From assembly GCA_965204755.1 (NCBI GenBank), contig OZ242011.1, forward strand, positions 2,816,001 through 2,880,000: a stretch of DNA of 64,000 nucleotides, written 5' to 3'. The DNA is from Candidatus Marinacidobacterium sp. (GTDB taxonomy: Bacteria; Acidobacteriota; Vicinamibacteria; Marinacidobacterales; Marinacidobacteraceae). Below, one piece after another: positions 1-64,000 of this stretch; the stretch's first letter is position 1, and each line of letters starts with the position of its first letter. The translations under genes and the position numbers were made by a program. The notes under the pieces are model-generated. The model made no database searches and was not told the origin of the DNA. It was given only the letters and a program-made list of their open reading frames with translations.

Positions 1-210
1 GTGGTCCGGCCGGGCTCGCGACATGACACGATGGGACGATGGGGCGCCGCGTTGCGTGGCGCTGCGCTGCTTTCGGGAGCCTGTGGCCGACGGGCGCTGC
101 GGAGCGCGGCAGCGACCTATTCTGAACCGCCGACTTCTGCCCAAACCGAACCAGAGCCGAGGCGACTCCATCACTCTTCAACTTGTGAGTTCCTCGCATC
201 GTGAGACCAG

Positions 211-1173
211 CTACCGGCAACTGAAATGCGGTATGTCCTCTCCGGGAATCTCGACAGTAAATTCCTGCTCCTCGCTCCAGTCGCTGCATCCGACGAGTTC
301 GTCGCGATTATCGGGATTGCGTGACCAAGATTTCCGCATCGCGTTGAGGGCCGCTTCCTCGTCATAGAGAGTACATACCCTTATTTCCATTATGCATCCA
401 TGTTCATTTCTGTTCGAGCCGTAGTTCCCAGCGCTATCGGGACTGTAATTGAATGGAGCAGGGTAGAGTGGCTGCCGGCTGACTGGGCGGGTATTCGTCT
501 GGACTACGTACCCATATGCGCCAGCTACGGGTCGCCAGGTAACCTGTTTAAGGAAACCGCCCTGCGAGGCTTTGGACTCAAGAGTGCGCATTTCGAAGCC
601 GGACGGAGTGTGGTTCGAGTCGGCTTCGACAGTCTGCCCAATTATGGTGTCGCTCCAAGGACTGTGGGCGCCGGCAGTGTTTTCGGCTCGAACGCGAAAA
701 CAATAATCTTGTTTCTGGTTCGCCAGCAGCGCGCGGTGGCTGGTCTCGAGAACCTCTAGGTCTATCTCCGTCTCGTACAGGTCTCGTTGGAAGAAGCCCT
801 CGTGCGCGAAGATATCTAGAAGTCGGTCCGGAAAGAACCGGCATCTCTCATCCCAGTCGACCTCCAATCGGTAGAGAGCGGCATCCGGTACGGCATTCCA
901 CTCCAGGTCGATAAACATGTGAGTTTCCGTCGCACCCTGTCCGACGACCCGTAGTCCCGAAGGCGCTTCGGGAGTCGTAGGTAGCGGCGGCGCGGGAGGC
1001 GGAGACGGTGTCGGTGTGCTCGGGGGTTGAGGATCCGGAGTGGCCGGCGATGAGTCGCCGCCGGTGCTGTCGCAGGCGGTGGAGAAGAAGACGAGGAGGA
1101 GAAGCGAGACCAAGGCGAGGGTGACGCGTCGGATCTTCCTGGAAGGGGGGAGATGGGGCAGTGGGGGAGTCAT
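211..1173 (-). CDS. Lipoprotein with Pro-rich linker and fibronectin type III-like domain(s)
   Basis: Signal peptide with lipobox FFSTA-C, Pro-rich linker, FN3 pattern (PEAPSGLRV...LEWNAVPDAALYRL...YCFRVRAEN...SPWS). Start moved to ATG 1173, which overlaps the upstream stop (ATGA). Confidence 0.7.
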   Translation of the reverse strand: MTPPLPHLPPSRKIRRVTLALVSLLLLVFFSTACDSTGGDSSPATPDPQPPSTPTPSPPPAPPLPTTPEAPSGLRVVGQGATETHMFIDLEWNAVPDAALYRLEVDWDERCRFFPDRLLDIFAHEGFFQRDLYETEIDLEVLETSHRALLANQKQDYCFRVRAENTAGAHSPWSDTIIGQTVEADSNHTPSGFEMRTLESKASQGGFLKQVTWRPVAGAYGYVVQTNTRPVSRQPLYPAPFNYSPDSAGNYGSNRNEHGCIMEIRVCTLYDEEAALNAMRKSWSRNPDNRDELVGCSDWSEEQEFTVEIPGEDIPHFSCR

Positions 1174-2096
1174 CGGTTGTTTTCCTGAGGATCGCCCTCT
1201 TTGGGAAACCAGATCCATCCCTCACTGGTCTTGATGTCATCTACGCTCGCGGAAGTAGACGTTCCCGTCTCTTCGGCCAGCCATGCGACGGCTTCGGGGT
1301 GCTCGGGTCCGACGCTCTCGGCGAGCAGGAAGTGAAGTCCTTCCAAGACACATAGGACGGCGTCGATGCGGTCGTGGTCGTAGTTGATCTGTCCGCCCTT
1401 CGGTGGTGTCGGACGCAAGTCATCCGCGTTGAGCGTTAGCCGAGCGGGAAGGTCTTCCTCTACGATCTCGCGACGATTCGTCTGGGCGAGTTTGGAGTCT
1501 TTACTCTTGTAACGAAGTCTCTTGGCCTCGTGGTTTCCCCGCAGATGCTGCAGCGTCAGTCGGGGATAGACCTCGATGGCGCCGGTCCGTTCCAAGCCAC
1601 GGGCGTCCCAGAGCAGTGGAACGGTGGACTGTCCGTGCTCGCTGACTCTGAGTCGGCCGAGAAGTTCCAACGCGGATCGCGCGACGCGGGCGATGCGGTC
1701 CGCGCCGATATCGAGCGGAGCGCCCGGGAATTTCTGCGCGATGAAGCGATCCGTGTGCCGTCGAAAGAGGTGGTTTCCGGGGTTCCGATCCTTGTGTCGC
1801 GGGTCGGAAGGACGCCCGAACGACGCGCCGGCGCGGTGGTCGTGAAGTGCGCGCGTCATGTGGATGGGCCAACCCAGAGGCGCGTCGAGTGCCAAGAGCG
1901 TTTTGCCGAGCCCGTCGGCGTAATGGCGGTTGATCCAGCACTGAACCTGCGCTACGAGATCGTCGAAGCAGTTGTCCGAGCCCTTGCCCTTGTCAACCTC
2001 GACGATCTCCACCGTGCTCCCCCGGACCAAGCCGCGGGCGAGTCCGAAGTCCTTCGGTTGGGCGGCGCAGTCGATGCCGATGATCTGGATGCTCAT
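1170..2096 (-). CDS. DUF429-family predicted nuclease (RNase H-like fold)
   Basis: IIGID at the N-terminus, LDAPLGWP, RxTD, IEVYP and DRIDAVLC motifs typical of DUF429. Confidence 0.8.
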   Translation of the reverse strand: MSIQIIGIDCAAQPKDFGLARGLVRGSTVEIVEVDKGKGSDNCFDDLVAQVQCWINRHYADGLGKTLLALDAPLGWPIHMTRALHDHRAGASFGRPSDPRHKDRNPGNHLFRRHTDRFIAQKFPGAPLDIGADRIARVARSALELLGRLRVSEHGQSTVPLLWDARGLERTGAIEVYPRLTLQHLRGNHEAKRLRYKSKDSKLAQTNRREIVEEDLPARLTLNADDLRPTPPKGGQINYDHDRIDAVLCVLEGLHFLLAESVGPEHPEAVAWLAEETGTSTSASVDDIKTSEGWIWFPKEGDPQENNR

Positions 2097-2680
2097 CAGG
2101 GGGCCTTCTTGGCGGCTTCGAGGAAGGCCGTGGCGTCCTCGGCTGCAGCGGTGAGTTCCTCCGAGAGCGCCATCGCTTCGTCGCGTTCGGTTGCGGCTGT
2201 TTCGAGTTCCTCGTAGGCGCTACGCAGGGCCTCCCGGGCGGCGACGACCTCGGAGTTTGCGGCTAGGGCTTTCTCGAAGGCCTCCTCTTCCGCCTGTTTG
2301 ACGGTGTTACTGAGGGCGCCGAGTCCCGCCGTGAACGCGAAGTCCCGCTCTCCGCCAGCGAGGAGTTGAGCGATACCCGCTTGTCGTCCCATGCGACGAA
2401 CATCCTCGGGAACAGCCGCCTTGGCGGCGGCGCGCGCCGCCGGCTCTGCCTCTTCCAGGACCGTCGCCAAGTTCTCTTCCGCGAGAGCGACCGACTGTTG
2501 CGCGCTTTCGATGCGTTCCTCGGTCGGAATCGCCGCCCGGGCCTCGTGCGCCGCAGCCCACTTGGCTTCGGCGTCGAGCCGCGCGGCCTTGATCTCTTCG
2601 GATTCGCAGCCGGTCACGAGGATTGCCAGCCCGGCCGCCGCTGCCGGTACGAGCATGAGTCGGTAGCGTCGCGACCTCAT
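2096..2680 (-). CDS. Hypothetical coiled-coil lipoprotein
   Basis: AAGGAGG RBS before ATG 2680; lipobox LVTG-C; Ala/Glu-rich helical body; stop overlaps the next start. Confidence 0.7.
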   Translation of the reverse strand: MRSRRYRLMLVPAAAAGLAILVTGCESEEIKAARLDAEAKWAAAHEARAAIPTEERIESAQQSVALAEENLATVLEEAEPAARAAAKAAVPEDVRRMGRQAGIAQLLAGGERDFAFTAGLGALSNTVKQAEEEAFEKALAANSEVVAAREALRSAYEELETAATERDEAMALSEELTAAAEDATAFLEAAKKAP

Positions 2681-2739
2681 CTGCGTTCCCTCCTTGCGAG
2701 GACTTCGAGACTTTCCGCCGGCGAGAGCGGAATTCAAAA

Positions 2740-2771
2740 ACGCTACCCCCCCCCCCCCCCGAAAAAGTCAA
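2740..2771 (-). promoter_or_regulatory. Sigma70-like promoter with poly-G15 spacer (putative phase-variable)
   Basis: Minus strand reads TTGACT-TTTTC-G15-TAGCGT; the C15 tract is at 2746-2760 on the + strand. Confidence 0.6.
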
Positions 2772-2963
2772 TACTTTGGATTAGCCCCTATTAATTCAAC
2801 GAGTTACGGGCCGTCGTCGTCCGGAGTTCTCGAGTCGCCGCCCGCTCACGCCTCCATTTCGGGCCGAACAGTCCGGAATGTCCGCGGAGCGCCTACATCG
2901 CCGTGGCGCGCTCCGACCGGCCGTGGTTCGGCGGCGTTCCGCCACTACAATCCGCGGTGGTTC

Positions 2964-3334
2964 GAGTCGTTCAGACGGTCGCCGGCTCCCTTCGGGGGGC
3001 GGGAGGAAAGTCCGAACTCCGCAAGGCAGTGCGCTGGGTAACGCCCAGTCCGGGCAACTGGAAGGAAAGTGCCACAGAAAACAAACCGCCTCTCCGTTCG
3101 CGGAGCGGTAAGGGTGAAAAGGTGCGGTAAGAGCGCACCGCCCGGGCAGCGATGTCCGGGGCACGGTAAACCCCGCATGGAGCAAGACCAAATAGGGAAG
3201 CGCCCGAGGGCCGCCTGTCCGATGCTTCCGGGTAGGTCGCTCGATCCGGCGGGCAACCGTCGGGCTAGATACATGACCGCCGTCCCGTTCCGGGCGACCG
3301 GTTCGGGGAACAGAATTCGGCTTACGGGCGGCTC
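2964..3334 (+). ncRNA. rnpB: RNase P RNA, bacterial type A
   Basis: Conserved GAGGAAAGTCCGAACTC, GGAAAGTGCCACAGAAA, GGGTGAAAAGGTGCGGTAAGAGCGCACC and AACAGAATTCGGCTTA; P1 pairing GAGTCGTTC/GGGCGGCTC; TACAAT -10 box at 2946-2951. Confidence 0.97.
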
Positions 3335-3392
3335 GGACCCTCGCCGCTCTCCCGACGAGGCGCGCCGCCCGCGGCCGGGGGCCTGAGTCTCG

Positions 3393-4331
3393 ATGCTCCT
3401 CGTCACCGGCGGCGCCGGGTTCATCGGCTCCTGGCTCGCGCGGCGCGCGGCGGAGGCCGGCGAGCCGGTGCGCGTGCTCGACGACTTCTCCACCGGGCGG
3501 CGCTCCCGGGTGGACGGCCTCCCCGGGGTGGAGGTGGTCGAGGGGGACATCACCGACCCGGCGGCGGTCGAATCGGCGCTCGTCGGCGTCACCCGGGTGG
3601 CCCACTTGGCGGCCATGTCGTCGGTGCCCCGCTCGGAGGAGGAACCGGAACTCGCGGCGGCGGTGAATGTCCGGGGCACGCTGGAAGTGCTGGGCGCTTC
3701 GCGGCGGGCCGGGGTCTCGGCGCTGGTTTACGCGTCCTCGTGTTCGGTGTACGGCGACGGGGGCGACGCGGTGCTCCGGGAGTCGGACCCGGTGAACCCC
3801 TCGTCGGTGTACGCGACGACCAAGTTGGCGGGGGAGCGGCATGTGGTCGTCCACCACCGCACCGGGGGGCCGCCGGGGGTGGCGCTGCGGTTCTTCAATG
3901 TGTACGGCGCGGGGCAGCCGGCCGACTCGCCCTATTCCGGCGTGATCGCGCGGTTCACCGCCGCCGCGCTGGCCGGGGAGCCGGCGGAAATCTTCGGGGA
4001 CGGGGACCAGACCCGCGACTTCGTGCATGTCTCCGATGTCTGCGCGGCCATCCTCGCGGCGCTCGACCGGGCGTCGGACGAGTCCGTCGGGGGCGAAGTG
4101 ATCAATGTGGGCTACGGGCGGCGGACCTCGGTGCTCGACATCTGGGGGATCACCGCGGACGCCGCCGGGGTGAAGATCGACCCCCGGTTCGCGCCGGTTC
4201 GCGCCGGCGATGTGCGGAACGCGGAGGCGGACACCGGGAAGGCGGAGCGGCTGTTGGACTTCCGCCCCCGGGTCATGCTGGAGAACGGGATCGCCGAAGT
4301 CGTGGCCGCCGCCGGGGACGCGGACGCGTAG
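3393..4331 (+). CDS. NAD-dependent epimerase/dehydratase (UDP-sugar 4-epimerase-like)
   Basis: LVTGGAGFIGS, YxxxK (YATTK), LRFFNVYG, GDGDQTRDFVHV. Confidence 0.92.
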   Translation: MLLVTGGAGFIGSWLARRAAEAGEPVRVLDDFSTGRRSRVDGLPGVEVVEGDITDPAAVESALVGVTRVAHLAAMSSVPRSEEEPELAAAVNVRGTLEVLGASRRAGVSALVYASSCSVYGDGGDAVLRESDPVNPSSVYATTKLAGERHVVVHHRTGGPPGVALRFFNVYGAGQPADSPYSGVIARFTAAALAGEPAEIFGDGDQTRDFVHVSDVCAAILAALDRASDESVGGEVINVGYGRRTSVLDIWGITADAAGVKIDPRFAPVRAGDVRNAEADTGKAERLLDFRPRVMLENGIAEVVAAAGDADA

Positions 4332-4640
4332 CGGGCGGTTCGGCGGTCGGCGCCGGCGCCGGTCGGCGCGGGCCGGGATAGTCGGTTTCTTGAGAAAACC
4401 GAGTGAAAAGCCGGTTTATCAGGTGTATTTTCGGCGAAAATGAAGGTTCGCGCCGCGCGGGAGGCGCGGGGACGCAGGGTTCGGAACCGAGGCCGGTCGG
4501 GTGTCGGGAGGGGTCGGCCGCGGGGCGCCCGAAGGGGCGCCGGGAACGCTGATTGCACCGCCGGGCGCCGCTCCGAAACCCGCCGGCAGCCCTTTCCGGT
4601 TGCCGGAATTCGCGCCCTTGGTGTATAGGATGAGCCGGAA

Positions 4641-5945
4641 ATGGTCGTAAGAAACCGCGTTTCTGTCGTGGCTCTCGCCCCGGCCGCCGCCGTTTTCGCG
4701 GCGCTCGTGGCGGCGGTTCCGCTGGTCGGGGCGGCGATGCTCCGCTCCTGGGACGGGCCGTTCCCCGAGGTGCCGGACGCCGCGGAAACGCCCGAGCCGA
4801 GCGAGCCGACGCCCGGTCTGTTCTCGGTTCCGGACCGCTTCATCCGGGGGGACGCGCTCTCCACCGTCCTCGGGCGGAACGGTTTTACGGGTCGCGAATC
4901 CGCGGCGGTGGCGGAGGCGCTCGACGGGATCGCGGATGTGCGCGGTTTCCGGGTCGGGCAGACGGTGTGGATGCACCGCGACCCGAGCGGCGCGCCGAGC
5001 CGGGTGGTCTTTCCGCTCGGCGACTTCCGGGAGGTCACGGTGGCTCGCAACGGGGCCGGGTGGGACGCCCGCGAAGTCACCACCGAGCCTTCGTTCCAGC
5101 GGTCGGTCGTGCGGGGGGCGGTGGAGACCAGCCTCTACGAGAGTCTGGTGGGCGCGGGCGAGTTGCCGGGGCTGGCGGTGCTGCTGGCGAGCGCGCTGGA
5201 ATACGACATCGACTTCCACCGGGACAGCCGGCGGGGCGACACCTGGTCGGTGGTGGTGGACCGGCGCTACGCGCCCGGCGGCGAGTGGAAGGGCTACGGG
5301 CCGCTCCACGCGGTGCGCTATGTGAACCGGGGGCGCGGCATCGCGGCGTTCCGCTTCGAGTCGCCCGGCGGCGAGGTCGGCTACTACGACCGGGAGGGCA
5401 ACTCGATCCGCCGGGCGTTCCTGATGAGCCCGGTGGCCTATTCGCGCATCTCCGGGGTGTTCACGCACCGGCGGCTCCACCCGGTGCTCGGGGTGTACCG
5501 GCCGCACTACGGGGTGGACTACGCGGCGCCGCACGGCTCGCCGGTGATGGCGACCGCGGACGGCGTGGTGGTGGACGCGGCCAACCGGGGGCCGAACGGG
5601 AACATGGTCACGCTGCGGCATACCGGCGGCTACATGACGCGGTATCTCCACCTTTCGCGGTTCTCCGCCGCCGCGAAGCCGGGGCGGCGGGTGAGCCAGC
5701 GCGAGGTGATCGGGTATGTGGGCTCGACCGGGCTCTCGAGCGGGCCGCACCTGGACTACCGGTTGTACCGATACGGGAAGCCGCTCGATCCGCGTTCGCA
5801 CATCCTCCCGCCGGGGCCGCCGATTCCGGAGGAGCACCTGCCGGCGTTCCACCGCGCGCGGGAAGCGCTGGAGCGGGCGCTGGACGGGGCGCCGACGCCG
5901 CTTCGCGAGCGCTCCGCGGTGGCGGCCGCCGACGGCGGCAGTTGA
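4641..5945 (+). CDS. M23 family peptidoglycan DD-endopeptidase (MepM-like)
   Basis: HYGVDYAAP, YLHLS, STGLSSGPHLDY motifs; N-terminal TM segment. Confidence 0.92.
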   Translation: MVVRNRVSVVALAPAAAVFAALVAAVPLVGAAMLRSWDGPFPEVPDAAETPEPSEPTPGLFSVPDRFIRGDALSTVLGRNGFTGRESAAVAEALDGIADVRGFRVGQTVWMHRDPSGAPSRVVFPLGDFREVTVARNGAGWDAREVTTEPSFQRSVVRGAVETSLYESLVGAGELPGLAVLLASALEYDIDFHRDSRRGDTWSVVVDRRYAPGGEWKGYGPLHAVRYVNRGRGIAAFRFESPGGEVGYYDREGNSIRRAFLMSPVAYSRISGVFTHRRLHPVLGVYRPHYGVDYAAPHGSPVMATADGVVVDAANRGPNGNMVTLRHTGGYMTRYLHLSRFSAAAKPGRRVSQREVIGYVGSTGLSSGPHLDYRLYRYGKPLDPRSHILPPGPPIPEEHLPAFHRAREALERALDGAPTPLRERSAVAAADGGS

Positions 5946-6029
5946 GTCGCCCCCGCCTTCGCGGCGGGTTTGGTCGGCGGGGTTCGGTCGGGGCCCGGCG
6001 CGGGGGTAACGCTTCGTTGGCGGTTCGGG

Positions 6030-6065
6030 GTCAACGCCGGTTGACGGGTGTCAACGGCGGTTGAC
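6030..6065. promoter_or_regulatory. Tandem palindromic putative operator (2x GTCAAC-N4-GTTGAC)
   Basis: GTCAACgccgGTTGAC at 6030-6045 and GTCAACggcgGTTGAC at 6050-6065, upstream of comEA. Confidence 0.45.
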
Positions 6066-6310
6066 GCCGGGGGGCGTCGGTTCGCTGCGTTGCGGGGCGG
6101 GGCCGCGGGGGTGGGGGAGTCGTTTCGATGCGATGGTTCTCGGTCTTCCGCGGGGTTTCGGGTTTCCCTTCGGCGGTCGGCGGGGCGTCGCTCGCCGGTC
6201 GGCGCGGTGGTTGCGGTCGGGAGGGGCAGCCGGGGCGAATGTCCCGGCGGCATCCGTCCCCGTCGCGGGACTTCACCACCCCAACCCGGGAACCCTCCAG
6301 GAGGAACCCC

Positions 6311-6691
6311 ATGATCCCGATGATCGCCCGCCGGGCCGCCACCCGGCTCTTCCCCGTTCGGCTCCTGCCGATCCGCTTCGTCGCGGTCGTCCTGACCGCG
6401 GCCGCGCTGCTGTTCGCGGCCCCGGTCGGCGTCGCCGCCGCGCAGCCGGACACTCCCATCGACATCAACTCCGCCAGCGCCGAGGAACTCACCGAACTGC
6501 CGCGCGTCGGCGAGGCCACCGCCGCGAAGATCGTCGCCTGGCGCGAGGAGAACGGCCCGTTCACCCAGACCCGTGAGTTGCTCAATGTCGAGGGGATCGG
6601 AGAGAAGACCTTCGAAGTCATCGAGCCCCATGTGACCGTCGGCAACTCCGGCGGCCCCCCGCCCGCGCCGGGAGGTCCCGAGGCGGGCTGA
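6311..6691 (+). CDS. comEA: ComEA-like helix-hairpin-helix DNA uptake protein
   Basis: Signal peptide then IDINSASAEELTELPRVGEATAAKIVAWREENGPF...VEGIGEKT; GGAGG RBS before ATG 6311. Confidence 0.9.
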   Translation: MIPMIARRAATRLFPVRLLPIRFVAVVLTAAALLFAAPVGVAAAQPDTPIDINSASAEELTELPRVGEATAAKIVAWREENGPFTQTRELLNVEGIGEKTFEVIEPHVTVGNSGGPPPAPGGPEAG

Positions 6692-6734
6692 CCGGGGCGA
6701 CTCGGCGCAAGTCGAGCCACGGGGCGTCGGCGCG

Positions 6735-7472
6735 TTGCGGGCCTTCTCGCGGAAGGCGCCGCTCCCGGCGGAGGGCCGGCGCCGGCGCCCCGGTGAACCG
6801 GAGCGCCGGGGCCGTTCGGCGGCACCGTCGTCCCCCTCGAAGCACCTTCCGACCCGCCGGTCGGCCGCCCTGCGCGGTCGGCGCGGCGCGGCCGGTTTCA
6901 CGCTCACCGAGATGCTGGCCGCCTTCGCCCTGCTCGGCCTGCTGAGCGCGATGGCGGTCCCTCCCATCGTGGACAGTTTCCGGGCGCAGCGCGTCCGCCA
7001 CGCCGCGATGGCGCTGCGCACCCTCCTCCAGCGGACGCGCGCCGAAGCCGCCGCCCGCGCCGCCAATGTGGCGGTCGTTTTCGACCCGCCGGCCTCGGGG
7101 AATGCCCCCGCCGGAGCGGTGGTCCCCGGCGGCCCGCCCACGATCGCGGTGTACCTGGACGAGAACCACAACGGCGTCCGCCGCCGCGAGATCGCCGCCG
7201 GGGAGGAGCGCCTGCTCCGCCCGGCCTGGCGGTTCGACGAGCGGTTCCCCGGCGTGGAGTGGGGCGCCCCCTCCGAAACCGCCGGCGGCGCCCCCATCCC
7301 CGGCCTGGCGGTCGGCGTCGCGCGGATGGTTTCCTTCTCGCCGTTCGGCAGTTCCGGCAACGGCCGGATCACCGTCAGCGGCGCCGGCGTCGCCTATTCC
7401 GTCGTCATCCACGGCGGCAGTTCCCGAATCCGCCTCGAACGCCGCGCCGGAACCGTCTGGGTCCCCGCGTAA
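6735..7472 (+). CDS. GspH/FimT-like prepilin (type IV pilin N-methylation motif)
   Basis: G-FTLTEMLAAFALLGLL prepilin motif and FSPFG-S-G-I C-terminal pattern; start uncertain. Confidence 0.8.
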   Translation: MRAFSRKAPLPAEGRRRRPGEPERRGRSAAPSSPSKHLPTRRSAALRGRRGAAGFTLTEMLAAFALLGLLSAMAVPPIVDSFRAQRVRHAAMALRTLLQRTRAEAAARAANVAVVFDPPASGNAPAGAVVPGGPPTIAVYLDENHNGVRRREIAAGEERLLRPAWRFDERFPGVEWGAPSETAGGAPIPGLAVGVARMVSFSPFGSSGNGRITVSGAGVAYSVVIHGGSSRIRLERRAGTVWVPA

Positions 7473-7520
7473 CCCGACCGCGACCCCTGCGCCGGTCGCG
7501 CTAGCACCCGTTCCCCCCGC

Positions 7521-7697
7521 GTGGGCGCCGCGAACCGCGCCTCCGCGGCGCCGCCTCCCCGGCCGCCGCCCCCGAAGACACCTTCAGCGCCCTGGTTCAC
7601 CGCTCGAGTGCAGAAGGTCCTCCTCGTCGTGGCGCTCCTCAACCTCCTCCTCGGCGCCGCCCGCCTCCTCGTCGGAATCGGAATCCTCCTGAAATGA
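7521..7697 (+). CDS. Small single-TM membrane peptide (58 aa; or 29 aa from GTG 7608), absent from the ORF track
   Basis: Open frame ending ...VQKVLLVVALLNLLLGAARLLVGIGILLK*; its TGA overlaps the ATG of 7694 (ATGA). Confidence 0.5.
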   Translation: MGAANRASAAPPPRPPPPKTPSAPWFTARVQKVLLVVALLNLLLGAARLLVGIGILLK

Positions 7698-8377
7698 CCA
7701 CCCCGCCGAGGCGGAAGCCTCGAACGGGAGAGAACCGACTCGACCCGGACGACCCCCGCTCGCGACCTTCGAGCCCGGAACGGGGCGCCGGGCAATCCCT
7801 CATCGAGCACCTCGAAGAGAGACTCCGCTGCGCCGACGACGCCCGCGTACGCGCCGCCGTCCGCTCCATCGTCGAGAGCCCGATCCTCGAGGAATTCCGC
7901 GCCCGGGTCGCCGCCTACGACCGCGACCACCCGGAAGCGAGGAAGGGCGAAGGCCCGGTCGCCATCCCGCAACGAGAAATCCGCGCCCGCATCGGAGAAA
8001 TCCCCGTCGGCGTACTGACGCGCCGGGCGCGGACCGCGCTGAAATGTCCAACCGACGCGGAGTCCACTCTTTCGCCGATCGTCCGCCTCTCGGCGGAAAC
8101 CGCCCTCAAACAACTGAAGCACAGCGACCCCGGCCTCAAGAGACCGCTGACCAACGACGACTACCGCCTCCTTCCTGGGGTCATCGAGCACGGCGAGATG
8201 CTTTCCATTACCGACCACGAGTTGGCGTTCTTCCTCGAGGTGAAGGGAGAGTGGTATGCGGCTGTCGTCAAACGGACGGAAGACCACCGCGTCTATCTCA
8301 AGACCTTCCATCGCACGAAGGATCGAGACCGGCATGCGGCTCGGAGGCGCGCGGGCGAACGCAAGAGCCCGAAGTAG
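7694..8377 (+). CDS. Stand-alone putative BECR-fold RNase, resembling PBECR2 / phage MuF C-terminal toxin domain
   Basis: VRLSAETALKQLKH...LTNDDYRLLPGVIEHG...GEWYAAVVKRT...VYLKTFHR pattern, recalled from MuF C-terminal nuclease domains; no MuF head domain present. Confidence 0.55.
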   Translation: MTTPPRRKPRTGENRLDPDDPRSRPSSPERGAGQSLIEHLEERLRCADDARVRAAVRSIVESPILEEFRARVAAYDRDHPEARKGEGPVAIPQREIRARIGEIPVGVLTRRARTALKCPTDAESTLSPIVRLSAETALKQLKHSDPGLKRPLTNDDYRLLPGVIEHGEMLSITDHELAFFLEVKGEWYAAVVKRTEDHRVYLKTFHRTKDRDRHAARRRAGERKSPK

Positions 8378-8380
8378 GGC

Positions 8381-8488
8381 GGCGCACGGTGGGGCCCGCC
8401 GTCCGGCCGAAGCCGGCATCCCCACATGGCACTCCGCTTCCGAAGAAGCGTGCTACGGCTGGCGGAAAATTACCGTGTCACGTGCGCC
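8381..8488 (-). ncRNA. Structured pseudoknotted RNA, copy 1
   Basis: Closing stem GGCGCACG/CGTGCGCC, GTGGGG/CCCCAC, two cUUCGg hairpins on the minus strand, pseudoknot CCGCC (8396-8400)/GGCGG (8461-8465); -10 TATGCT at 8495-8500 (-). Confidence 0.75.
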
Positions 8489-8773
8489 GGAGGAAGCATA
8501 GCACGCGGCGCGACTTGCACCGGCGAGCGCTGCGTCCGTCCGTCCCGATCCATCGAGACAGCAAAACGCGTGGAGACCGGACTCCGGCCCTCCAGCGCCA
8601 AGCGCCGTGGACCGCCGGCCCGACCGGACGGCCCCCATCCGAGCAGCAGACGGAGCCGTCATCGAACGGCGAATCTCCGGCATGACCCTCTACCCGAACC
8701 ACAAGGGAGACTCCCGGCGCAAGAAGCGACCAGTGGCGGCGGTAGGCCATTCGTGAACTGCTGCCGACAATGT

Positions 8774-8881
8774 GGCGCATGGTGGGGCCCGTACCCCGGC
8801 CGAAGCCGGCATCCCCACATAGCGCTCCGCTCCCGAAGAAGCGTGCTACGGCCTACGGAAAATCACCGTGTCACATGCGCC
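8774..8881 (-). ncRNA. Structured pseudoknotted RNA, copy 2
   Basis: Same architecture; closing stem GGCGCATG/CATGCGCC; pseudoknot CCGTA/TACGG; TCGACA-N17-TACCGT promoter on the minus strand. Confidence 0.75.
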
Positions 8882-8969
8882 GGGAGAACGGTAGCGCTCT
8901 CGGCGATGTCTGTCGAGCGCGGCCCGGCGGCCGAGAGGGCGAATCGGGGTTCCGCCCTCCGCAGCCGGT

Positions 8970-9077
8970 GGCGCATGGTGGGGCCCGTCGTCCGGCCGAA
9001 GCCGGCATCCCCACATGGCACTCCGCTCCCGCGGAAGCGTGCTACGGCTGACGGAGAATCACCGTGTCACATGCGCC
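8970..9077 (-). ncRNA. Structured pseudoknotted RNA, copy 3
   Basis: Same architecture; pseudoknot CCGTC/GACGG; -10 TATGGT at 9084-9089 (-). Confidence 0.75.
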
Positions 9078-9169
9078 GGGAGAACCATAACGCGCTCGGC
9101 GACGCTTGTTGTCGAGTGTGGCCCGGCGGCCGAATCGGGCGGAACGGGGTTTCGCCCTCCGCAGGCGGT

Positions 9170-9276
9170 GGCGCATGGTGGGGCCCGCCCCCCGGCCGAA
9201 GCCGGCATCCCCACATGTCGCTCCGCTTCCGGGGAAGCGTGCTACGGCCGGCGGAAAATTACCGTGTCCATGCGCC
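9170..9276 (-). ncRNA. Structured pseudoknotted RNA, copy 4
   Basis: Same architecture; pseudoknot CCGCC/GGCGG; -10 TACGCT at 9283-9288 (-). Confidence 0.72.
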
Positions 9277-9375
9277 GGTGGAAGCGTAGCGCGCTCAGCG
9301 ACGCAAACCGCCGGGCGAGGCGCGGGGTTGCCGGATTTCGCAGTCGACCCTTCGCTGATCGGGGTCAAGCGAGGT

Positions 9376-9484
9376 GGCGCACGGTGGGGCCCCCAATCCA
9401 AGCAGCGCTTGGCAACCCCACATAGCGCTCAGTCCCATCGGGATCCGGCTACGGCATGGGGAATAACACCGTGTCGCGTACGCC
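9376..9484 (-). ncRNA. Structured pseudoknotted RNA, copy 5 (most diverged)
   Basis: Hairpin replaced by CCAAGC-AGC-GCTTGG; pseudoknot CCCCA/TGGGG; conserved GTGGGG/CCCCAC, GCTACGG and ACCGTGTC; -10 TACGAT at 9492-9497 (-). Confidence 0.72.
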
Positions 9485-9665
9485 GCCCGGAATCGTAGCC
9501 GCCCTTCGAGGACGGCGCGTCGCATCGGAACCGTGGCTCTCGCCGAAGACTTGGGGAGGGGCGTAGCGGGCAGGCCGGTCCCGACCTGCCGGTACTGAGC
9601 CCGGGTGAGAACTAGGCTGCCATCGGCGTGGCGCTCGACCGCCGCCCCGCGGGCTGGCCGGCCGC

Positions 9666-10124
9666 CTACTCGTCGCTGCCGCGGGTCAACTCGGCGTCGC
9701 GCACCGACAGACGCGGCCACGCCCGAATCTCCCGGAACGCGTCGCCGTCCACGGCGACGATCGGCGGGACCGCCGGGTACATCTCCTCCCCTACGAAGGC
9801 GGCCAGGGCGACGAAGGCGTCCACGCCGCGGGTGATGAGGGCGGCGGGGGCGGTGCCGCGGCGGATCGCTTCGAGCAGCACCGCCGCCGTCGTCGAAGAT
9901 CCGCGGGTGGCGGGCAGCGCCAGGACCCGGCCGGCGCCGTTCTTCCCGGCGAGCGGGTGGTGGGGGTCGGTGATGCGGCCGTTCGCCGCGTCGTAACCGC
10001 CCCAGAAACTGAGCGGTTCGTCCGAATGGAGGACCGGCCCCTCCGCTTCCCCGGCGATCACGACCCGTCCGACCAGCCGCGAAGCGGGCGGCGATTCGCC
10101 GGTCGCCCCCGTCTTCAGTCCCAC
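9666..10124 (-). CDS. Aconitase X swiveling (small) subunit, DUF126
   Basis: GEAEGPVLHSDEPLSFWGGYD...G.I.D.HHPL.G...GRVL..P..RGSST; GTG start overlaps the upstream gene end. Confidence 0.88.
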   Translation of the reverse strand: MGLKTGATGESPPASRLVGRVVIAGEAEGPVLHSDEPLSFWGGYDAANGRITDPHHPLAGKNGAGRVLALPATRGSSTTAAVLLEAIRRGTAPAALITRGVDAFVALAAFVGEEMYPAVPPIVAVDGDAFREIRAWPRLSVRDAELTRGSDE

Positions 10125-11410
10125 GGCGACGGCTCCCGAACCACGCGTCCGGCGCGCGCGGAAGCGACGCACTCGCCGAGGCTGCCGAAGGCGACTTCGG
10201 CGTCCAGCAGGCCGGGTGCGTACCACGCGTACTTCGCCGAGTTCGTCATGAGCCGGCGCGCGCCCGCCGGCAGCATCGGCGTGGCCAGGATGCAGGTGTC
10301 CACCGTCACCTGGCCGCCGAAGGCCCGCAGCGGGTCCAGCAACCCGGCGCGCTCCACCAGCGCGGCGACGCCGCGGCTGGTCGTCACGAGGAACCGGCAG
10401 CCCGGGTGGCGTTCGCCCCCCCGCGCGCGGATCTCCGCCGCCAACTTCTCGAACTCGCCGAAGGAGAAGTGGGGGCTGCCGAGCACCACGAGGTCCAACT
10501 CGCCTTCGGCGCGGCGGTTCAACTCGGCTCTCGCGGCGCGGAGTTCCGCCATACCCACCTTCCGCGCCTCCTTCGGCGGACGCCCGCCGAGCGCGTCCCG
10601 CAGCGTCGGCGCCTCCGGTGTTACGCCGGGCAGGTGGAAGAGCGCCACCGCTCCCGAAGAAGCCGCCGCCGCTCCCAGCGCCTTCAGTCGATCTTCTCCC
10701 GGCGTCCCCGGTATCCCGACGATGGCCGCCGGTTCGTCCCCCGCCCACGGGCCGAGCAGGTGCCCGAGCACGGGGTGGAAGTCGTCGGTCTCCGCGAGCG
10801 CCTCCGGAACGCCCGAGAGTTCCAGCACCCGCGTCGCGAGCCGGTTTTCTTCCAGGTGGAGTCCCACCGCGGGAGCGCGCCCGGTGATCGCGCAGCACAC
10901 ATCGAGCAGGTCGGGATAGCGCTCGGTGCGCGCGCCGAGCACCGAGTTCGCGAAGACCACGGCGTTCGACTCGCCCCAGGCGATCTGCTGCCCGAACTTC
11001 GGCGCGTGCTCGGTTTGGTACGGGGCGCAGGTCCAGGTGGGAATCGTCCCCATCGAGTCGTAGGCGCGCATCTGCCGCGCCGACTTCTCCGCCCATTCCG
11101 CCGGCACCGCCCATTCCCGCCAGTGGAACTCGTCGAGCCCGCTCACATTCAGCGTCGAGGGCACCCGGACCTTGGCGCCGAGTCCGGCGAGGCGCTCGGC
11201 GAACTCCAATCCGGCGTCGCCCACATAGATCGTGCTGTCGATGTGCGCGCTCTCGATGTCGAGCAGGGTATCGGCGCCCCGCGCCTCCGCCATCCGCGCC
11301 ACGATGCGCATCGCGAGGCGCGCCGCTTCCCCCTCCTCCCCGGCCAGCAGCGAACGGTCGCGCTCGTCGAGGCGCAAACTCCCGGCGCTCCCGGACTCCG
11401 GCCCGGTCAT
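10115..11410 (-). CDS. Aconitase X catalytic (large) subunit, DUF521
   Basis: AHID, TWTCAPY, AWGESNAVVFANSVLGART, GSPH, DTC, TNSAKYA.Y motifs. Confidence 0.92.
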   Translation of the reverse strand: MTGPESGSAGSLRLDERDRSLLAGEEGEAARLAMRIVARMAEARGADTLLDIESAHIDSTIYVGDAGLEFAERLAGLGAKVRVPSTLNVSGLDEFHWREWAVPAEWAEKSARQMRAYDSMGTIPTWTCAPYQTEHAPKFGQQIAWGESNAVVFANSVLGARTERYPDLLDVCCAITGRAPAVGLHLEENRLATRVLELSGVPEALAETDDFHPVLGHLLGPWAGDEPAAIVGIPGTPGEDRLKALGAAAASSGAVALFHLPGVTPEAPTLRDALGGRPPKEARKVGMAELRAARAELNRRAEGELDLVVLGSPHFSFGEFEKLAAEIRARGGERHPGCRFLVTTSRGVAALVERAGLLDPLRAFGGQVTVDTCILATPMLPAGARRLMTNSAKYAWYAPGLLDAEVAFGSLGECVASARAGRVVREPSPWD

Positions 11411-11477
11411 CGGCCTTCGTCAGCCGCTTCCGCCCGAACCCGCGCTCCGCCCGCGGCGCCGCTCCGCGCCCCGGCCG

Positions 11478-12947
11478 TCAGCGGCCGTTCTTCGAGTCGG
11501 CGACGGCGCGCTTCCAGACGAACCGGTTGATCGCGATGCAGAAGAGGATGAGCAGGCCCGCCTGGAACAGCACCGCCCCGATGCTGAACTCGCCGAGCGG
11601 ATCCCACCACCGGCTGCCGGCGGTCGTAACCGACTGCCACAGCCACCACCCGAGGAGCGCGGTGAACTCGATCGGCACCACCCAGGTGATGATCCAGTCG
11701 AACCACTTGCCGACGCGCAGGCGCTGTTCGGAACCGTTGAAGTGTTCTTCCCGGAACTTCCGGGCGCCGCGGTGGATCACCGTGATCGCCACGAAGAGAC
11801 CGGAGACCAGCAGCGCCACTCCCCAGGCCCAGTCCTGGTTGCGGAAGAAGCCGAGCGACCACGCGGAGGGAAGCCCGAAGACGAACGCCACCGAAGCCAC
11901 CATGGGCACCGATCGCCGGCGGGAGACGCCGAGGTCCATGACCATCCGGTTCGCCAGTTCCAACTGGGTGATGAGCGAACTGATCGCCGCGCAGGAAAGG
12001 GTGAGGAAGAACAGCGGCAGGAAGACCGCGCTGCCCGGGATCTGCTCGAACAGCGGCGGCAGCCAGAGGAAGGTCAATCCCTCGTTGCTCTGCGAGAACG
12101 CCGCGGCGCGGTCGGCGTCGGAAGCGCTGAGCGCGAAGACCGTGCAGAGCACCGCCACCCCGGCGAGGAGCGAAGCGAAGTTGTTGGCGAACGCCGCGGT
12201 GATCCCGGTGCGCACGAAACCCTGTCCCCTCGCGACATAGGCCCCGAGCACGGTCACGAGACCCCAGCCGGCGCCGGTGCTCCACGCCGTCTGCGTGAGC
12301 GCCGCCAGCCAGATCCGGTAGTCGCCCAGCCGCTCCCAGTCGGGAACGAACAGGAAGCGGAGCCCCTCCGCCGCGCCCGGCAGCCGGACCGCGTTCACCG
12401 CGGCGATCACCAGCAGGACGAAGAGCGTGGGTATGAGGTACCGGTTGACCCGCTCGATACCCCCGCGCACCCCGCGCCAGATGATGCCGCTGGCGATGAG
12501 CAGCGCCAGCGCGTGGAACACCACCGGCTGCACCGGGTCGGAAGTGAAGTCGTCCCAGAACGCCTGGGCGTTCTGCGTGTCGAGCGACCCCAGCAGGGTG
12601 CTGACCAGGTACTTGAGGCACCAGCCGGTCACCACGCTGTAGTAGAAGGTGATGATCGTGGTAACCAGGCCGATGAACAGCCCCATCCAGTTCAGTCCGC
12701 CGGTCGTGGCCACGCCGACCGCCGCCGACGGCCCGCGCCGCGAACTCTTCCCCAGCGCGAACTCCGCGAGGAGCAGGGGTATCGCCCAGAGGAACAGGAA
12801 CAGCAGCCACGGGATCAGGAACTCGCCGCCGCCGTTCTGCGCCGCGATGCGGGGGAAACGCCAGATGTTTCCCGTGCCCACCGCCATGCCGACGGTGGCG
12901 AAGAGGACGCCGACCCGCGAACTGAACCGTTCCGTGGTCGGGGCCAT
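11478..12947 (-). CDS. Sodium-dependent transporter, NSS/SNF family
   Basis: GMAVGTGNIWRFP...NGGG.FLIP signature; many TM helices. Confidence 0.93.
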   Translation of the reverse strand: MAPTTERFSSRVGVLFATVGMAVGTGNIWRFPRIAAQNGGGEFLIPWLLFLFLWAIPLLLAEFALGKSSRRGPSAAVGVATTGGLNWMGLFIGLVTTIITFYYSVVTGWCLKYLVSTLLGSLDTQNAQAFWDDFTSDPVQPVVFHALALLIASGIIWRGVRGGIERVNRYLIPTLFVLLVIAAVNAVRLPGAAEGLRFLFVPDWERLGDYRIWLAALTQTAWSTGAGWGLVTVLGAYVARGQGFVRTGITAAFANNFASLLAGVAVLCTVFALSASDADRAAAFSQSNEGLTFLWLPPLFEQIPGSAVFLPLFFLTLSCAAISSLITQLELANRMVMDLGVSRRRSVPMVASVAFVFGLPSAWSLGFFRNQDWAWGVALLVSGLFVAITVIHRGARKFREEHFNGSEQRLRVGKWFDWIITWVVPIEFTALLGWWLWQSVTTAGSRWWDPLGEFSIGAVLFQAGLLILFCIAINRFVWKRAVADSKNGR

Positions 12948-12977
12948 CGAAGTGGTTCGCGGGACCGGGAGCGGCGC

Positions 12978-13961
12978 TCAGGCGGAGTCCTGCAGCCGGA
13001 TCGTTCGGCCGAGGCCCCGCGCCACCGCCTGTTCGTACACGAAGGCGGCGCAGGCCACATCCTCGATCGCGACGCCGACGGACTTGAACAGCGTGATGTC
13101 CCCGTCCGATTCGCGTCCGGGCGTCTTGCCGGCGACCACTTCGCCGAGTTCGGCGTGGATCCGGGACTCCTCGAAGGCGCCGCCCCGGACCGCCGCCATC
13201 AGGTCGCCGGCTTCGCCGAGCACCTGCTCCCGGAAGTCGAGCACCACCCGGCACTTCCCGAAGGCCGCGGCTTCCACTTCGCGCTTCACCGGGGCGTTCG
13301 CGCCCACCGAGTTCACATGCATCCCCGGCTCGAGGCAGTCCGCGAGGACGACCGGCGCCTTCGTGGTCGTCGCCGCGCAGACGATGTCCGAACCGCGAAC
13401 CGCTTCTTCGGCGGTCCCCACGGCTTCGGCGGCCACGCCCTCCTCGCGGAGCGCCGCCGCACAGGCCTCCGCCGCCTCGGGGACGGCGTCGTGGATCCGC
13501 GCGGAGCGGATGTCCCGGACTTCCCGGACCGCCGCGACCTGGTTCCGCCCCTGGAAGCCGGCCCCGATCAAGCCGAGGCTCGACGCGTCTTCCCGCGCCA
13601 GGTACCGGGTCGCCACGCCGCTCGCCGCGCCGGTGCGCGTGCCGGTGATGTGCGTCCCGGGCATGACCGCCCGGAGCGCCCCGGTCTCCGTATCGAAGTA
13701 GAGGACCGCGAAGTAGGTGTCCTCCGGGGCGCGCTTTCCCGGGGTGCCGGTGAGCGTCTTCAGGCCGAACCCGCCCAGGTCGGGGATCACCGCCGCCATG
13801 ATGCGGAAGTTCCCGGCGACGCCGGAGAGCGGCATCACCAGCCGGGGCGCGAGTTGCGTCCGCCCCTCGGCGTGGAGCCGGAAGGACTCGTCGAGCAGCC
13901 GGACCGCCTCGCCCATCGGGAGGAGTTCCGCCACCTCCCGCTCGGTGAGGATCAGCGCCAT
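12978..13961 (-). CDS. Ornithine cyclodeaminase/mu-crystallin family (possible pyrroline-2-carboxylate reductase)
   Basis: RTGAASGVAT, IGAGFQ, ITLFKSVGVAIED. Confidence 0.9.
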   Translation of the reverse strand: MALILTEREVAELLPMGEAVRLLDESFRLHAEGRTQLAPRLVMPLSGVAGNFRIMAAVIPDLGGFGLKTLTGTPGKRAPEDTYFAVLYFDTETGALRAVMPGTHITGTRTGAASGVATRYLAREDASSLGLIGAGFQGRNQVAAVREVRDIRSARIHDAVPEAAEACAAALREEGVAAEAVGTAEEAVRGSDIVCAATTTKAPVVLADCLEPGMHVNSVGANAPVKREVEAAAFGKCRVVLDFREQVLGEAGDLMAAVRGGAFEESRIHAELGEVVAGKTPGRESDGDITLFKSVGVAIEDVACAAFVYEQAVARGLGRTIRLQDSA

Positions 13962-14019
13962 CGGCGGCGGAGTGTACGGCCTGCCGGTTCGGGCGGCCGG
14001 GCGGCGCCGCCGGTTCCGG

Positions 14020-14925
14020 TCAGCCCCGGGCGAACACCGCCCGCATCACATGGCCCGCGATGTCCGGGTTCTTGCGCAGCCGCCGGAGCGAGTAGGGGAG
14101 CCACTCGGGGCCGAACGGCACGCCGATCCGCACCGGGTGCCCGGCGTCCTTCACGATCTCCCTCAGGCGCGGCCGGACGCCGTGGAGCATCTGGAACTCG
14201 TAGTCGTCCGGCCCGAGGCGGAGCCGCTCGACCAGCCGGCACGCGTGGTAGATGACCCACTCGTCGTGGGTGGCGATCCCCACCCGGCACCCGGCTTCGA
14301 GCAACTCGCCGAGCAGGGTCAGGAAGTTGTCGCGGATGAGTTCCGGGTCGGTGAAGGCGAGTTCGTGGGGTTCGAGATAGACGCCCTTGCAGAGGCGCAC
14401 CGGGGTCCGGTGGGGCGCGATCTCGCGCACATCCTCGAGGCTGCGGCGCATCCGCGCCTGGATCACCACGCCGAGTTCCTTCGGCCACTCGGCGCGGAGC
14501 CCCCGGTAGAGGCTCAGCGTGGGCTCGATCCGGGGGCTGTCCTCCATGTCCATCCGCACGAAGACGCCGCCCCGGTCGCGGGCGCGCTCCAGCAGACCCA
14601 CCACCAGCCGGCGGCAGAGGTCGGGGTCGAAGGTGATCCCCAACTGGGTGGTCTTCACATGGATGTAGGCGGGCAGCGCGGCGCGCTCGACCTCGTCGAG
14701 GACTTCCCGATAGACGCGGGCCGCCTCCTCCGCCTGCTCCCGGGCGGTCACGAACTCGCCCAACTGGCTGAGCGCCAGGCGGTACCCCTGCCGGGCCAGG
14801 CCGCCGCCCACCGCCACGAGGTCGGCGACCGTCTTGCCGGCGATGTAGGGGCGGGCGAACGGGCGGATCGCGGCCTTCGGCAGCAGCGGCAGCGCGGCGG
14901 CCACCGCCCGGTTCAGGAATCTCAC
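14020..14925 (-). CDS. Monofunctional proline dehydrogenase
   Basis: VRMDMED, VRLCKGVY.E, IATHD, EFQMLHGV, YSLRRL. Confidence 0.9.
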   Translation of the reverse strand: MRFLNRAVAAALPLLPKAAIRPFARPYIAGKTVADLVAVGGGLARQGYRLALSQLGEFVTAREQAEEAARVYREVLDEVERAALPAYIHVKTTQLGITFDPDLCRRLVVGLLERARDRGGVFVRMDMEDSPRIEPTLSLYRGLRAEWPKELGVVIQARMRRSLEDVREIAPHRTPVRLCKGVYLEPHELAFTDPELIRDNFLTLLGELLEAGCRVGIATHDEWVIYHACRLVERLRLGPDDYEFQMLHGVRPRLREIVKDAGHPVRIGVPFGPEWLPYSLRRLRKNPDIAGHVMRAVFARG

Positions 14926-14985
14926 GGCGGGGAGCCGGGAGGGCGGCCGGCCGCCCCGCGCAGGAAGGGGCCCACGCCCGGCGGC

Positions 14986-15879
14986 CTACAGGTCGAAGTG
15001 GGCGAGGATGCGGTCGAGCGCTTCCCGGGTGGGGCCGTCGAGCGCCGCCGTCGGCGCCCGCGCCCCGGGGTGCGCGACGGCGCCGCGCCGCTTCAGCATC
15101 TCCTTGCGGATCGCCATGCCGATGCCCTCCTGGAACTCGAACCGCATCACCGGCGAGCAGCGGTAGAACGCCTCGGCCGCCCCGTCCCGGTCGCCGCGGT
15201 CCCAGCGGGAGACCACCTCGACCAGCAGTTTCGGGTAGGCGAACCCGGTCATCGCGCCGGTGGCGCCGGAGATCAGTTCCTCGAGCAGGTAGGCCCCGCC
15301 GAGGCCCCCGAAGATGCCGACTTCGATCCCCTCGGTCCGCTCCCGGATCCGCGCCGCCTTGTAGGGGGTGGGGGCGTCTTCGAGTTTGATCGTCCGCGCC
15401 GCCGGGATCTCCCGGCACATCCGGGCGAGCAGGTCGGCGTCCATGTGGAAGCCGGAGATCGGCGGGAAGTCCTGGACGACCACCGGGATGGAGATCGCTT
15501 CGGCCACGGCGGCGAAGTGGCGGAAGACGGAGTCGGCGTTGCAGCGGGGGGCGCGGGGCGGGGAGACCATGACCCCGGCGGCGCCGGCGCGTTCGGCGTC
15601 GCGGCATCTCTCGAGGCAGAGGTCGAGGCCCGCGCCGGTCGCGCCGACGACCACCGGGAGGCCGACGCTCCCGGCGTGGGCGAGCGAGGCCTCGAGGACT
15701 TCGGCCCGCTCCCGGTCGGAGAGCCGGTCCGCCTCGCTGGTGACGCCCAGGGCGGTGAACCCGGAGACGCCGTCGTCGGCGAACAGCCGGACCACCCGGC
15801 CGAGGCTTTCCGAATCGAAACGACCGTCCTCGCCGAAGGGGGTCGGCAGGACGGAATAGACGCCGCTCAGGGTGCTCAT
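14986..15879 (-). CDS. Dihydrodipicolinate synthase family (class I aldolase/deaminase)
   Basis: PTPF..DG..D, LGVTSEA, IKLED Schiff-base Lys, GAMTGF; alternative start at 15900. Confidence 0.88.
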   Translation of the reverse strand: MSTLSGVYSVLPTPFGEDGRFDSESLGRVVRLFADDGVSGFTALGVTSEADRLSDRERAEVLEASLAHAGSVGLPVVVGATGAGLDLCLERCRDAERAGAAGVMVSPPRAPRCNADSVFRHFAAVAEAISIPVVVQDFPPISGFHMDADLLARMCREIPAARTIKLEDAPTPYKAARIRERTEGIEVGIFGGLGGAYLLEELISGATGAMTGFAYPKLLVEVVSRWDRGDRDGAAEAFYRCSPVMRFEFQEGIGMAIRKEMLKRRGAVAHPGARAPTAALDGPTREALDRILAHFDL

Positions 15880-15957
15880 GGGAATCGCTGATTCTTCCAT
15901 ACCCGAGGGCGGTTCCCGACGAGGGGATCCGCCCCCGTCTCTGGTACAAACCGGCGG

Positions 15958-16962
15958 ATGAAGATCCGCATCCTCTCCGCCGCCGACGCGCGGCGGGCCA
16001 TGCCGATGATCGAGGCCATCCGGGTGGTCCGGCAGGCGTTCGTCGAACTCTCCGCCGGACGGGCGGCCATGCCGATCCGCACCCGGGTGGATGTGCCGTC
16101 CCGGTCGGGGACCGGCCTCCCCGGGATCAGCCTCCACATGCCGGCCTTCCTCGAAGGGGAGCGCCGGCTGGCCACCAAGATCGTCTCCATCTTCCCGGGG
16201 AACCTCTCGCGCGAGTCGCCGCTCCCCACGATCCACGCGGTCGTGGTCGTGGTGGACCCGGACACCGGGGAACCGGCCGGCCTCCTCGAAGGCGGGTCGC
16301 TGACGGCGATCCGCACCGGGGCCGCCTCCGGGGCGGCGACCGCCGAACTCGCCGGCGAGGGCGTGACGACCGCCGGCGTCCTCGGGGCCGGCGTCCAGGC
16401 GCGGACGCAACTCGAAGCGATGGTCGCCGCCCGCCCCGGCATCGAGCGGGCGTCGGTGTACGACCCGCGGCGGGAAGCCGCCGAGTCCTTCGCCGCCGAG
16501 ATGACCGAGCGCCTGGGTCTCCCGGTGGAGACCGCGGAGGACGCCGACTCGGTGGTGGCCGCCTCGGAGGTGATCGCCGAGGCGACGACGGCTTCGACGC
16601 CGATCTTCTCCGACGCCGCGCTGCGGGACGACGCCCACCTGAACGCGGTCGGCTCCTTCACGCCGGAGATGCAGATCCTCCCGGAGGCGACCGTCGTCCG
16701 CTCGGCGGTCGTCGTGGACCACCGCGAGTCCTGCTGGGAGGAAGCGGGGGACCTCATCCAGCCCCGCGACCGGGGAGCGATCACCGAGTCGCACCTCTAC
16801 GCCGAATTCGGCGAGATCGCCTCCGGCCGGATCCCCAAGCCCCCGCCGGGGCGGCCCACGCTGTTCAAGACCGTCGGGACCGCCGTCCAGGACGCCGCCG
16901 TCGGCGCCGCCGCGCTCACCCGCGCCGCCGAACTCGGGCTGGGAGTGGTGGTGGACCTCTGA
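15958..16962 (+). CDS. Ornithine cyclodeaminase/mu-crystallin family
   Basis: LTAIRTGAASG, LGAGVQA, LFKTVGTAVQD. Confidence 0.9.
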   Translation: MKIRILSAADARRAMPMIEAIRVVRQAFVELSAGRAAMPIRTRVDVPSRSGTGLPGISLHMPAFLEGERRLATKIVSIFPGNLSRESPLPTIHAVVVVVDPDTGEPAGLLEGGSLTAIRTGAASGAATAELAGEGVTTAGVLGAGVQARTQLEAMVAARPGIERASVYDPRREAAESFAAEMTERLGLPVETAEDADSVVAASEVIAEATTASTPIFSDAALRDDAHLNAVGSFTPEMQILPEATVVRSAVVVDHRESCWEEAGDLIQPRDRGAITESHLYAEFGEIASGRIPKPPPGRPTLFKTVGTAVQDAAVGAAALTRAAELGLGVVVDL

Positions 16963-16984
16963 GCGGGGGCCTCCGCGCTCCCGC

Positions 16985-17878
16985 TCAGGGGTTCCGCCGC
17001 ACCGGGTTCTCCAGGCGGCCGATCCCCCGGATTTCCGCGCCCACGGTGTCGCCGTCCTCGACGACGACCGCGCCCGGCGTGCCGGTGAGGAGGAGGTCGC
17101 CGGCGCTCCAGGTGGCGTCCCGGGAGAAGAAGGCGAGGAGGTAGTCCGGGGAGAAGGTCATCCGGGAGACCGGGGCGCTTCGCGCCGAGGCGCCGTTCTT
17201 GAGCGTGTGGGTGACCACTTCCGGCAGGGCCTCGGCGCCGCCGAGTTCGTCGGGGGTCGCGAGGCAGGGGCCGAGGCTCAGGAAGGTGTCGAAACTCTTC
17301 GCCCGGGTGAGGAACCGGGGGTTCTCCCGCAGGATGTCCTCCGCGGTCAGGTCCACCGCCAGCGTGAGCGCGGCGACCGCGCCGTAGGCCTCCTCTTCGG
17401 TCCAGTCCCGGCCGCTCCGGCCGAGCACGAGGACGAGTTCGCCTTCGCCGGTGACGCGGGCCGAGTCGCGCGGCAGGAACACGGTGTCGCCGGGGCCGAT
17501 CATCGAGGCGGTCGGGCGCATGAACCCCACCGGGGCGCTCGGGGGCGGGGCGTCGAGTTCGGCGGCGTGGGTGAGGTAGTTCAGGCCGGCGCACCAGATC
17601 TTGGGCGGCCTCGTCAGCGGCGCCAGGAGTTCCGCCTCGCCGAGCCGGGGCCCGTCCGCCGCCGGCCCGCCCGAGGCGACCGCTTCGGCGAGGGCCGGGA
17701 GCAGCCCCGCCTGCACCAGCGCGTCGAGGTCCCCGAACGGTTCCCCGGCCGCCCGCCCGCCCGGCGGCGCGGCGCGGTCGGCGACTTCCGGGGCGGCGTC
17801 CCGGATCGGGACCAGCCGGCCGTCCCGCTCCACGGCGGCCACGGCCGCGTCCCCGTCTCGGTATCGGTACAGGCGCAT
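16985..17878 (-). CDS. Fumarylacetoacetate hydrolase family protein
   Basis: GLNY..HA.E, EGEL, AKSFDTF..GP, GDLLLTGTP. Confidence 0.9.
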   Translation of the reverse strand: MRLYRYRDGDAAVAAVERDGRLVPIRDAAPEVADRAAPPGGRAAGEPFGDLDALVQAGLLPALAEAVASGGPAADGPRLGEAELLAPLTRPPKIWCAGLNYLTHAAELDAPPPSAPVGFMRPTASMIGPGDTVFLPRDSARVTGEGELVLVLGRSGRDWTEEEAYGAVAALTLAVDLTAEDILRENPRFLTRAKSFDTFLSLGPCLATPDELGGAEALPEVVTHTLKNGASARSAPVSRMTFSPDYLLAFFSRDATWSAGDLLLTGTPGAVVVEDGDTVGAEIRGIGRLENPVRRNP

Positions 17879-17931
17879 CCGGCGAGAATACGCGCCCGCC
17901 CGGCTGCGGCCGGCCGCGGATTCCCCTCCCG

Positions 17932-19260
17932 GTGCGGACAGACGCGAGCGACCCTCCCTCGACCGTCGGCTCGCGCGGCGCCGCGCCGGCGGGCGTCCGG
18001 CTCGACTACGGCGAGACCGGCCTGGACTTCGAGGTTCCGGCGGGCGCGCGCGAAAACGCGGAGATCGTTCGGCCCCGCTTCCCCGCGCCGGTCGCCGACC
18101 CGGAAGCGGAGATCGTCCGGGCGCTCCGCGAGCCGGTCGCCGGGCCGCCGCTGAGGGAGCGCGTCCCTCCCGGCGCCGAGGTGGCCATCTCGATCTGCGA
18201 CGGCACCCGGCCGCAGCCCCGGATCCCGATGCTCCGGGCGATCCTCGAGGAGATCCCGACGCCGCCGGAGCGCGTCTCGCTGCTCGTCGCCACCGGGACG
18301 CACCGCGCGCCGTCCCCGGCGGAACTCGAAGCGATGCTCGGCGGCGAACTCCTGGCCGCCTGCGAGGTGGTCAGCCACGACTGCCGGGACGAGGCGGAAC
18401 TCGCGCCGCTCGCCGGCGGCCCGCCGGGTGTCCCGGTGAGGCTGAACCGACGGTTCCTCGACGCGGACATCCGGATCACCACCGGTTTCGTGGAGCCGCA
18501 CTTCTTCGCCGGGTTCTCCGGCGGCCCGAAGATGGTTGCGCCGGGGCTGGCCGCGCTGGACACCATCCTGGTCCTCCACGACGAGCCGCGCATCGCCCAT
18601 CCGAACGCCGTGTTCGGCGTCACCGGGGGGAACCCGATCCACGACGATGTGCGCGCGATCGCCGACCGCGCCGGAGTCGCCTTCGGCCTCGAGGTGCTGC
18701 TCGACGGGGAGAAGCGGATCACCGCGGCCTTCGGCGGCGATCTCGCCGAGGAGCACGCCGCCGCCTGCGAACGGTCCCGGCGGGAGGCGATGCAGCCGGT
18801 CGAGGGCGCCTTCGAGGTGGTGGTTACCACCAACTCCGGCTTCCCGCTCGACCAAAACCTCTACCAGGCCGTCAAGGGCCTCTCCGCCGCCGCCCGGATC
18901 ACCGCCCCCGGCGGGCGGATCCTCGCCGCGGCCGAGTGCCGCGAAGGCGTCCCGGACGACGGCGCCTACGCCCGGGCGCTCTTCGCCGGGGACTCGGCGG
19001 AGGCGGTCCGCCGGGCGCTGGCGGCCGCCCCGGAGCGCCGCCCGGACGACTGGCAGGTGCAGGTGCACTGCCGGGTCCTGGAGCAGGCTTCCGTAGGGCT
19101 CTTCTCCTCGCTGCCCGCCGCGACCGTCCGGCGCGCGCACCTCGAGCCGGTCGCCGACCTCTCCGAGGCCTGCCGGAGCGAACTCGCGCGGCGCGGCCCG
19201 GATGCGCGCCTCGCCGTCCTCCCGCACGGCCCGGTAACGATCCCTTATCTCGCCGACTGA
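17932..19260 (+). CDS. larA: LarA family nickel-pincer 2-hydroxy acid racemase/epimerase
   Basis: DGTRP, ATGTHR, EPHFFAGFSGGPK, PLDQNLYQAVKG motifs. Confidence 0.85.
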   Translation: MRTDASDPPSTVGSRGAAPAGVRLDYGETGLDFEVPAGARENAEIVRPRFPAPVADPEAEIVRALREPVAGPPLRERVPPGAEVAISICDGTRPQPRIPMLRAILEEIPTPPERVSLLVATGTHRAPSPAELEAMLGGELLAACEVVSHDCRDEAELAPLAGGPPGVPVRLNRRFLDADIRITTGFVEPHFFAGFSGGPKMVAPGLAALDTILVLHDEPRIAHPNAVFGVTGGNPIHDDVRAIADRAGVAFGLEVLLDGEKRITAAFGGDLAEEHAAACERSRREAMQPVEGAFEVVVTTNSGFPLDQNLYQAVKGLSAAARITAPGGRILAAAECREGVPDDGAYARALFAGDSAEAVRRALAAAPERRPDDWQVQVHCRVLEQASVGLFSSLPAATVRRAHLEPVADLSEACRSELARRGPDARLAVLPHGPVTIPYLAD

Positions 19261-19301
19261 GCGGCCGCCCCCGGCGCCGCCTTCCCGGACGCCGCTCCGA
19301 T

Positions 19302-19522
19302 CAGCCCGTGGAAAAAGCGCCCCGCCGTCCACTCCTCGACGCAAGGGCGCCGAGTCCGCGTTCGGTTTCGCGGCGGGGCGCTCTTCCCACAGGCCGGCGG
19401 CGCGAATCGCTGCGCGATTCCCCCCGCCAACTATCGCGGGGAGGGGTCCACCCCCTCCCCGCACCCCTCCCCGGTCGGCGCTTCGCGCCGACGGGGGCTC
19501 TCCGGACTTTCTCCACGGGCTG
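19302..19522. mobile_element. MITE copy A (221 bp)
   Basis: Terminal inverted repeats CAGCCCGTGGAAAAAG / CTTTCTCCACGGGCTG; homologous to copies at 27033, 33296 and 33533. Confidence 0.85.
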
Positions 19523-22069
19523 CTATCGCGGTTCGGGGTCTCTCCCGCCCCCCGGCGCGGCCTCCGGAGGCCGGAGGACGAGCGTCCACGCCGCCTCGCC
19601 GGCGAGCAGCGGGGTCGGGCGGCCCTCCTCCCAGTCCCGGTTCCCCGCCAGGTAGTACGGCGCGAGCGGGTGGCCCGACTGCCCGCCCGGCATGTGGAGG
19701 AGGGCGTCCTCCTCGCGTCCGGGGGAGACGACCAGGCGGTTCGAGGGGCCGTGGGCGCCGCTCTGCGCCCGGGGAAGCCCGGAGTCGCCGGGCAGGCCGC
19801 GCGGCGGGGCGTCGAGGAATCGGGCGACCGGGCCGGGGAGCCCCGGGCTCAGCGGGTGGCGGAGGTGGACCCGGTTCTCCTTTCCCCAGGTCGCCTCCGC
19901 GAGCGGCCCCGACCCCGCCGCCGCGCGGGCCGCGCGGAGCGCCGCGGCGGCGAGCGCTTCGTCCCAGTTCGCGGCGCCCGGAGGGACGAAATAGGACGGC
20001 CGTTCCCGCGCCAGGCGGAGCAGCGGCCCCGGCCACTGGTTCGCCACCCAGAGCGAGAAGTCGGGCAGCAGCCGCCGCGCCGGTTCGGTCAGCGGCTCGT
20101 ACGCCGCCAGCAGGAGTTCGATGCGGGCGTTGCGCGCCAGGCGGTAGGCCGCCGAGTCCACCGAAGCCCGACCGTCCCACCCCTGCCGCAGCACCCGCGC
20201 CGCTTCCGCCGCCAGCGGGTCGGGGGCGCGGTCGAGCGCCGGGAGGAACAGGTTCCGCCACTCCTCGAGTTCCACCGCGCGGTCGTCCAACTGGATGTCC
20301 AGCATCGCCGGCTCGTCGAGGCGCTCGGCGGCGAGGAGCCGGTCCCGGATGCGGGCGGCGCGGCCGCCGTGGGCGTAGCCGCCGCCCCGGCCCAGGAGGT
20401 CGAGCCACTCGCCGTCCACCAGGCGGTTGTTCGCGGTCCAGAGGAGTCCGGACGGCGGGTTGCGGATCTCGGGGGCTTCCTCCGGCGGGAGGTACCCGTC
20501 CCAGCCGCGCTCGCCGTCCGCCCAGGAGGTCGGCGCCGTCCCGGAGAGCCCCCGGCGGCGGGGGATCGGGCCGGCGATGGCCCAGCCGATCTCCCCGTTC
20601 GCGTCGGCGGCGACGAGGTTCTGCGGGGGCATCCCGCTCCGGCGGGCGATCCGGAACGCGTCGTCGAGGTCCTCGGCGGCGGCGAAGTCCACATACCCGG
20701 TCCGCAGTCCTTCCGGGTCGTGCGCGATCCAGCGGATCGCCTGCGGCCGCCCCCAGCGGTTGGTGACGGGCCCCCAGATGGTTTCGCGGACCGACAGCGT
20801 CTCCGCGGGGCCGTCCGCGACTTCGATGGTCTCCTCGAACACCTCCACGCGGCGGAAGCCGTCCGGCGCGCGGTAGCGGCTCTCGTCCTCGCCGTCGAAT
20901 TCGAGTTCGACGAGGTCGGTCCAGTCCCCGCCGGAGTTGGTGAACGCCCAAGCCAGCCGGCCGTTGCTGCCGGAGATCAGCGCCGGCACGCCGGGCAGGG
21001 TGAGTCCGGCCAGCCGCCGCCGCTGGAACAGCAACTCGGCGCGGTACCAACGGTTCGGCGCGCCGAGCGCGAGGTGCATGTCCCCGGCGACCATCCCCGC
21101 GCCGCGCGTTCCGCCTCTGCGGACGGTCCGCTCCGGCGCGGCCGCCCAACTGTTGCTGCCGGACACCGGCGGCGGCCCGGCGGTCTCGCCGGCGTCGGTT
21201 CCTCCCGGCGTCCCGCCGCCGGCGGCGAGCGCGCGGGCGAAGACCTCCGCGTCGGGGATCTCCGGCGTCGGGAAGGCGCCGCCGACCAGCGGCGCGTCCC
21301 GCTCGGTTCCCGGCGGGTTCAGGAACGCCGCCAGTTCGGCGGGGAGGGCGGCCTCCAGCGCCGCCGACCGGGCCTCGCGGCTCCCGTCCTCGTCGTTCAG
21401 GACGAAGTACATCGCCACGACCGCCAGCAGCGAGTCGGCGATCCGCCATTCCGCCGGCGCCTGCCGCAGCAGCAGGTACTCGAACGGCGGCCGGTCGAGC
21501 GCTTCCAGCCCCCGGTTCACGCCGTCCCGGTAGGCGGTGAACAACCGCCGGGCGTCCTCCGGCATCGCCGCGGCGGCGCGCTCGGCCCGCGCCCGCATCC
21601 GGTGCAGGCGGGCCTCGCGGTCCGCCGGCAGGGCCGCCGCGCCGACCAGCGCGGAGAGTTCCCCCGCGGCCTGCCGCCGCATGAGGTCCATCTGGAAGAA
21701 CCGCTCCTGGCCGTGGAGGAAACCCAGCGCCCGGAAGGCGTCCTCCGGGCCTTCCGCCCGCACCCGCGGCACCCCCTTCGTGTCGCGTTCCACCACCACC
21801 GGCGCCGAGAGGCCGGGGAGCGCCTCGGTCCCGGTCAGCCGGGGGAGGCTCGCCCGAAGCGCGGCCTGGACCCAGAGGCCCGCCGCCGCGGCGGCGACCA
21901 GGACGGCGGAGAGCGCCCACCCGCCGGCGCGGAGCAGCCGCCGCCGGCGGGAAGGGGGGGGCGCGGCGGTCAGGGGGTTTCCGATCGGTTCGATGACCGT
22001 CTTCCGCCCCGGGGGCAGGCGGCGGTTCGCGTTTATTCTCCCCCCGTTTCTCGGGCCGGTGGCGGACAT
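19523..22069 (-). CDS. Penicillin acylase family (Ntn hydrolase, S45)
   Basis: GFLHGQERFFQMDLMRR, GSNSW catalytic Ser, GDMHL, TANNR, PGGQSGHP; start uncertain. Confidence 0.9.
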   Translation of the reverse strand: MSATGPRNGGRINANRRLPPGRKTVIEPIGNPLTAAPPPSRRRRLLRAGGWALSAVLVAAAAAGLWVQAALRASLPRLTGTEALPGLSAPVVVERDTKGVPRVRAEGPEDAFRALGFLHGQERFFQMDLMRRQAAGELSALVGAAALPADREARLHRMRARAERAAAAMPEDARRLFTAYRDGVNRGLEALDRPPFEYLLLRQAPAEWRIADSLLAVVAMYFVLNDEDGSREARSAALEAALPAELAAFLNPPGTERDAPLVGGAFPTPEIPDAEVFARALAAGGGTPGGTDAGETAGPPPVSGSNSWAAAPERTVRRGGTRGAGMVAGDMHLALGAPNRWYRAELLFQRRRLAGLTLPGVPALISGSNGRLAWAFTNSGGDWTDLVELEFDGEDESRYRAPDGFRRVEVFEETIEVADGPAETLSVRETIWGPVTNRWGRPQAIRWIAHDPEGLRTGYVDFAAAEDLDDAFRIARRSGMPPQNLVAADANGEIGWAIAGPIPRRRGLSGTAPTSWADGERGWDGYLPPEEAPEIRNPPSGLLWTANNRLVDGEWLDLLGRGGGYAHGGRAARIRDRLLAAERLDEPAMLDIQLDDRAVELEEWRNLFLPALDRAPDPLAAEAARVLRQGWDGRASVDSAAYRLARNARIELLLAAYEPLTEPARRLLPDFSLWVANQWPGPLLRLARERPSYFVPPGAANWDEALAAAALRAARAAAGSGPLAEATWGKENRVHLRHPLSPGLPGPVARFLDAPPRGLPGDSGLPRAQSGAHGPSNRLVVSPGREEDALLHMPGGQSGHPLAPYYLAGNRDWEEGRPTPLLAGEAAWTLVLRPPEAAPGGGRDPEPR

Positions 22070-22072
22070 CTC

Positions 22073-23035
22073 GTGAGCACGGCCAGCCGGCGCGGCGCGC
22101 GGGCCTTCGGGGCGCGGCCCGGACTGCGTCGGCCCGGACGGCGGTGGCGCGGAGGCGCGGCGCTCCTGCCCTGCCTCCTCGCCGCGAGCGCCGGAGCGCA
22201 GCCGCCGGCGGCCGCCGGAGCGGGGGCGCCGGACGCGGTCGCTGTCCCGGACGACGGCGGCTGGGCCGGCAGCGCCGCGGTGAACTTCTCGCTCTCCGCC
22301 GGGAACTCGGAGAGCGCGACCCTGGGGCTCGACGCCGAGGCCGGCGGCGGAGTCGGGCCGTTCCGCCTCTCCATCGACGGCGGGGCCTTCCGGGCCGGCG
22401 TCTCCGGCGCGGACCGGGTGGCGGTCGGCGAGCCGGACGACTTCGCGGTGCGGCGCGAGTCCGCCGCCTCGACTTCGGCGAACCGCGCCCACTTCCGGGT
22501 GCGGCTGGCCGGGGCCGAGGAGCGCGAGATGGGCGGTTTCGCCGCCGCCGGCTGGGAGCGCGACCTCCCCGCCGGGGTGCGGGGGAGATACGACCTGACG
22601 GCCGGGGTCGGCCGGACCCTCGGCGGCGGCGCGCCCGGCGGCCTCCCCGCCGTGGCCCTCTCCGCCGGTCTGTCCCTGGTCCGCCAGCGGGACCTCGTCG
22701 CCGACGAGGAAACCGCCGACGACACGCTGGCGCTCCGCCTCGACGCCCGCTCCGCCGGCCGCGTCCGCGCCTTCGACCTGAGCCTCGACGCCGCGACCGT
22801 CTGGAACCTCCGGGAACGCGGCGACCTGCGCCTCGACGCCACCGGCGCCGCCGAGGTCCCGATCACCGGCCGCCTCGCCCTCCGCGCCAGCCTGCAGGCG
22901 CTCTTCGACGCCCGGCCGGCGCTCGAACGCCTCCCGCTGGCCCCGGCCGCCGGCGCCGAGCCCGTCGGGGAGGTGTCCGCCCGCCGCGCCCGGCTGGACT
23001 CGATCCTCCTCGCCTCGCTCGCGGTCCGTTGGTAG
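22073..23035 (+). CDS. DUF481-like outer-membrane beta-barrel protein
   Basis: W.GSA..FS..AGNSES.T N-terminal motif, amphipathic strands, C-terminal aromatic residue; start uncertain. Confidence 0.6.
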   Translation: MSTASRRGARAFGARPGLRRPGRRWRGGAALLPCLLAASAGAQPPAAAGAGAPDAVAVPDDGGWAGSAAVNFSLSAGNSESATLGLDAEAGGGVGPFRLSIDGGAFRAGVSGADRVAVGEPDDFAVRRESAASTSANRAHFRVRLAGAEEREMGGFAAAGWERDLPAGVRGRYDLTAGVGRTLGGGAPGGLPAVALSAGLSLVRQRDLVADEETADDTLALRLDARSAGRVRAFDLSLDAATVWNLRERGDLRLDATGAAEVPITGRLALRASLQALFDARPALERLPLAPAAGAEPVGEVSARRARLDSILLASLAVRW

Positions 23036-24051
23036 TCGGCGGCGAAGCGCCCGCGGCGGCGCGGGCGGCGGTCCTCGGCCCGCCGGGGGAAACCGTCCCG
23101 CTCGGCCCGGTGCTCGAAGGCCTCGACCTGCCGCCGGGGCCGCTCGCGGCGGTCACCGTCGGCTGGCGGGAAGAGGAGTCGGCCACCGCGCCGCTCGAAC
23201 GCGAGGCGGAGCGCCTCGGGCGCGAGTTGACGCCGCTCGGACTGGGCGAGCGCGCCCGCCGCGTCTTCGAACGCGACCCCGAACTCGCGGAGGCGCACCG
23301 GAAACTGCAGGACGGGCTGCGCGCCGAAGAGAGCCTCTACCGGGAGCGGATGAAGCAGGAGATCGCGATGACCCACGCCCTCGCCCGGATCGCCGTCCCG
23401 GAGGAGCGCCGCCGGCCCTATCTGGAAGCGGCCTGGCAGGGCATCCTCGAGGCCGACCGGTTCCACCTGGCGGGGCAGGCCGCGCAGCGGGCCGAGTTCC
23501 GGGCGGCCCTCTCGCCGGAGGAGCGTCCGTCGGTGCGGGCGGAGACCGGGGAACTGGCGGCCCTGTTGGCCGGCTGCGCCGCCGCGCTGGTCGCCGGCGG
23601 CCATGTGGCGGTGATCCGGAACCGCCTCTCGCTGTTCGGCTTGGCCCCGCGCCTGGCGCGGTTGCCGCTGGTGGCCTGGTCCGCTGGGGCGATGGCCCTG
23701 AGCCCGAAGGTCGTCCTCTTCCACGACCGGCTCCCCTTCGGCTCCCGCCAGCCGGAGGTCCACGGCGAGGGCGCCGGCGTCCTGCCCGGGGCGGTCTTCT
23801 TCCCGGACGCCCGCCACCGCCTCGACACGGAAGACCCCGAGCACCTGGCGGAACTCGCCCGCCGGGTCGCCCCCGACCGCGGCGTGCTGCTCGACGCCGG
23901 GGAGTCGCTCACCCTGGCCGACGGGACCTGGTCGTCCCCGGGAGGGATCCGGCTCCTCTCCCCGGAGGGCGAAGTGGAAACCGTCGGTTCGTTCGCGGCG
24001 CGGCCGGGCGATTTCACCGGTGCGGCGGCGGGGGCCGGGGGCGCGGCATGA
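23029..24051 (+). CDS. Peptidase E (S51) / class I glutamine amidotransferase-like protein
   Basis: T.GW.EEE, AGGHVAV..NR, AWSAGAM nucleophile elbow, VLFHD, FPDAR.RL. Confidence 0.7.
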   Translation: MVVGGEAPAAARAAVLGPPGETVPLGPVLEGLDLPPGPLAAVTVGWREEESATAPLEREAERLGRELTPLGLGERARRVFERDPELAEAHRKLQDGLRAEESLYRERMKQEIAMTHALARIAVPEERRRPYLEAAWQGILEADRFHLAGQAAQRAEFRAALSPEERPSVRAETGELAALLAGCAAALVAGGHVAVIRNRLSLFGLAPRLARLPLVAWSAGAMALSPKVVLFHDRLPFGSRQPEVHGEGAGVLPGAVFFPDARHRLDTEDPEHLAELARRVAPDRGVLLDAGESLTLADGTWSSPGGIRLLSPEGEVETVGSFAARPGDFTGAAAGAGGAA

Positions 24052-25193
24052 GCGTTTCCCTGCCGGGCCTCGCCATCTCCGACCTCCTGCTCCACGGGCC
24101 GCAGCCGGAGGAAGTGGACCGCTTCCTCGAAGCCCACGAGTTCCCGATCCGCGAAGGGCTCCACACCACCTTCGTGTACCGCGGCGAGGCGGACTCGGTG
24201 CTGCTCGGCCACTGGCTGTTCGGCATCGCCTCGTCCCGCGAGATGGAGCGCGCCCCGGGCACCGACCTCTGGTACCTGACCATCGACCTGCCGGCGGACT
24301 CGCGGGTGGAGTACCGGTTCCAGCGCGTGCGCCGGACCGAGGCGGAGTGGATCCTCGATCCGCTGAACCCGCACTCGGTGCGCGGCCCCTTCGGCCGCCA
24401 GTCGGTCTGCGACGCCCGCGGCTACATCCGCCCGGAGTGGACCGAGCGGGATCCGGCGGCGGCCCCCGGCGCGACCGCTCCGTTCCGCGTCCGGAGCCGC
24501 GCCTTCGGCGACCGGAACCTCACGCTGTACCGGCCGGCCGGGTTCCGCGCCGACCGCCGCTACCCGCTCGCCCTCGTGCTCGACGGCCCCGACTACCTGC
24601 GGTTCACCGACTTCCGGCTGATCCTCGACAACCTGATCCACCGGCACGAGATCCCGCCGCTGGTCGCCGCGTTCGCGCAGCCGGAGAAACGGATCCGCGA
24701 GTTCACCGACAACCCGGCGCACGCCGCCTTCTTGGTGGAGGAAGTCCTTCCCCAACTCGAGGGCGCCTTCCGGCCGGCCTCCGGCGCGGACGACCGACTC
24801 CTTGTCGGCGCCGGCCTCGGGGCGGTGGCGGCGCTCACCGCGGCCGCCCGCTATCCGCAGGTCTTCGGCAAACTGCTGCTGCAGTCCGGTTCGTTCGCGT
24901 TCACCGATGTGGGGCCGACCAGCCGGACGGCGCTGCTCGACCCGGTGGTGGAGTTCGTGAACGCGTACCGGGAGGAACCCCGCCGGGTGGCGAGCCGGGT
25001 CTTCGTGAGTTGCGGGCTCTACGAGCCGCTCATCTACGAGAACCGGGCCTTGGTTCCGCTGCTGCGGCGGAGCGGCATGGAAGTGCGGTATGTCGAAACC
25101 CCGGACGGGCACAACTGGGAGAACTGGCGGGACCGGTTGCGCGAGGGGCTCTCCTACCTGCTGCCCGACCCGACTTGGCTCTACTACCGGTGA
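24048..25193 (+). CDS. Enterochelin esterase (Fes)-like alpha/beta hydrolase
   Basis: DPLNP, LVLDGPDY, DGHNWENWRD; the nucleophile motif reads GAGLG instead of GxSxG. Confidence 0.75.
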   Translation: MSVSLPGLAISDLLLHGPQPEEVDRFLEAHEFPIREGLHTTFVYRGEADSVLLGHWLFGIASSREMERAPGTDLWYLTIDLPADSRVEYRFQRVRRTEAEWILDPLNPHSVRGPFGRQSVCDARGYIRPEWTERDPAAAPGATAPFRVRSRAFGDRNLTLYRPAGFRADRRYPLALVLDGPDYLRFTDFRLILDNLIHRHEIPPLVAAFAQPEKRIREFTDNPAHAAFLVEEVLPQLEGAFRPASGADDRLLVGAGLGAVAALTAAARYPQVFGKLLLQSGSFAFTDVGPTSRTALLDPVVEFVNAYREEPRRVASRVFVSCGLYEPLIYENRALVPLLRRSGMEVRYVETPDGHNWENWRDRLREGLSYLLPDPTWLYYR

Positions 25194-25201
25194 GGGGGCC
25201 G

Positions 25202-26467
25202 ATGTCCCGCCCGGTGACCGCCCGCCGCCCGTCGCCGTTCGACCGGGGGGTTTCGCGCCGGGGCACCGGTTCGGTGAAGTGGGACTACGAGGAGCGCGAG
25301 TTCGGCCGCGCGTCCTCGCTGGTTCCGGCAGGGGATCCGGAGGTGATCCCGATGTGGGTGGCGGACATGGACTTCCCGGCGCCGGAGTGCGTCCCCGAGG
25401 CGATCCGCCGCCGCGCCGGGCATCCGCTGTTCGGCTACACCGCGCCGCCTCCGGGTTTCGCCGAGGCCTTCCGCGAGTGGGCGGCCGCGCGGCACGGCTA
25501 CCGCCCCCGCCCGGAGTGGGTGGTGGCCACCGAGGGCATCGTCCCCGACCTCCAGACCCTGGTCCGGGCGTTCCTGCGGCCCGGCGACGGCGTGATCGTC
25601 CACCGGCCGGTCTATACGCCGTTCTTCGGCGCCATCCGGAACGCCGGCGCCCGCGTCGTCCCCTGTCGGCTGCTGACCGCGGAGTCGCCGGTGTCCGTCG
25701 GGATCCGGGAGAACCCCTACCGGCTGGACTTCGACCGGTTCGACGCACTCGCTTCGGAGCGGCGGAACCGCATGACTTTCCTCTGCCACCCGCACAACCC
25801 GGTCGGCCGGCTTTGGAGCGGGGAGGAACTCGCGGTGTTCGCCCGGATCGCCCGCGACCGCGGGCTGGTCGTGGTGAGCGACGAGATCCACGCCGACCTG
25901 ACGCTCGACGGCCGGCGGTTTCGTTCCTTGCTGTCGATTCCCGACGCGGATCCGGCGCGAACGGTGGTTTGCGCGGCGCCGAGCAAGACCTTCAACCTCG
26001 CCGGCCTCAAGTCGTCGCTGTTGGTGATCCCCGACGAGACCCTCCGCGAACGGTTCCGGCGGGAGCGCGACCGCGCCGGCGCCTACGGCGTGAATCCGCT
26101 CAGCGCGGCCGCCGCCGAGGCCGCCTGGCGGGGCGGCGGGGAATGGCTGGACCGGGTGCGCGCCTACCTTTCGGGAAACGCCGCCGCGCTTCGGGGTTTC
26201 CTCGCCGCGCGTCCGGGTTTGGGCGTGGCCGCCGTCCCGCTCGAAGCGACCTACCTGGCCTGGCTCGACTTCCGGGCGTCGGGGCTGTCGGCGGAGGACC
26301 TCGATTCCCTCGGGGATTGGCTGGTGGAGAAACCCCGGCTGCGGCTCAAGGAGGGGTCGGTCTTCGGCCCCGAAGGGCGGGGGTTCGCCCGCATGAACCT
26401 CGCCTGCCCGGCGCCGCTTCTGGAAGAAGCGCTCCGCCGCCTCGCCGCCGCCTTGCCGGGCGGCTGA
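25202..26467 (+). CDS. PatB/MalY-family PLP-dependent C-S lyase (cystathionine beta-lyase)
   Basis: PMWVADMDF, PHNPVGR.W, SDEIH.D, APSKTFNLAGL, EATYLAWLD. Confidence 0.92.
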   Translation: MSRPVTARRPSPFDRGVSRRGTGSVKWDYEEREFGRASSLVPAGDPEVIPMWVADMDFPAPECVPEAIRRRAGHPLFGYTAPPPGFAEAFREWAAARHGYRPRPEWVVATEGIVPDLQTLVRAFLRPGDGVIVHRPVYTPFFGAIRNAGARVVPCRLLTAESPVSVGIRENPYRLDFDRFDALASERRNRMTFLCHPHNPVGRLWSGEELAVFARIARDRGLVVVSDEIHADLTLDGRRFRSLLSIPDADPARTVVCAAPSKTFNLAGLKSSLLVIPDETLRERFRRERDRAGAYGVNPLSAAAAEAAWRGGGEWLDRVRAYLSGNAAALRGFLAARPGLGVAAVPLEATYLAWLDFRASGLSAEDLDSLGDWLVEKPRLRLKEGSVFGPEGRGFARMNLACPAPLLEEALRRLAAALPGG

Positions 26468-26504
26468 CGACGCCCGCGCCCGCGGCTCGCGCCGGGCGGG
26501 CCGG

Positions 26505-27020
26505 TTACGGGGATTCGTTCAACCAGCGGACGAGCGCCTTCTCCGGGTCGGCGATTTCCTCGACCGAGGCGTACCAGGAGTCCCGCCAACCGGTTTCCGG
26601 GAGCCCGGCGAACACCATCAGGTTGAGCGGGTATTCCTCGCTGTCGGTGGAGCGGCGGAAGTCGTCCCGGAACAGGAACACCGGTTTCCCCCAGGCGATG
26701 GCCATACCCAACTCGACCATGACCCCTTCGTCCGGCGGGCAGCCGTTCACCACGGCGAAGAGTCCGTCGGCGTTCTTCACATCCGCGAAATCCGCCTGCG
26801 CGATCCGGTGCGCCCAGCCGGCGGCCGCGCGGTCGATCTGGTTGTTCCGGGTGAACGGTTCCCAAACCTCGGCGCCGACCCCTTCGAGCGCCCGGACCAG
26901 TTCCGCGAGCGGCCCTTCGCGGAGATGCGCGGAGAAGCCGTAGGCGTTCGCCAGGTAGAGGACTTTCTTCCGCCCGGGCGACCCGGCTTCGTCCGCGCCC
27001 GCCGGGCGCCTTTCCGTCAG
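26505..27020 (-). CDS. Nucleoside 2-deoxyribosyltransferase family protein
   Basis: YLANAYGFS, PPDEGVMVELG.AIAWGK, YPLNLM; start uncertain (ORF extends into the MITE to 27083). Confidence 0.85.
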   Translation of the reverse strand: MTERRPAGADEAGSPGRKKVLYLANAYGFSAHLREGPLAELVRALEGVGAEVWEPFTRNNQIDRAAAGWAHRIAQADFADVKNADGLFAVVNGCPPDEGVMVELGMAIAWGKPVFLFRDDFRRSTDSEEYPLNLMVFAGLPETGWRDSWYASVEEIADPEKALVRWLNESP

Positions 27021-27032
27021 CGCGCCTCCTGA

Positions 27033-27253
27033 CAGCCCGTGGAAAAAGCGCCCCGCCCGCCGCCCCTCGACCGTAGGACGCAAGATCCCCGTCGCGTTTC
27101 CTGGCGGGGCGCTCTTTCCACGGGTCGGCGGCGCGAATCGCTATGCGATTCCCTCCGCCATCTATCGCGGGGAGGGGGCCACCCCCTCCCCGCACCCCTC
27201 CCCGGTCGGCGCTTCGCGCCGACAGGCCCTCCCCGGACCTTCTCCACAGGCTG
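27033..27253. mobile_element. MITE copy B (221 bp)
   Basis: TIRs CAGCCCGTGGAAAAAG / CCTTCTCCACAGGCTG; abuts the carB stop codon. Confidence 0.85.
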
Positions 27254-30200
27254 CTAACGGGTTTCCCGCGTCGCCGGGTCGAGGAAGTCGTTCCAGGCGA
27301 TGGCGCGCAGCGAACCCTTGGGGTGTTTCGCCAGCGCGGTGACCACCTGGCGCGCGAGGCGCGGGTCGGTGATCAGCGGGACCCCCCGGTCCACCGCGCG
27401 CCGCCGCACCCGGTAGCCGTCCGGACGCCCTTCCGGATCGAACCGCACCGGCACATTCACCACCAGGTCCACCCGTCCTTCGTCGATCAGGTCGAGCGCG
27501 CTCGGCGGGCCGCTTTCGAATCCTTCCCCGAGCGGCCGGTGCGCGACCGAGTGGACGCGGACGACTTCGGTGTTCGGGACGCCGTGCCGGTCGAGGATTT
27601 CGCTGGTGCCCGGCGTGGCGTAGATCCGGAGGCCGAGGTCCTTCACGATGCTCCGGGCGGCGTCCACGAACGCCTCCTTCCACCGGGGCGGGCCGAGCGA
27701 GAGCAGCACGCCGCGCCTCGGCCGGCGGAACCCGGTGGCGAACATGCCGTGCAGCAGCGCTTCGTGGAAGGAATCGCTCACGCACCCCACTTCGCCGGTG
27801 CTCGCCATCTCCACTCCGAGTATCGGGTCGGCGCCGCCGAGCCGGGAAAAGGAGAACTGCGGCACCTTGACGCCGACATGTTCGAAGTCGTAGTGGAGGC
27901 GGTGGGCCACTCCCGGATCTTCGCCGAGCATGATGCGGGTCGCCGCCCGCGCGTAGTTGCGTCCGGTGACCTTGGAGACGAACGGAAGGCTCCTCGACGC
28001 CCGGAGGTTGCACTCGATCACCTTGACCACGCCGTCCCGATACAGCATCTGGATGTTGCAGGGGCCGGTGATCCGCAGTTTCCGCGCGATCTCCTGCGCG
28101 GTCCGGCGCGCCTTCCCGAAGATGCGGAACGGCATGTCTTCCGGCGGCAGCACGAGCGTCGCGTCGCCGCTATGCACGCCGGCGTCTTCCACATGTTCGC
28201 TGAGCGCCCAGAGGACGACCTCGCCCCGGTTCGCCACCAGGTCGATTTCGATTTCCCGCGCGCCTTCCTCGAACCGGGAGATGACCACCGGATAGTCGGA
28301 CGAGATCGCCTTCGCCCGCTTCAGGATTCGCGCCAACTCGTTCGGCTCGTGCGCGACGGACATCGCCGTGCCGCTGAGCACATAACTGGGCCGGACGATG
28401 ACCGGGTAGCCGCCGAGCGTTTCCACGATCCGTTCGGCGTCGCCTTCGTCGGTCACCTGCGTCCACTTCGGCTGGTCCACCCCGATCTCTTCGAGCAGCG
28501 CGCTGAACCGGTGCCGGTCTTCCGCGCGGTCGATGTCTTCCGCCGCGGTGCCGAGTATGGGTATGCCGGCTTCGTGGAGGCGCATGGCGATGCGGTTCGG
28601 GATCTGTCCGCCCATGCTCACCACCACGCCGTCCGGGTTCTCCCGCTCGCACAGGTCGAGGACGGACTCGACGCTGATCTCGTCGAAGACCAGCCGGTCG
28701 CAGATGTCGTAGTCCGTGCTGACCGTTTCCGGGTTGTAGTTGAGCATCAGCGTTTCGCAGCCGAGTTCCTTGGCGGCCTCGACGGCGTTCACGCAGCACC
28801 AGTCGAACTCCACCGAGGAGCCGATGCGATAGACGCCGGACCCGATCACCAGGATGCGCCGGCGCCGTCCGGCGGGCGCGGCCGCCGGATCTTCGATGCG
28901 CCCTTCCTCGAGCGCGAGCCGGCGCCGCCGCCGGGAGGCCGCCTCGATCTCCTCGTCCTCGGCGGCGTGGTAGGTCGTGTAGAGGTAGTTGGTCTGCGCG
29001 GGGAACTCGGCGGCCAGCGTGTCGATCCGGGCGACCTTGGGGCGGATGCCGAACGCCGCCCGCTCCCGGTGCGTGGCGCCCCGTTTCCTCGCGGTGAGCG
29101 CGTCGAGCGCCTCGTCGGAGAAACCGAGTTTCTTGGCGTCCGCCAGGGCGGCGCGCGAGAACCGGAACGGCCTGGCGCGCCCGGCGTGTTCGATCTCCCG
29201 CTCCGCCTCGACGATCCGGGCGACCCCGTTCAGGAACCAGCGGTCGATCCGGGTGAGCGCGTGGGCCTTCTCGATCGCCGGTTCGAGGCTCCCGGAGTCC
29301 AATGCCCTCCGGAGGAAGCGGGCGAGGGCGAACACCCGCCGGGGGGTGGCGTTCGCGAGTTCGTCTTCGAGATCATCGAACGAGAACGCGCTCGAATCGA
29401 GCCCGCTGACGCCCACATCGAGCATCCGCAGCGCCTTTTGCAGGACCTCCGGGAAAGTGCGCCCGATGGCCATCACCTCCCCGACGCTCTTCATCTCGCT
29501 GCCGATCCGGTTGCCGGCGTCCTGGAACTTCGCCAGGTCCCAGCGCGGCGCCTTCAGCGTGAGGTAGTCGAGCGCCGGCTCGAAGAACGCGGTGGTTACG
29601 CCGGTGATGTTGTTCTTGAGTTCCGGAAGCGTGAATCCCAGACTGAGTTTCGCCGCGACATAGGCGAGCGGGTAGCCGGTGGCCTTGCTCGCGAGCGCGG
29701 AGGAGCGGGACAGCCGGGCGTTCACCTCGATGACCCGGTAGTCGGTCCCGTTCGGGTCGAGCGCGAACTGCACATTGCATTCCCCGACGATGCCCAGGTG
29801 CTGGATCGTGCGGATGGACACCGTGCGCAGCAGTTGGTATTCCTCGTCGTTCAGCGTCTGCGAAGGGGCGACGACGATGGACTCGCCGGTATGGATACCC
29901 ATCGGGTCCATGTTCTCCATGTTGCAGACGGTGATGCAGTTGTTCTCGCGGTCGCGGACGACTTCGTACTCGATCTCCTTCCAGCCGCGCAGCGACTCCT
30001 CGACCAGGAGTTGGCCGCCCACCCGGTCCTGCGCGGAGAAGAAGTCGGTGAGCGCGCGGTCGAGTTGCTCTTCGGTCTCGACGATGGCGCTGCCCCGGCC
30101 GCCGAGCGCGAATCCCGCGCGAAGCATGAGCGGCAGGCCGATCCCTTCCGCCGCCTTCTCCGCTTCGGCGCGGCTCCGGCAGGCGACGCTCCGCGCGGTC

Positions 30201-30607
30201 TTGACGCCGATCTCGGCGAGCCGCGCGTTGAACCTTCCGCGGTCCTCGGTATCCCGGATCGCGCTCAGCGGCGTGCCCAGCACCTGGATATGGAGTTCTC
30301 GGAAGTGGTCTTCGAGTTCGAGTCCGCAGTTGAGCGCGGTCTGCCCCCCGAACGAGAGGAGCACGCCGTCCACGCCCTCGGCGACGGCGGCCTGGCGGAC
30401 GAGGCCGGGCGTCACCGGGTTCAGGTACAGCCGGTCGGCCATGCCTTCGCTGGTCTGGATGGTGGCGATGTTGGGGTTGATGAGGACCGTGCGCACGCCG
30501 GACTCGGAGAGCGCCTTGATCGCCTGGGAGCCGGAATAGTCGAACTCGCCCGCCTGTCCGATCTTGAGCGCGCCGGAGCCGAGCACCAGCACCGAGCGGG
30601 GCCTCAT
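27254..30607 (-). CDS. carB: Carbamoyl-phosphate synthase large subunit
   Basis: GQAGEFDYSGSQA, duplicated ATP-grasp domains, IGSSVEFDWC, C-terminal MGS domain. Confidence 0.97.
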   Translation of the reverse strand: MRPRSVLVLGSGALKIGQAGEFDYSGSQAIKALSESGVRTVLINPNIATIQTSEGMADRLYLNPVTPGLVRQAAVAEGVDGVLLSFGGQTALNCGLELEDHFRELHIQVLGTPLSAIRDTEDRGRFNARLAEIGVKTARSVACRSRAEAEKAAEGIGLPLMLRAGFALGGRGSAIVETEEQLDRALTDFFSAQDRVGGQLLVEESLRGWKEIEYEVVRDRENNCITVCNMENMDPMGIHTGESIVVAPSQTLNDEEYQLLRTVSIRTIQHLGIVGECNVQFALDPNGTDYRVIEVNARLSRSSALASKATGYPLAYVAAKLSLGFTLPELKNNITGVTTAFFEPALDYLTLKAPRWDLAKFQDAGNRIGSEMKSVGEVMAIGRTFPEVLQKALRMLDVGVSGLDSSAFSFDDLEDELANATPRRVFALARFLRRALDSGSLEPAIEKAHALTRIDRWFLNGVARIVEAEREIEHAGRARPFRFSRAALADAKKLGFSDEALDALTARKRGATHRERAAFGIRPKVARIDTLAAEFPAQTNYLYTTYHAAEDEEIEAASRRRRRLALEEGRIEDPAAAPAGRRRRILVIGSGVYRIGSSVEFDWCCVNAVEAAKELGCETLMLNYNPETVSTDYDICDRLVFDEISVESVLDLCERENPDGVVVSMGGQIPNRIAMRLHEAGIPILGTAAEDIDRAEDRHRFSALLEEIGVDQPKWTQVTDEGDAERIVETLGGYPVIVRPSYVLSGTAMSVAHEPNELARILKRAKAISSDYPVVISRFEEGAREIEIDLVANRGEVVLWALSEHVEDAGVHSGDATLVLPPEDMPFRIFGKARRTAQEIARKLRITGPCNIQMLYRDGVVKVIECNLRASRSLPFVSKVTGRNYARAATRIMLGEDPGVAHRLHYDFEHVGVKVPQFSFSRLGGADPILGVEMASTGEVGCVSDSFHEALLHGMFATGFRRPRRGVLLSLGPPRWKEAFVDAARSIVKDLGLRIYATPGTSEILDRHGVPNTEVVRVHSVAHRPLGEGFESGPPSALDLIDEGRVDLVVNVPVRFDPEGRPDGYRVRRRAVDRGVPLITDPRLARQVVTALAKHPKGSLRAIAWNDFLDPATRETR

Positions 30608-30617
30608 CGAACGCCCC

Positions 30618-31745
30618 TCAGCGTTTGCGGCATTCGGCCACGAACTCGTCGAACAGGTAACCGGTGTCCTGCGGCCCGGGGCTCGCTTCGGGGTGGAACT
30701 GGATGCTGCGGAACGGTTTGTCTTCCGATCGCAGTCCTTCGTTCGTCCCGTCGTTCAGGTTGCGGAACCACGGACTCCAGCCGGCGGGAAGACTGGACTC
30801 GTCCACCGCGTACCCATGGTTCTGGCTGGTGATGAACGACCGGCCGCTGACCAGGTCCCGCACCGGCTGGTTCACGCCCCGGTGTCCGTACGGCAGTTTG
30901 AAGGTGCGGGCGCCGGCGGCGAGCGAGAGCAACTGGTTCCCGAGACAGATCCCGAAGATCGGCCCCTCGAACCACTCCATGACCTTGCGCAGCCGCCGGG
31001 CGAGGTCGGCGAGGTCCTGCGGGTCCCCGGGGCCGTTCCCCACCACGATCCCCGCGGCCTCCCGGGCGGCGTCGCCGAGCGGGCCGAGGCCGGAGACCCG
31101 GTGGACGACCGCGCCGCGCGCGAGCAGCGACCGAACGATGTTGTCCTTGGCGCCCACATCCACGAGCAGCACTTCCGGGCCGTCCTCGCCGTAGCGCACC
31201 GGGGCCGGCGGAACGACCTGCTCGAACACCTCCCGGCTCATCTCCACCGAGTCGGCCCGGCGTCCGGCCCGCTTCGGCCGGAGCCGCTCCGGGGCCAGCA
31301 CGCCGGGCATCGTCCCCGACTCCCGGAGCCGCAGGGTGAGCGCCCGGGTGTCCACGCCTTCGATCCCCGGCACGCCCTCCTCGGCGAGCCAGTCGGAGAG
31401 CGACCGCCGCCCGGCGTGGTGGCTGAAGCCCGGCTCGTGCCGCTGCACCACCAGCCCCTGGACCTGGATGCGCCCGGACTCGAACGGCCCGGCGATGGAG
31501 CCCTCCGGGCGGGGGGGCGGCACGCCGTAGTTGCCCTGGAGCGGGTAGGTGAGGACCAGGATCTGGCCCCGGTAGGAAGGATCGGTCAGGGTCTCCACAT
31601 AGCCGGACATGCCGGTGTTGAACACCACTTCGCCGGCGACCACGCGGTCCCGGGCGCCGAAGGGGGCGCCGAGGAATTCCCCGCCGTCCTCGAGGTCGAG
31701 CCGCATCCGGCTTCGCGCCGGAGACCGCTCCGCTTCCGAACTCAA
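30618..31745 (-). CDS. carA: Carbamoyl-phosphate synthase small subunit
   Basis: GEVVFNTGMSGY.E.LTDPSY, GICLG, SQNHG, QFHPEASPGP. Confidence 0.97.
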   Translation of the reverse strand: MSSEAERSPARSRMRLDLEDGGEFLGAPFGARDRVVAGEVVFNTGMSGYVETLTDPSYRGQILVLTYPLQGNYGVPPPRPEGSIAGPFESGRIQVQGLVVQRHEPGFSHHAGRRSLSDWLAEEGVPGIEGVDTRALTLRLRESGTMPGVLAPERLRPKRAGRRADSVEMSREVFEQVVPPAPVRYGEDGPEVLLVDVGAKDNIVRSLLARGAVVHRVSGLGPLGDAAREAAGIVVGNGPGDPQDLADLARRLRKVMEWFEGPIFGICLGNQLLSLAAGARTFKLPYGHRGVNQPVRDLVSGRSFITSQNHGYAVDESSLPAGWSPWFRNLNDGTNEGLRSEDKPFRSIQFHPEASPGPQDTGYLFDEFVAECRKR

Positions 31746-31942
31746 ATCGGGCCGGAATTCTATCAGCCCTCCCGCCGGGGGCGCGCATCGAAGCCGGACG
31801 CTTTGCGGTGTCTCCCGCGCGCCCGCCGGCCCCTATAATGGGCGGCGTCCGAGGCCGCGGCCGGCGGCCGCCGGGACGCCTCCTTCTCCAGCCGCTCGGC
31901 GGCGGCGCCTTCCCGATTTCTCCTCCCGGAGTCGAACGCAGT

Positions 31943-33295
31943 TTGAATCGCACGATCCTCGAATCCGTCCACCGGCGCCGTCCGCCCCGGGCCGGGGCCG
32001 GGGCGAGCCCGTTCGCGGCTCTCCCGAGTCTCCTTCCGGCGGCCCTGCTCGTCCTCGGCATTCCGGCGGCGACCGCCGCTTCGCCGGCGCCGCCGACCGG
32101 CTGGTTCGCGGCTTCCGCGCCCGCCGGCGAAGGCGAGCGGTGGGGCGAGCGCTGGTACGAGCCCGCCTCCGGGCTCACCATGGCCTCGTTCGGCCGGCCG
32201 GGCGCCTCGGCCGCCGGCCCGGTTCAGGGAATGGGCGCGACGCCGCCGTCCCTCCACTTCAGCGCCTCCGGGACCTACAGTTTCTCCTCGGCGCGGGTCA
32301 CCGTGGACGCGCGGGTCGCGGAGGGGTCGGAGTTGACGGTCCGGCTGACCGATCCGTCCGGCGGGACCGAGACGCTCTCGATAGAGCCGGGCGGCAGCGG
32401 CGCGATCCGCCGCCACACCTGGGTGGGGCAGTTGACCGAGGCCGGACAGTACCGGGTGGAGGCGACGCTCGAGGGCCCGAACCAGGACCGCTGGACGGAC
32501 AGCGAGACCCTGACGCTCGACGCCGGCGAGCCCTCCTGTTCCGTTTCCGTCTCCGTCCCGGAGGGCCCCACCGAGTGGTGGCTCACCGAGATCACGGCGA
32601 ATGTCTGCGAGAGTTCCGCCGCGACCGGCGACCTCGCGACCGCCTATGTGGTCGTCGAGCGCGACGGCGTCCGCATCGCCTCGATGGACATGTCGGACGC
32701 CTGCGAGCGCTCCTTCTTCATCCCCGAGGGCGGTGACTATGTGGCGAGCGCGGAGATCCACGACGACCGCGGCGTCTCCGCGACCTGCTCCAGCAGCGAT
32801 GTCGGCGTCGATGAGCGGTATCCGCGCGCCTGGCTGACGCTGGACCTGGCCGGCGGCGCGCTCCGCTCGTCGCGCGAGGACATCGTCGACGCTCCGGCCA
32901 CCGCCGCGCTCGGCGGGGGCGGCCTCGGCCTGACGGTGCCCTTCCGCTCCGGGCCGGGCGGCTCGCTCGCGTTCTCGGCCCGGGTCGCCGGCGGGCGCGC
33001 CCACCGGAACTGGCTCGGCGCCGCGGCGGACGCCGCCCTGACCTACCAGGGCCGCGCCGGATTCCTCGGCTTCGGGGGCGGACTCTGGGGCATCGGCGAT
33101 CCGGAACTGGTGGATGTCGGCGTCTTCGGCACCGGCGGGATCAACCTGCCGGGCGGCCCGCTGGCCGGCCCCACCCAGTTGTTCGTCGAGGGGAGGCTGT
33201 TCGCCAAGCACTTCGACGACTGGCGCAACAACTACTCGGTGCTGGGCGGGCTCCGGTTCAACTTCAAGCCCCACCACCGACTCCGGCGCCGCTGA
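31943..33295 (+). CDS. Secreted protein with Ig-like segments and a C-terminal outer-membrane beta-barrel-like region
   Basis: Signal-like hydrophobic stretch, Cys pairs, C-terminal strands (FVEGRLF...GGLRFNF); TATAAT at 31834-31839; start uncertain. Confidence 0.6.
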   Translation: MNRTILESVHRRRPPRAGAGASPFAALPSLLPAALLVLGIPAATAASPAPPTGWFAASAPAGEGERWGERWYEPASGLTMASFGRPGASAAGPVQGMGATPPSLHFSASGTYSFSSARVTVDARVAEGSELTVRLTDPSGGTETLSIEPGGSGAIRRHTWVGQLTEAGQYRVEATLEGPNQDRWTDSETLTLDAGEPSCSVSVSVPEGPTEWWLTEITANVCESSAATGDLATAYVVVERDGVRIASMDMSDACERSFFIPEGGDYVASAEIHDDRGVSATCSSSDVGVDERYPRAWLTLDLAGGALRSSREDIVDAPATAALGGGGLGLTVPFRSGPGGSLAFSARVAGGRAHRNWLGAAADAALTYQGRAGFLGFGGGLWGIGDPELVDVGVFGTGGINLPGGPLAGPTQLFVEGRLFAKHFDDWRNNYSVLGGLRFNFKPHHRLRRR

Positions 33296-33528
33296 CAACC
33301 CGCGGGAAAAGCGCCCCGCCCTCGGCTCCTCGACCGGAGGGCGCGGAGTCCCTGTCGGGTTTTCGGGCGGAGCGCTCTTCCCGCGGGCCGGCGGCGCGAA
33401 TCGTTGCGCGATTCGCCCTGCCGACTATCGCGGCGAGGGGGACACCCACTCCCCGCACCCCTCCCCACACTCCTCCCCGGTCGACGCTTCGCGCCGACGG
33501 GGGCTCTCCGGACTTTCTCCACGGGCTG
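33296..33528. mobile_element. MITE copy C (233 bp, small internal duplication)
   Basis: Begins right after the TGA of the preceding gene; ends CTTTCTCCACGGGCTG. Confidence 0.82.
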
Positions 33529-33532
33529 TCGG

Positions 33533-33754
33533 CAGGCCGCGGAAAGAGCGCCCCGCCCTCGGCTCCTCGAACCGGAGGGCGCGGAGTCCCCGTCGGGTTT
33601 TCGGGCGGAGCGCTCTTCCCGCGGGCCGGCGGCGCGAATCGCTGCGCGGTTCCCCCCGCCGACTATCGCGGCGAGGGGGACACCCGCCCCCCGCACTCCT
33701 CCCCGGTCGGCGTCTCGCGCCGACGGGCGCTCCCCGGACTTTTGCCACCGGCTG
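33533..33754. mobile_element. MITE copy D (222 bp), tandem to copy C
   Basis: CAGGCCGCGGAAAGAG...CTTTTGCCACCGGCTG, degenerate TIRs; same internal hairpins. Confidence 0.8.
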
Positions 33755-33972
33755 TGATCGTCCGCGCCGGGGGCGCCGGCGTTTCGCCGACCGCTTCGGG
33801 CTGTTTGGCCGGAAGCGCCGGACTTCGGCCGGACTTCGCCGGTCCGGTGAGATGCCGGCCACGACTCCGTTCCGGCTCGCCGGCCGGGCCTCGCGGCCGC
33901 TCGATCCCGCGCTGCGGCCCGTCCCCGCGCTGACGGCCGCTCTCGGCGCCGCGCCTTCGAGGCCCGTGTCCC

Positions 33973-34245
33973 GTGCCGGTTCCCGCCGGTCGTAGCCGCC
34001 CCGTCGGGCGGCTCGCGGCGCTCCCGGCAGTCGTCGTCGCGCTCCACCTCGCGGGGTCGCTCGCGCCGGCGGAGCCGCGCCTGCTCGGCGTCCCGCTCGG
34101 CCTCGCGCTCCAACTCGGCGTGGTGGCGGCGTCCACCGCGGCGCTGTGGCTGATCGCCCGCCGGGTGCTCCCGGAGCGGGAACCGGGCCGACGGGAAACG
34201 GGCGCGGCCGAGGAAGGCCCCCCGGGGGAGGGGCCGGCCGCTTGA
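33973..34245 (+). CDS. Small 2-TM membrane protein, probable symporter accessory subunit
   Basis: Two hydrophobic helices, LLGVPLGL motif; TTGA overlap with the SSS gene. Confidence 0.55.
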   Translation: MPVPAGRSRPVGRLAALPAVVVALHLAGSLAPAEPRLLGVPLGLALQLGVVAASTAALWLIARRVLPEREPGRRETGAAEEGPPGEGPAA

Positions 34246-35774
34246 CCCTCGCCGTCGTCGGCCTGTACCTGGCCGTTGTCATCGCGATCGGGGTCGCCGC
34301 CCGCCGGCGGGGCGCGGCGCCGGCCACCGCGTCGGCCCGGAGCGATGCCTACTTCCTCGCCGGCCGCTCCATCGGCCCGTTCGTCCTGTTGATGACGCTC
34401 TTCGGGACGAACATGACGGCGTTCACCATACTCGGCGCTTCGGGCGAAGCGCACCGACAGGGCGTGCGGGTCTTCGCGCTGATGGCGACCAGTTCGACGA
34501 TCGTCATACCCCTCACTTTCCTGGTGATCGGCGCCCCGCTGTGGCGCCTCGGCAAGCGATACGGCTTCACCACGCAGGCCGAGTTCCTCGGCGCGCGGTA
34601 CGGCTCGTCCGCGCTCGGTCTGCTGGTGCTGGGCGCGTCGCTCCTCTGGCTCACGCCGTATGTGCTCATCGGGGTGAAAGGGGGCGGAGACGCGCTGGCG
34701 GCGATCGCCGGCCCCGCGGTTTCGCTTCCCCCCTGGCTCGGAAGCGCGTTGATGTGTCTCGTGGTGCTGCTCTATGTGGTGCTCGGGGGTATGCGGAGCA
34801 CTGCGCTGGTCAATACCTTCCAGACGCTCGTCTTCCTGGGGGTGAGCGCGCTCGCCTTCGTCGTCATCACCCGGGGGCTCGGGGGCTTCGGCCCTGCGAT
34901 GGCGCGCCTCGCCGCGGAACAGCCCGACCTGCTGGAGATCGCGGGATCGCGCCGGGAATGGATCCGGATCGCGACTTACCTCTTCGTCCCGCTTTCGACT
35001 TCCTGTTTCCCCCACATCTTCAGCCATTGGATGTCCGCGCGCTCCGCCTCGGCGTTCCGTCTGCCGGTGCTCGCGTACCCGGCGTGCATCGCGGCGGTGT
35101 GGTTTCCCTGCGTCGTCCTCGGCGCGCTCGGCCGGCTCGAAGTGGCGCCGGGCGCTCCCGGGCCGGTCATCATCCTCCTGATCCAGGAGCACGCCGGCAG
35201 TCTGCTCGCCGGCTGTCTCGCCGCCGGCGTCTTCGCCGCCATCATGTCCTCGCTGGATTCGCAGACCCTGGTGATGGGGACGATGCTCACCAAGGACGCC
35301 GCGTCCCGCGTCCCGGCCCTGGCGCGGTGGACCTCCGCGCGTCCGGCGGTCGCCGGCCGGCTGTTCGTCGCGCTCTTCCTCGCGCTGGTCTTCGTCCTGA
35401 GCCTGTCGGCGAGCCAGACCGTGTTCAGTCTGGGGGTATGGGCGCTCTCCGGGTACTCCACGCTCTTCCCGGTCCTGTTCGCTTCGCTCTACTGGCGGCG
35501 GAGCACCGCTTCCGGCGCGGCGGCCGCCGTCCTCACCGGGGCCGCGATCTGGGGCCTGTGCTTCCTCTCCGCCGGAGGCGCTCCGGGCTGGACGCTCGGC
35601 GGGACCGGGGTCGAGCCGGCGGCGGCCATCGTCGTCGGTTCCGCGCTGGCGCTGGTGGCGGTCTCGCGCCTCACCCGGCCGCCGGAGGCGGAGCGGCTGG
35701 CGCGCTTCTTTCCCTCCGGCGGTTCCGCCGCGGACGGGCGGGGCGCCCGGGCGCCCGCCGGGTACGATTCCTGA
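34242..35774 (+). CDS. Sodium:solute symporter family protein
   Basis: YFLAGRSIGP, GGMRS...NTFQ, AAIMSSLDSQ; about 13 TM helices. Confidence 0.92.
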   Translation: MTLAVVGLYLAVVIAIGVAARRRGAAPATASARSDAYFLAGRSIGPFVLLMTLFGTNMTAFTILGASGEAHRQGVRVFALMATSSTIVIPLTFLVIGAPLWRLGKRYGFTTQAEFLGARYGSSALGLLVLGASLLWLTPYVLIGVKGGGDALAAIAGPAVSLPPWLGSALMCLVVLLYVVLGGMRSTALVNTFQTLVFLGVSALAFVVITRGLGGFGPAMARLAAEQPDLLEIAGSRREWIRIATYLFVPLSTSCFPHIFSHWMSARSASAFRLPVLAYPACIAAVWFPCVVLGALGRLEVAPGAPGPVIILLIQEHAGSLLAGCLAAGVFAAIMSSLDSQTLVMGTMLTKDAASRVPALARWTSARPAVAGRLFVALFLALVFVLSLSASQTVFSLGVWALSGYSTLFPVLFASLYWRRSTASGAAAAVLTGAAIWGLCFLSAGGAPGWTLGGTGVEPAAAIVVGSALALVAVSRLTRPPEAERLARFFPSGGSAADGRGARAPAGYDS

Positions 35775-35775
35775 G

Positions 35776-36858
35776 ATGGTTTGGCGCGTCTTCGGGCCGG
35801 TTCCCGCAACTCTTCTCGCCGCCGGGCTCGTCCTTCCCCGCGCCGGCCACGCGCAGCCGAACGAAACGACGCCCGGCGAACGCGTCTTCCACACCTTCTC
35901 CATCGCCGCGGTGGACCGGGACACCGGGGAAGTCGGCGTCGCCGTGACCACCCGCAACCCCTGCGTGGGGAACGGCGTGCCCTGGGTGCGCGTCGGCGTC
36001 GGCGCGGTGGCCACCCAGGCGCGCACCCGGACGGCTTACGGCGCGGAACTGCTCGACCTGCTGGCCGCCGGACGGACGCCGGAGGAAGCCCTCGCCGAAC
36101 GCCTGGCCGAGGACGAAGGTAGGCCCCACCGCCAAGTGGGCGTCGTCGCCCTCGCCGGCGGCGCCGCGCAGCACACCGGTTCGGAGGCCCGCGACTGGGC
36201 CGGGCACCGCGCCGGCCCCGACTACGCCGCCCAGGGCAACCTGCTCGTCGGCCCGGAAGTCGTGGACGCGGTGGCCGAGGACTTCGAGCGGACCCGGGGC
36301 GGGGGACTGTCGCTGGCGGACCGCCTGGTGTCCGCGCTCGAGGCGGGCCAAGCCGCCGGCGGGGACGCCCGGCGCGGCCGCCGGCAGTCGGCGGCGGTGC
36401 TGGTCGCCGACCCGCGCCCGGAAGGCGCCCGCCGCGCGGACGGGCTCTCGACCCACATCAATGTCTGCGAGCACGAGACCCCGGTCGCCGAACTGCGCCG
36501 CATCCACGACGCGGTGAGCCAGAAACTCGGTTACCGCGCGCTCTCGCTGTTCGCCGGAGCGGATGTGCTCCAGTTGCGGCTGTTGCTCGAAGAAGCCGGT
36601 TGCGGCGACCCCCCGCCGCTCGGCGAGCCGGACGGGGACGGCGGTTACGACCCGGCGCTTCGCGTCTTCGATCCGCCGCTCGCCGACGCGGTGGACCGCT
36701 GCCGGGAATCCCTCGGCCTCTCGACCCCGGCGAACGGCTCGCCGCCGGGCCTGGCCGACGAGGAGTTCCTTTCCTTGGTCTGGGCCGGCGTCGAGGAGGC
36801 GGGTCGGGGCGACGCGCTGCGCGCGAGGCTGGCCCCGCTCCGCCGGATCACTCGCTGA
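35776..36858 (+). CDS. DUF1028 family Ntn-hydrolase-like protein
   Basis: [38 protein letters not shown]. Confidence 0.88.
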
Positions 36859-36881
36859 CTGCGCCCGCGCCGAGCCGACCG

Positions 36882-37961
36882 ATGCCCCCGACCGCCGCCG
36901 GACGCCCGGTCCGCATAGACCTCCGCTCCGACACGGTCACCCGGCCCACGCCGGCGATGCGGGAGGCGATGGCGGCGGCGGAAGTCGGCGACGATGTGTA
37001 CGGCGACGACCCCACGGTCGCCCGCTTGGAGGAGTGCACCGCGGAAGTTCTGGGCAAGGAGGCGGCCCTGTTCACGCCCACCGGGACGATGAGCAACCAG
37101 GTCGCGATCCGCTGCCACACCGAACCCGGCGACTCGGTCCTCGCGGAGCGCCACGCCCACGCTTGGCTGGTCGAGAGCGGCGCTCCGGCGGCGCTCTCCG
37201 GCGTCACCGTCGTCGGCCTCGACGGCGAGCGGGGGGCGTTCCGTGGCGGACCGGTGCGGGCCGCGTTCCGCGAGCCGCACCCGATGGTTCCGGCGGCGTG
37301 CTACCCGCCGCCGCGGCTGGTGCTGGCGGAGAACACCCACAACTTCGCCGGCGGCGCCGTGTGGCCGCTCCCCCGGCTCCGCGAGATGACCGGCGCGGCG
37401 CAGGACCTCGGCCTCGCTACCCACCTCGACGGCGCCCGCCTCTGGCACGCCGCGGCGAAGACCGGCGTCCCCGAGGCGGAACTCGCCGCCGGCTTCGACA
37501 CGGTGAGCGTCTGCTTCTCGAAGGCGCTGGGCGCGCCGATGGGCTCCTGCCTCGCCGGTTCGGCCGCGGTGGTCGCCCGCGCCCGCCGCTTCCGCCAGCA
37601 GTTCGGCGGGGGCTTCCGGCAGGCGGGAATCCTGGCCGCCGGCGCCCTCCACGCCCTCGAACACCACCGCGAGCGCCTCGCCGACGATCATCGCCGCGCG
37701 CGAACGCTGGCGGAAGGCCTGTCCGCCCTGCCCGGCATCCTCCTCGATACGGAGGAGGTGGAGACCAACATCGTGCGCTTCCGCACCGAAGGCGTGAACG
37801 CCTATCGTTTGGCCGAACGCCTCCTCGACCGCGAAGTCGCCGTCCTGCCCGGTTCCGAAACCGCGATGCGCGTCATCCCCCACCTCGACATCGCCGACGG
37901 CGATGTGGAGGAGGCCCTCGCCGCGTTCGAGTCCGCCCTGACCGCCGCCGCCGCGGCCTGA
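36882..37961 (+). CDS. ltaE: Low-specificity L-threonine aldolase
   Basis: [39 protein letters not shown]. Confidence 0.92.
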
Positions 37962-37986
37962 CGGGCCGCCCCCCGCGGCGCGCGGA

Positions 37987-38742
37987 CTACGCCGTCGAAA
38001 CCCCGCCCGCGGGTCTCGCCGCGCGTTCGGCCCGACGAGAAGGGGAGGCGCCGCCGAGTCGCCGGTTTCGATTCGGCAGCACCTTGCGGAAGGTGAGCGA
38101 GAGACGGCGGCCGCGAAGTCTCCGGCCCTTTCGACTCGATCCGCGCTTCGCCGGTTCCGACTTCCGCCTGGGAATCTCGTGCGTCCAGGCGTACCGCGCT
38201 TCGCCGGCCATGACCGCCACGCTCCGCCGCTCCAGCAGGACCGGATGTTTCCGGGTCTTGTCCTCCGGTCTCCGGAACACCATCTCCCAGTCTTCCAGCA
38301 GACTGATCATCGCGATCCCGTCGTCGAAGCGGTCATGGTCGGTGTGCGCCGCGATTCCCTGATTCCCCCGGTATTCGTTGACGATCAGTTGGTCCGGCAT
38401 CTCCGGCAGCAACCCGTCGCGCACGAGCCGCTCGGCGATCGGCTTCGCCCACCCGGGAAGACTCCCGAGCCGCATCGAGTCCCGCACCGTTCGCTCCCGG
38501 TAGTCGTACCTCCACCCGTAGTGCTGCACCCGCCGCCGGAGTTCCTCGATCCACCCGCTCCGCTCGATCTCCCGGACGACGACGGCCTCCTCGTCTTCGC
38601 TTATGAACTCCGACCGATACGCGAGCCCGGGAACCCCATGGATCCGAACGGTCGCACACGGAAGGTCGCGGCGCACCGGCGGCGCCGGCCCCCTCCCGGG
38701 AAAGAGTCGCGGAAGTGGCGCGACTCCCGGAAACTCGTCCAC
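37987..38742 (-). CDS. AlkB family 2-oxoglutarate/Fe(II) dioxygenase
   Basis: RRVQHYGWRYDY, NEY...QGIAAHTD (HxD), WTHEI, RLSLTFR; start estimated. Confidence 0.88.
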   Translation of the reverse strand: MDEFPGVAPLPRLFPGRGPAPPVRRDLPCATVRIHGVPGLAYRSEFISEDEEAVVVREIERSGWIEELRRRVQHYGWRYDYRERTVRDSMRLGSLPGWAKPIAERLVRDGLLPEMPDQLIVNEYRGNQGIAAHTDHDRFDDGIAMISLLEDWEMVFRRPEDKTRKHPVLLERRSVAVMAGEARYAWTHEIPRRKSEPAKRGSSRKGRRLRGRRLSLTFRKVLPNRNRRLGGASPSRRAERAARPAGGVSTA

Positions 38743-38747
38743 GCGAA

Positions 38748-40349
38748 CTACGCGGTCGAAACCCTGCTTGCGCGTGTCACTGCGCGTTCGGGCCGAGTGA
38801 GAGGAAGAAGAGTGGGCATCGCGCCGAAGCGCGCGGGTCGGCCTCCGTTCCGTCGTCCTCCGACGAGGGATTCGGGCACGGGGAAGTCCGCGATGAAGGA
38901 CTTGGCGTAGGACATCCAGCCGCCCTGGTAGGGGCGGCTGGTCTTCCGGACGAAGAACTCCATCTCGTCGGAATTCAGCGCGTCGAGCAAGGCCGAAAGG
39001 CGCATCGGCGCCGCGGGTTTGACGCAGTAGCCCGAATAGAAGGTCGCGCCTTCGTTCTTCGGGGCCTGGAAGTTGGGCCGGCGGTTCATTCCCGAAGTGA
39101 TGAGTTTGCGGCCGAAGCCGGAAACGATCGAAACACTCCGGCCGAACCCGTACCACCTGCGGCGGTCGCCGTTCCCCTTGTCGCGCCGAAGGAGTCGCGC
39201 GCGATTCCCCCGGAGCCAGCGCCAGGCGCGGGGCGCCGAGTCCGCGAACACTCGTTCGGGAAGCAGCCGTCCCCCGGCGTCGTAAGGCCAGACCACGATG
39301 CGGTCCACGGGATCCATGCCTTCCTTCATCACGGAGGCCTTGACGACCGGGCGGCAGAACCGGCTCTCGATCTCGACGCGGCGTCCGTCCGGCGCGCGGC
39401 AGACCTCGAGATCCCCGCCGCCGCCGAGTCGGGGAAGGATGAAGACTTCGTCCGCGAGGGTTTGGAGCCCCACATGGATGTCGGCCACTTCGCCGAGCCG
39501 GGGGCCGCGCGCCCGGAGTCGTTCGAGCCGCCCCCGCTCGGCGGCGGTGAAGAAGATCCAGGGCGCTCCGGGCGCCGCCGGATCGAATGCCGCTTCGCCG
39601 CCGGGCGCGAAACGCGAACCGTCGAAGCGGCGCATCGGCGCCGGCGCGGGCGCGCCGTCCTTTTCGATGACCGTGATTGCCGTGTAGGTGGTGACCGACG
39701 GGAACGCCTGGTGACTGCCGTAGTCGAGCACGCGCACGACCCGGTGGCGCCGGGTCAACTCGGCGCGCAGCGGCGCGCCGGAGTCGGACCGCAGCCAACT
39801 CGACGGGGTGATGAACGCCAGTCGGCCGCCCGGCCGCAGCAGACGCAAGCCGAGTTCGAAGAAGACCAGGTAGAGGTCGGTGGCGCCCCGTACGAGCCGG
39901 AACCTCCCGGTGATCCGCCGCCGCCCGGCCGCCTCGAGGTTCTGCACCCGCACATAGGGCGGGTTGCCCACCAAGTGGGTGAACCGACCGTAGAGCGGCG
40001 AGAGCGCCCCCTCGTCGAGGACGTCCTTCTCGAAGAGTCGAAACCGCAGGCGCCCCTCCGGGTCGGCTCGGGAGACGACCCGCCGCAGCCGGGCCCGGCA
40101 GGCGGCGAGCGCCGCCGGATCCCGGTCCACGCCGGTCATTCGCTTGAGCGAGGCAAGCGCTTCCTCTCGGGGCAGCGCGCGCAGGATCCGTTTCGCCAAG
40201 GGAACGAGGAACGCCCCGTCCCCGCAGGCCGGATCGCAGATCGACGCCCCCGCCAGTTCCGCGGACGAGCGGAGTCCGGCTTCGTCGAGGATCCGCTCGA
40301 CGATCGGCTCCGGGGTATAGACGACCCCATGGCTCTTGACCGGGGTCAC
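38748..40349 (-). CDS. N6-adenine DNA methyltransferase, gamma class (TaqI/Eco57I-like)
   Basis: GVVYTP, DPACGDGAFL (motif I), VGNPPYV (motif IV), DLY..FFE; GTGA overlap with the upstream gene. Confidence 0.92.
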   Translation of the reverse strand: MTPVKSHGVVYTPEPIVERILDEAGLRSSAELAGASICDPACGDGAFLVPLAKRILRALPREEALASLKRMTGVDRDPAALAACRARLRRVVSRADPEGRLRFRLFEKDVLDEGALSPLYGRFTHLVGNPPYVRVQNLEAAGRRRITGRFRLVRGATDLYLVFFELGLRLLRPGGRLAFITPSSWLRSDSGAPLRAELTRRHRVVRVLDYGSHQAFPSVTTYTAITVIEKDGAPAPAPMRRFDGSRFAPGGEAAFDPAAPGAPWIFFTAAERGRLERLRARGPRLGEVADIHVGLQTLADEVFILPRLGGGGDLEVCRAPDGRRVEIESRFCRPVVKASVMKEGMDPVDRIVVWPYDAGGRLLPERVFADSAPRAWRWLRGNRARLLRRDKGNGDRRRWYGFGRSVSIVSGFGRKLITSGMNRRPNFQAPKNEGATFYSGYCVKPAAPMRLSALLDALNSDEMEFFVRKTSRPYQGGWMSYAKSFIADFPVPESLVGGRRNGGRPARFGAMPTLLPLTRPERAVTRASRVSTA

Positions 40350-41047
40350 GGAGTGAGCGCCTTCAACTCGATGCGGAGCGCCATCTTCCGGAAGAAATTC
40401 TCGACGCTGAACTCTTCGTCGAGCGCCTTCCACGCTTGCTCGGTGAGCGGGAGATCGCTGCGGTTGCTCAGGCGGAGCACCGACTGTCGCTCCGGATCGG
40501 TCTCGACGAGTCCGATCGCCATTTCATCGGGAGAATGGACATGTTCGTGGTCTCGACGGAGTTTCAGGTACCGGTCGATGTCCCTCGCCGTGAGCCGCTC
40601 TTCCTTTTTCCCCGCCGGGATCGGGTTTGTCAGGAAGAACATGTTGCCGTACACGATGTTCTGGCGGCGCAGATTCGCTGTCTCGCCGATCTGTTGTTCG
40701 AGGTAGTTGATGGCGTTCTTGCGATACGACGCCAGCACGAACTTGATGTTGATGACCGCGAGCGTGCGGCCCTCTCCCTCGACCGAGACATCCACCCGCT
40801 TGGGGTAGTAGCGGCCCTCGATCGTCCGTTCGCTGTGCGTTTCGGCCGTCTGTCCGATGAGCGTGTATCGCTCGGAGTGACGAAGGTGCCGTCGGAGTTC
40901 GTTCTGAACCCAGCCGTGCAGCGGCGCGAGTTTTTCCGTGGAGCGGGGGCCGGCGCTCAGGAAGGCGGCGAACGACCGCCGCATGGCATCGAGGAACCGG
41001 GAACGGACTCCCGAGTCGGGCGCCTCGGCGGCGGGGTCTTCGGGCAA
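40346..41047 (-). CDS. Putative type II restriction endonuclease (PD-(D/E)xK-like)
   Basis: GRYYPKRVD...INIKFV..Y..NA.NY.E...GETANLR; translationally coupled to the MTase; start uncertain. Confidence 0.65.
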   Translation of the reverse strand: MPEDPAAEAPDSGVRSRFLDAMRRSFAAFLSAGPRSTEKLAPLHGWVQNELRRHLRHSERYTLIGQTAETHSERTIEGRYYPKRVDVSVEGEGRTLAVINIKFVLASYRKNAINYLEQQIGETANLRRQNIVYGNMFFLTNPIPAGKKEERLTARDIDRYLKLRRDHEHVHSPDEMAIGLVETDPERQSVLRLSNRSDLPLTEQAWKALDEEFSVENFFRKMALRIELKALTP

Positions 41048-41344
41048 GAGGGAGCGGCTCGCGAAGGGGCGTGTGCCGCAGCGGGGCGAACCGGTAGAAA
41101 GCGTACTACGCTGTGGTCGGAAGACGGGACAGGCGCCGCGGGCTCGGCGCATCCCACCGACCGGCGGCGGAAAGACCGGACTTCGGAGCACCGAGGAGCG
41201 TCCCGTCGCCAGGGGCAGACGCGGGCCGTGGCCGCCGGGAGTTCGGGTTCGCATCCACGGGATGATAACAGACATTTGTCTGTTTTGTTGCCGTGCGGGA
41301 GGCCCCGCGGCTGACGGGTCGTGGCCGCGGGGGCCGGGTTGGGG

Positions 41345-42064
41345 TTACCGGAGGGAGAAGGCGCCCGCGCGGAGGTCGGCGACGACCGGTTCGCAGTGGT
41401 CGTTCGCCAGCCACTGCAGGATGCGGCCCCGGAGGCCGCCGCCCACCTCCAGGTCGGGGGCGGCGGTGAGGAGGGCGTCCAGGACCTCCGGGAAACAGTG
41501 GCCGAGCGGCGGGCCGTCGGCGAAGTCGCGGATCGCGCCGCCGCCGGCGGCCGCCCAGAGGGCGTTCGCACCCCGGACTTCGGCGCGCGGGTCGGCGCCG
41601 TGTTCGAGGAGGAGTCGGACGACGCCTTCCATGCCGTACCCCGCCGCCATGAACAGCGGCGTGGCGGCGCTCCGGCTGCGGCGGTTCACATCGGCGCCGG
41701 CCTCGATGAGGGTGGCCGCGGAGGCGCGGTTGCGCCAGTGGATCGCGTGGAGGAGCGGCGTCCAGCCGTTCCTCCGGTCGCGGAGGTCGGGGTCGGCCCC
41801 GGCTTCGAGCAGCCGGCGCACGATCTCCGGGTCCGCGCGCCGGGCGGCGCGATGGATCGGCGCCCATCCGTCGGCGCCGAAGCCGTCCGGGTCCGCGTCC
41901 GCGTGTTCGAGCAGCGCGCCGACGGCGTCGAGGTCGTTCTCGATGACCGCCGCGCCGAGCGCGGTGGGTTCGCCGGGCTCGCCGCAGTGGGAGAGCAGGA
42001 GCGCGGACAGGCCCGCGAGCGCCGCGGTCCGGGCGCGGAGGAATGACGGAGTCAACGGGGTCAT
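41345..42064 (-). CDS. Ankyrin-repeat protein, probably exported/lipoprotein
   Basis: Repeated GW.PL..A...LLEAGAD motifs; N-terminal hydrophobic segment ending in Cys. Confidence 0.85.
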
Positions 42065-42256
42065 GGGTTGCGGAAGGCTTCGCCGGGACCGGCGGCCGGC
42101 GTTCGAATACCGGAACGAAGCGGTTCCTTCGCCGGTTCTCGCGGGCGCCCGGGCTGCGCCGAAAGCGCGGTCGGCGGGGCATTCTCTCCGGCGCGAACCG
42201 CGCGGAATTGCGGGGCGCGGAGATCATGCGCGGGGGTGCTACCGTCCGCCGCCCCG

Positions 42257-44302
42257 GTGCCCTCCCCGCCTCGTTCCCACCCCTCGTCCCGGGCCTTCGA
42301 CGAGGCCGACCACCGGGCGATCGCCGCCCTCCGGGGCATGGCGATAGACGCCGTCGAGCGCGCGAACTCCGGGCATCCCGGCCTGCCGATGGGAGCGGCG
42401 CCGATGGCTTGGGTCCTCTGGAGCCGGCACTTGCGCGTCTGCCCGGCGGATCCCGACTGGCCCGACCGCGACCGCTTCGTGCTCTCCGCCGGTCACGGCT
42501 CGATGCTGCTCTACGGCCTGCTCCACCTGGCCGGCTACCCGGTGAGCCTCGAGGACCTGCGGCGGTTCCGGCAGTTGGGGAGCCGGACGCCGGGCCACCC
42601 GGAGACCTTCGCCACGCCCGGGGTCGAAGCCACGACCGGCCCGCTGGGGCAGGGGGCGGGCAACTCGGTGGGCATGGCCATCGCCGAGCGCGCGCTGCGG
42701 CATCGGTTTCCGGGTCTGTGCGACCACCGGGTGTTCGCGCTGGTCTCGGACGGCGACCTGATGGAAGGGGTCGCCCACGAAGCGGCGTCGCTCGCCGGGC
42801 AGTTGCGGCTGTCGCGGCTCACCTGGCTCTACGACGCGAACGAAGTCACCCTCGACGGGCCGGCCTCGCTCGCCTTTTCGGTGGAGGAAGTGGCGGAGCG
42901 GCACCGGGCGCTCGGCTGGCAGGTCGCGACGGTCGCCGACGGGGACCGCGGGTTGGAGGAGATCGACCGGGCGCTGTCGGCGGCCTGCGCCGAGGAGGAT
43001 CGGCCTTCGTTGATCGTGGTGAGCACCACCATCGGCTACGGCGCCCCGACGAAGGCCGGGAAGTCCGCCGCGCACGGGGCGCCGCTCGGCGGCGAGGAGG
43101 CGGCTGCCGCGAAGCGGGCCCTCGGTCTCGACCCGGAGGCCGAATTCGCCGTTCCCGAAGTCGTGCGGGAGCGGTGCGCGGCGCTCGCCCGCCGGGGCGG
43201 CGAGGCGCGCGCCGCGTGGACGCGGGCGTTGGAGCGGGCCCGGTCGGAAGCGCCCGACCTCGCCGCGGAATTCGAGCGCCGCGTCGCCGGCGACCTCCCC
43301 GAAGGATGGGACGCCGACCTCCCGTCGTTCGGCGCCACCGACCGCCTGGCCACCCGCGAGGCCTCCGGCAAGGTCATGCAGGCCGTCGCCGCCCGGGTTC
43401 CGGAGTTCTTCGGCGGGGACGCCGACCTCTCCTCCTCGACGAAGACGGCGCTCGGCGGTCTCGGCTCGTTCTCGGCGGACGAGCCCGGCGGGCGGAACCT
43501 CCACTACGGGGTGCGGGAGCACGCGATGGGGGCGGCCGCGAACGGCATCGCTTACCACGGCGGCTTCCGCACCTTCGCTTCGACCTTCTTCTGTTTCTCG
43601 GACTACCTGCGCCCTTCGATGCGCCTCGCCGCGCTCTCCGGCCTGCCCACCGTCTATGTGTTCACCCACGACTCGGTGGGCGTCGGCGAGGACGGGCCTA
43701 CCCACCAGCCGGTGGAGCACCTGATGTCGCTGCGGGTGATGCCGAACCTGCAGGTGGTGCGTCCCGCCGACGCCAACGAGACGGTGGAGGCGTGGCGGCA
43801 CGCGCTCTCTCGCGCCGACGGGCCGACGGCGCTGGTGCTGAGCCGCCAGAAACTCCCGGTGGTGGCCACTCCCGGGCAGGCCGCCGGGTTGCGGCGCGGC
43901 GGCTACGCGCTCGCTTCCGGGGGCGGCGAACCCCGGGCCGTGCTGCTCGCCACCGGTTCCGAGGTCGCGGTGGCGCTCGCCGCGGCGGACCTGTTGGCCG
44001 CCGAGGATTGCTCGGTCCGGGTGGTTTCGCTGCCGTGCTGGGAACTCTTCGCGGCGCAGGACGCCGCGTGGCGCGACTCGGTGCTTCCTCCGGGCCTTCC
44101 CCGGGTGGCCGTCGAGGCCGGGGTGACGCTGGGCTGGGAGCGGTTCGTCGGCGCCGGGCCGGTGGTCGGCGTGGACCGCTTCGGGGCGTCGGCGCCGGGG
44201 CCGGAAGTCGCCGCGCACCTGGGTCTCACCGCGGAGGCCGTGGCCGACGCCGTCCGCTCCGCGGTGCGAGAATCCCGGGAGTCGCGATGCCCGAAGCCGT
44301 GA
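42257..44302 (+). CDS. tkt: Transketolase
   Basis: [44 protein letters not shown]; start estimated. Confidence 0.96.
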
Positions 44303-45801
44303 GTACCCGAGCCGCCGACGCCGAAACCGCGACCGCGCCGGCGCCCGCCGAATCCGTCGCCGCCGGGTCCGGGCCGCGTTTCCGGTTCCGCAACATCGGC
44401 CCGGTGAAGGACGCCGAACTCGAACTCGGCGACCTTACGATCCTCGCCGGGAAGAACAACACCGGCAAGACCTACATCGCCTACACGCTCTACGGGTTCT
44501 TGAAGAAGTGGCGGGCGATGCCGCAGCCCGAAAGACTGGTCGCGCTGGCGGCGGCGCCCGGCGACCCGGAGGCGAAAGGGAATGCCCGGTCGGCGTCGGC
44601 GCCGTTGCGGCTGCTGTCGCGCGCCGCAGCCGAGGGCGCCGCTCGCCGGGCGATGTCGCCGGACGAACTCCGGAAGCATCGCCTCTCGGCCCTGGCGATC
44701 TTCGGGGAAGAGTTCTCGCGGTTCGATCTCCCCTCGGTGTTCAGCGCTCCGCCCGCCGCCTTCCCCGACTCGGCCTGCGAGTGCTTGCCGGGTGACCTGC
44801 CGGCCGATCGGCTGCGGAGTTTCCCGTTCTCGTCCCCGCAACTCGGCTCGTGGCGGTTCGGGTACGACGGAACCGAGTTGGAACTCGAATGCCTCGCCCC
44901 GGGGCCTTCGCCGGACCCGGTTTCCGTGTCGTCGCTCGCCGATGCCTGGTTGCTGTTCCTGTTTCCGGAACTGCGCCTGGAACCGTTCGCGCTCTCCGAC
45001 GAGAGATTCGGGATTTCGCTGTTCTATCGGGAGTTGGACTTCACCAAGAGCCAATTGATGAGTGTCCTCCAGCAGATCGGGGACAGTCGAGTGAGTGAAG
45101 ATATCTCCCCGTTCCTCGTGCTCGAGCAGGGCGCGAGCCGCTACCCGATGCCCATCAAGGACAACATCACCTTCACCCGGAGTTTGCCCGATCGGGGCTC
45201 GGAGCGGTCGGTTCTCTGGGAGCGGCGGGCGCACAACGAGGTCCGCGATCTCGTGGGCGCCGACTACCGGGTGGACGACCGGGGGGCGATCCGGCTGCGT
45301 TCCAAGGCGCGCGGGGAGCGGCGCTTCGACATACCGCTGCACCTCGCGTCCAGTTCCGCGCGCGGGTTGTCGGACTTCTACTTCTTCCTCAAGCACGCCG
45401 CCGTAGAGGGGCAGTTGCTGCTCGTGGACGAGCCGGAGAGCCATCTCGATGTCGCGAACCAGATTCGCCTGGCCCGCCTCGTGTCGCGGCTGGTGCGTTC
45501 CGGCCTGCGCATCCTGGTCACGACGCATTCCGACTACTTGCTCAAGGAATTCAACAACCTCATCATGCTCCACGGCGCCGGTGAGGATTACCGGGACAGC
45601 AAGGACCTCGACTACTCCCCCGATGATGCGCTCGATCCCGGTCGTGTCCGTGCGTACATCGCCGACAGGGGCCGTTTGTCCCGGTGCGTCATCGACCACT
45701 ACGGCATGAACATGCCGTTCTTCGACAAGACGATCCAGAAGATCAACCGGGCGTCTCACGCCTTGACCACTCGAGTGCGAGTTCGAGGAGGACGTCCGTG
45801 A
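44287..45801 (+). CDS. ABC/AAA_15-AAA_21-type ATPase
   Basis: RNIGPV, Walker A GKNNTGKT, signature-like ASSS, Walker [17 protein letters not shown]. Confidence 0.88.
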
Positions 45802-46376
45802 GCCTGGCGCAGACTCTGAAGAAGGGACTCGGCTCGAAGGTCGTCCAGGACTACGGGCCGAACTCGAAGGTCCTGCTGACCGAGAAGCAGAAGCAGTACA
45901 GCATGACTGTCGAAGTAGACGCGGAAGACTGGCGTGTGACGACGATCAGGATGCCGGAGAGTTGCCATCCGAAGTTCGTTATCGGCAAGGACTGGAAGAT
46001 GCTGTGTGACTATTTCCTGCTCTGCGAGCGCGGCGAAGAGGTGCAGATCCTTCTCGTCGAGTTGAAGCGCACGCTCAACACGGAACATGAGAGCAAGGCC
46101 ATGGAGCAGTTGCGGCGGTCACTGCCGCTCTGGAGTTATCTTCACGCGGCCGCCGCCGTGGAGTCCGAGTCCGGGATATCGGGTGCAGTGAAGGTGCGGT
46201 ACGCCGCGATCTACTTGCAGACGGACGAACGTTTCCCGAAGGAGGAGTCGCCGGTACGCTCGCGCTGCTGGAGGAGAGACTGGCGAGGGATCGGCGTACG
46301 CGGAGTCGTGGCGACGAGTGTGAGTCTCTCGGAGTTGACGGGTGAGCCGCCCCTTGGAAAGGAACCAGTGTCGTGA
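45798..46376 (+). CDS. Hypothetical protein, putative PD-(D/E)xK nuclease partner of the ATPase
   Basis: CDY...LLVELK...A..QL..S motif; GTGA overlaps at both ends. Confidence 0.6.
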   Translation: MSLAQTLKKGLGSKVVQDYGPNSKVLLTEKQKQYSMTVEVDAEDWRVTTIRMPESCHPKFVIGKDWKMLCDYFLLCERGEEVQILLVELKRTLNTEHESKAMEQLRRSLPLWSYLHAAAAVESESGISGAVKVRYAAIYLQTDERFPKEESPVRSRCWRRDWRGIGVRGVVATSVSLSELTGEPPLGKEPVS

Positions 46377-49270
46377 GCCTCGCGAAGCATCCCTACGCCG
46401 CCTTCCTCCACGAAGTGGAGACCCCGGCGCGGTACGCCGGGGGAGAGCGGTTCTCGGTCGTGAAGGAGTCCGACGAAGGCCTCGTCTCGCGGATGGCGTT
46501 CTGCTTCCCGGATGTTTACGACATCGGGATGAGCCATCTGGGCACCAAGATCCTCTACAAGGTGGTGAACGACCAGCCCGACCTGGCGCTCGAGCGCTGC
46601 TTCTGCCCGTGGCCCGACCTGGAGGCGAAGTTGCGCGAGCGAGAACTTCCGCTCGTGAGTCTGGAGACCCGCCGGCCGCTCCGGGACTTCGACCTGGTGG
46701 GGTTTTCCCTGCAGTACGAACTCACCTTCACGAATGTGCTCACCATGCTCGACCTCGGCGGACTGCCGCTCCGCGCGGCGGAGCGGGGGCCGGAGGATCC
46801 GCTGGTGCTCGCCGGCGGGCCGGTGGCGACGCAGCCCGAGCCCCTCGCGCCGTTCGTGGACGCGTTCCTGATCGGCGATGCCGAGGAGCGTCTGCCGGCG
46901 TTGATGCGGGAACACGCGCGGCTCCGGGAAGCGGGAGTCACCGACCGAGCGGAACTGCTCGCGCGGCTCTCCGCCGGCGGCGGCCTCTACTGCCCGGCGC
47001 TCTACGAACGCGAGGTATGCCCGAGGTCCGGGTTCGCCTTCGTGGCGCGGCCGGCCGCCGGGCGCCCGGCGCCGCTCCCGGTGGAGCGCGCCTTCCTCGA
47101 CGATGTGAACCGCTTCCCGTTCCCCGACGACTCGCCGGTGCCCATCGCCGAAGCGGTCTTCGACCGCACCGCCATCGAAATCGCGCGCGGCTGCACCGAG
47201 GGTTGCCGGTTCTGCCAGGCCGGGATGATCTACCGCCCGGTGCGCGAGCGGGAGCCGAAGGAAATCGTCCGCACCGTGGTGTCCGCGGTGGAGAAGGGCG
47301 GTTACGACGAGGCGGCGCTCACTTCGCTTTCCACCGCCGACTACTCCTGCGTGGCGCCTCTCGTGCGCGAAGTGATGGCGGAACTCGTTCCCCGGCGCGT
47401 CTCGCTGGGCATATCCAGTCTTCGCGCTTACGGCCTCCCCGAGGAAGTGCTCGACGACATCTCGCAGGTGAAGGCCACCGGCCTCACTTTCGCCCCGGAA
47501 GCCGGCTCGCAGCGGATGCGCGATGTCGTGAACAAGAATGTCAGCGAGGAGGACATCTACGAGACCTGCCGGCGGGTGTTCTCGCGCGGCTGGGATCGGG
47601 CGAAGTTGTACTTCATGATCGGCCTCCCGACCGAAGAAGACGAAGATGTGCTCGGCATCGCCGACATGGGCCGGCAGGCCCGCCGCATCGGGGACCGCCT
47701 CGCCGAGCGCCGCGTGCGCATCACGGTGTCCGTCTCGAGTCATGTGCCGAAACCGCATACCCCGTTCCAATGGTGCGCCCAGGACTCGATGGAAGAGATC
47801 GTCCGAAAGCAGGCGATGCTGCGGGAGCGCGCCCGCGCCGACGGCTTCCGGCTCAGGACGCACGACCAGCGGGTCAGTCATCTCGAAGGGATCCTGGCTC
47901 GGGGTGACATCCGGGCGGCCCGGCTGGTCGAGATCGCCTGGCGGAAGGGCGCGCGCTTCGACGGCTGGGACGAACGGTTTCGCTGGGACCTCTGGCGCGA
48001 ATCCCTCGACGAATGGGAGGACGAGACCGGCGTTTCGCGCAGCGAGTGGTTGGGGACGATCCCGGTGGACGGCCGACTGCCTTGGGATCATGTGGATGTG
48101 GGGCTCGCGGAGGGGTTCCTGCTGCGCGAGTACCGGAGGTCGCTGAAGGATCGGAACTCGCCTCCCTGCGGCAAGCCCTTCCCGATGCAGGTGCACCACA
48201 CGAATGCGCGGGACGCCCGCGCCGACGAGCGCAAACTCGTCTGCTACCACTGCGGCGTGGCCTGCGACCTCGGACAGATGCGGGACGAGCGCATCACTTT
48301 CCTCGAGGGTATGGGCGCGGAAGAGCCCCGGTTCGCTCCCGCCGCGGCCGACAGCGAAGTGCAACTGCCGGTCGTGGCCGCCGCCGCGCCGCCGACGAAC
48401 GGCGGACGCCGCCGGCCCCGGCCCCCGGAGCGGGCGGCGCAGGGCGAGCCGGTCCGCTACCGCGCGCACTTCGCCAAGTTCGGCCCGATGGCGCTTCGGG
48501 GTCACGGGGAACTGATCCGCATCGTGCCGCGGATCCTCCGGCGCGCCGGGTTGCCGATCCGGTTCACCGAAGGCTTCTCCCCGCGGCCCCAACTCAGTTT
48601 CGGCCCGGCGCTCCCGCTCGGCATCCAGTCGGCGCGCGAGGTCTGCGAGTTCGCGCTCACCGAGGCGCTCGAGCCCGAGGCGGTGTTGGCCGGCCTCCGG
48701 CGCGCCGCCGAGGAGGGGCTGCGCTTCGACGACCTCGTCCGCCTGCCCCCCGGGGCGCCCCGCCTGTCCCGCTGGATCACCGCGCTCCGTTACGCGGTGC
48801 TGTTGCCGGCGGACGCCGCCCCCGACGAGATCGAGTCGCGTCTCGCCCGCTTCCGCGAGGCCCGCGCCTGGCCGCTCGTGGTGACTCGCCGGGTGAAGAA
48901 GAAGCCCGCCCGCGGCGCCCGCCGGCCGGAGACCGGCCCGGAGCAGCGGGAAACGACGCTCGACCTGGTGGGCCGCGTGGACCAAGCGGGAATCGAACCC
49001 GCCGGCGAGGACGCCGCGCTGCTCGGCTGCGCCGCCGCCCGCCGCACGCTCCGCTTCCGCGTCCGCGCGGACTGGGACGGCCCCTCCCCCCGCCCCGCCG
49101 AGATCGCGCTGTCGCTGGCCGCCTTCGACCCGGTCGGCGTGGAGATCCTCCGCGCGGCCACCGAATCGGCGGGCGAGGATTCCGGCGCATCTTCAGTCGC
49201 AACCCCGTCGCGGGCGGCCGCCACCGCGAAGGACGCTCGCGTCCGCGAGGAGGAAGTTCCGTGTCCGTAG
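46373..49270 (+). CDS. TIGR03960-type radical SAM protein fused to a DUF2344 (TIGR03936-type) domain
   Basis: FPDVYDIGMSHLG, CTEGCRFC, TFAPEAG, KLYFMIGLP; C-terminal H.EL.R...RRAGLP..FTEGFSPRP.LSFGPALPLG. Confidence 0.92.
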   Translation: MSLAKHPYAAFLHEVETPARYAGGERFSVVKESDEGLVSRMAFCFPDVYDIGMSHLGTKILYKVVNDQPDLALERCFCPWPDLEAKLRERELPLVSLETRRPLRDFDLVGFSLQYELTFTNVLTMLDLGGLPLRAAERGPEDPLVLAGGPVATQPEPLAPFVDAFLIGDAEERLPALMREHARLREAGVTDRAELLARLSAGGGLYCPALYEREVCPRSGFAFVARPAAGRPAPLPVERAFLDDVNRFPFPDDSPVPIAEAVFDRTAIEIARGCTEGCRFCQAGMIYRPVREREPKEIVRTVVSAVEKGGYDEAALTSLSTADYSCVAPLVREVMAELVPRRVSLGISSLRAYGLPEEVLDDISQVKATGLTFAPEAGSQRMRDVVNKNVSEEDIYETCRRVFSRGWDRAKLYFMIGLPTEEDEDVLGIADMGRQARRIGDRLAERRVRITVSVSSHVPKPHTPFQWCAQDSMEEIVRKQAMLRERARADGFRLRTHDQRVSHLEGILARGDIRAARLVEIAWRKGARFDGWDERFRWDLWRESLDEWEDETGVSRSEWLGTIPVDGRLPWDHVDVGLAEGFLLREYRRSLKDRNSPPCGKPFPMQVHHTNARDARADERKLVCYHCGVACDLGQMRDERITFLEGMGAEEPRFAPAAADSEVQLPVVAAAAPPTNGGRRRPRPPERAAQGEPVRYRAHFAKFGPMALRGHGELIRIVPRILRRAGLPIRFTEGFSPRPQLSFGPALPLGIQSAREVCEFALTEALEPEAVLAGLRRAAEEGLRFDDLVRLPPGAPRLSRWITALRYAVLLPADAAPDEIESRLARFREARAWPLVVTRRVKKKPARGARRPETGPEQRETTLDLVGRVDQAGIEPAGEDAALLGCAAARRTLRFRVRADWDGPSPRPAEIALSLAAFDPVGVEILRAATESAGEDSGASSVATPSRAAATAKDARVREEEVPCP

Positions 49271-50646
49271 CGGCCGCCGCGGCGACCGCGCTCCCGCCGC
49301 CCGACTGCCGAGTGCGGCTGCGCCGCGCTCTCGCGGCGGATCTCGGTTTTCACGGGGCGCCGTCCAACGGGAGGACTCATGCCTGGCATCCCTTCCCCGC
49401 CAAGTTCCCGCCGCAGTTGCCGCGGTTCTTCATCGAGGCGCTGACCTCGCCCGGCGACACGGTCCTCGACCCGATGTGCGGGTCGGGCACGACGCTGGTG
49501 GAGGCCGTCGATTCGGGAAGGCGGGCCATCGGGTGCGACATAGACCCGCTCGCCCGGCTGATCGCGGCGGTGAAATTGACGCCGGTGGACGCCTCCGAGG
49601 TGATTCGCATCGGCGTCGAGGTGCTGTTGGCCGCCCGGAGGCGCGTCCGGGACGACCGCCCAGGGCTCGAGCGCGGTCTCGGCGCCCGATTCGACTCCAA
49701 AACCCGGAAGTTCGTGGACTACTGGTTCCTTCCGGCGCAGCAACTCGAACTGCTGGCGCTGGTGGAAGAGATCGAACGCCTGCCCGACGAGCAGAGCCGC
49801 TCCTTTTTCCGATTGGTCCTGTCATCGACGATCATCGCCAAGTCCGGGGGTGTTTCGCGGGCGCGCGACCTCGCCCATACCCGGCCCCACCGGGTCGAGA
49901 GCAAGACCCCCAAGTCGGCCTTCTCGGAGTTCGAGCAGCGCCTCGCCCGCATCTCCCGCGACGCCGAGGTCGCCGGGTCGCTCCCGGCCGCGGGACGACC
50001 GCCGCCCCGCCCGCCGCGGGCGCGCCCCGCCGAGTCCCCGATCGCCGGCCCTTCTTCGCCGCCCTCGTTCGAAGTGCGCGCCGCCCGGGCGGAACGAACC
50101 GGGCTCGAGTCCGGCAGCGTGGACCTGGTGGTCACTTCACCCCCCTACGCCAACGGCGCCATCGATTACATGCGCGCCCACAAGTTCTCGCTGGTGTGGC
50201 TCGGACTCGAAATCGATGCCCTCACGAGTCTGCGGCGGGAGTATCTCGGCCACGACGCCCAAGCGTCCACTTCCGGCGGCGAACTCCCGGAACACTGCGA
50301 AGCCATCCTGGGACGGCTGTTCGCGCTGGATCGGCGAAAGGCCGGGGTGCTCCGCCGCTACTTCGGCGAAATGGAGGATGTCTTCCGGGAAACCCGCCGA
50401 GTCGTTCGGCAGGACGGCGCCGCGGTCGTCGTCGTCGGCACTTCCGTACTCCGCGGCATCGATGTCGAGACACCGTTCTGCCTCGCCGCCCTGGCGCAAC
50501 GAGTCGGTTTCGATCTCTCCGGCATCGCCGTCCGGCGACTGGACCGGGACCGCAGAATGATGCCGGCGCGATGGAACCGCGCGCCGGAATCCGGAATCGA
50601 ACGCCGCATGCACGAGGAACATGTGATCGGACTGGTTCGAACATGA
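49261..50646 (+). CDS. DNA amino-methyltransferase, probable N4-cytosine
   Basis: HPFPAKFPPQL, DPMCGSGTT (motif I) followed by VTSPPY (motif IV). Confidence 0.85.
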   Translation: MSVAAAAATALPPPDCRVRLRRALAADLGFHGAPSNGRTHAWHPFPAKFPPQLPRFFIEALTSPGDTVLDPMCGSGTTLVEAVDSGRRAIGCDIDPLARLIAAVKLTPVDASEVIRIGVEVLLAARRRVRDDRPGLERGLGARFDSKTRKFVDYWFLPAQQLELLALVEEIERLPDEQSRSFFRLVLSSTIIAKSGGVSRARDLAHTRPHRVESKTPKSAFSEFEQRLARISRDAEVAGSLPAAGRPPPRPPRARPAESPIAGPSSPPSFEVRAARAERTGLESGSVDLVVTSPPYANGAIDYMRAHKFSLVWLGLEIDALTSLRREYLGHDAQASTSGGELPEHCEAILGRLFALDRRKAGVLRRYFGEMEDVFRETRRVVRQDGAAVVVVGTSVLRGIDVETPFCLAALAQRVGFDLSGIAVRRLDRDRRMMPARWNRAPESGIERRMHEEHVIGLVRT

Positions 50647-51491
50647 GTGCGGACCCGACCATGCGCCGTCTCCGCGAGGAGTATCATCGGCGCATCGCCC
50701 GGGAAGTCCTGCGCGTGAACGACGACGGTGTTCCGAACAATGCGGATCGTGGAAGTGAAACGAGCAAGAGGATCGCGGCGGGGATTCTCGAGGAGGGGAA
50801 GTTGCGACCCGTCGTCGGCACGCTGAAGGGGCAAGAGGCGGGCAGGCTCTTCGAGACGGCGACGAGCGCCTATCTGGAGAAGGCGTTCGCGCTCGTCACC
50901 CATCTTCGCCCCGGGTCATGGGTCTTTTCCGTGGGACGGAACATACGCGATTTCGCCCAATTCCGCCACCTGACGAGAATGCGCGAATTGCTCGACCGAC
51001 ACAGTGAACTGCGCACCATACTCGGCGACTACATCGTGAAACCGGACATCGTCGTGGCCCGGCGTCCGGTCACGGATGAGGAGGTCAACCGGTATCGGCA
51101 ACTCGTCGAGGGAGATGAGGTCGCCTCCGGCACGCCTCTCCGCGAGACGAATTCCTCGGCGCCTCTCCTCCATGCCAGCGTTTCGTGCAAATGGACGATT
51201 CGGAGCGATCGTTCGCAGAACGCCCGTACCGAGGCGTTGAACCTGATCCGGCACCGGAAGGGCAATACGCCCCACATCGTGGTAGTCACGGCCGAGCCGC
51301 TTCCGGGACGGCTCGCCTCGATTGCGCTCGGAACCGGTGATGTGGACTGTGTCTATCACTTCGCCCTGCCGGAGATGCGGTCTGCGGTTACGAGAGATGG
51401 AACCGACAGCGATGCGGAACTGCTCGAGGCGCTCACGAAGGGTGATCGTCTTCGAGATGTGAGCGATCTCCCGTTCGATCTCACGATCTAG
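50643..51491 (+). CDS. NgoMIV-family type II restriction endonuclease
   Basis: DYIVKPDIVV.R, LHASVSCKWTIRSDRSQNARTEALNL.R.RKG..PH, ALGTGD.DCVYHFAL. Confidence 0.92.
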   Translation: MSADPTMRRLREEYHRRIAREVLRVNDDGVPNNADRGSETSKRIAAGILEEGKLRPVVGTLKGQEAGRLFETATSAYLEKAFALVTHLRPGSWVFSVGRNIRDFAQFRHLTRMRELLDRHSELRTILGDYIVKPDIVVARRPVTDEEVNRYRQLVEGDEVASGTPLRETNSSAPLLHASVSCKWTIRSDRSQNARTEALNLIRHRKGNTPHIVVVTAEPLPGRLASIALGTGDVDCVYHFALPEMRSAVTRDGTDSDAELLEALTKGDRLRDVSDLPFDLTI

Positions 51492-51500
51492 GAGAAGAAG

Positions 51501-53381
51501 ATGATCGGGATGTGTTCGGCCGGCTCCGCGCGGCGGCTCGTTTCGGCTTTCGCGAGAACGCCGGTTGGCGGAATCTCGTTTCGAGTGCTCGCCGTCGCCG
51601 GGGTTTGCGGAGGCGTCCTGCTCGGCGGTCCGCTTCCGGAGGCCGCGGCGGAAGCGCGCGCCGGGAACGCGGAGCGACAGCAGGAAGCGGCGGCGCGGGA
51701 CCGGGCGCTCCACGAGTTGTTCGGCGACTTCATGGAGTTTCGGCGGCGGGAGGAGCCGCGGTTCGCGGCGTCGCTCGACGGTCGGCCGCCGGAGAGTCTC
51801 GGGTCGAACACGGAGCCGGACATTCGGCGGAGGACGGGGGCGCTGGAGGCGTTTCGCGGGCGGCTGCTCGCCATACCCGTTGAGCGCTTGTCGAACGACG
51901 ACCGCGTCCACCGGGACATCTTCGAGGCGGCGCTGGCCGAGCGCCTGGGCGACGCCCGGTTCGGGGCGCACTTCCTTCCCATCAACGCCGATTCCGGATT
52001 CCACATCGGGATGGCGCGGCTCCCGAACTCGGTTCCGCTCCGCACCGTCGAGGACTATGTGGCTTATCTCCGACTGCTGCGGGACATACCGCGGTACTTC
52101 GACGAACACATCGCCCTGATGCGGCGCGGCGTCGAACTCGGGATAACCGTGCCGCGGATCGTGCTCGACGGTTACGAGGTCACGATCTCCAGCCACCTCG
52201 TGGAGGATCCGGAGGACAGCGTGTTCTTCGCTCCCTTCCGGGCGTTCCCGGACCGGATCGGCGAAGCGGAGCGCGCGCGGTTGACGAGCGCCGGGGTCGA
52301 GGCCATCCGCGAGGGGCCGGTCGCTGCGTACGCGGCATTCCTCAGTTTCTTCGAGGACGAGTACCGCCCGAACGCCCGGGAAACGATCGGCGCCTCCGAC
52401 CTGCCCGACGGCCGCAGTTACTACGCGTTCCTGATCGGGCGGTTCACCACGCTCGACCGGACCGCCGAAGAGGTCCACCGGATCGGTCTCGCCGAAGTGG
52501 AACGGATCCGGGGCGAGATGGAGGAGGCCATGCGCGCCACCGGCTTCACCCGGGAGTTCGCCGAGTTCCTGGAGTTCCTCCGCACCGACCCGCAGTTCTA
52601 TGTGGAGGAGCCCGAGGACCTGTTGCGGGAGGCGGCGTGGATCTCGAAGCGCATGGACGGCGCCCTTCCCCGGTTGTTCCGCGCGCTGCCCCGCCAGCCC
52701 TACACCGTCGAGCCGGTGCCGGACGCCATCGCGCCGAAGTACACCGGCGGCAGGTATGTGGGGGCGAGTCTCGACTCGACCCAGCCGGGGAGGTATTGGG
52801 TGAACACCTACCGGCTCGACTCGCGGCCGCTCTACACGCTCGAGGCGCTCTCGCTCCACGAGGCGGTTCCCGGCCACCACCTGCAGATCTCCCTCGCCAA
52901 GGAACTCGACCTGCCGGAGTTCCGCCGGTACTTCGGCATCGGGGCGTATTCGGAAGGCTGGGGGCTCTACTCGGAACGGCTCGGCCTGGAAGTCGGCTTC
53001 TACACGGATCCCTACTCCAACTTCGGGCGCCTCACCTACGAGATGTGGCGCGCCTGCCGCCTGGTGGTGGACACCGGGATGCATGCGCTCGGCTGGACCC
53101 GGCAACAGACGCTCGACTACCTGGCGGCGAACACCGCGCTTTCGATCCACGAGATCACGACGGAGACCGACCGTTACATCGCTTGGCCCGGGCAGGCCCT
53201 CGGCTACAAGATGGGCGAACTCAAGATCCGGGAGTTGCGCGAACTCGCCGAAACGGAACTCGGTGAGGACTTCGATGTCCGGGACTTCCACGACCGCGTG
53301 CTGCTGAGCGGCCCGGTGACCCTCCCGGTCCTCGACGACCTCATCCGCCGCTGGCTCGCCGAACGAACCTCGGCCGAATAG
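51501..53381 (+). CDS. DUF885 family exported protein (metallopeptidase-like)
   Basis: HEAVPGHHLQ, EGWGLYSE, RLVVDTG.H, PGQALGYK.G; start uncertain. Confidence 0.92.
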   Translation: MIGMCSAGSARRLVSAFARTPVGGISFRVLAVAGVCGGVLLGGPLPEAAAEARAGNAERQQEAAARDRALHELFGDFMEFRRREEPRFAASLDGRPPESLGSNTEPDIRRRTGALEAFRGRLLAIPVERLSNDDRVHRDIFEAALAERLGDARFGAHFLPINADSGFHIGMARLPNSVPLRTVEDYVAYLRLLRDIPRYFDEHIALMRRGVELGITVPRIVLDGYEVTISSHLVEDPEDSVFFAPFRAFPDRIGEAERARLTSAGVEAIREGPVAAYAAFLSFFEDEYRPNARETIGASDLPDGRSYYAFLIGRFTTLDRTAEEVHRIGLAEVERIRGEMEEAMRATGFTREFAEFLEFLRTDPQFYVEEPEDLLREAAWISKRMDGALPRLFRALPRQPYTVEPVPDAIAPKYTGGRYVGASLDSTQPGRYWVNTYRLDSRPLYTLEALSLHEAVPGHHLQISLAKELDLPEFRRYFGIGAYSEGWGLYSERLGLEVGFYTDPYSNFGRLTYEMWRACRLVVDTGMHALGWTRQQTLDYLAANTALSIHEITTETDRYIAWPGQALGYKMGELKIRELRELAETELGEDFDVRDFHDRVLLSGPVTLPVLDDLIRRWLAERTSAE

Positions 53382-53409
53382 GACGCCGCGCGCCCGGCGC
53401 CCGGAGCGC

Positions 53410-53802
53410 TCAGCCCCGCCGGGCGGCTATGGCGTCGGCGACTCGGGCGAGGAACCGGGCCTGCCCGCTCCCCAGCCCCCGCAGGTAGTCCAGCAGGTCC
53501 GCCTTCGACGAGTCGGGGTCCTTGGCGTGATCGTGCAGAAGATCCGCGGCGAGTTCGGTGAGCGACCGGCCGAGCGACCCTTCTTCGTCCGCCGCGCGGT
53601 CGGCCCCCGTCACTTCCGACGCCTCCGACGCCTCCGACGCGAAGGGATGGCCGGCACCGACCGACGCGATCTCGCCGGCCAGTTGCCGCAGTTCCGCCGC
53701 CACTGCTTTGGCGCCCGCCCGGCGAACGACGCCTTGCGCCAGCCGGCGGACGATCTCTCCCTGCGGCTGCTCCGAGAGCATCGGCCGAAGGGTACTGCTC
53801 AC
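53410..53802 (-). CDS. Hypothetical helical protein (paralog 1)
   Basis: GGAGG RBS; clear similarity to the adjacent ORF. Confidence 0.65.
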   Translation of the reverse strand: MSSTLRPMLSEQPQGEIVRRLAQGVVRRAGAKAVAAELRQLAGEIASVGAGHPFASEASEASEVTGADRAADEEGSLGRSLTELAADLLHDHAKDPDSSKADLLDYLRGLGSGQARFLARVADAIAARRG

Positions 53803-53844
53803 GGCGGGTGCGGACCTCCTGGCCGGCCGCGCGGGCGCCGCCGG

Positions 53845-54204
53845 TCAGCGCCCGTGACGGGACTCGACGAAGTCGGCGACTCGGCGGAGGAAGTCTCCTC
53901 GCCCGTGTCCGAGGCCCTCGAGGAAAACGCGGAGGTCCTCGCGGCTGCGACCGCCGCTCTCGCCGGCGTGGTCGTGGAGCAGGGCCGCCGCCAGTTCCGT
54001 CAGCGACGCCGCCATCGAGCCGCTCCCGTCGGTCATCCGCAGCGCCGAAGCGACCCCGGCGGGGAAGGGGTCGTTCGCGGTGAGCGCCTCGATCTCCTCG
54101 GCCAGCCGCCGCAGTTCGGCGGCGGCTTCGGAAGCGTCCGGCGACGCCGCGACCGCCAGCGCCAGTTCCTCGGCGAGGTCGTCGAACCTGCGGGACGCGG
54201 TCAT
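53845..54204 (-). CDS. Hypothetical helical protein (paralog 2)
   Basis: Shares AAELR.LA.EI, SLTELAA.LLHDHA and GLG.G...FL.RVAD with 53410-53802. Confidence 0.65.
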   Translation of the reverse strand: MTASRRFDDLAEELALAVAASPDASEAAAELRRLAEEIEALTANDPFPAGVASALRMTDGSGSMAASLTELAAALLHDHAGESGGRSREDLRVFLEGLGHGRGDFLRRVADFVESRHGR

Positions 54205-54305
54205 GGGCGAGGCCGTAGGGTACCGACCTGCCGGCGCCGTTCCGGGTCGCAACGGAACCGGAGCGGTTCGCCGACCATGCGAGTACGGAAGACGCCGGTG
54301 ACCGA

Positions 54306-55232
54306 ATGACCGAGTTGCCGACCGCGGAGGACGGCCGCGCGCGCTTCCAGCCGGCGGCGGTTCGACTGCTCGCCGGCCGCTGGCGCCCGGAACTCGACCG
54401 GCTCGTCGGCGACGCTCGGCGATCCCTGCTCTTCGCCGCGCCTTACATCAAGCGCGATGAAGCCGACCGGGTGTGCGCCTCGGTCGCTCCCGGCGTCGAG
54501 ATGCTGACGCTCGCCAACCTCGATGTGGGGGCGGTCAGCGCGGCGGCGCTGGACATCGCGGCGCTCGTGCGGCTGGCGCAGGCTACGGCCGGCGCCCGGG
54601 TGGTCGCGCTCTCGAACCTGCATGCGAAGGTGTATGTCGCCGACGAAGACGCCGCCATCGTTACCTCGGGCAACCTCACGCGCGCCGGTCTCGACTCCAA
54701 CCTGGAATACGGCGTCCTGTTGCGGGAACCGAAGACCGTCCATTCGGTTCGGAGCGACCTGATGGCGTTCGCCCGCCTGGGCGCCGAGGCGGACGCGGGC
54801 GCGCTGTCGGCGTTGCTTCCCCTGGAAACCGAACTTCGGCGGTCGCGCGCGGGGCTCGAAGGCGATGCCGGGGCGAAACGGCGTTTCGCTTCCGCGGTGC
54901 GGAAGGCGCGCCCGGTCTTCGGCGAACTCCAGGTCGGCGACCGCAGCGCCCACGCCGTGTTCGCCGAAGCCATCCTGATGTCCCTGCGCCGAGGAGGCCC
55001 CGCGCGAACGACCGCGCTGCAGGAAGGGGCGCGCCGGCTCCTGCCGGCGCTCTGCGACGACGACGAGATCCTCGTCATCCGGGGCGAGCGCTACGGCAGC
55101 GCGTGGAAGCGGAGATTCCGCCACGCCCAGTTGCACCTCAGCCGCAAGGGGCTCATCGAATACGACGCGGCCGCGAAGACCTGGGCGGTAACCGAAGCCC
55201 GGCGTTCCGACCGAACGCCGGGCGCCGCCTGA
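54306..55232 (+). CDS. PLD-like (HKD) nuclease with a C-terminal Mrr_N-like winged helix
   Basis: APYI, LHAKVYVAD...TSGNLT..GL..N.E; C-terminal W.RRFR.AQ.HL..KGLI......W. Confidence 0.75.
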   Translation: MTELPTAEDGRARFQPAAVRLLAGRWRPELDRLVGDARRSLLFAAPYIKRDEADRVCASVAPGVEMLTLANLDVGAVSAAALDIAALVRLAQATAGARVVALSNLHAKVYVADEDAAIVTSGNLTRAGLDSNLEYGVLLREPKTVHSVRSDLMAFARLGAEADAGALSALLPLETELRRSRAGLEGDAGAKRRFASAVRKARPVFGELQVGDRSAHAVFAEAILMSLRRGGPARTTALQEGARRLLPALCDDDEILVIRGERYGSAWKRRFRHAQLHLSRKGLIEYDAAAKTWAVTEARRSDRTPGAA

Positions 55233-55235
55233 ACC

Positions 55236-58200
55236 TCAGTTCCCCGGCGGGAGGCGGCGGCCCGGGGTCCACGGGGCGCCGGCGGCTTCGAGGTCGGTCT
55301 CCAGGGCGGCCAGGTCGTGTTCGATGAGCGCTTTCAACTCCGCGGCCAGCGGTTCGAACTGCTCGGCGGCGATGCGCGCCTGTTCTCGCTGGGTGGCGGT
55401 CGGCATCTCGCGCGTTCCCCAGTGGCCGGAGGCCGTACGGCCCAGCCGGTTGCGGATGGAAGGCGCCGCCGGTTCGTTTCGGGACTGCCGCTCCGGGTCG
55501 CCGTTCAGCCGGACTTCCAGCCCGGAGAGCGTCTCCAGCAGGGAGTCCATCCGCGTGAACAGTTCCGCGTCCGCCTTCGGGGTCTCGGCGAGCGCGGCGC
55601 GGAGGTGGCGGAGGCGTTCGCGCACCCGTCTCGCCTCGGCGGCGGCGCCGCCGGCGCGGCGCAGGAGTTCGGCGGTCTCCTGCTGGAACGCCGCGACCGA
55701 GGCCGGGTCGGCGCCGGCGGGGAGGTTCGGCGACGGCTTCACCCGGAACGACTGCGGCTCGCCGAGTTCCCGGACCCCGTCGCGGCCCGCCGCCACGAGC
55801 CGCGCCCGGTACTCGCCCGGCGGCCACAGCGGCCCCTGCGGCGGGCGCGCCCACGGCGGACGGAAACCCGGCGTGGACAGGTCCACCGGGTTCGGCGGCG
55901 GGCCGCGGAGATCCCAGGCCACCCGGTGCGTCCCCTTCTTCGCCGGGCCGGGGACCCGCCGCGCGGGCTCGCCGTCCGCGGTCTCGATCAGCACGAACAC
56001 CGACGGGTCGGCTTCGAGTTCTTCGAGGCGCAGCGCGTCGAAGCCGGGGAAGGGGATGTCGTCGCCGCGCTCGCGCCGTTCCTTTTCCCGATTGCGCCGC
56101 GCCTCTTTCGCGGTGGTCAGGGTCTCCGGCAGGTAGTAGGTGAAGACCGCGCCGAACGGCGGGTTGTCCGCGGCGAAGGCGGTGCTGCCGTAGGTCGGGC
56201 GTCCCGGTGCCTGCGTCGGCACGGAGGGGATGTACCACCAGGCGTCGCGCACCGGGAAGAGCGTCGCTTCGTCGGCCTGCGCCGCGTCCGCCAGACCGCG
56301 CAGCGCGCGGTAGTCGTCCAGCACGAAGAACCCGCGCCCGAAGGTGGCGCCGACCAGGTCCTCGTCGCGCCGCTGCACCTTCAGGTCGCGGAACGCGATC
56401 GTCGGCGCGCCTTTCAACCGGTACCAGTTCTCGCCGCCGTTCGGCGAGAAGTGGAGTCCGAACTCCGCGGCGAGGAACAGGAGGTCGGGGTCGCGGTGGT
56501 CCTGCTGGATCGCCCAGACGATGGTGTCTTCGGGAAGGTCGCCGGCGACGGAGGTCCACGACTGTCCCCGGTCGCGGCTCGCGAACAGGTACGGCCGGAA
56601 GTCGCCGGTCTTGTGGTTGTCCGCGACGGCGAACACCGTGTCGGCGTCGTGCTGGCCGGCTTCCACATCGTTGATGAACGAGAGCGCCGGAAGCCCCGGC
56701 AGGTCGGCGAGCCGCGTCCAGGTCTCGCCGCCGTCCGCCGTGCCGTGCAGCAGGCCGTCGTCGCTCCCGGTATAGAGCACGCCTTCCGCCACCGGTGATT
56801 CGGAGATCGCCGTGAGCGTGGCGTAACGCGACATCGCGCCGGTGTCATGCAGCGCGTCCACGCTCCATACCCGGTCGTAGAACGGCAGTTCGTAACGGTT
56901 TCGCCCGGTGGTCAGGTCGGCGCTGGCCGCCGTCCAGGAATGCCCCCGGTCGTCGCTGCGCCAGACGCGCTGCGAGCCGTAGTACACCCGGTCGGCGTCG
57001 TGCGGGCTGAGGAGCAGCGGCGCGTCCCAGTTCCATCTCTCCGGCGGCTCCCCCGGCGCGGGTATCGGTTGGATATGCAGCACTTCCTGGTTGCGCCGGT
57101 CCACCCGCTGCAGGTTTCCCTGCTGGGTCATCAGGTAGAGGAGGTTCGGATCGCGCGGGTCGATCTCCACGCCGTAGCCGTCGGCGCCGAGCGGGACATA
57201 CCAATCCTCGTTCCGCACGCCTTCCAGGTTGTCGGTCCGCGCCGGCCCGTGGACGGTCCCGAGGTCCTGCGCGCCGCCGAGCACTTCGTAGAACGGTTCC
57301 GCGTTGCTCAGCGCGACCTTGTAGAACTGCGAGATCGGCAGGTTCGGGAAATGGCGCCAACTCGCGCCTTCGTCGAAGGTCTCGTAGAGGCCCGCGTCGG
57401 TCCCGGCGAGCAGGTGCTTCGGGTCGTCCGGGTCGATCCAGAGCGCGTGGTTGTCCGAATGCTTCTCCCGCCCGGTGCCCAGGACCCCGAAGGTCTTCCC
57501 GCCGTCGCGCGTCACCTGGAGGAACACATCCATCTGGTAAACGAGATCCGGATCGGTGGGCGACGCCTCGATCTCCTGGTAGTAGTGCGGCCCGGTGCCG
57601 CCGGAGATGTACGGGTTCCGGCGCGTCCAACTCTCGCCCCGGTCCGGCGACCGGTAGAAGCCGCGCTCTTCCTCGCCGGCTTCGATCGTCGCGTACACCA
57701 AGCGGGGATCGGCCGGCGTGACGGCGAGTCCGATCTTGCCGATGTCACCCTTCGGGAGGCCCCGGGTGACGCGGCGGAAAGTGCGGCCGCCGTCGTCGGA
57801 GCGGTGGATGCCCGAACCCGGGCCGCCGCCGAGGAACGACCAGATGTGCCGCCGGCGTTGGTAGGCGGCGGCGTACACCGTGTCCGGGTCGTCGGGGGCG
57901 AACTCCAGGTCGGTGACGCCGGTGTCCGGGCCGGCGTCCAGCACCAGGTCCCAGGTCGCGCCGCCGTCCTCGGTGCGGTACGCGCCGCGCTCGCCGCCGC
58001 CGTTCCAGAGCGGGCCCTCCGCGGCCACGAGCACCACCCGGCTGTCGCGCGGGTCCACCAGGATGCGCCCGATGTGCTGTGAGCCGGCGAGGCCCATCCG
58101 CTCCCAGGACGCGCCGCCGTCGCGGCTGCGGTACACCCCGTCGCCCCAGCCGACATGGCGTCCGCTCACATTCTCGCCGGTCCCCACCCAGACGACTTCC

Positions 58201-58598
58201 GGATTCGACGGGTCGAGCGCCACCGCGCCGGTGGAGTAGGACTTCTGTCCGTCGAAGATCGGCCGCCAGGTGGTTCCGGCGTTCTCGGTCTTCCAGACGC
58301 CGCCGGAGCCCACCGCCAGGTACCAGGTGGAGCGGCGCTCGGGGTGCACGGCGATGTCGGCGATCCGGCCGCCCATGCGCGCCGGGCCGATCCCCCGCAG
58401 CGGCAGCCCGGAGAGCGCCGCCTCGACGGCGGCCCGGCCGCCCTCGGAATCGCCTCCGGACGCCGTCGGGGTCGTTTGGGCCGTCGAAACCGGCGCGAAC
58501 GCCGCCGCGCCGACGGTGACGACCGCGGCCGAAAGGCTGCCGCGCCGGAAGACTTTCCGAAGGAAGCGGTCGCGCGAGCGCCGGATGAAGTGGAGCAT
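55236..58598 (-). CDS. BNR/VPS10-like beta-propeller glycosyl hydrolase-like protein
   Basis: IGPARMGGRIAD, many S.DGG.(S/T)W Asp-box repeats, ATFGRGF..LDD. Confidence 0.9.
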   Translation of the reverse strand: MLHFIRRSRDRFLRKVFRRGSLSAAVVTVGAAAFAPVSTAQTTPTASGGDSEGGRAAVEAALSGLPLRGIGPARMGGRIADIAVHPERRSTWYLAVGSGGVWKTENAGTTWRPIFDGQKSYSTGAVALDPSNPEVVWVGTGENVSGRHVGWGDGVYRSRDGGASWERMGLAGSQHIGRILVDPRDSRVVLVAAEGPLWNGGGERGAYRTEDGGATWDLVLDAGPDTGVTDLEFAPDDPDTVYAAAYQRRRHIWSFLGGGPGSGIHRSDDGGRTFRRVTRGLPKGDIGKIGLAVTPADPRLVYATIEAGEEERGFYRSPDRGESWTRRNPYISGGTGPHYYQEIEASPTDPDLVYQMDVFLQVTRDGGKTFGVLGTGREKHSDNHALWIDPDDPKHLLAGTDAGLYETFDEGASWRHFPNLPISQFYKVALSNAEPFYEVLGGAQDLGTVHGPARTDNLEGVRNEDWYVPLGADGYGVEIDPRDPNLLYLMTQQGNLQRVDRRNQEVLHIQPIPAPGEPPERWNWDAPLLLSPHDADRVYYGSQRVWRSDDRGHSWTAASADLTTGRNRYELPFYDRVWSVDALHDTGAMSRYATLTAISESPVAEGVLYTGSDDGLLHGTADGGETWTRLADLPGLPALSFINDVEAGQHDADTVFAVADNHKTGDFRPYLFASRDRGQSWTSVAGDLPEDTIVWAIQQDHRDPDLLFLAAEFGLHFSPNGGENWYRLKGAPTIAFRDLKVQRRDEDLVGATFGRGFFVLDDYRALRGLADAAQADEATLFPVRDAWWYIPSVPTQAPGRPTYGSTAFAADNPPFGAVFTYYLPETLTTAKEARRNREKERRERGDDIPFPGFDALRLEELEADPSVFVLIETADGEPARRVPGPAKKGTHRVAWDLRGPPPNPVDLSTPGFRPPWARPPQGPLWPPGEYRARLVAAGRDGVRELGEPQSFRVKPSPNLPAGADPASVAAFQQETAELLRRAGGAAAEARRVRERLRHLRAALAETPKADAELFTRMDSLLETLSGLEVRLNGDPERQSRNEPAAPSIRNRLGRTASGHWGTREMPTATQREQARIAAEQFEPLAAELKALIEHDLAALETDLEAAGAPWTPGRRLPPGN

Positions 58599-58776
58599 GG
58601 TCTGGATGGCCTCCCGCCGGGGCCTCGCGCGGCCCTCCGGCGCCGCGGTTCCGCGCGCGGCGGCGGGGATCGGCGCGCGGCGCCGCCCGGCACGGGGAAT
58701 GCTCGCATACGGCCCGGGAGACGCCCCGTACACCGTGGTTTCGCGTGCTACATTCCGGGAGAGAGGGGCGAGAGAA

Positions 58777-59649
58777 GTGAGCCTTGGGTCCGGCGGCGCG
58801 GCAGCGACCGACAGCGTGGCGGCGGGCCGCGAGCCGAAGTCCGACCGCGTCCGGCGGCTTCCGATCCGCCGCGCGCGCCTGGCGAGCCGCGTCGTCGTCG
58901 CCGTCCTGCTCGGCCTGGGTTTCGGCGGACTCCTCTTCGTCCCGTCCACTTGGTACGGCTGGACCGCCGATATCCTGCTCCGCACCTGGCTCGCGTTCCT
59001 CGGCACGGTCATGGCCCACGAGGCGGTCCACGGGCTCGTCGGCGCCACCCGGCGCGGCAACGCCTTCTGGGGGCGGCTGGCCCTGCTCCCCTGCATGGTG
59101 CCGTTCACCAACTTCCGCGGCACCCACCTCCTGCACCACGCCCACACCAACGAGCCGGGGAAGGATCCCGACCTGTTCCTCCGGCCCCGCCGCCTCTGGC
59201 TCCTGCCGTTCCGGGCGGTCGCCATGCCGCACCAGTGGTTCTTCTGGCTGCGCGGCGAGGGGCGGCTGGCCCCCGGCCACGCCCGCGACCTCGTCGGGAA
59301 CTACCTGCTCATCGCCGCCTGCTACCTCCCGGTCCTGCTCGCCGTCGGGCCGGCGCGGCTGGTCTTCGGCATGGCGCCGGTCTGCATCCTGACTTCGCTC
59401 CTGCTGTGGATCCCCTTCGCCCACCTCACCCACGAGGGCTACTCCACCGGGCCTGCCGAAGAGCGTTCCCACAACTACTACGGCCGCCCGGCCTACTGGT
59501 TCTCGCTCGGCCTGTCGATGCACCGGGAACACCACCTGAGGCCGCATCTCTCCTGGCTGGAGTTGCGCCAGTTCGTGAAGCCGGACCCGAAGCGCCGCCT
59601 GCTGCCTCGGCGGGATGTGCGGAAGGCCCAAGCGGCCGCGGCCGCTTGA
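58777..59649 (+). CDS. Membrane fatty acid desaturase family protein
   Basis: His boxes HEAVH, HLLHH and HREHH; extended -10 TGCTACATT at 58746-58754. Confidence 0.88.
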   Translation: MSLGSGGAAATDSVAAGREPKSDRVRRLPIRRARLASRVVVAVLLGLGFGGLLFVPSTWYGWTADILLRTWLAFLGTVMAHEAVHGLVGATRRGNAFWGRLALLPCMVPFTNFRGTHLLHHAHTNEPGKDPDLFLRPRRLWLLPFRAVAMPHQWFFWLRGEGRLAPGHARDLVGNYLLIAACYLPVLLAVGPARLVFGMAPVCILTSLLLWIPFAHLTHEGYSTGPAEERSHNYYGRPAYWFSLGLSMHREHHLRPHLSWLELRQFVKPDPKRRLLPRRDVRKAQAAAAA

Positions 59650-59730
59650 TCCGCCTGACGGCCGCGGCCGCTCGATCCGCCCGACGGCCGCGGCCGCTCG
59701 ATCCAACTGACGGCCGCGGCCGCTCGATCC
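59633..59730. repeat. 26-bp tandem repeat x3.8 with a 12-bp palindromic core
   Basis: CGGCCGCGGCCGCT(T/C)GATCC(GC/AA)C(T/C)GA repeated from 59633. Confidence 0.9.
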
Positions 59731-59797
59731 GAACCCGCCTCCCCCCGGCGGCGAACGCCGCGTCCGCGCCCGCCGCCCCGGCGGCCCGACCGGCCCG

Positions 59798-61060
59798 ATG
59801 AGGGAGCGGGCGCCGGCGCCGGTCGGGCCGATGCGGCTGACCGCGCCGGACCTCGCCTGCCTCACCGCCGACTCCCCGCAGCGGCCGCTGGACTACGCGG
59901 TGATCCTCCACTTCGACCGCGGCGAGGCCGATCCCTTCTCCCTGGACGACCTGCGGCGGGGGGCCGAGGAAGCCCGCCGCGCCTACCCGGTGGCCGCCAG
60001 CCGGATTCGCGGGAGCCGCTGGATCCCCTTCGCCCGGCCGCCCGGCGCGGTCGCCTGCTGGCGCCTCCCCGGCGAGGAGACCCGGCCGCTCATCCGCGAC
60101 TACCTCGCTTCGGGCTTCCGACTCGGCGAGGAGCCGCCGCTCCGGCAGTTGCTCCTCGAAAGCGGCGACCCGCCGCGTTGGAGTCTGGTGACGCGGGTGC
60201 ACCACGCCGCCTCCGACCTGACCGGCGCCCTGCTGTTCGTCGGCCGGCAACTCGCGGCGGCCCTCGGCGGGGCGCCGGAGGCGGAGCCGCAGCAGGGCCC
60301 GCCGGCGCTCCACCAGCACCGGCGCGGCCGGCGCGACCCCGGCTCGCAGGAGCCGTCCACGCCGCTCGCGGTCGCGGCCGGCCCGCCGTCCCCGGAGCGG
60401 GAGTGGATGCGGTTCACCGTGGACCGGACGCCCTTCTCCGAAGTGTCCTGGCACTTCGACGGCTTCACCTGGAACGATGTGCTGCTCGCGGCGGCGATGT
60501 CCGCGCTGGCCGACTGGAACCGGAGCCGGCGCGCCTCCGCCGCCCGGATCGGGCTCTGGGTGCCGATGAATGTGCGCCGGAACCGCTTCGCCGGCTTCGG
60601 CAACGGCGCTTCCCGGATCCGGGTGCACCGCCAGCGGGCGCCCGGCGGCACGCCCAAGGAGCGGTTCAACCAGCAACTCCGGCTGATCCGGCAGGAGGTG
60701 CTGCGCGCCCGGGTCGAAGGCGAGTGGGCCCTGCCTTCCGGCCCGTTCACCCGGCTGCTGCTCCGCGCCGCCCCGTCGGTCGCCCGGAAGTGGCTGGACC
60801 GCTCCGGGGCGGACTACGGCACCGCCGGTTTCGCCCACCTCGAGCGCTGGCCCGGCGACCGGGAGCCGGCGTTCGGGGCGGTCTCCGACCTCGAAGTCGT
60901 CTCCTGCCTGCACGAGCGCCACCCGCTCTACTTCACCGCGCTCTCCCGTCCGGAAGTCACCGAAGTGACGATCACCTGGGACCCGGCGCTGCTGAGCGCC
61001 GACGATGTCGCGACGATCGGCGCCGGGTTCCGGCGCGCCGCCGCGCTGGCCCGTCCGTGA
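59798..61060 (+). CDS. Stand-alone condensation-domain / CoA-dependent acyltransferase-like protein
   Basis: RVHHAASD (HHxxxD), FTWNDVLLAA, VPMNVR motifs. Confidence 0.72.
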   Translation: MRERAPAPVGPMRLTAPDLACLTADSPQRPLDYAVILHFDRGEADPFSLDDLRRGAEEARRAYPVAASRIRGSRWIPFARPPGAVACWRLPGEETRPLIRDYLASGFRLGEEPPLRQLLLESGDPPRWSLVTRVHHAASDLTGALLFVGRQLAAALGGAPEAEPQQGPPALHQHRRGRRDPGSQEPSTPLAVAAGPPSPEREWMRFTVDRTPFSEVSWHFDGFTWNDVLLAAAMSALADWNRSRRASAARIGLWVPMNVRRNRFAGFGNGASRIRVHRQRAPGGTPKERFNQQLRLIRQEVLRARVEGEWALPSGPFTRLLLRAAPSVARKWLDRSGADYGTAGFAHLERWPGDREPAFGAVSDLEVVSCLHERHPLYFTALSRPEVTEVTITWDPALLSADDVATIGAGFRRAAALARP

Positions 61061-62655
61061 CCGCGCCGCCGCCGGGCGCCTCGTTCCGGGAGCGGCGGGG
61101 CGAACTCCGGTGGAACGAGGGGATTCGCGCGCTCATCGCCGCCGGCCTGCGCTTCGGCGGCGGGATGGCGGCCGGCCGGCTCCGGGCCCGCCTGCGCCGC
61201 TACGCCGCCGGCCAGCGCCGGCTGCGGCGCCGCTACCGGATCGAAGCGGACACCCCGCTGACCCGCGACCTGCCGCCGCCGGAGGAGGAGGGCGCCGCCG
61301 GGCGGGGAGCGCCGGTGGCCCTGACTTCGGGGACTTCCGGCGCTCCCCGCGCCGTCGCCTATCCCCGCCGCCGGCTGTCCCTGGTGAGGCGGACCTTCAT
61401 CGAGGCGATGGCGCGGCTGATCGCCGCCGAGCAGGTCCGCCGGACCGGGTTCTACGCCTTCGGGTCGTTCGACCCGGACCGGTCGCTCGGCTCCCTGCTG
61501 ACCGCGGAGCCGAAGGCCCCTTCGCGGTTCGCGCTGCTCCAGGCGCCCTACCGCGCCCACGCCGACCCGGCGCTCCGGAAGGTCGCCGAGGAGTACGGCG
61601 TCCCGGCGGCGCGCCTGCTGGCGCTTTCGGCCTCGGACCCGGGCATCCTCTACGCCACCAACCCCTCCACGATCACCGTCTTCTTCGACGACCTGGAGGC
61701 GGACTGGGACCGGGCGCGCCGGCTGGCGGCGGCGGTCGGCGGGGAGGGGCCGGGGATCGATCCCGCCGTCCTCCGGCTGCTGGGGAAGATCGCCGCGCCC
61801 GGCGCCGCCGACCGGCTGGAACGGGTGGCGGCGAGCGCCGAGCCGCTTCCGGTGACCGACTGGGCGCCGTCCGTCCGCCTGGTGGTCTGCTGGAGCAGCG
61901 GCGCCGCCGCGCCCTTCCTGGCGGCGCTCGACCGCCGGCTCCCGCCGCCCCGCTTCCGCCGGACGCCGATGTTCTCGATGTCCACGGAGACGCTCGAGAC
62001 GATCCCGGACTACCGCGGCGGGGATGCGGCGCTCCTTCCCGCCGCTCCCGGAGTCTTCTACGAGTTCCTGCCCGCCGACGGCGCCGAGACCCCGGAGGCG
62101 CTCCTCCCGCCGACCGAACTGGCGCCGGGCCGGGAGTACGAGATGGTGGTCAGCCACGGCTTCGGCCTCCGGCGTTACCGCACCGGGGACCTCTTCCGCG
62201 TGGAGCGGCGCCGGCGCGGGCTGCCGGACCTGCGGTTCGCCCGCCGCCGGGGGATCGGCTGGTCGTTCACCGGCGAAAAACTCACCGGCGCCCAGGTCGA
62301 GTCGGCGCTCGAAACGGCGTACGAGGCCCGGCCGGAACTTCGGGCGGACTGCTTCCTCGCGCTCTTCCCCGAGGAGCGCGGCCCGGACGCGGTTCCCGGG
62401 TACTGCCTCGCCGCCTTCCGCCGGGGTGACGGGGCCGCGGAAGTCCCGTCCGGTCTCGTCGAGGAGATGGACCGGCTGCTCGCGGAGCGGAACCTCGAAT
62501 ACCGGGCGAAACGCGAGAGCGGCCGCCTCGGGCCGGTGCGTCTCCGGGAGACCGACCGCGACGGCTTCGTCCGGCGCGCGGTCGGCGGCGGCGCGGCCTC
62601 GCTCGACTCCCAGTTCAAGTTCCAGGCGTTCTACCCCCGCCTCTGGGAGGACTGA
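61057..62655 (+). CDS. GH3-family acyl-adenylate / amido synthetase-like protein
   Basis: LTSGTSGAP P-loop, FYEFLP, YEMVVS.G.GLRRYRTGD, GEKLT..QV, N.EY..KR.SGRL; GTGA overlap. Confidence 0.78.
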   Translation: MTAPPPGASFRERRGELRWNEGIRALIAAGLRFGGGMAAGRLRARLRRYAAGQRRLRRRYRIEADTPLTRDLPPPEEEGAAGRGAPVALTSGTSGAPRAVAYPRRRLSLVRRTFIEAMARLIAAEQVRRTGFYAFGSFDPDRSLGSLLTAEPKAPSRFALLQAPYRAHADPALRKVAEEYGVPAARLLALSASDPGILYATNPSTITVFFDDLEADWDRARRLAAAVGGEGPGIDPAVLRLLGKIAAPGAADRLERVAASAEPLPVTDWAPSVRLVVCWSSGAAAPFLAALDRRLPPPRFRRTPMFSMSTETLETIPDYRGGDAALLPAAPGVFYEFLPADGAETPEALLPPTELAPGREYEMVVSHGFGLRRYRTGDLFRVERRRRGLPDLRFARRRGIGWSFTGEKLTGAQVESALETAYEARPELRADCFLALFPEERGPDAVPGYCLAAFRRGDGAAEVPSGLVEEMDRLLAERNLEYRAKRESGRLGPVRLRETDRDGFVRRAVGGGAASLDSQFKFQAFYPRLWED

Positions 62656-62780
62656 GCGCGAGGGCCGTCTCGCGCGCCGGGCGCCGCTCGGTGGCGGAAC
62701 CGTCGAGGCGGGCGGATCGTTTTGGAAGGGGTGCAGCGGGGGGCGCTCCCGCCTCCCGGCGACGCGGAAGGAGAGCCCGC

Positions 62781-63683
62781 ATGAGCCACCGCATCCCCAT
62801 CGCCTTCCTGGCGGCGACCCTCATGGCGGGCCTGACAACCGGCCTGACGGCGGGCCTCGCCGCCGCCGCTCCCGGCGACCGCTGCCGCCACCGGGACACC
62901 CGCGAGTTGACCGGGGCCGCCTCGGGCTCGCTCCGGGTGGAGAGCGGCGCCGGCGCCGTCGAAATCGTCGGCGAGAACGGTCGGAGCGACTTCGCCGTGA
63001 CCGCCGAACTCTGCGCCTCCGACGCGGCCCTGCTCGAAGACTTGGGCGTGTCCCTCGCCGGGGGTCGGCTGGACACCTCCTATCCGTCCGGGGGGCTCGG
63101 CTGGAAGGGCGGCTACGCCCGGATCGCCCTCACCGTCCGCGTCCCGACCGCCACGGACATCGTGCTCGTGGACCGCTCCGGGAGCGCGGCCATCTCCGAT
63201 GTGGGGCGGGTGCGCGTGGAGGACGGTTCCGGCGCCCTCACGGTCGAACGGGTGGCCGCCGCGGAGATCGAGGACGGCTCCGGCGCCTTGGTGGTCGCGG
63301 ATGTGGCCGGCGAAGTGGAAATCCGCGACGGCTCCGGCGGCCTCACCCTGCGGCGGGTGGGCCCGGCGCGGGTGCGTGACGGTTCGGGCGCGGTAACCGT
63401 CGAGGGGGTCTCCGGCTCGCTGGAGGTGGAGGACGGCTCCGGCGACCTCGACCTGCGGGAGATCGCCGGCGGCGTGACGATCGAGGACACTTCCGGTTCC
63501 ATCGAAGTCGCCGGGGTCGGCGGGACGGTCCTGATCGAGAGCGACGGCGGGGGCGGGGTCTCCGCGCGCGACATCGAGGGCGACTTCATCGTGGTCGAAG
63601 GCCGCGCCCGGCGGATCCGTTACGAGCGGGTCGCGGGAAGCGTGGAGTTGCCGCCGGAGCGCCGCGCCGCCCGCCGCCGGTAA
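62781..63683 (+). CDS. DUF4097 / putative adhesin with DGSG beta-strand repeats
   Basis: Signal peptide then repeated (I/V)EDGSG(A/D)L.(V/L)..V.G units. Confidence 0.85.
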   Translation: MSHRIPIAFLAATLMAGLTTGLTAGLAAAAPGDRCRHRDTRELTGAASGSLRVESGAGAVEIVGENGRSDFAVTAELCASDAALLEDLGVSLAGGRLDTSYPSGGLGWKGGYARIALTVRVPTATDIVLVDRSGSAAISDVGRVRVEDGSGALTVERVAAAEIEDGSGALVVADVAGEVEIRDGSGGLTLRRVGPARVRDGSGAVTVEGVSGSLEVEDGSGDLDLREIAGGVTIEDTSGSIEVAGVGGTVLIESDGGGGVSARDIEGDFIVVEGRARRIRYERVAGSVELPPERRAARRR

Positions 63684-63690
63684 CCGCCGG

Positions 63691-64000
63691 TCAGTCCGGG
63701 GCGTCGAGGACGGCGGCGAGCCGCGCGAGCGACTCGAAGTCGCGGCCCCGGACCAGCGCCCGGCAGCCGGCTGCGGCGGCGGCCGCCCCGTCGGTTTCGG
63801 CGCGGTCGCCGAGGTGGAGCAGCGCTTCCGCCGCGATCCCCAAGTCGGCGAGGGCGCGCCGGAAGACCGCCGGATCGGGCTTGAGGCGGCCGACTTCCTC
63901 CGCCGCGTAGATGCGGTCGAACCGGCCGCCCAGTCCGAGCGCCTCGAGTTTCGCCGCCGGCTCGTAGTCCGAAACTACGACCACCCGCCCCACGCGCCGC
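63691..64000 (-). CDS. HAD-superfamily hydrolase (5'-truncated by window edge)
   Basis: VVSD, KPDP..F, HLGD..ETD motifs II-IV. Confidence 0.8.
   Translation of the reverse strand, partial: RRVGRVVVVSDYEPAAKLEALGLGGRFDRIYAAEEVGRLKPDPAVFRRALADLGIAAEALLHLGDRAETDGAAAAAAGCRALVRGRDFESLARLAAVLDAPD

Follow-up and report, generated by a model that had tools for sequence, protein, structure and literature searches.

The window analysed here, by which we mean the whole stretch of 64,000 nucleotides, carries on its plus strand a gene for a PBECR-type nuclease (7694..8377), encoding a 227-aa predicted RNase of the BECR fold, and, downstream of it, five units that are predicted to be RNA genes on the minus strand. 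Copy 1 (8381..8488, 108 nt), which ends 3 nt from the nuclease stop codon, is followed by copy 2 (8774..8881, 108 nt), copy 3 (8970..9077, 108 nt), copy 4 (9170..9276, 107 nt, with a one-base deletion beside the terminal stem P1), and copy 5 (9376..9484, 109 nt); the original prediction, which had been made from the letters of this stretch, gave ~108 nt. Copies 2 to 4 are 88-92% identical to copy 1, and copy 5 is divergent, with 66-70% identity to the other units; between copies, identity amounts to 66-92% for the units versus 51-71% for the 45 nt beyond them. The units are spaced at 196-393 nt, with the interval between copies 1 and 2 (8501-8773, ~270 nt) being three times as long as the others. 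A profile search revealed no toxin remnants between the copies of the window, and the copy 1-copy 2 interval also matches no fetched locus. The ORFs across the array are translated repeats, and no ORF for a protein immunity factor was found 3' of the nuclease gene. A CRISPR array was rejected on account of the ~108-nt repeats and of intervals of 83-282 nt that hold promoters and are partly homologous to each other; the earlier view that the array is not a processed CRISPR-like precursor agrees with the lack of repeat-spacer alternation and with the single unit seen at most of the family loci listed. Elsewhere in the window, positions 2963-3339 (plus strand) encode a bacterial RNase P class A RNA (E=1e-97).

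Judged by sequence comparison, the product of 7694-8377 corresponds to the C-terminal portion of a phage head toxin of the MuF-PBECR type whose MuF domain has been lost. Pfam, including PBECR1-5, MuF_C, and MuF, gave no match to the protein itself. On the other hand, a profile built from its 27 close homologues found 505 representatives, 53 of which were domain scanned; many of these are Phage_Mu_F fusions, and 7 of the 53 match PBECR3, all below the curated cut-off. The ESM Atlas neighbours of the protein are MuF_C, PBECR3, and PBECR2, at 0.91-0.94. The predicted structural model (pLDDT 81.7) places a helix (134-143) before a set of strands (168-208), in keeping with the BECR fold, in which a sheet of four or five strands comes after a helix, and its weak fold matches are BrnT, CdiA-CT, colicin D, and RelE (Z of 3-4.8, the top ones 3.8-4.8), with nothing returned by Foldseek at E<=0.001. 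His143 is invariant in all 27 close homologues, and Thr204 and a KTFHR motif are also present; His143 and Thr204 fit the PBECR active site as given in PMC5512222. His143 lies one residue nearer to the conserved Lys than in most relatives. The gene is flanked by a GspH/N_methyl pilin-like gene and AcnX, with no phage head module. Immediately upstream, a very hydrophobic 29-codon ORF with a GTG start (7608-7697, plus strand) ends in a stop codon that overlaps the nuclease ATG; it looks like a single membrane helix or a peptide of the type I toxin kind, and its translation may be coupled to that of the nuclease. Among the homologues, the C-termini of P0015, P0016, P0020-P0025, and P0028 translate through the RNA unit, and the N-terminus of P0017 is a translated unit, which implies that a unit precedes the P0017 gene, as happens in tandem cassettes.

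The original prediction had given each unit its own minus-strand promoter, on the basis of TAnnnT hexamers lying 6-7 nt beyond the unit. All five hexamers were found where they had been placed (8495-8500, 8888-8893, 9084-9089, 9283-9288, and 9492-9497), at 6, 6, 6, 6, and 7 nt past the terminal stem, so that a start placed 7 nt downstream of the final T would coincide with the opening base of P1. The putative promoter of copy 1 (8495..8503, minus strand) is of the extended -10 type, TG-c-TATGCT, with the TG one base upstream of the hexamer and a predicted start at G8488, while that of copy 2 (8888..8916, minus strand) consists of TCGACA, which matches TTGACA at five of six positions, a 17-nt spacer, and TACCGT (predicted start G8881); both the extended TG and the TCGACA had been named beforehand. 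The minus-strand boxes of the remaining copies are TATGGT in copy 3 (9084..9089; predicted start G9077), which has TCGACA at a 20-nt spacer, TACGCT in copy 4 (9283..9288; predicted start G9276), and TACGAT in copy 5 (9492..9497; predicted start 9484-9485); copies 4 and 5 have no recognisable -35, and copies 3 to 5 have neither a -35 at a 16-18 nt spacer nor an extended TG. The minus strand of the 64-kb window contains just 35 occurrences of TAnnnT. A strict consensus promoter scanner reported 0 promoters in 7400-9700, which we ascribe to its being too strict for these GC-rich promoters. Taken from the window by itself, the promoter evidence is suggestive; since the five copies are duplicates and not independent, its weight has to come from the family.

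A GTDB pattern scan with the unit core yielded at least 121 stretches, 80 with 3-kb flanks and 41 with 300 nt. The 122 distinct matches listed for a core profile that left out the promoter region comprise 95 units and 27 chance matches. A minus-strand TAnnnT occurs 12-22 nt past the ACCGTGT anchor in 54 of the 95 units listed versus 1 of the 27 chance matches; for the same 95 units, shuffling gave a mean of 13.5 and a maximum of 25, more distal windows gave 7-12, and the opposite flank of the unit showed no TAnnnT peak on the plus or the minus strand. The plus strand of the 12-22 nt window holds TAnnnT in 25 of the 95 units listed, which is attributed to the near-palindromic nature of the AT-rich box. 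When similar promoter regions among the matches listed were clustered, the box was found in 45 of 82. Of the 54 box-bearing units listed, 16 have TTG at a 16-18 nt spacer, with a peak at 17 (shuffle 2.2, maximum 8), and 19 have an extended -10 TG (shuffle 3.2, maximum 10). The frequency of the strict box differs between hosts, whose taxa were assigned by hand according to the titles of their records: it is present in 28 of 35 non-alphaproteobacterial versus 18 of 47 alphaproteobacterial units listed (Fisher p=0.0003; unassigned, 8 of 13). The TA is nonetheless retained in 35 of the 47 alphaproteobacterial units listed (control, 9). Alphaproteobacterial promoters often lack the last T of the -10, and the loss of this base in the units thus fits the promoter grammar of the host. 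In loci with several units, the strict box is found on 2/2 copies in L031, L040, and L026, 1/2 in L008, 0/2 in L037, and 0/4 in L069, the last three loci being from Alphaproteobacteria. In L069 (Novosphingobium), four divergent units with no nuclease nearby occupy 2752-3381, and three of them show TA boxes without the last T.

The matches listed come from Alpha-, Beta-, and Gammaproteobacteria, Desulfovibrio and other former deltaproteobacterial groups, Acidobacteriota, Nitrospinota, and others. On the units, no Rfam 15 family reaches its gathering threshold, with partial matches at chance level only; PADLOC gave no meaningful match, and blastn of the unit against phages and plasmids gave chance matches or none. 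We found no description of the RNA in the literature, where supplementary motif catalogues (e.g., PMC8040213) could hold one. The RNA family is widespread, seemingly undescribed, and absent from Rfam.

The strand from which such an RNA would be read can be judged from features that distinguish RNA from its complement. In 76 tetraloop hairpins chosen strand neutrally among the matches listed, GNRA or UUCG loops appear on the minus strand in 38 cases versus 1 on the plus strand. Among 100 units listed, G-U wobbles favor the minus over the plus strand in both P1 (41 versus 16) and P3 (9 versus 0), combining to 50 versus 16 (p=3e-5); P2 and P5 were left out of this count, as the search pattern fixes one or both of their strands. 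The pair closing P2 on the minus strand is U-G in 49 and G-U in 8 of the units listed. In the window, the C-A pairs of copies 2, 3, and 5, which had been put forward as minus-strand wobbles, are present in the sequences, and the proposal that the CGAA loops read as cUUCGg on the minus strand holds for 6 of the 10 variable loops and fails for copy 5, which has none. A caveat raised at the outset was that the base of one stem (TGGCGC/GTGCTA) has wobbles favoring the plus strand; helical pairing is not conserved in this stretch, whose 5' strand is free to vary (ATGG/ATAG/AATG/AAAG), and only 2 of its pairs are supported on the minus strand. Folding of single sequences (z of -0.95 to -2.66 for minus and -1.2 to -1.8 for plus) is uninformative as to the strand, since it cannot model P3. 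As the -35 TTG, the extended TG, the strand bias of tetraloops and wobbles, and the host-specific box, none of which entered into the choice of the hexamers, all agree, the comparative evidence settles on the minus strand and on the promoter signature, and we consider it very probable that the window holds five separate small-RNA genes that are read from the minus strand toward the nuclease gene, each under a sigma70-type promoter of its own.

Comparative support extends to the fold. An alignment of the five window copies and 58 of the 95 units listed gave an RNAalifold consensus consisting of a four-way junction of P1, P5, a variable arm P4, and P2. The loops of P5 and P2 pair with each other through a 5-bp helix, P3, which was not part of the original prediction. 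In plus-strand coordinates, the helices of copy 1 are P1 (8381-8388/8481-8488), P2 (8389-8394/8420-8425), the loop-loop helix P3 (8396-8400/8461-8465), and P5 (8455-8459/8472-8476). On the same strand, P3 reads CCGTA/TACGG in copy 2, CCGTC/GACGG in copy 3, CCGCC/GGCGG in copy 4, and CCCCA/TGGGG in copy 5; the five copies thus contain four different P3 sequences, each of them complementary, which indicates that all copies are under structural selection. With P3 included, 96.9% of 2013 cells in the alignment are paired, with 316 both-side changes, and the covariation score is 0.465 versus 0.133 for shuffled and at most 0.092 for slid alignments. P3 itself is 98.1% paired, with compensatory changes in four of its five pairs, and a blind mutual-information scan ranked P1, P4, and P3 as the top pairs. 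Since the search pattern dictates both P5 and one of the two P2 strands, their invariance carries no evidential value, and support for these two helices comes from divergent versions that were found by protein search. Downstream of three MuF genes, those of Dulem virus 31, Azospirillum plasmid p3, and Haemophilus phage SuMu, a sequence-free descriptor recovered the full architecture and did so exclusively on the minus strand (0, 1, and 0 hits, respectively, in 30 shuffles). The RNA model scores the SuMu locus at E=0.0002, and boxes are present at all three loci (TG-t-TATAAT in Dulem virus 31, TACATT in Azospirillum p3, and TTGATT-17-TATATT in SuMu). A terminator-like U tract after P1 is unsupported (33 of the 95 units listed versus 25 of 95 in the control, a mild bias).

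In its topology the unit resembles tRNA, with a four-arm cloverleaf, a similar order of arms, and a first and a last arm whose loops pair with each other. It differs from tRNA in that ARAGORN, which found 0 tRNA genes in the window, and Rfam make no tRNA call, P1 is not followed by CCA, and the two loops meet in a Watson-Crick helix of 5 bp; in the absence of a CCA end and of a tRNA call, "tRNA-like" describes the topology only. A self-cleaving ribozyme of the HDV-like, twister, pistol, or hammerhead type was rejected because the strand order of these ribozymes differs from that of the unit and because Rfam gave no match.

The comparative data also tie the units to one family of nucleases. Of the 60 long-flank units listed, 25 come straight after a PBECR gene, 2 lie slightly further from one, and 33 have none in the flank (~3 kb), while 13 of the 35 short-flank units listed follow a PBECR gene; both MuF-fused and solo forms of the gene are found next to units. 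Among the matches listed, the distance between P1 and the nuclease stop codon falls between -9 and +45 nt in 37 cases, and 26 of 27 RNA-linked nucleases have the catalytic His, the exception being L016, which has the RNA without the His. Seven MuF loci picked by protein similarity or accession divide into three with RNA, two with neither RNA nor His, and two with His but without the RNA fold. The RNA architecture is absent behind the B23 F protein, which has no KQ..H motif, and behind Mu gp30, both without the catalytic His; the Mu gp30 gene overlaps the next gene, and its product is called inactive in PMC5512222. In SuMu the RNA is present though Arg replaces the His. In the Helicobacter MuF-PBECR loci L002 and L127, the His is present and the RNA architecture was not found.

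The 33 units without a PBECR gene, hereafter orphans, include 17 that carry the strict -10. The neighbors at 28 scanned loci (27 with orphans, and L024) are prophage remnants, restriction and toxin-antitoxin (TA) islands, and housekeeping genes. In L033, L055, L076, and L079 (Allosphingosinicella/Sphingosinicella), orphan RNA genes lie behind the same chromosomal gene in several species, a gene that we take to resemble exodeoxyribonuclease III; this shared position suggests vertical retention by the host. The many orphans in unrelated contexts, the occurrence of several copies per genome (L019, L026, and L029 on one chromosome), and the absence of the strict box from 41 of the 95 units listed would all be accommodated by a mobile or selfish structured repeat that acts at the DNA level or within read-through mRNA and inserts after genes, the -10-like box being incidental. 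We regard this as highly improbable, because the -35 and extended -10 signals are correctly spaced, the bias in tetraloops and wobbles is specific to RNA, the loss of the last T tracks Alphaproteobacteria, and linkage is specific to one nuclease family, with no common transposase among the neighbors at the 28 loci.

The reading that we favor as the simplest, with somewhat more confidence than an even chance would warrant, is that the RNA serves as the antitoxin of the PBECR RNase, binding and blocking the nuclease, plausibly as a decoy shaped like its substrate. We infer transcription of the units, toxicity of the protein, direct binding of the two, a decoy mechanism, and a role for the extra copies, which could be connected as follows: (i) each unit would be a stand-alone gene, transcribed from the minus strand by the housekeeping sigma factor into an RNA of 90-120 nt that starts at the first base of P1; (ii) the RNA would fold into a compact tRNA-like topology, with the P5 and P2 loops joined by P3, and with its four arms and paired loops it would be well suited as a decoy for a tRNase of the colicin D/CdiA type; (iii) the RNA would bind the neighboring PBECR RNase and block its action; (iv) the RNA would be expressed constitutively under its own promoter, in opposition to the phage late operon, and hence be present in the lysogen, which a prophage copy could thereby protect against the MuF-PBECR toxin that its own or related virions carry; and (v) on the chromosome studied here, the module may have been kept without MuF as a nuclease with its cognate RNA (copy 1), with the four further RNA genes adding dose or covering related toxins. 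The 33 orphans among the 60 units listed have no target in cis and favor action in trans, and the conserved tertiary fold, the invariant junction bases, and the orphans together favor binding to a protein over antisense pairing. The high fraction of orphans may just as well point to a role that has nothing to do with the nuclease. Also to be set against the favored reading are the loci in which His and RNA do not go together (L002, L127, L016, and SuMu), the presence/absence comparison being limited to seven loci, as well as the lack of a terminator-like U tract and the weakness of the fold matches to BECR toxins.

The same layout can be explained along the lines of type I TA systems, in which convergent, 3'-overlapping antitoxins are typical: the convergent RNA would pair with an untranslated 3' extension of the nuclease mRNA, causing its decay or blocking read-through, with copies 2-4 acting in trans on that mRNA. 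The position of the RNA end at the nuclease stop codon, the lack of a terminator between the nuclease gene and the units, so that the mRNA probably runs through them, and the extension of the reading frame into the unit in several homologues are in keeping with this explanation. Complementarity of the unit RNA to the nuclease transcript would require that the mRNA read through the unit. Antisense control, however, needs complementarity and not a tertiary fold, yet P3 and the junction are kept across phyla and in divergent versions; moreover, 33 of 60 units listed have no nuclease gene within ~3 kb, and in the 37 cases listed the unit overlaps the coding sequence by no more than 9 nt. We consider this explanation unlikely. 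Type I systems share the convergent promoter and the placement of the RNA end at the 3' end of the toxin gene, and differ from the locus in that their toxins, according to PMC12737573, are typically short hydrophobic peptides; here the putative toxin is a 227-aa RNase and the RNA has a conserved tertiary structure and many orphan copies.

In prophages, the RNA sits in the portal-MuF-protease head module, a location that could also suit a structural or regulatory phage RNA, either one that takes part in head assembly (cf. the intermolecular loops of phi29 pRNA) or a cofactor or cargo copackaged with MuF that activates or aims the nuclease. Covariation is blind to whether P3 pairs within or between molecules, and PMC5512222 suggests that MuF-C domains may bind RNA. 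Such a role appears quite unlikely, given that Mu and B23 possess the head module without the RNA, that units follow solo PBECR genes and orphans lie among housekeeping genes, and that the promoter opposes late-operon transcription and has housekeeping features.

If the antitoxin reading holds, close parallels are found among known systems. Type III TA systems (ToxIN/AbiQ, CptIN, and TenpIN) likewise combine an RNase toxin with a neighboring pseudoknotted noncoding RNA, here proposed to bind and inhibit it, and with several RNA copies per toxin gene. Their repeats, according to 10.1101/2025.04.15.648962, measure 34-50 nt, precede the toxin gene, and are cut into units by the toxin in ToxIN; such repeats run head to tail within a single transcript, in the orientation of the toxin gene. 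In contrast, the units of the window are ~108 nt long, lie downstream on the opposite strand, have a -10 each, and accompany a BECR-fold toxin, and their pseudoknot, the loop-loop helix P3, is of a different class. By analogy, we propose that the RNA works like a type III antitoxin yet fails the type III layout. In AbiF/AbiFr (RCd22), 10.1101/2025.04.15.648962 and PMC12737573 describe a prophage-borne HEPN RNase that is neutralised by a structured RNA of ~100-130 nt with a sigma-A promoter, located upstream of the gene with its start 168 nt before the ATG. The locus shares with this system a nuclease beside a structured RNA on the 100-nt scale with its own promoter, and differs from it in that the relatives of the nuclease are PBECR/MuF-C and not HEPN, and in the fold of the RNA.

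Like known MuF toxins, the relatives of the nuclease fuse MuF to a PBECR-like domain at the C-terminus, are encoded in portal-MuF-protease modules, and have an active site of His plus Thr/Ser; unlike these, the gene of the window lacks MuF, lies between chromosomal genes, and is followed by an RNA 3 nt after its stop codon. PMC5576092 reports small ORFs downstream of 89.4% of MuF toxin genes with known domains, and there and in PMC5512222 the immunity factor is proposed to be a small downstream protein, with no mention of RNA in the passages concerned. The two papers leave the function and the immunity partner of the C-terminal MuF extensions of Proteobacterial phages unnamed, and for these the RNA family provides a concrete candidate partner, such that an antidote job normally done by a protein would here most likely fall to an RNA. 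The family adds a well-supported structured RNA to those known and, should the proposed function prove true, would bring a new nuclease fold (BECR) and a new gene layout into the range of RNA antitoxins. The orphan copies suggest that hosts keep them as protection against phage-delivered RNases. A broader and more tentative possibility is that virion-delivered MuF-PBECR toxins have a tRNA-shaped decoy RNA as their immunity factor and that bacteria capture orphans and stack them into arrays covering toxin variants; if true, arrays of captured RNA genes would be the RNA counterpart of acquired interbacterial immunity arrays.

Several of the loci contain further stretches of interest. One Ca. Marinacidobacterium chromosome contains tandem cassettes of MuF toxin and RNA as well as two orphans. 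In L026 (OZ251549.1, 1441-6060), three tandem MuF genes with differing C-terminal domains are separated by RNA units; behind the first of these genes lies a structured stretch of another kind (~2716-2872), which bears a TATCCT box of its own on the minus strand and is possibly a second RNA type. The Helicobacter prophage loci L002 (2300-2750) and L127 (1850-1990) contain, behind their His-bearing MuF-PBECR genes, structured intergenic DNA with convergent TATAAT/TAGAAT boxes, two of them in L002; these stretches do not match the fold of the RNA described here and are candidates for further RNA families. Finally, the record of Dulem virus 31 (PP511318.1; L003), which is classed under Microviridae, comprises 35.8 kb with tailed-phage portal and minor and major capsid genes and is probably misclassified.
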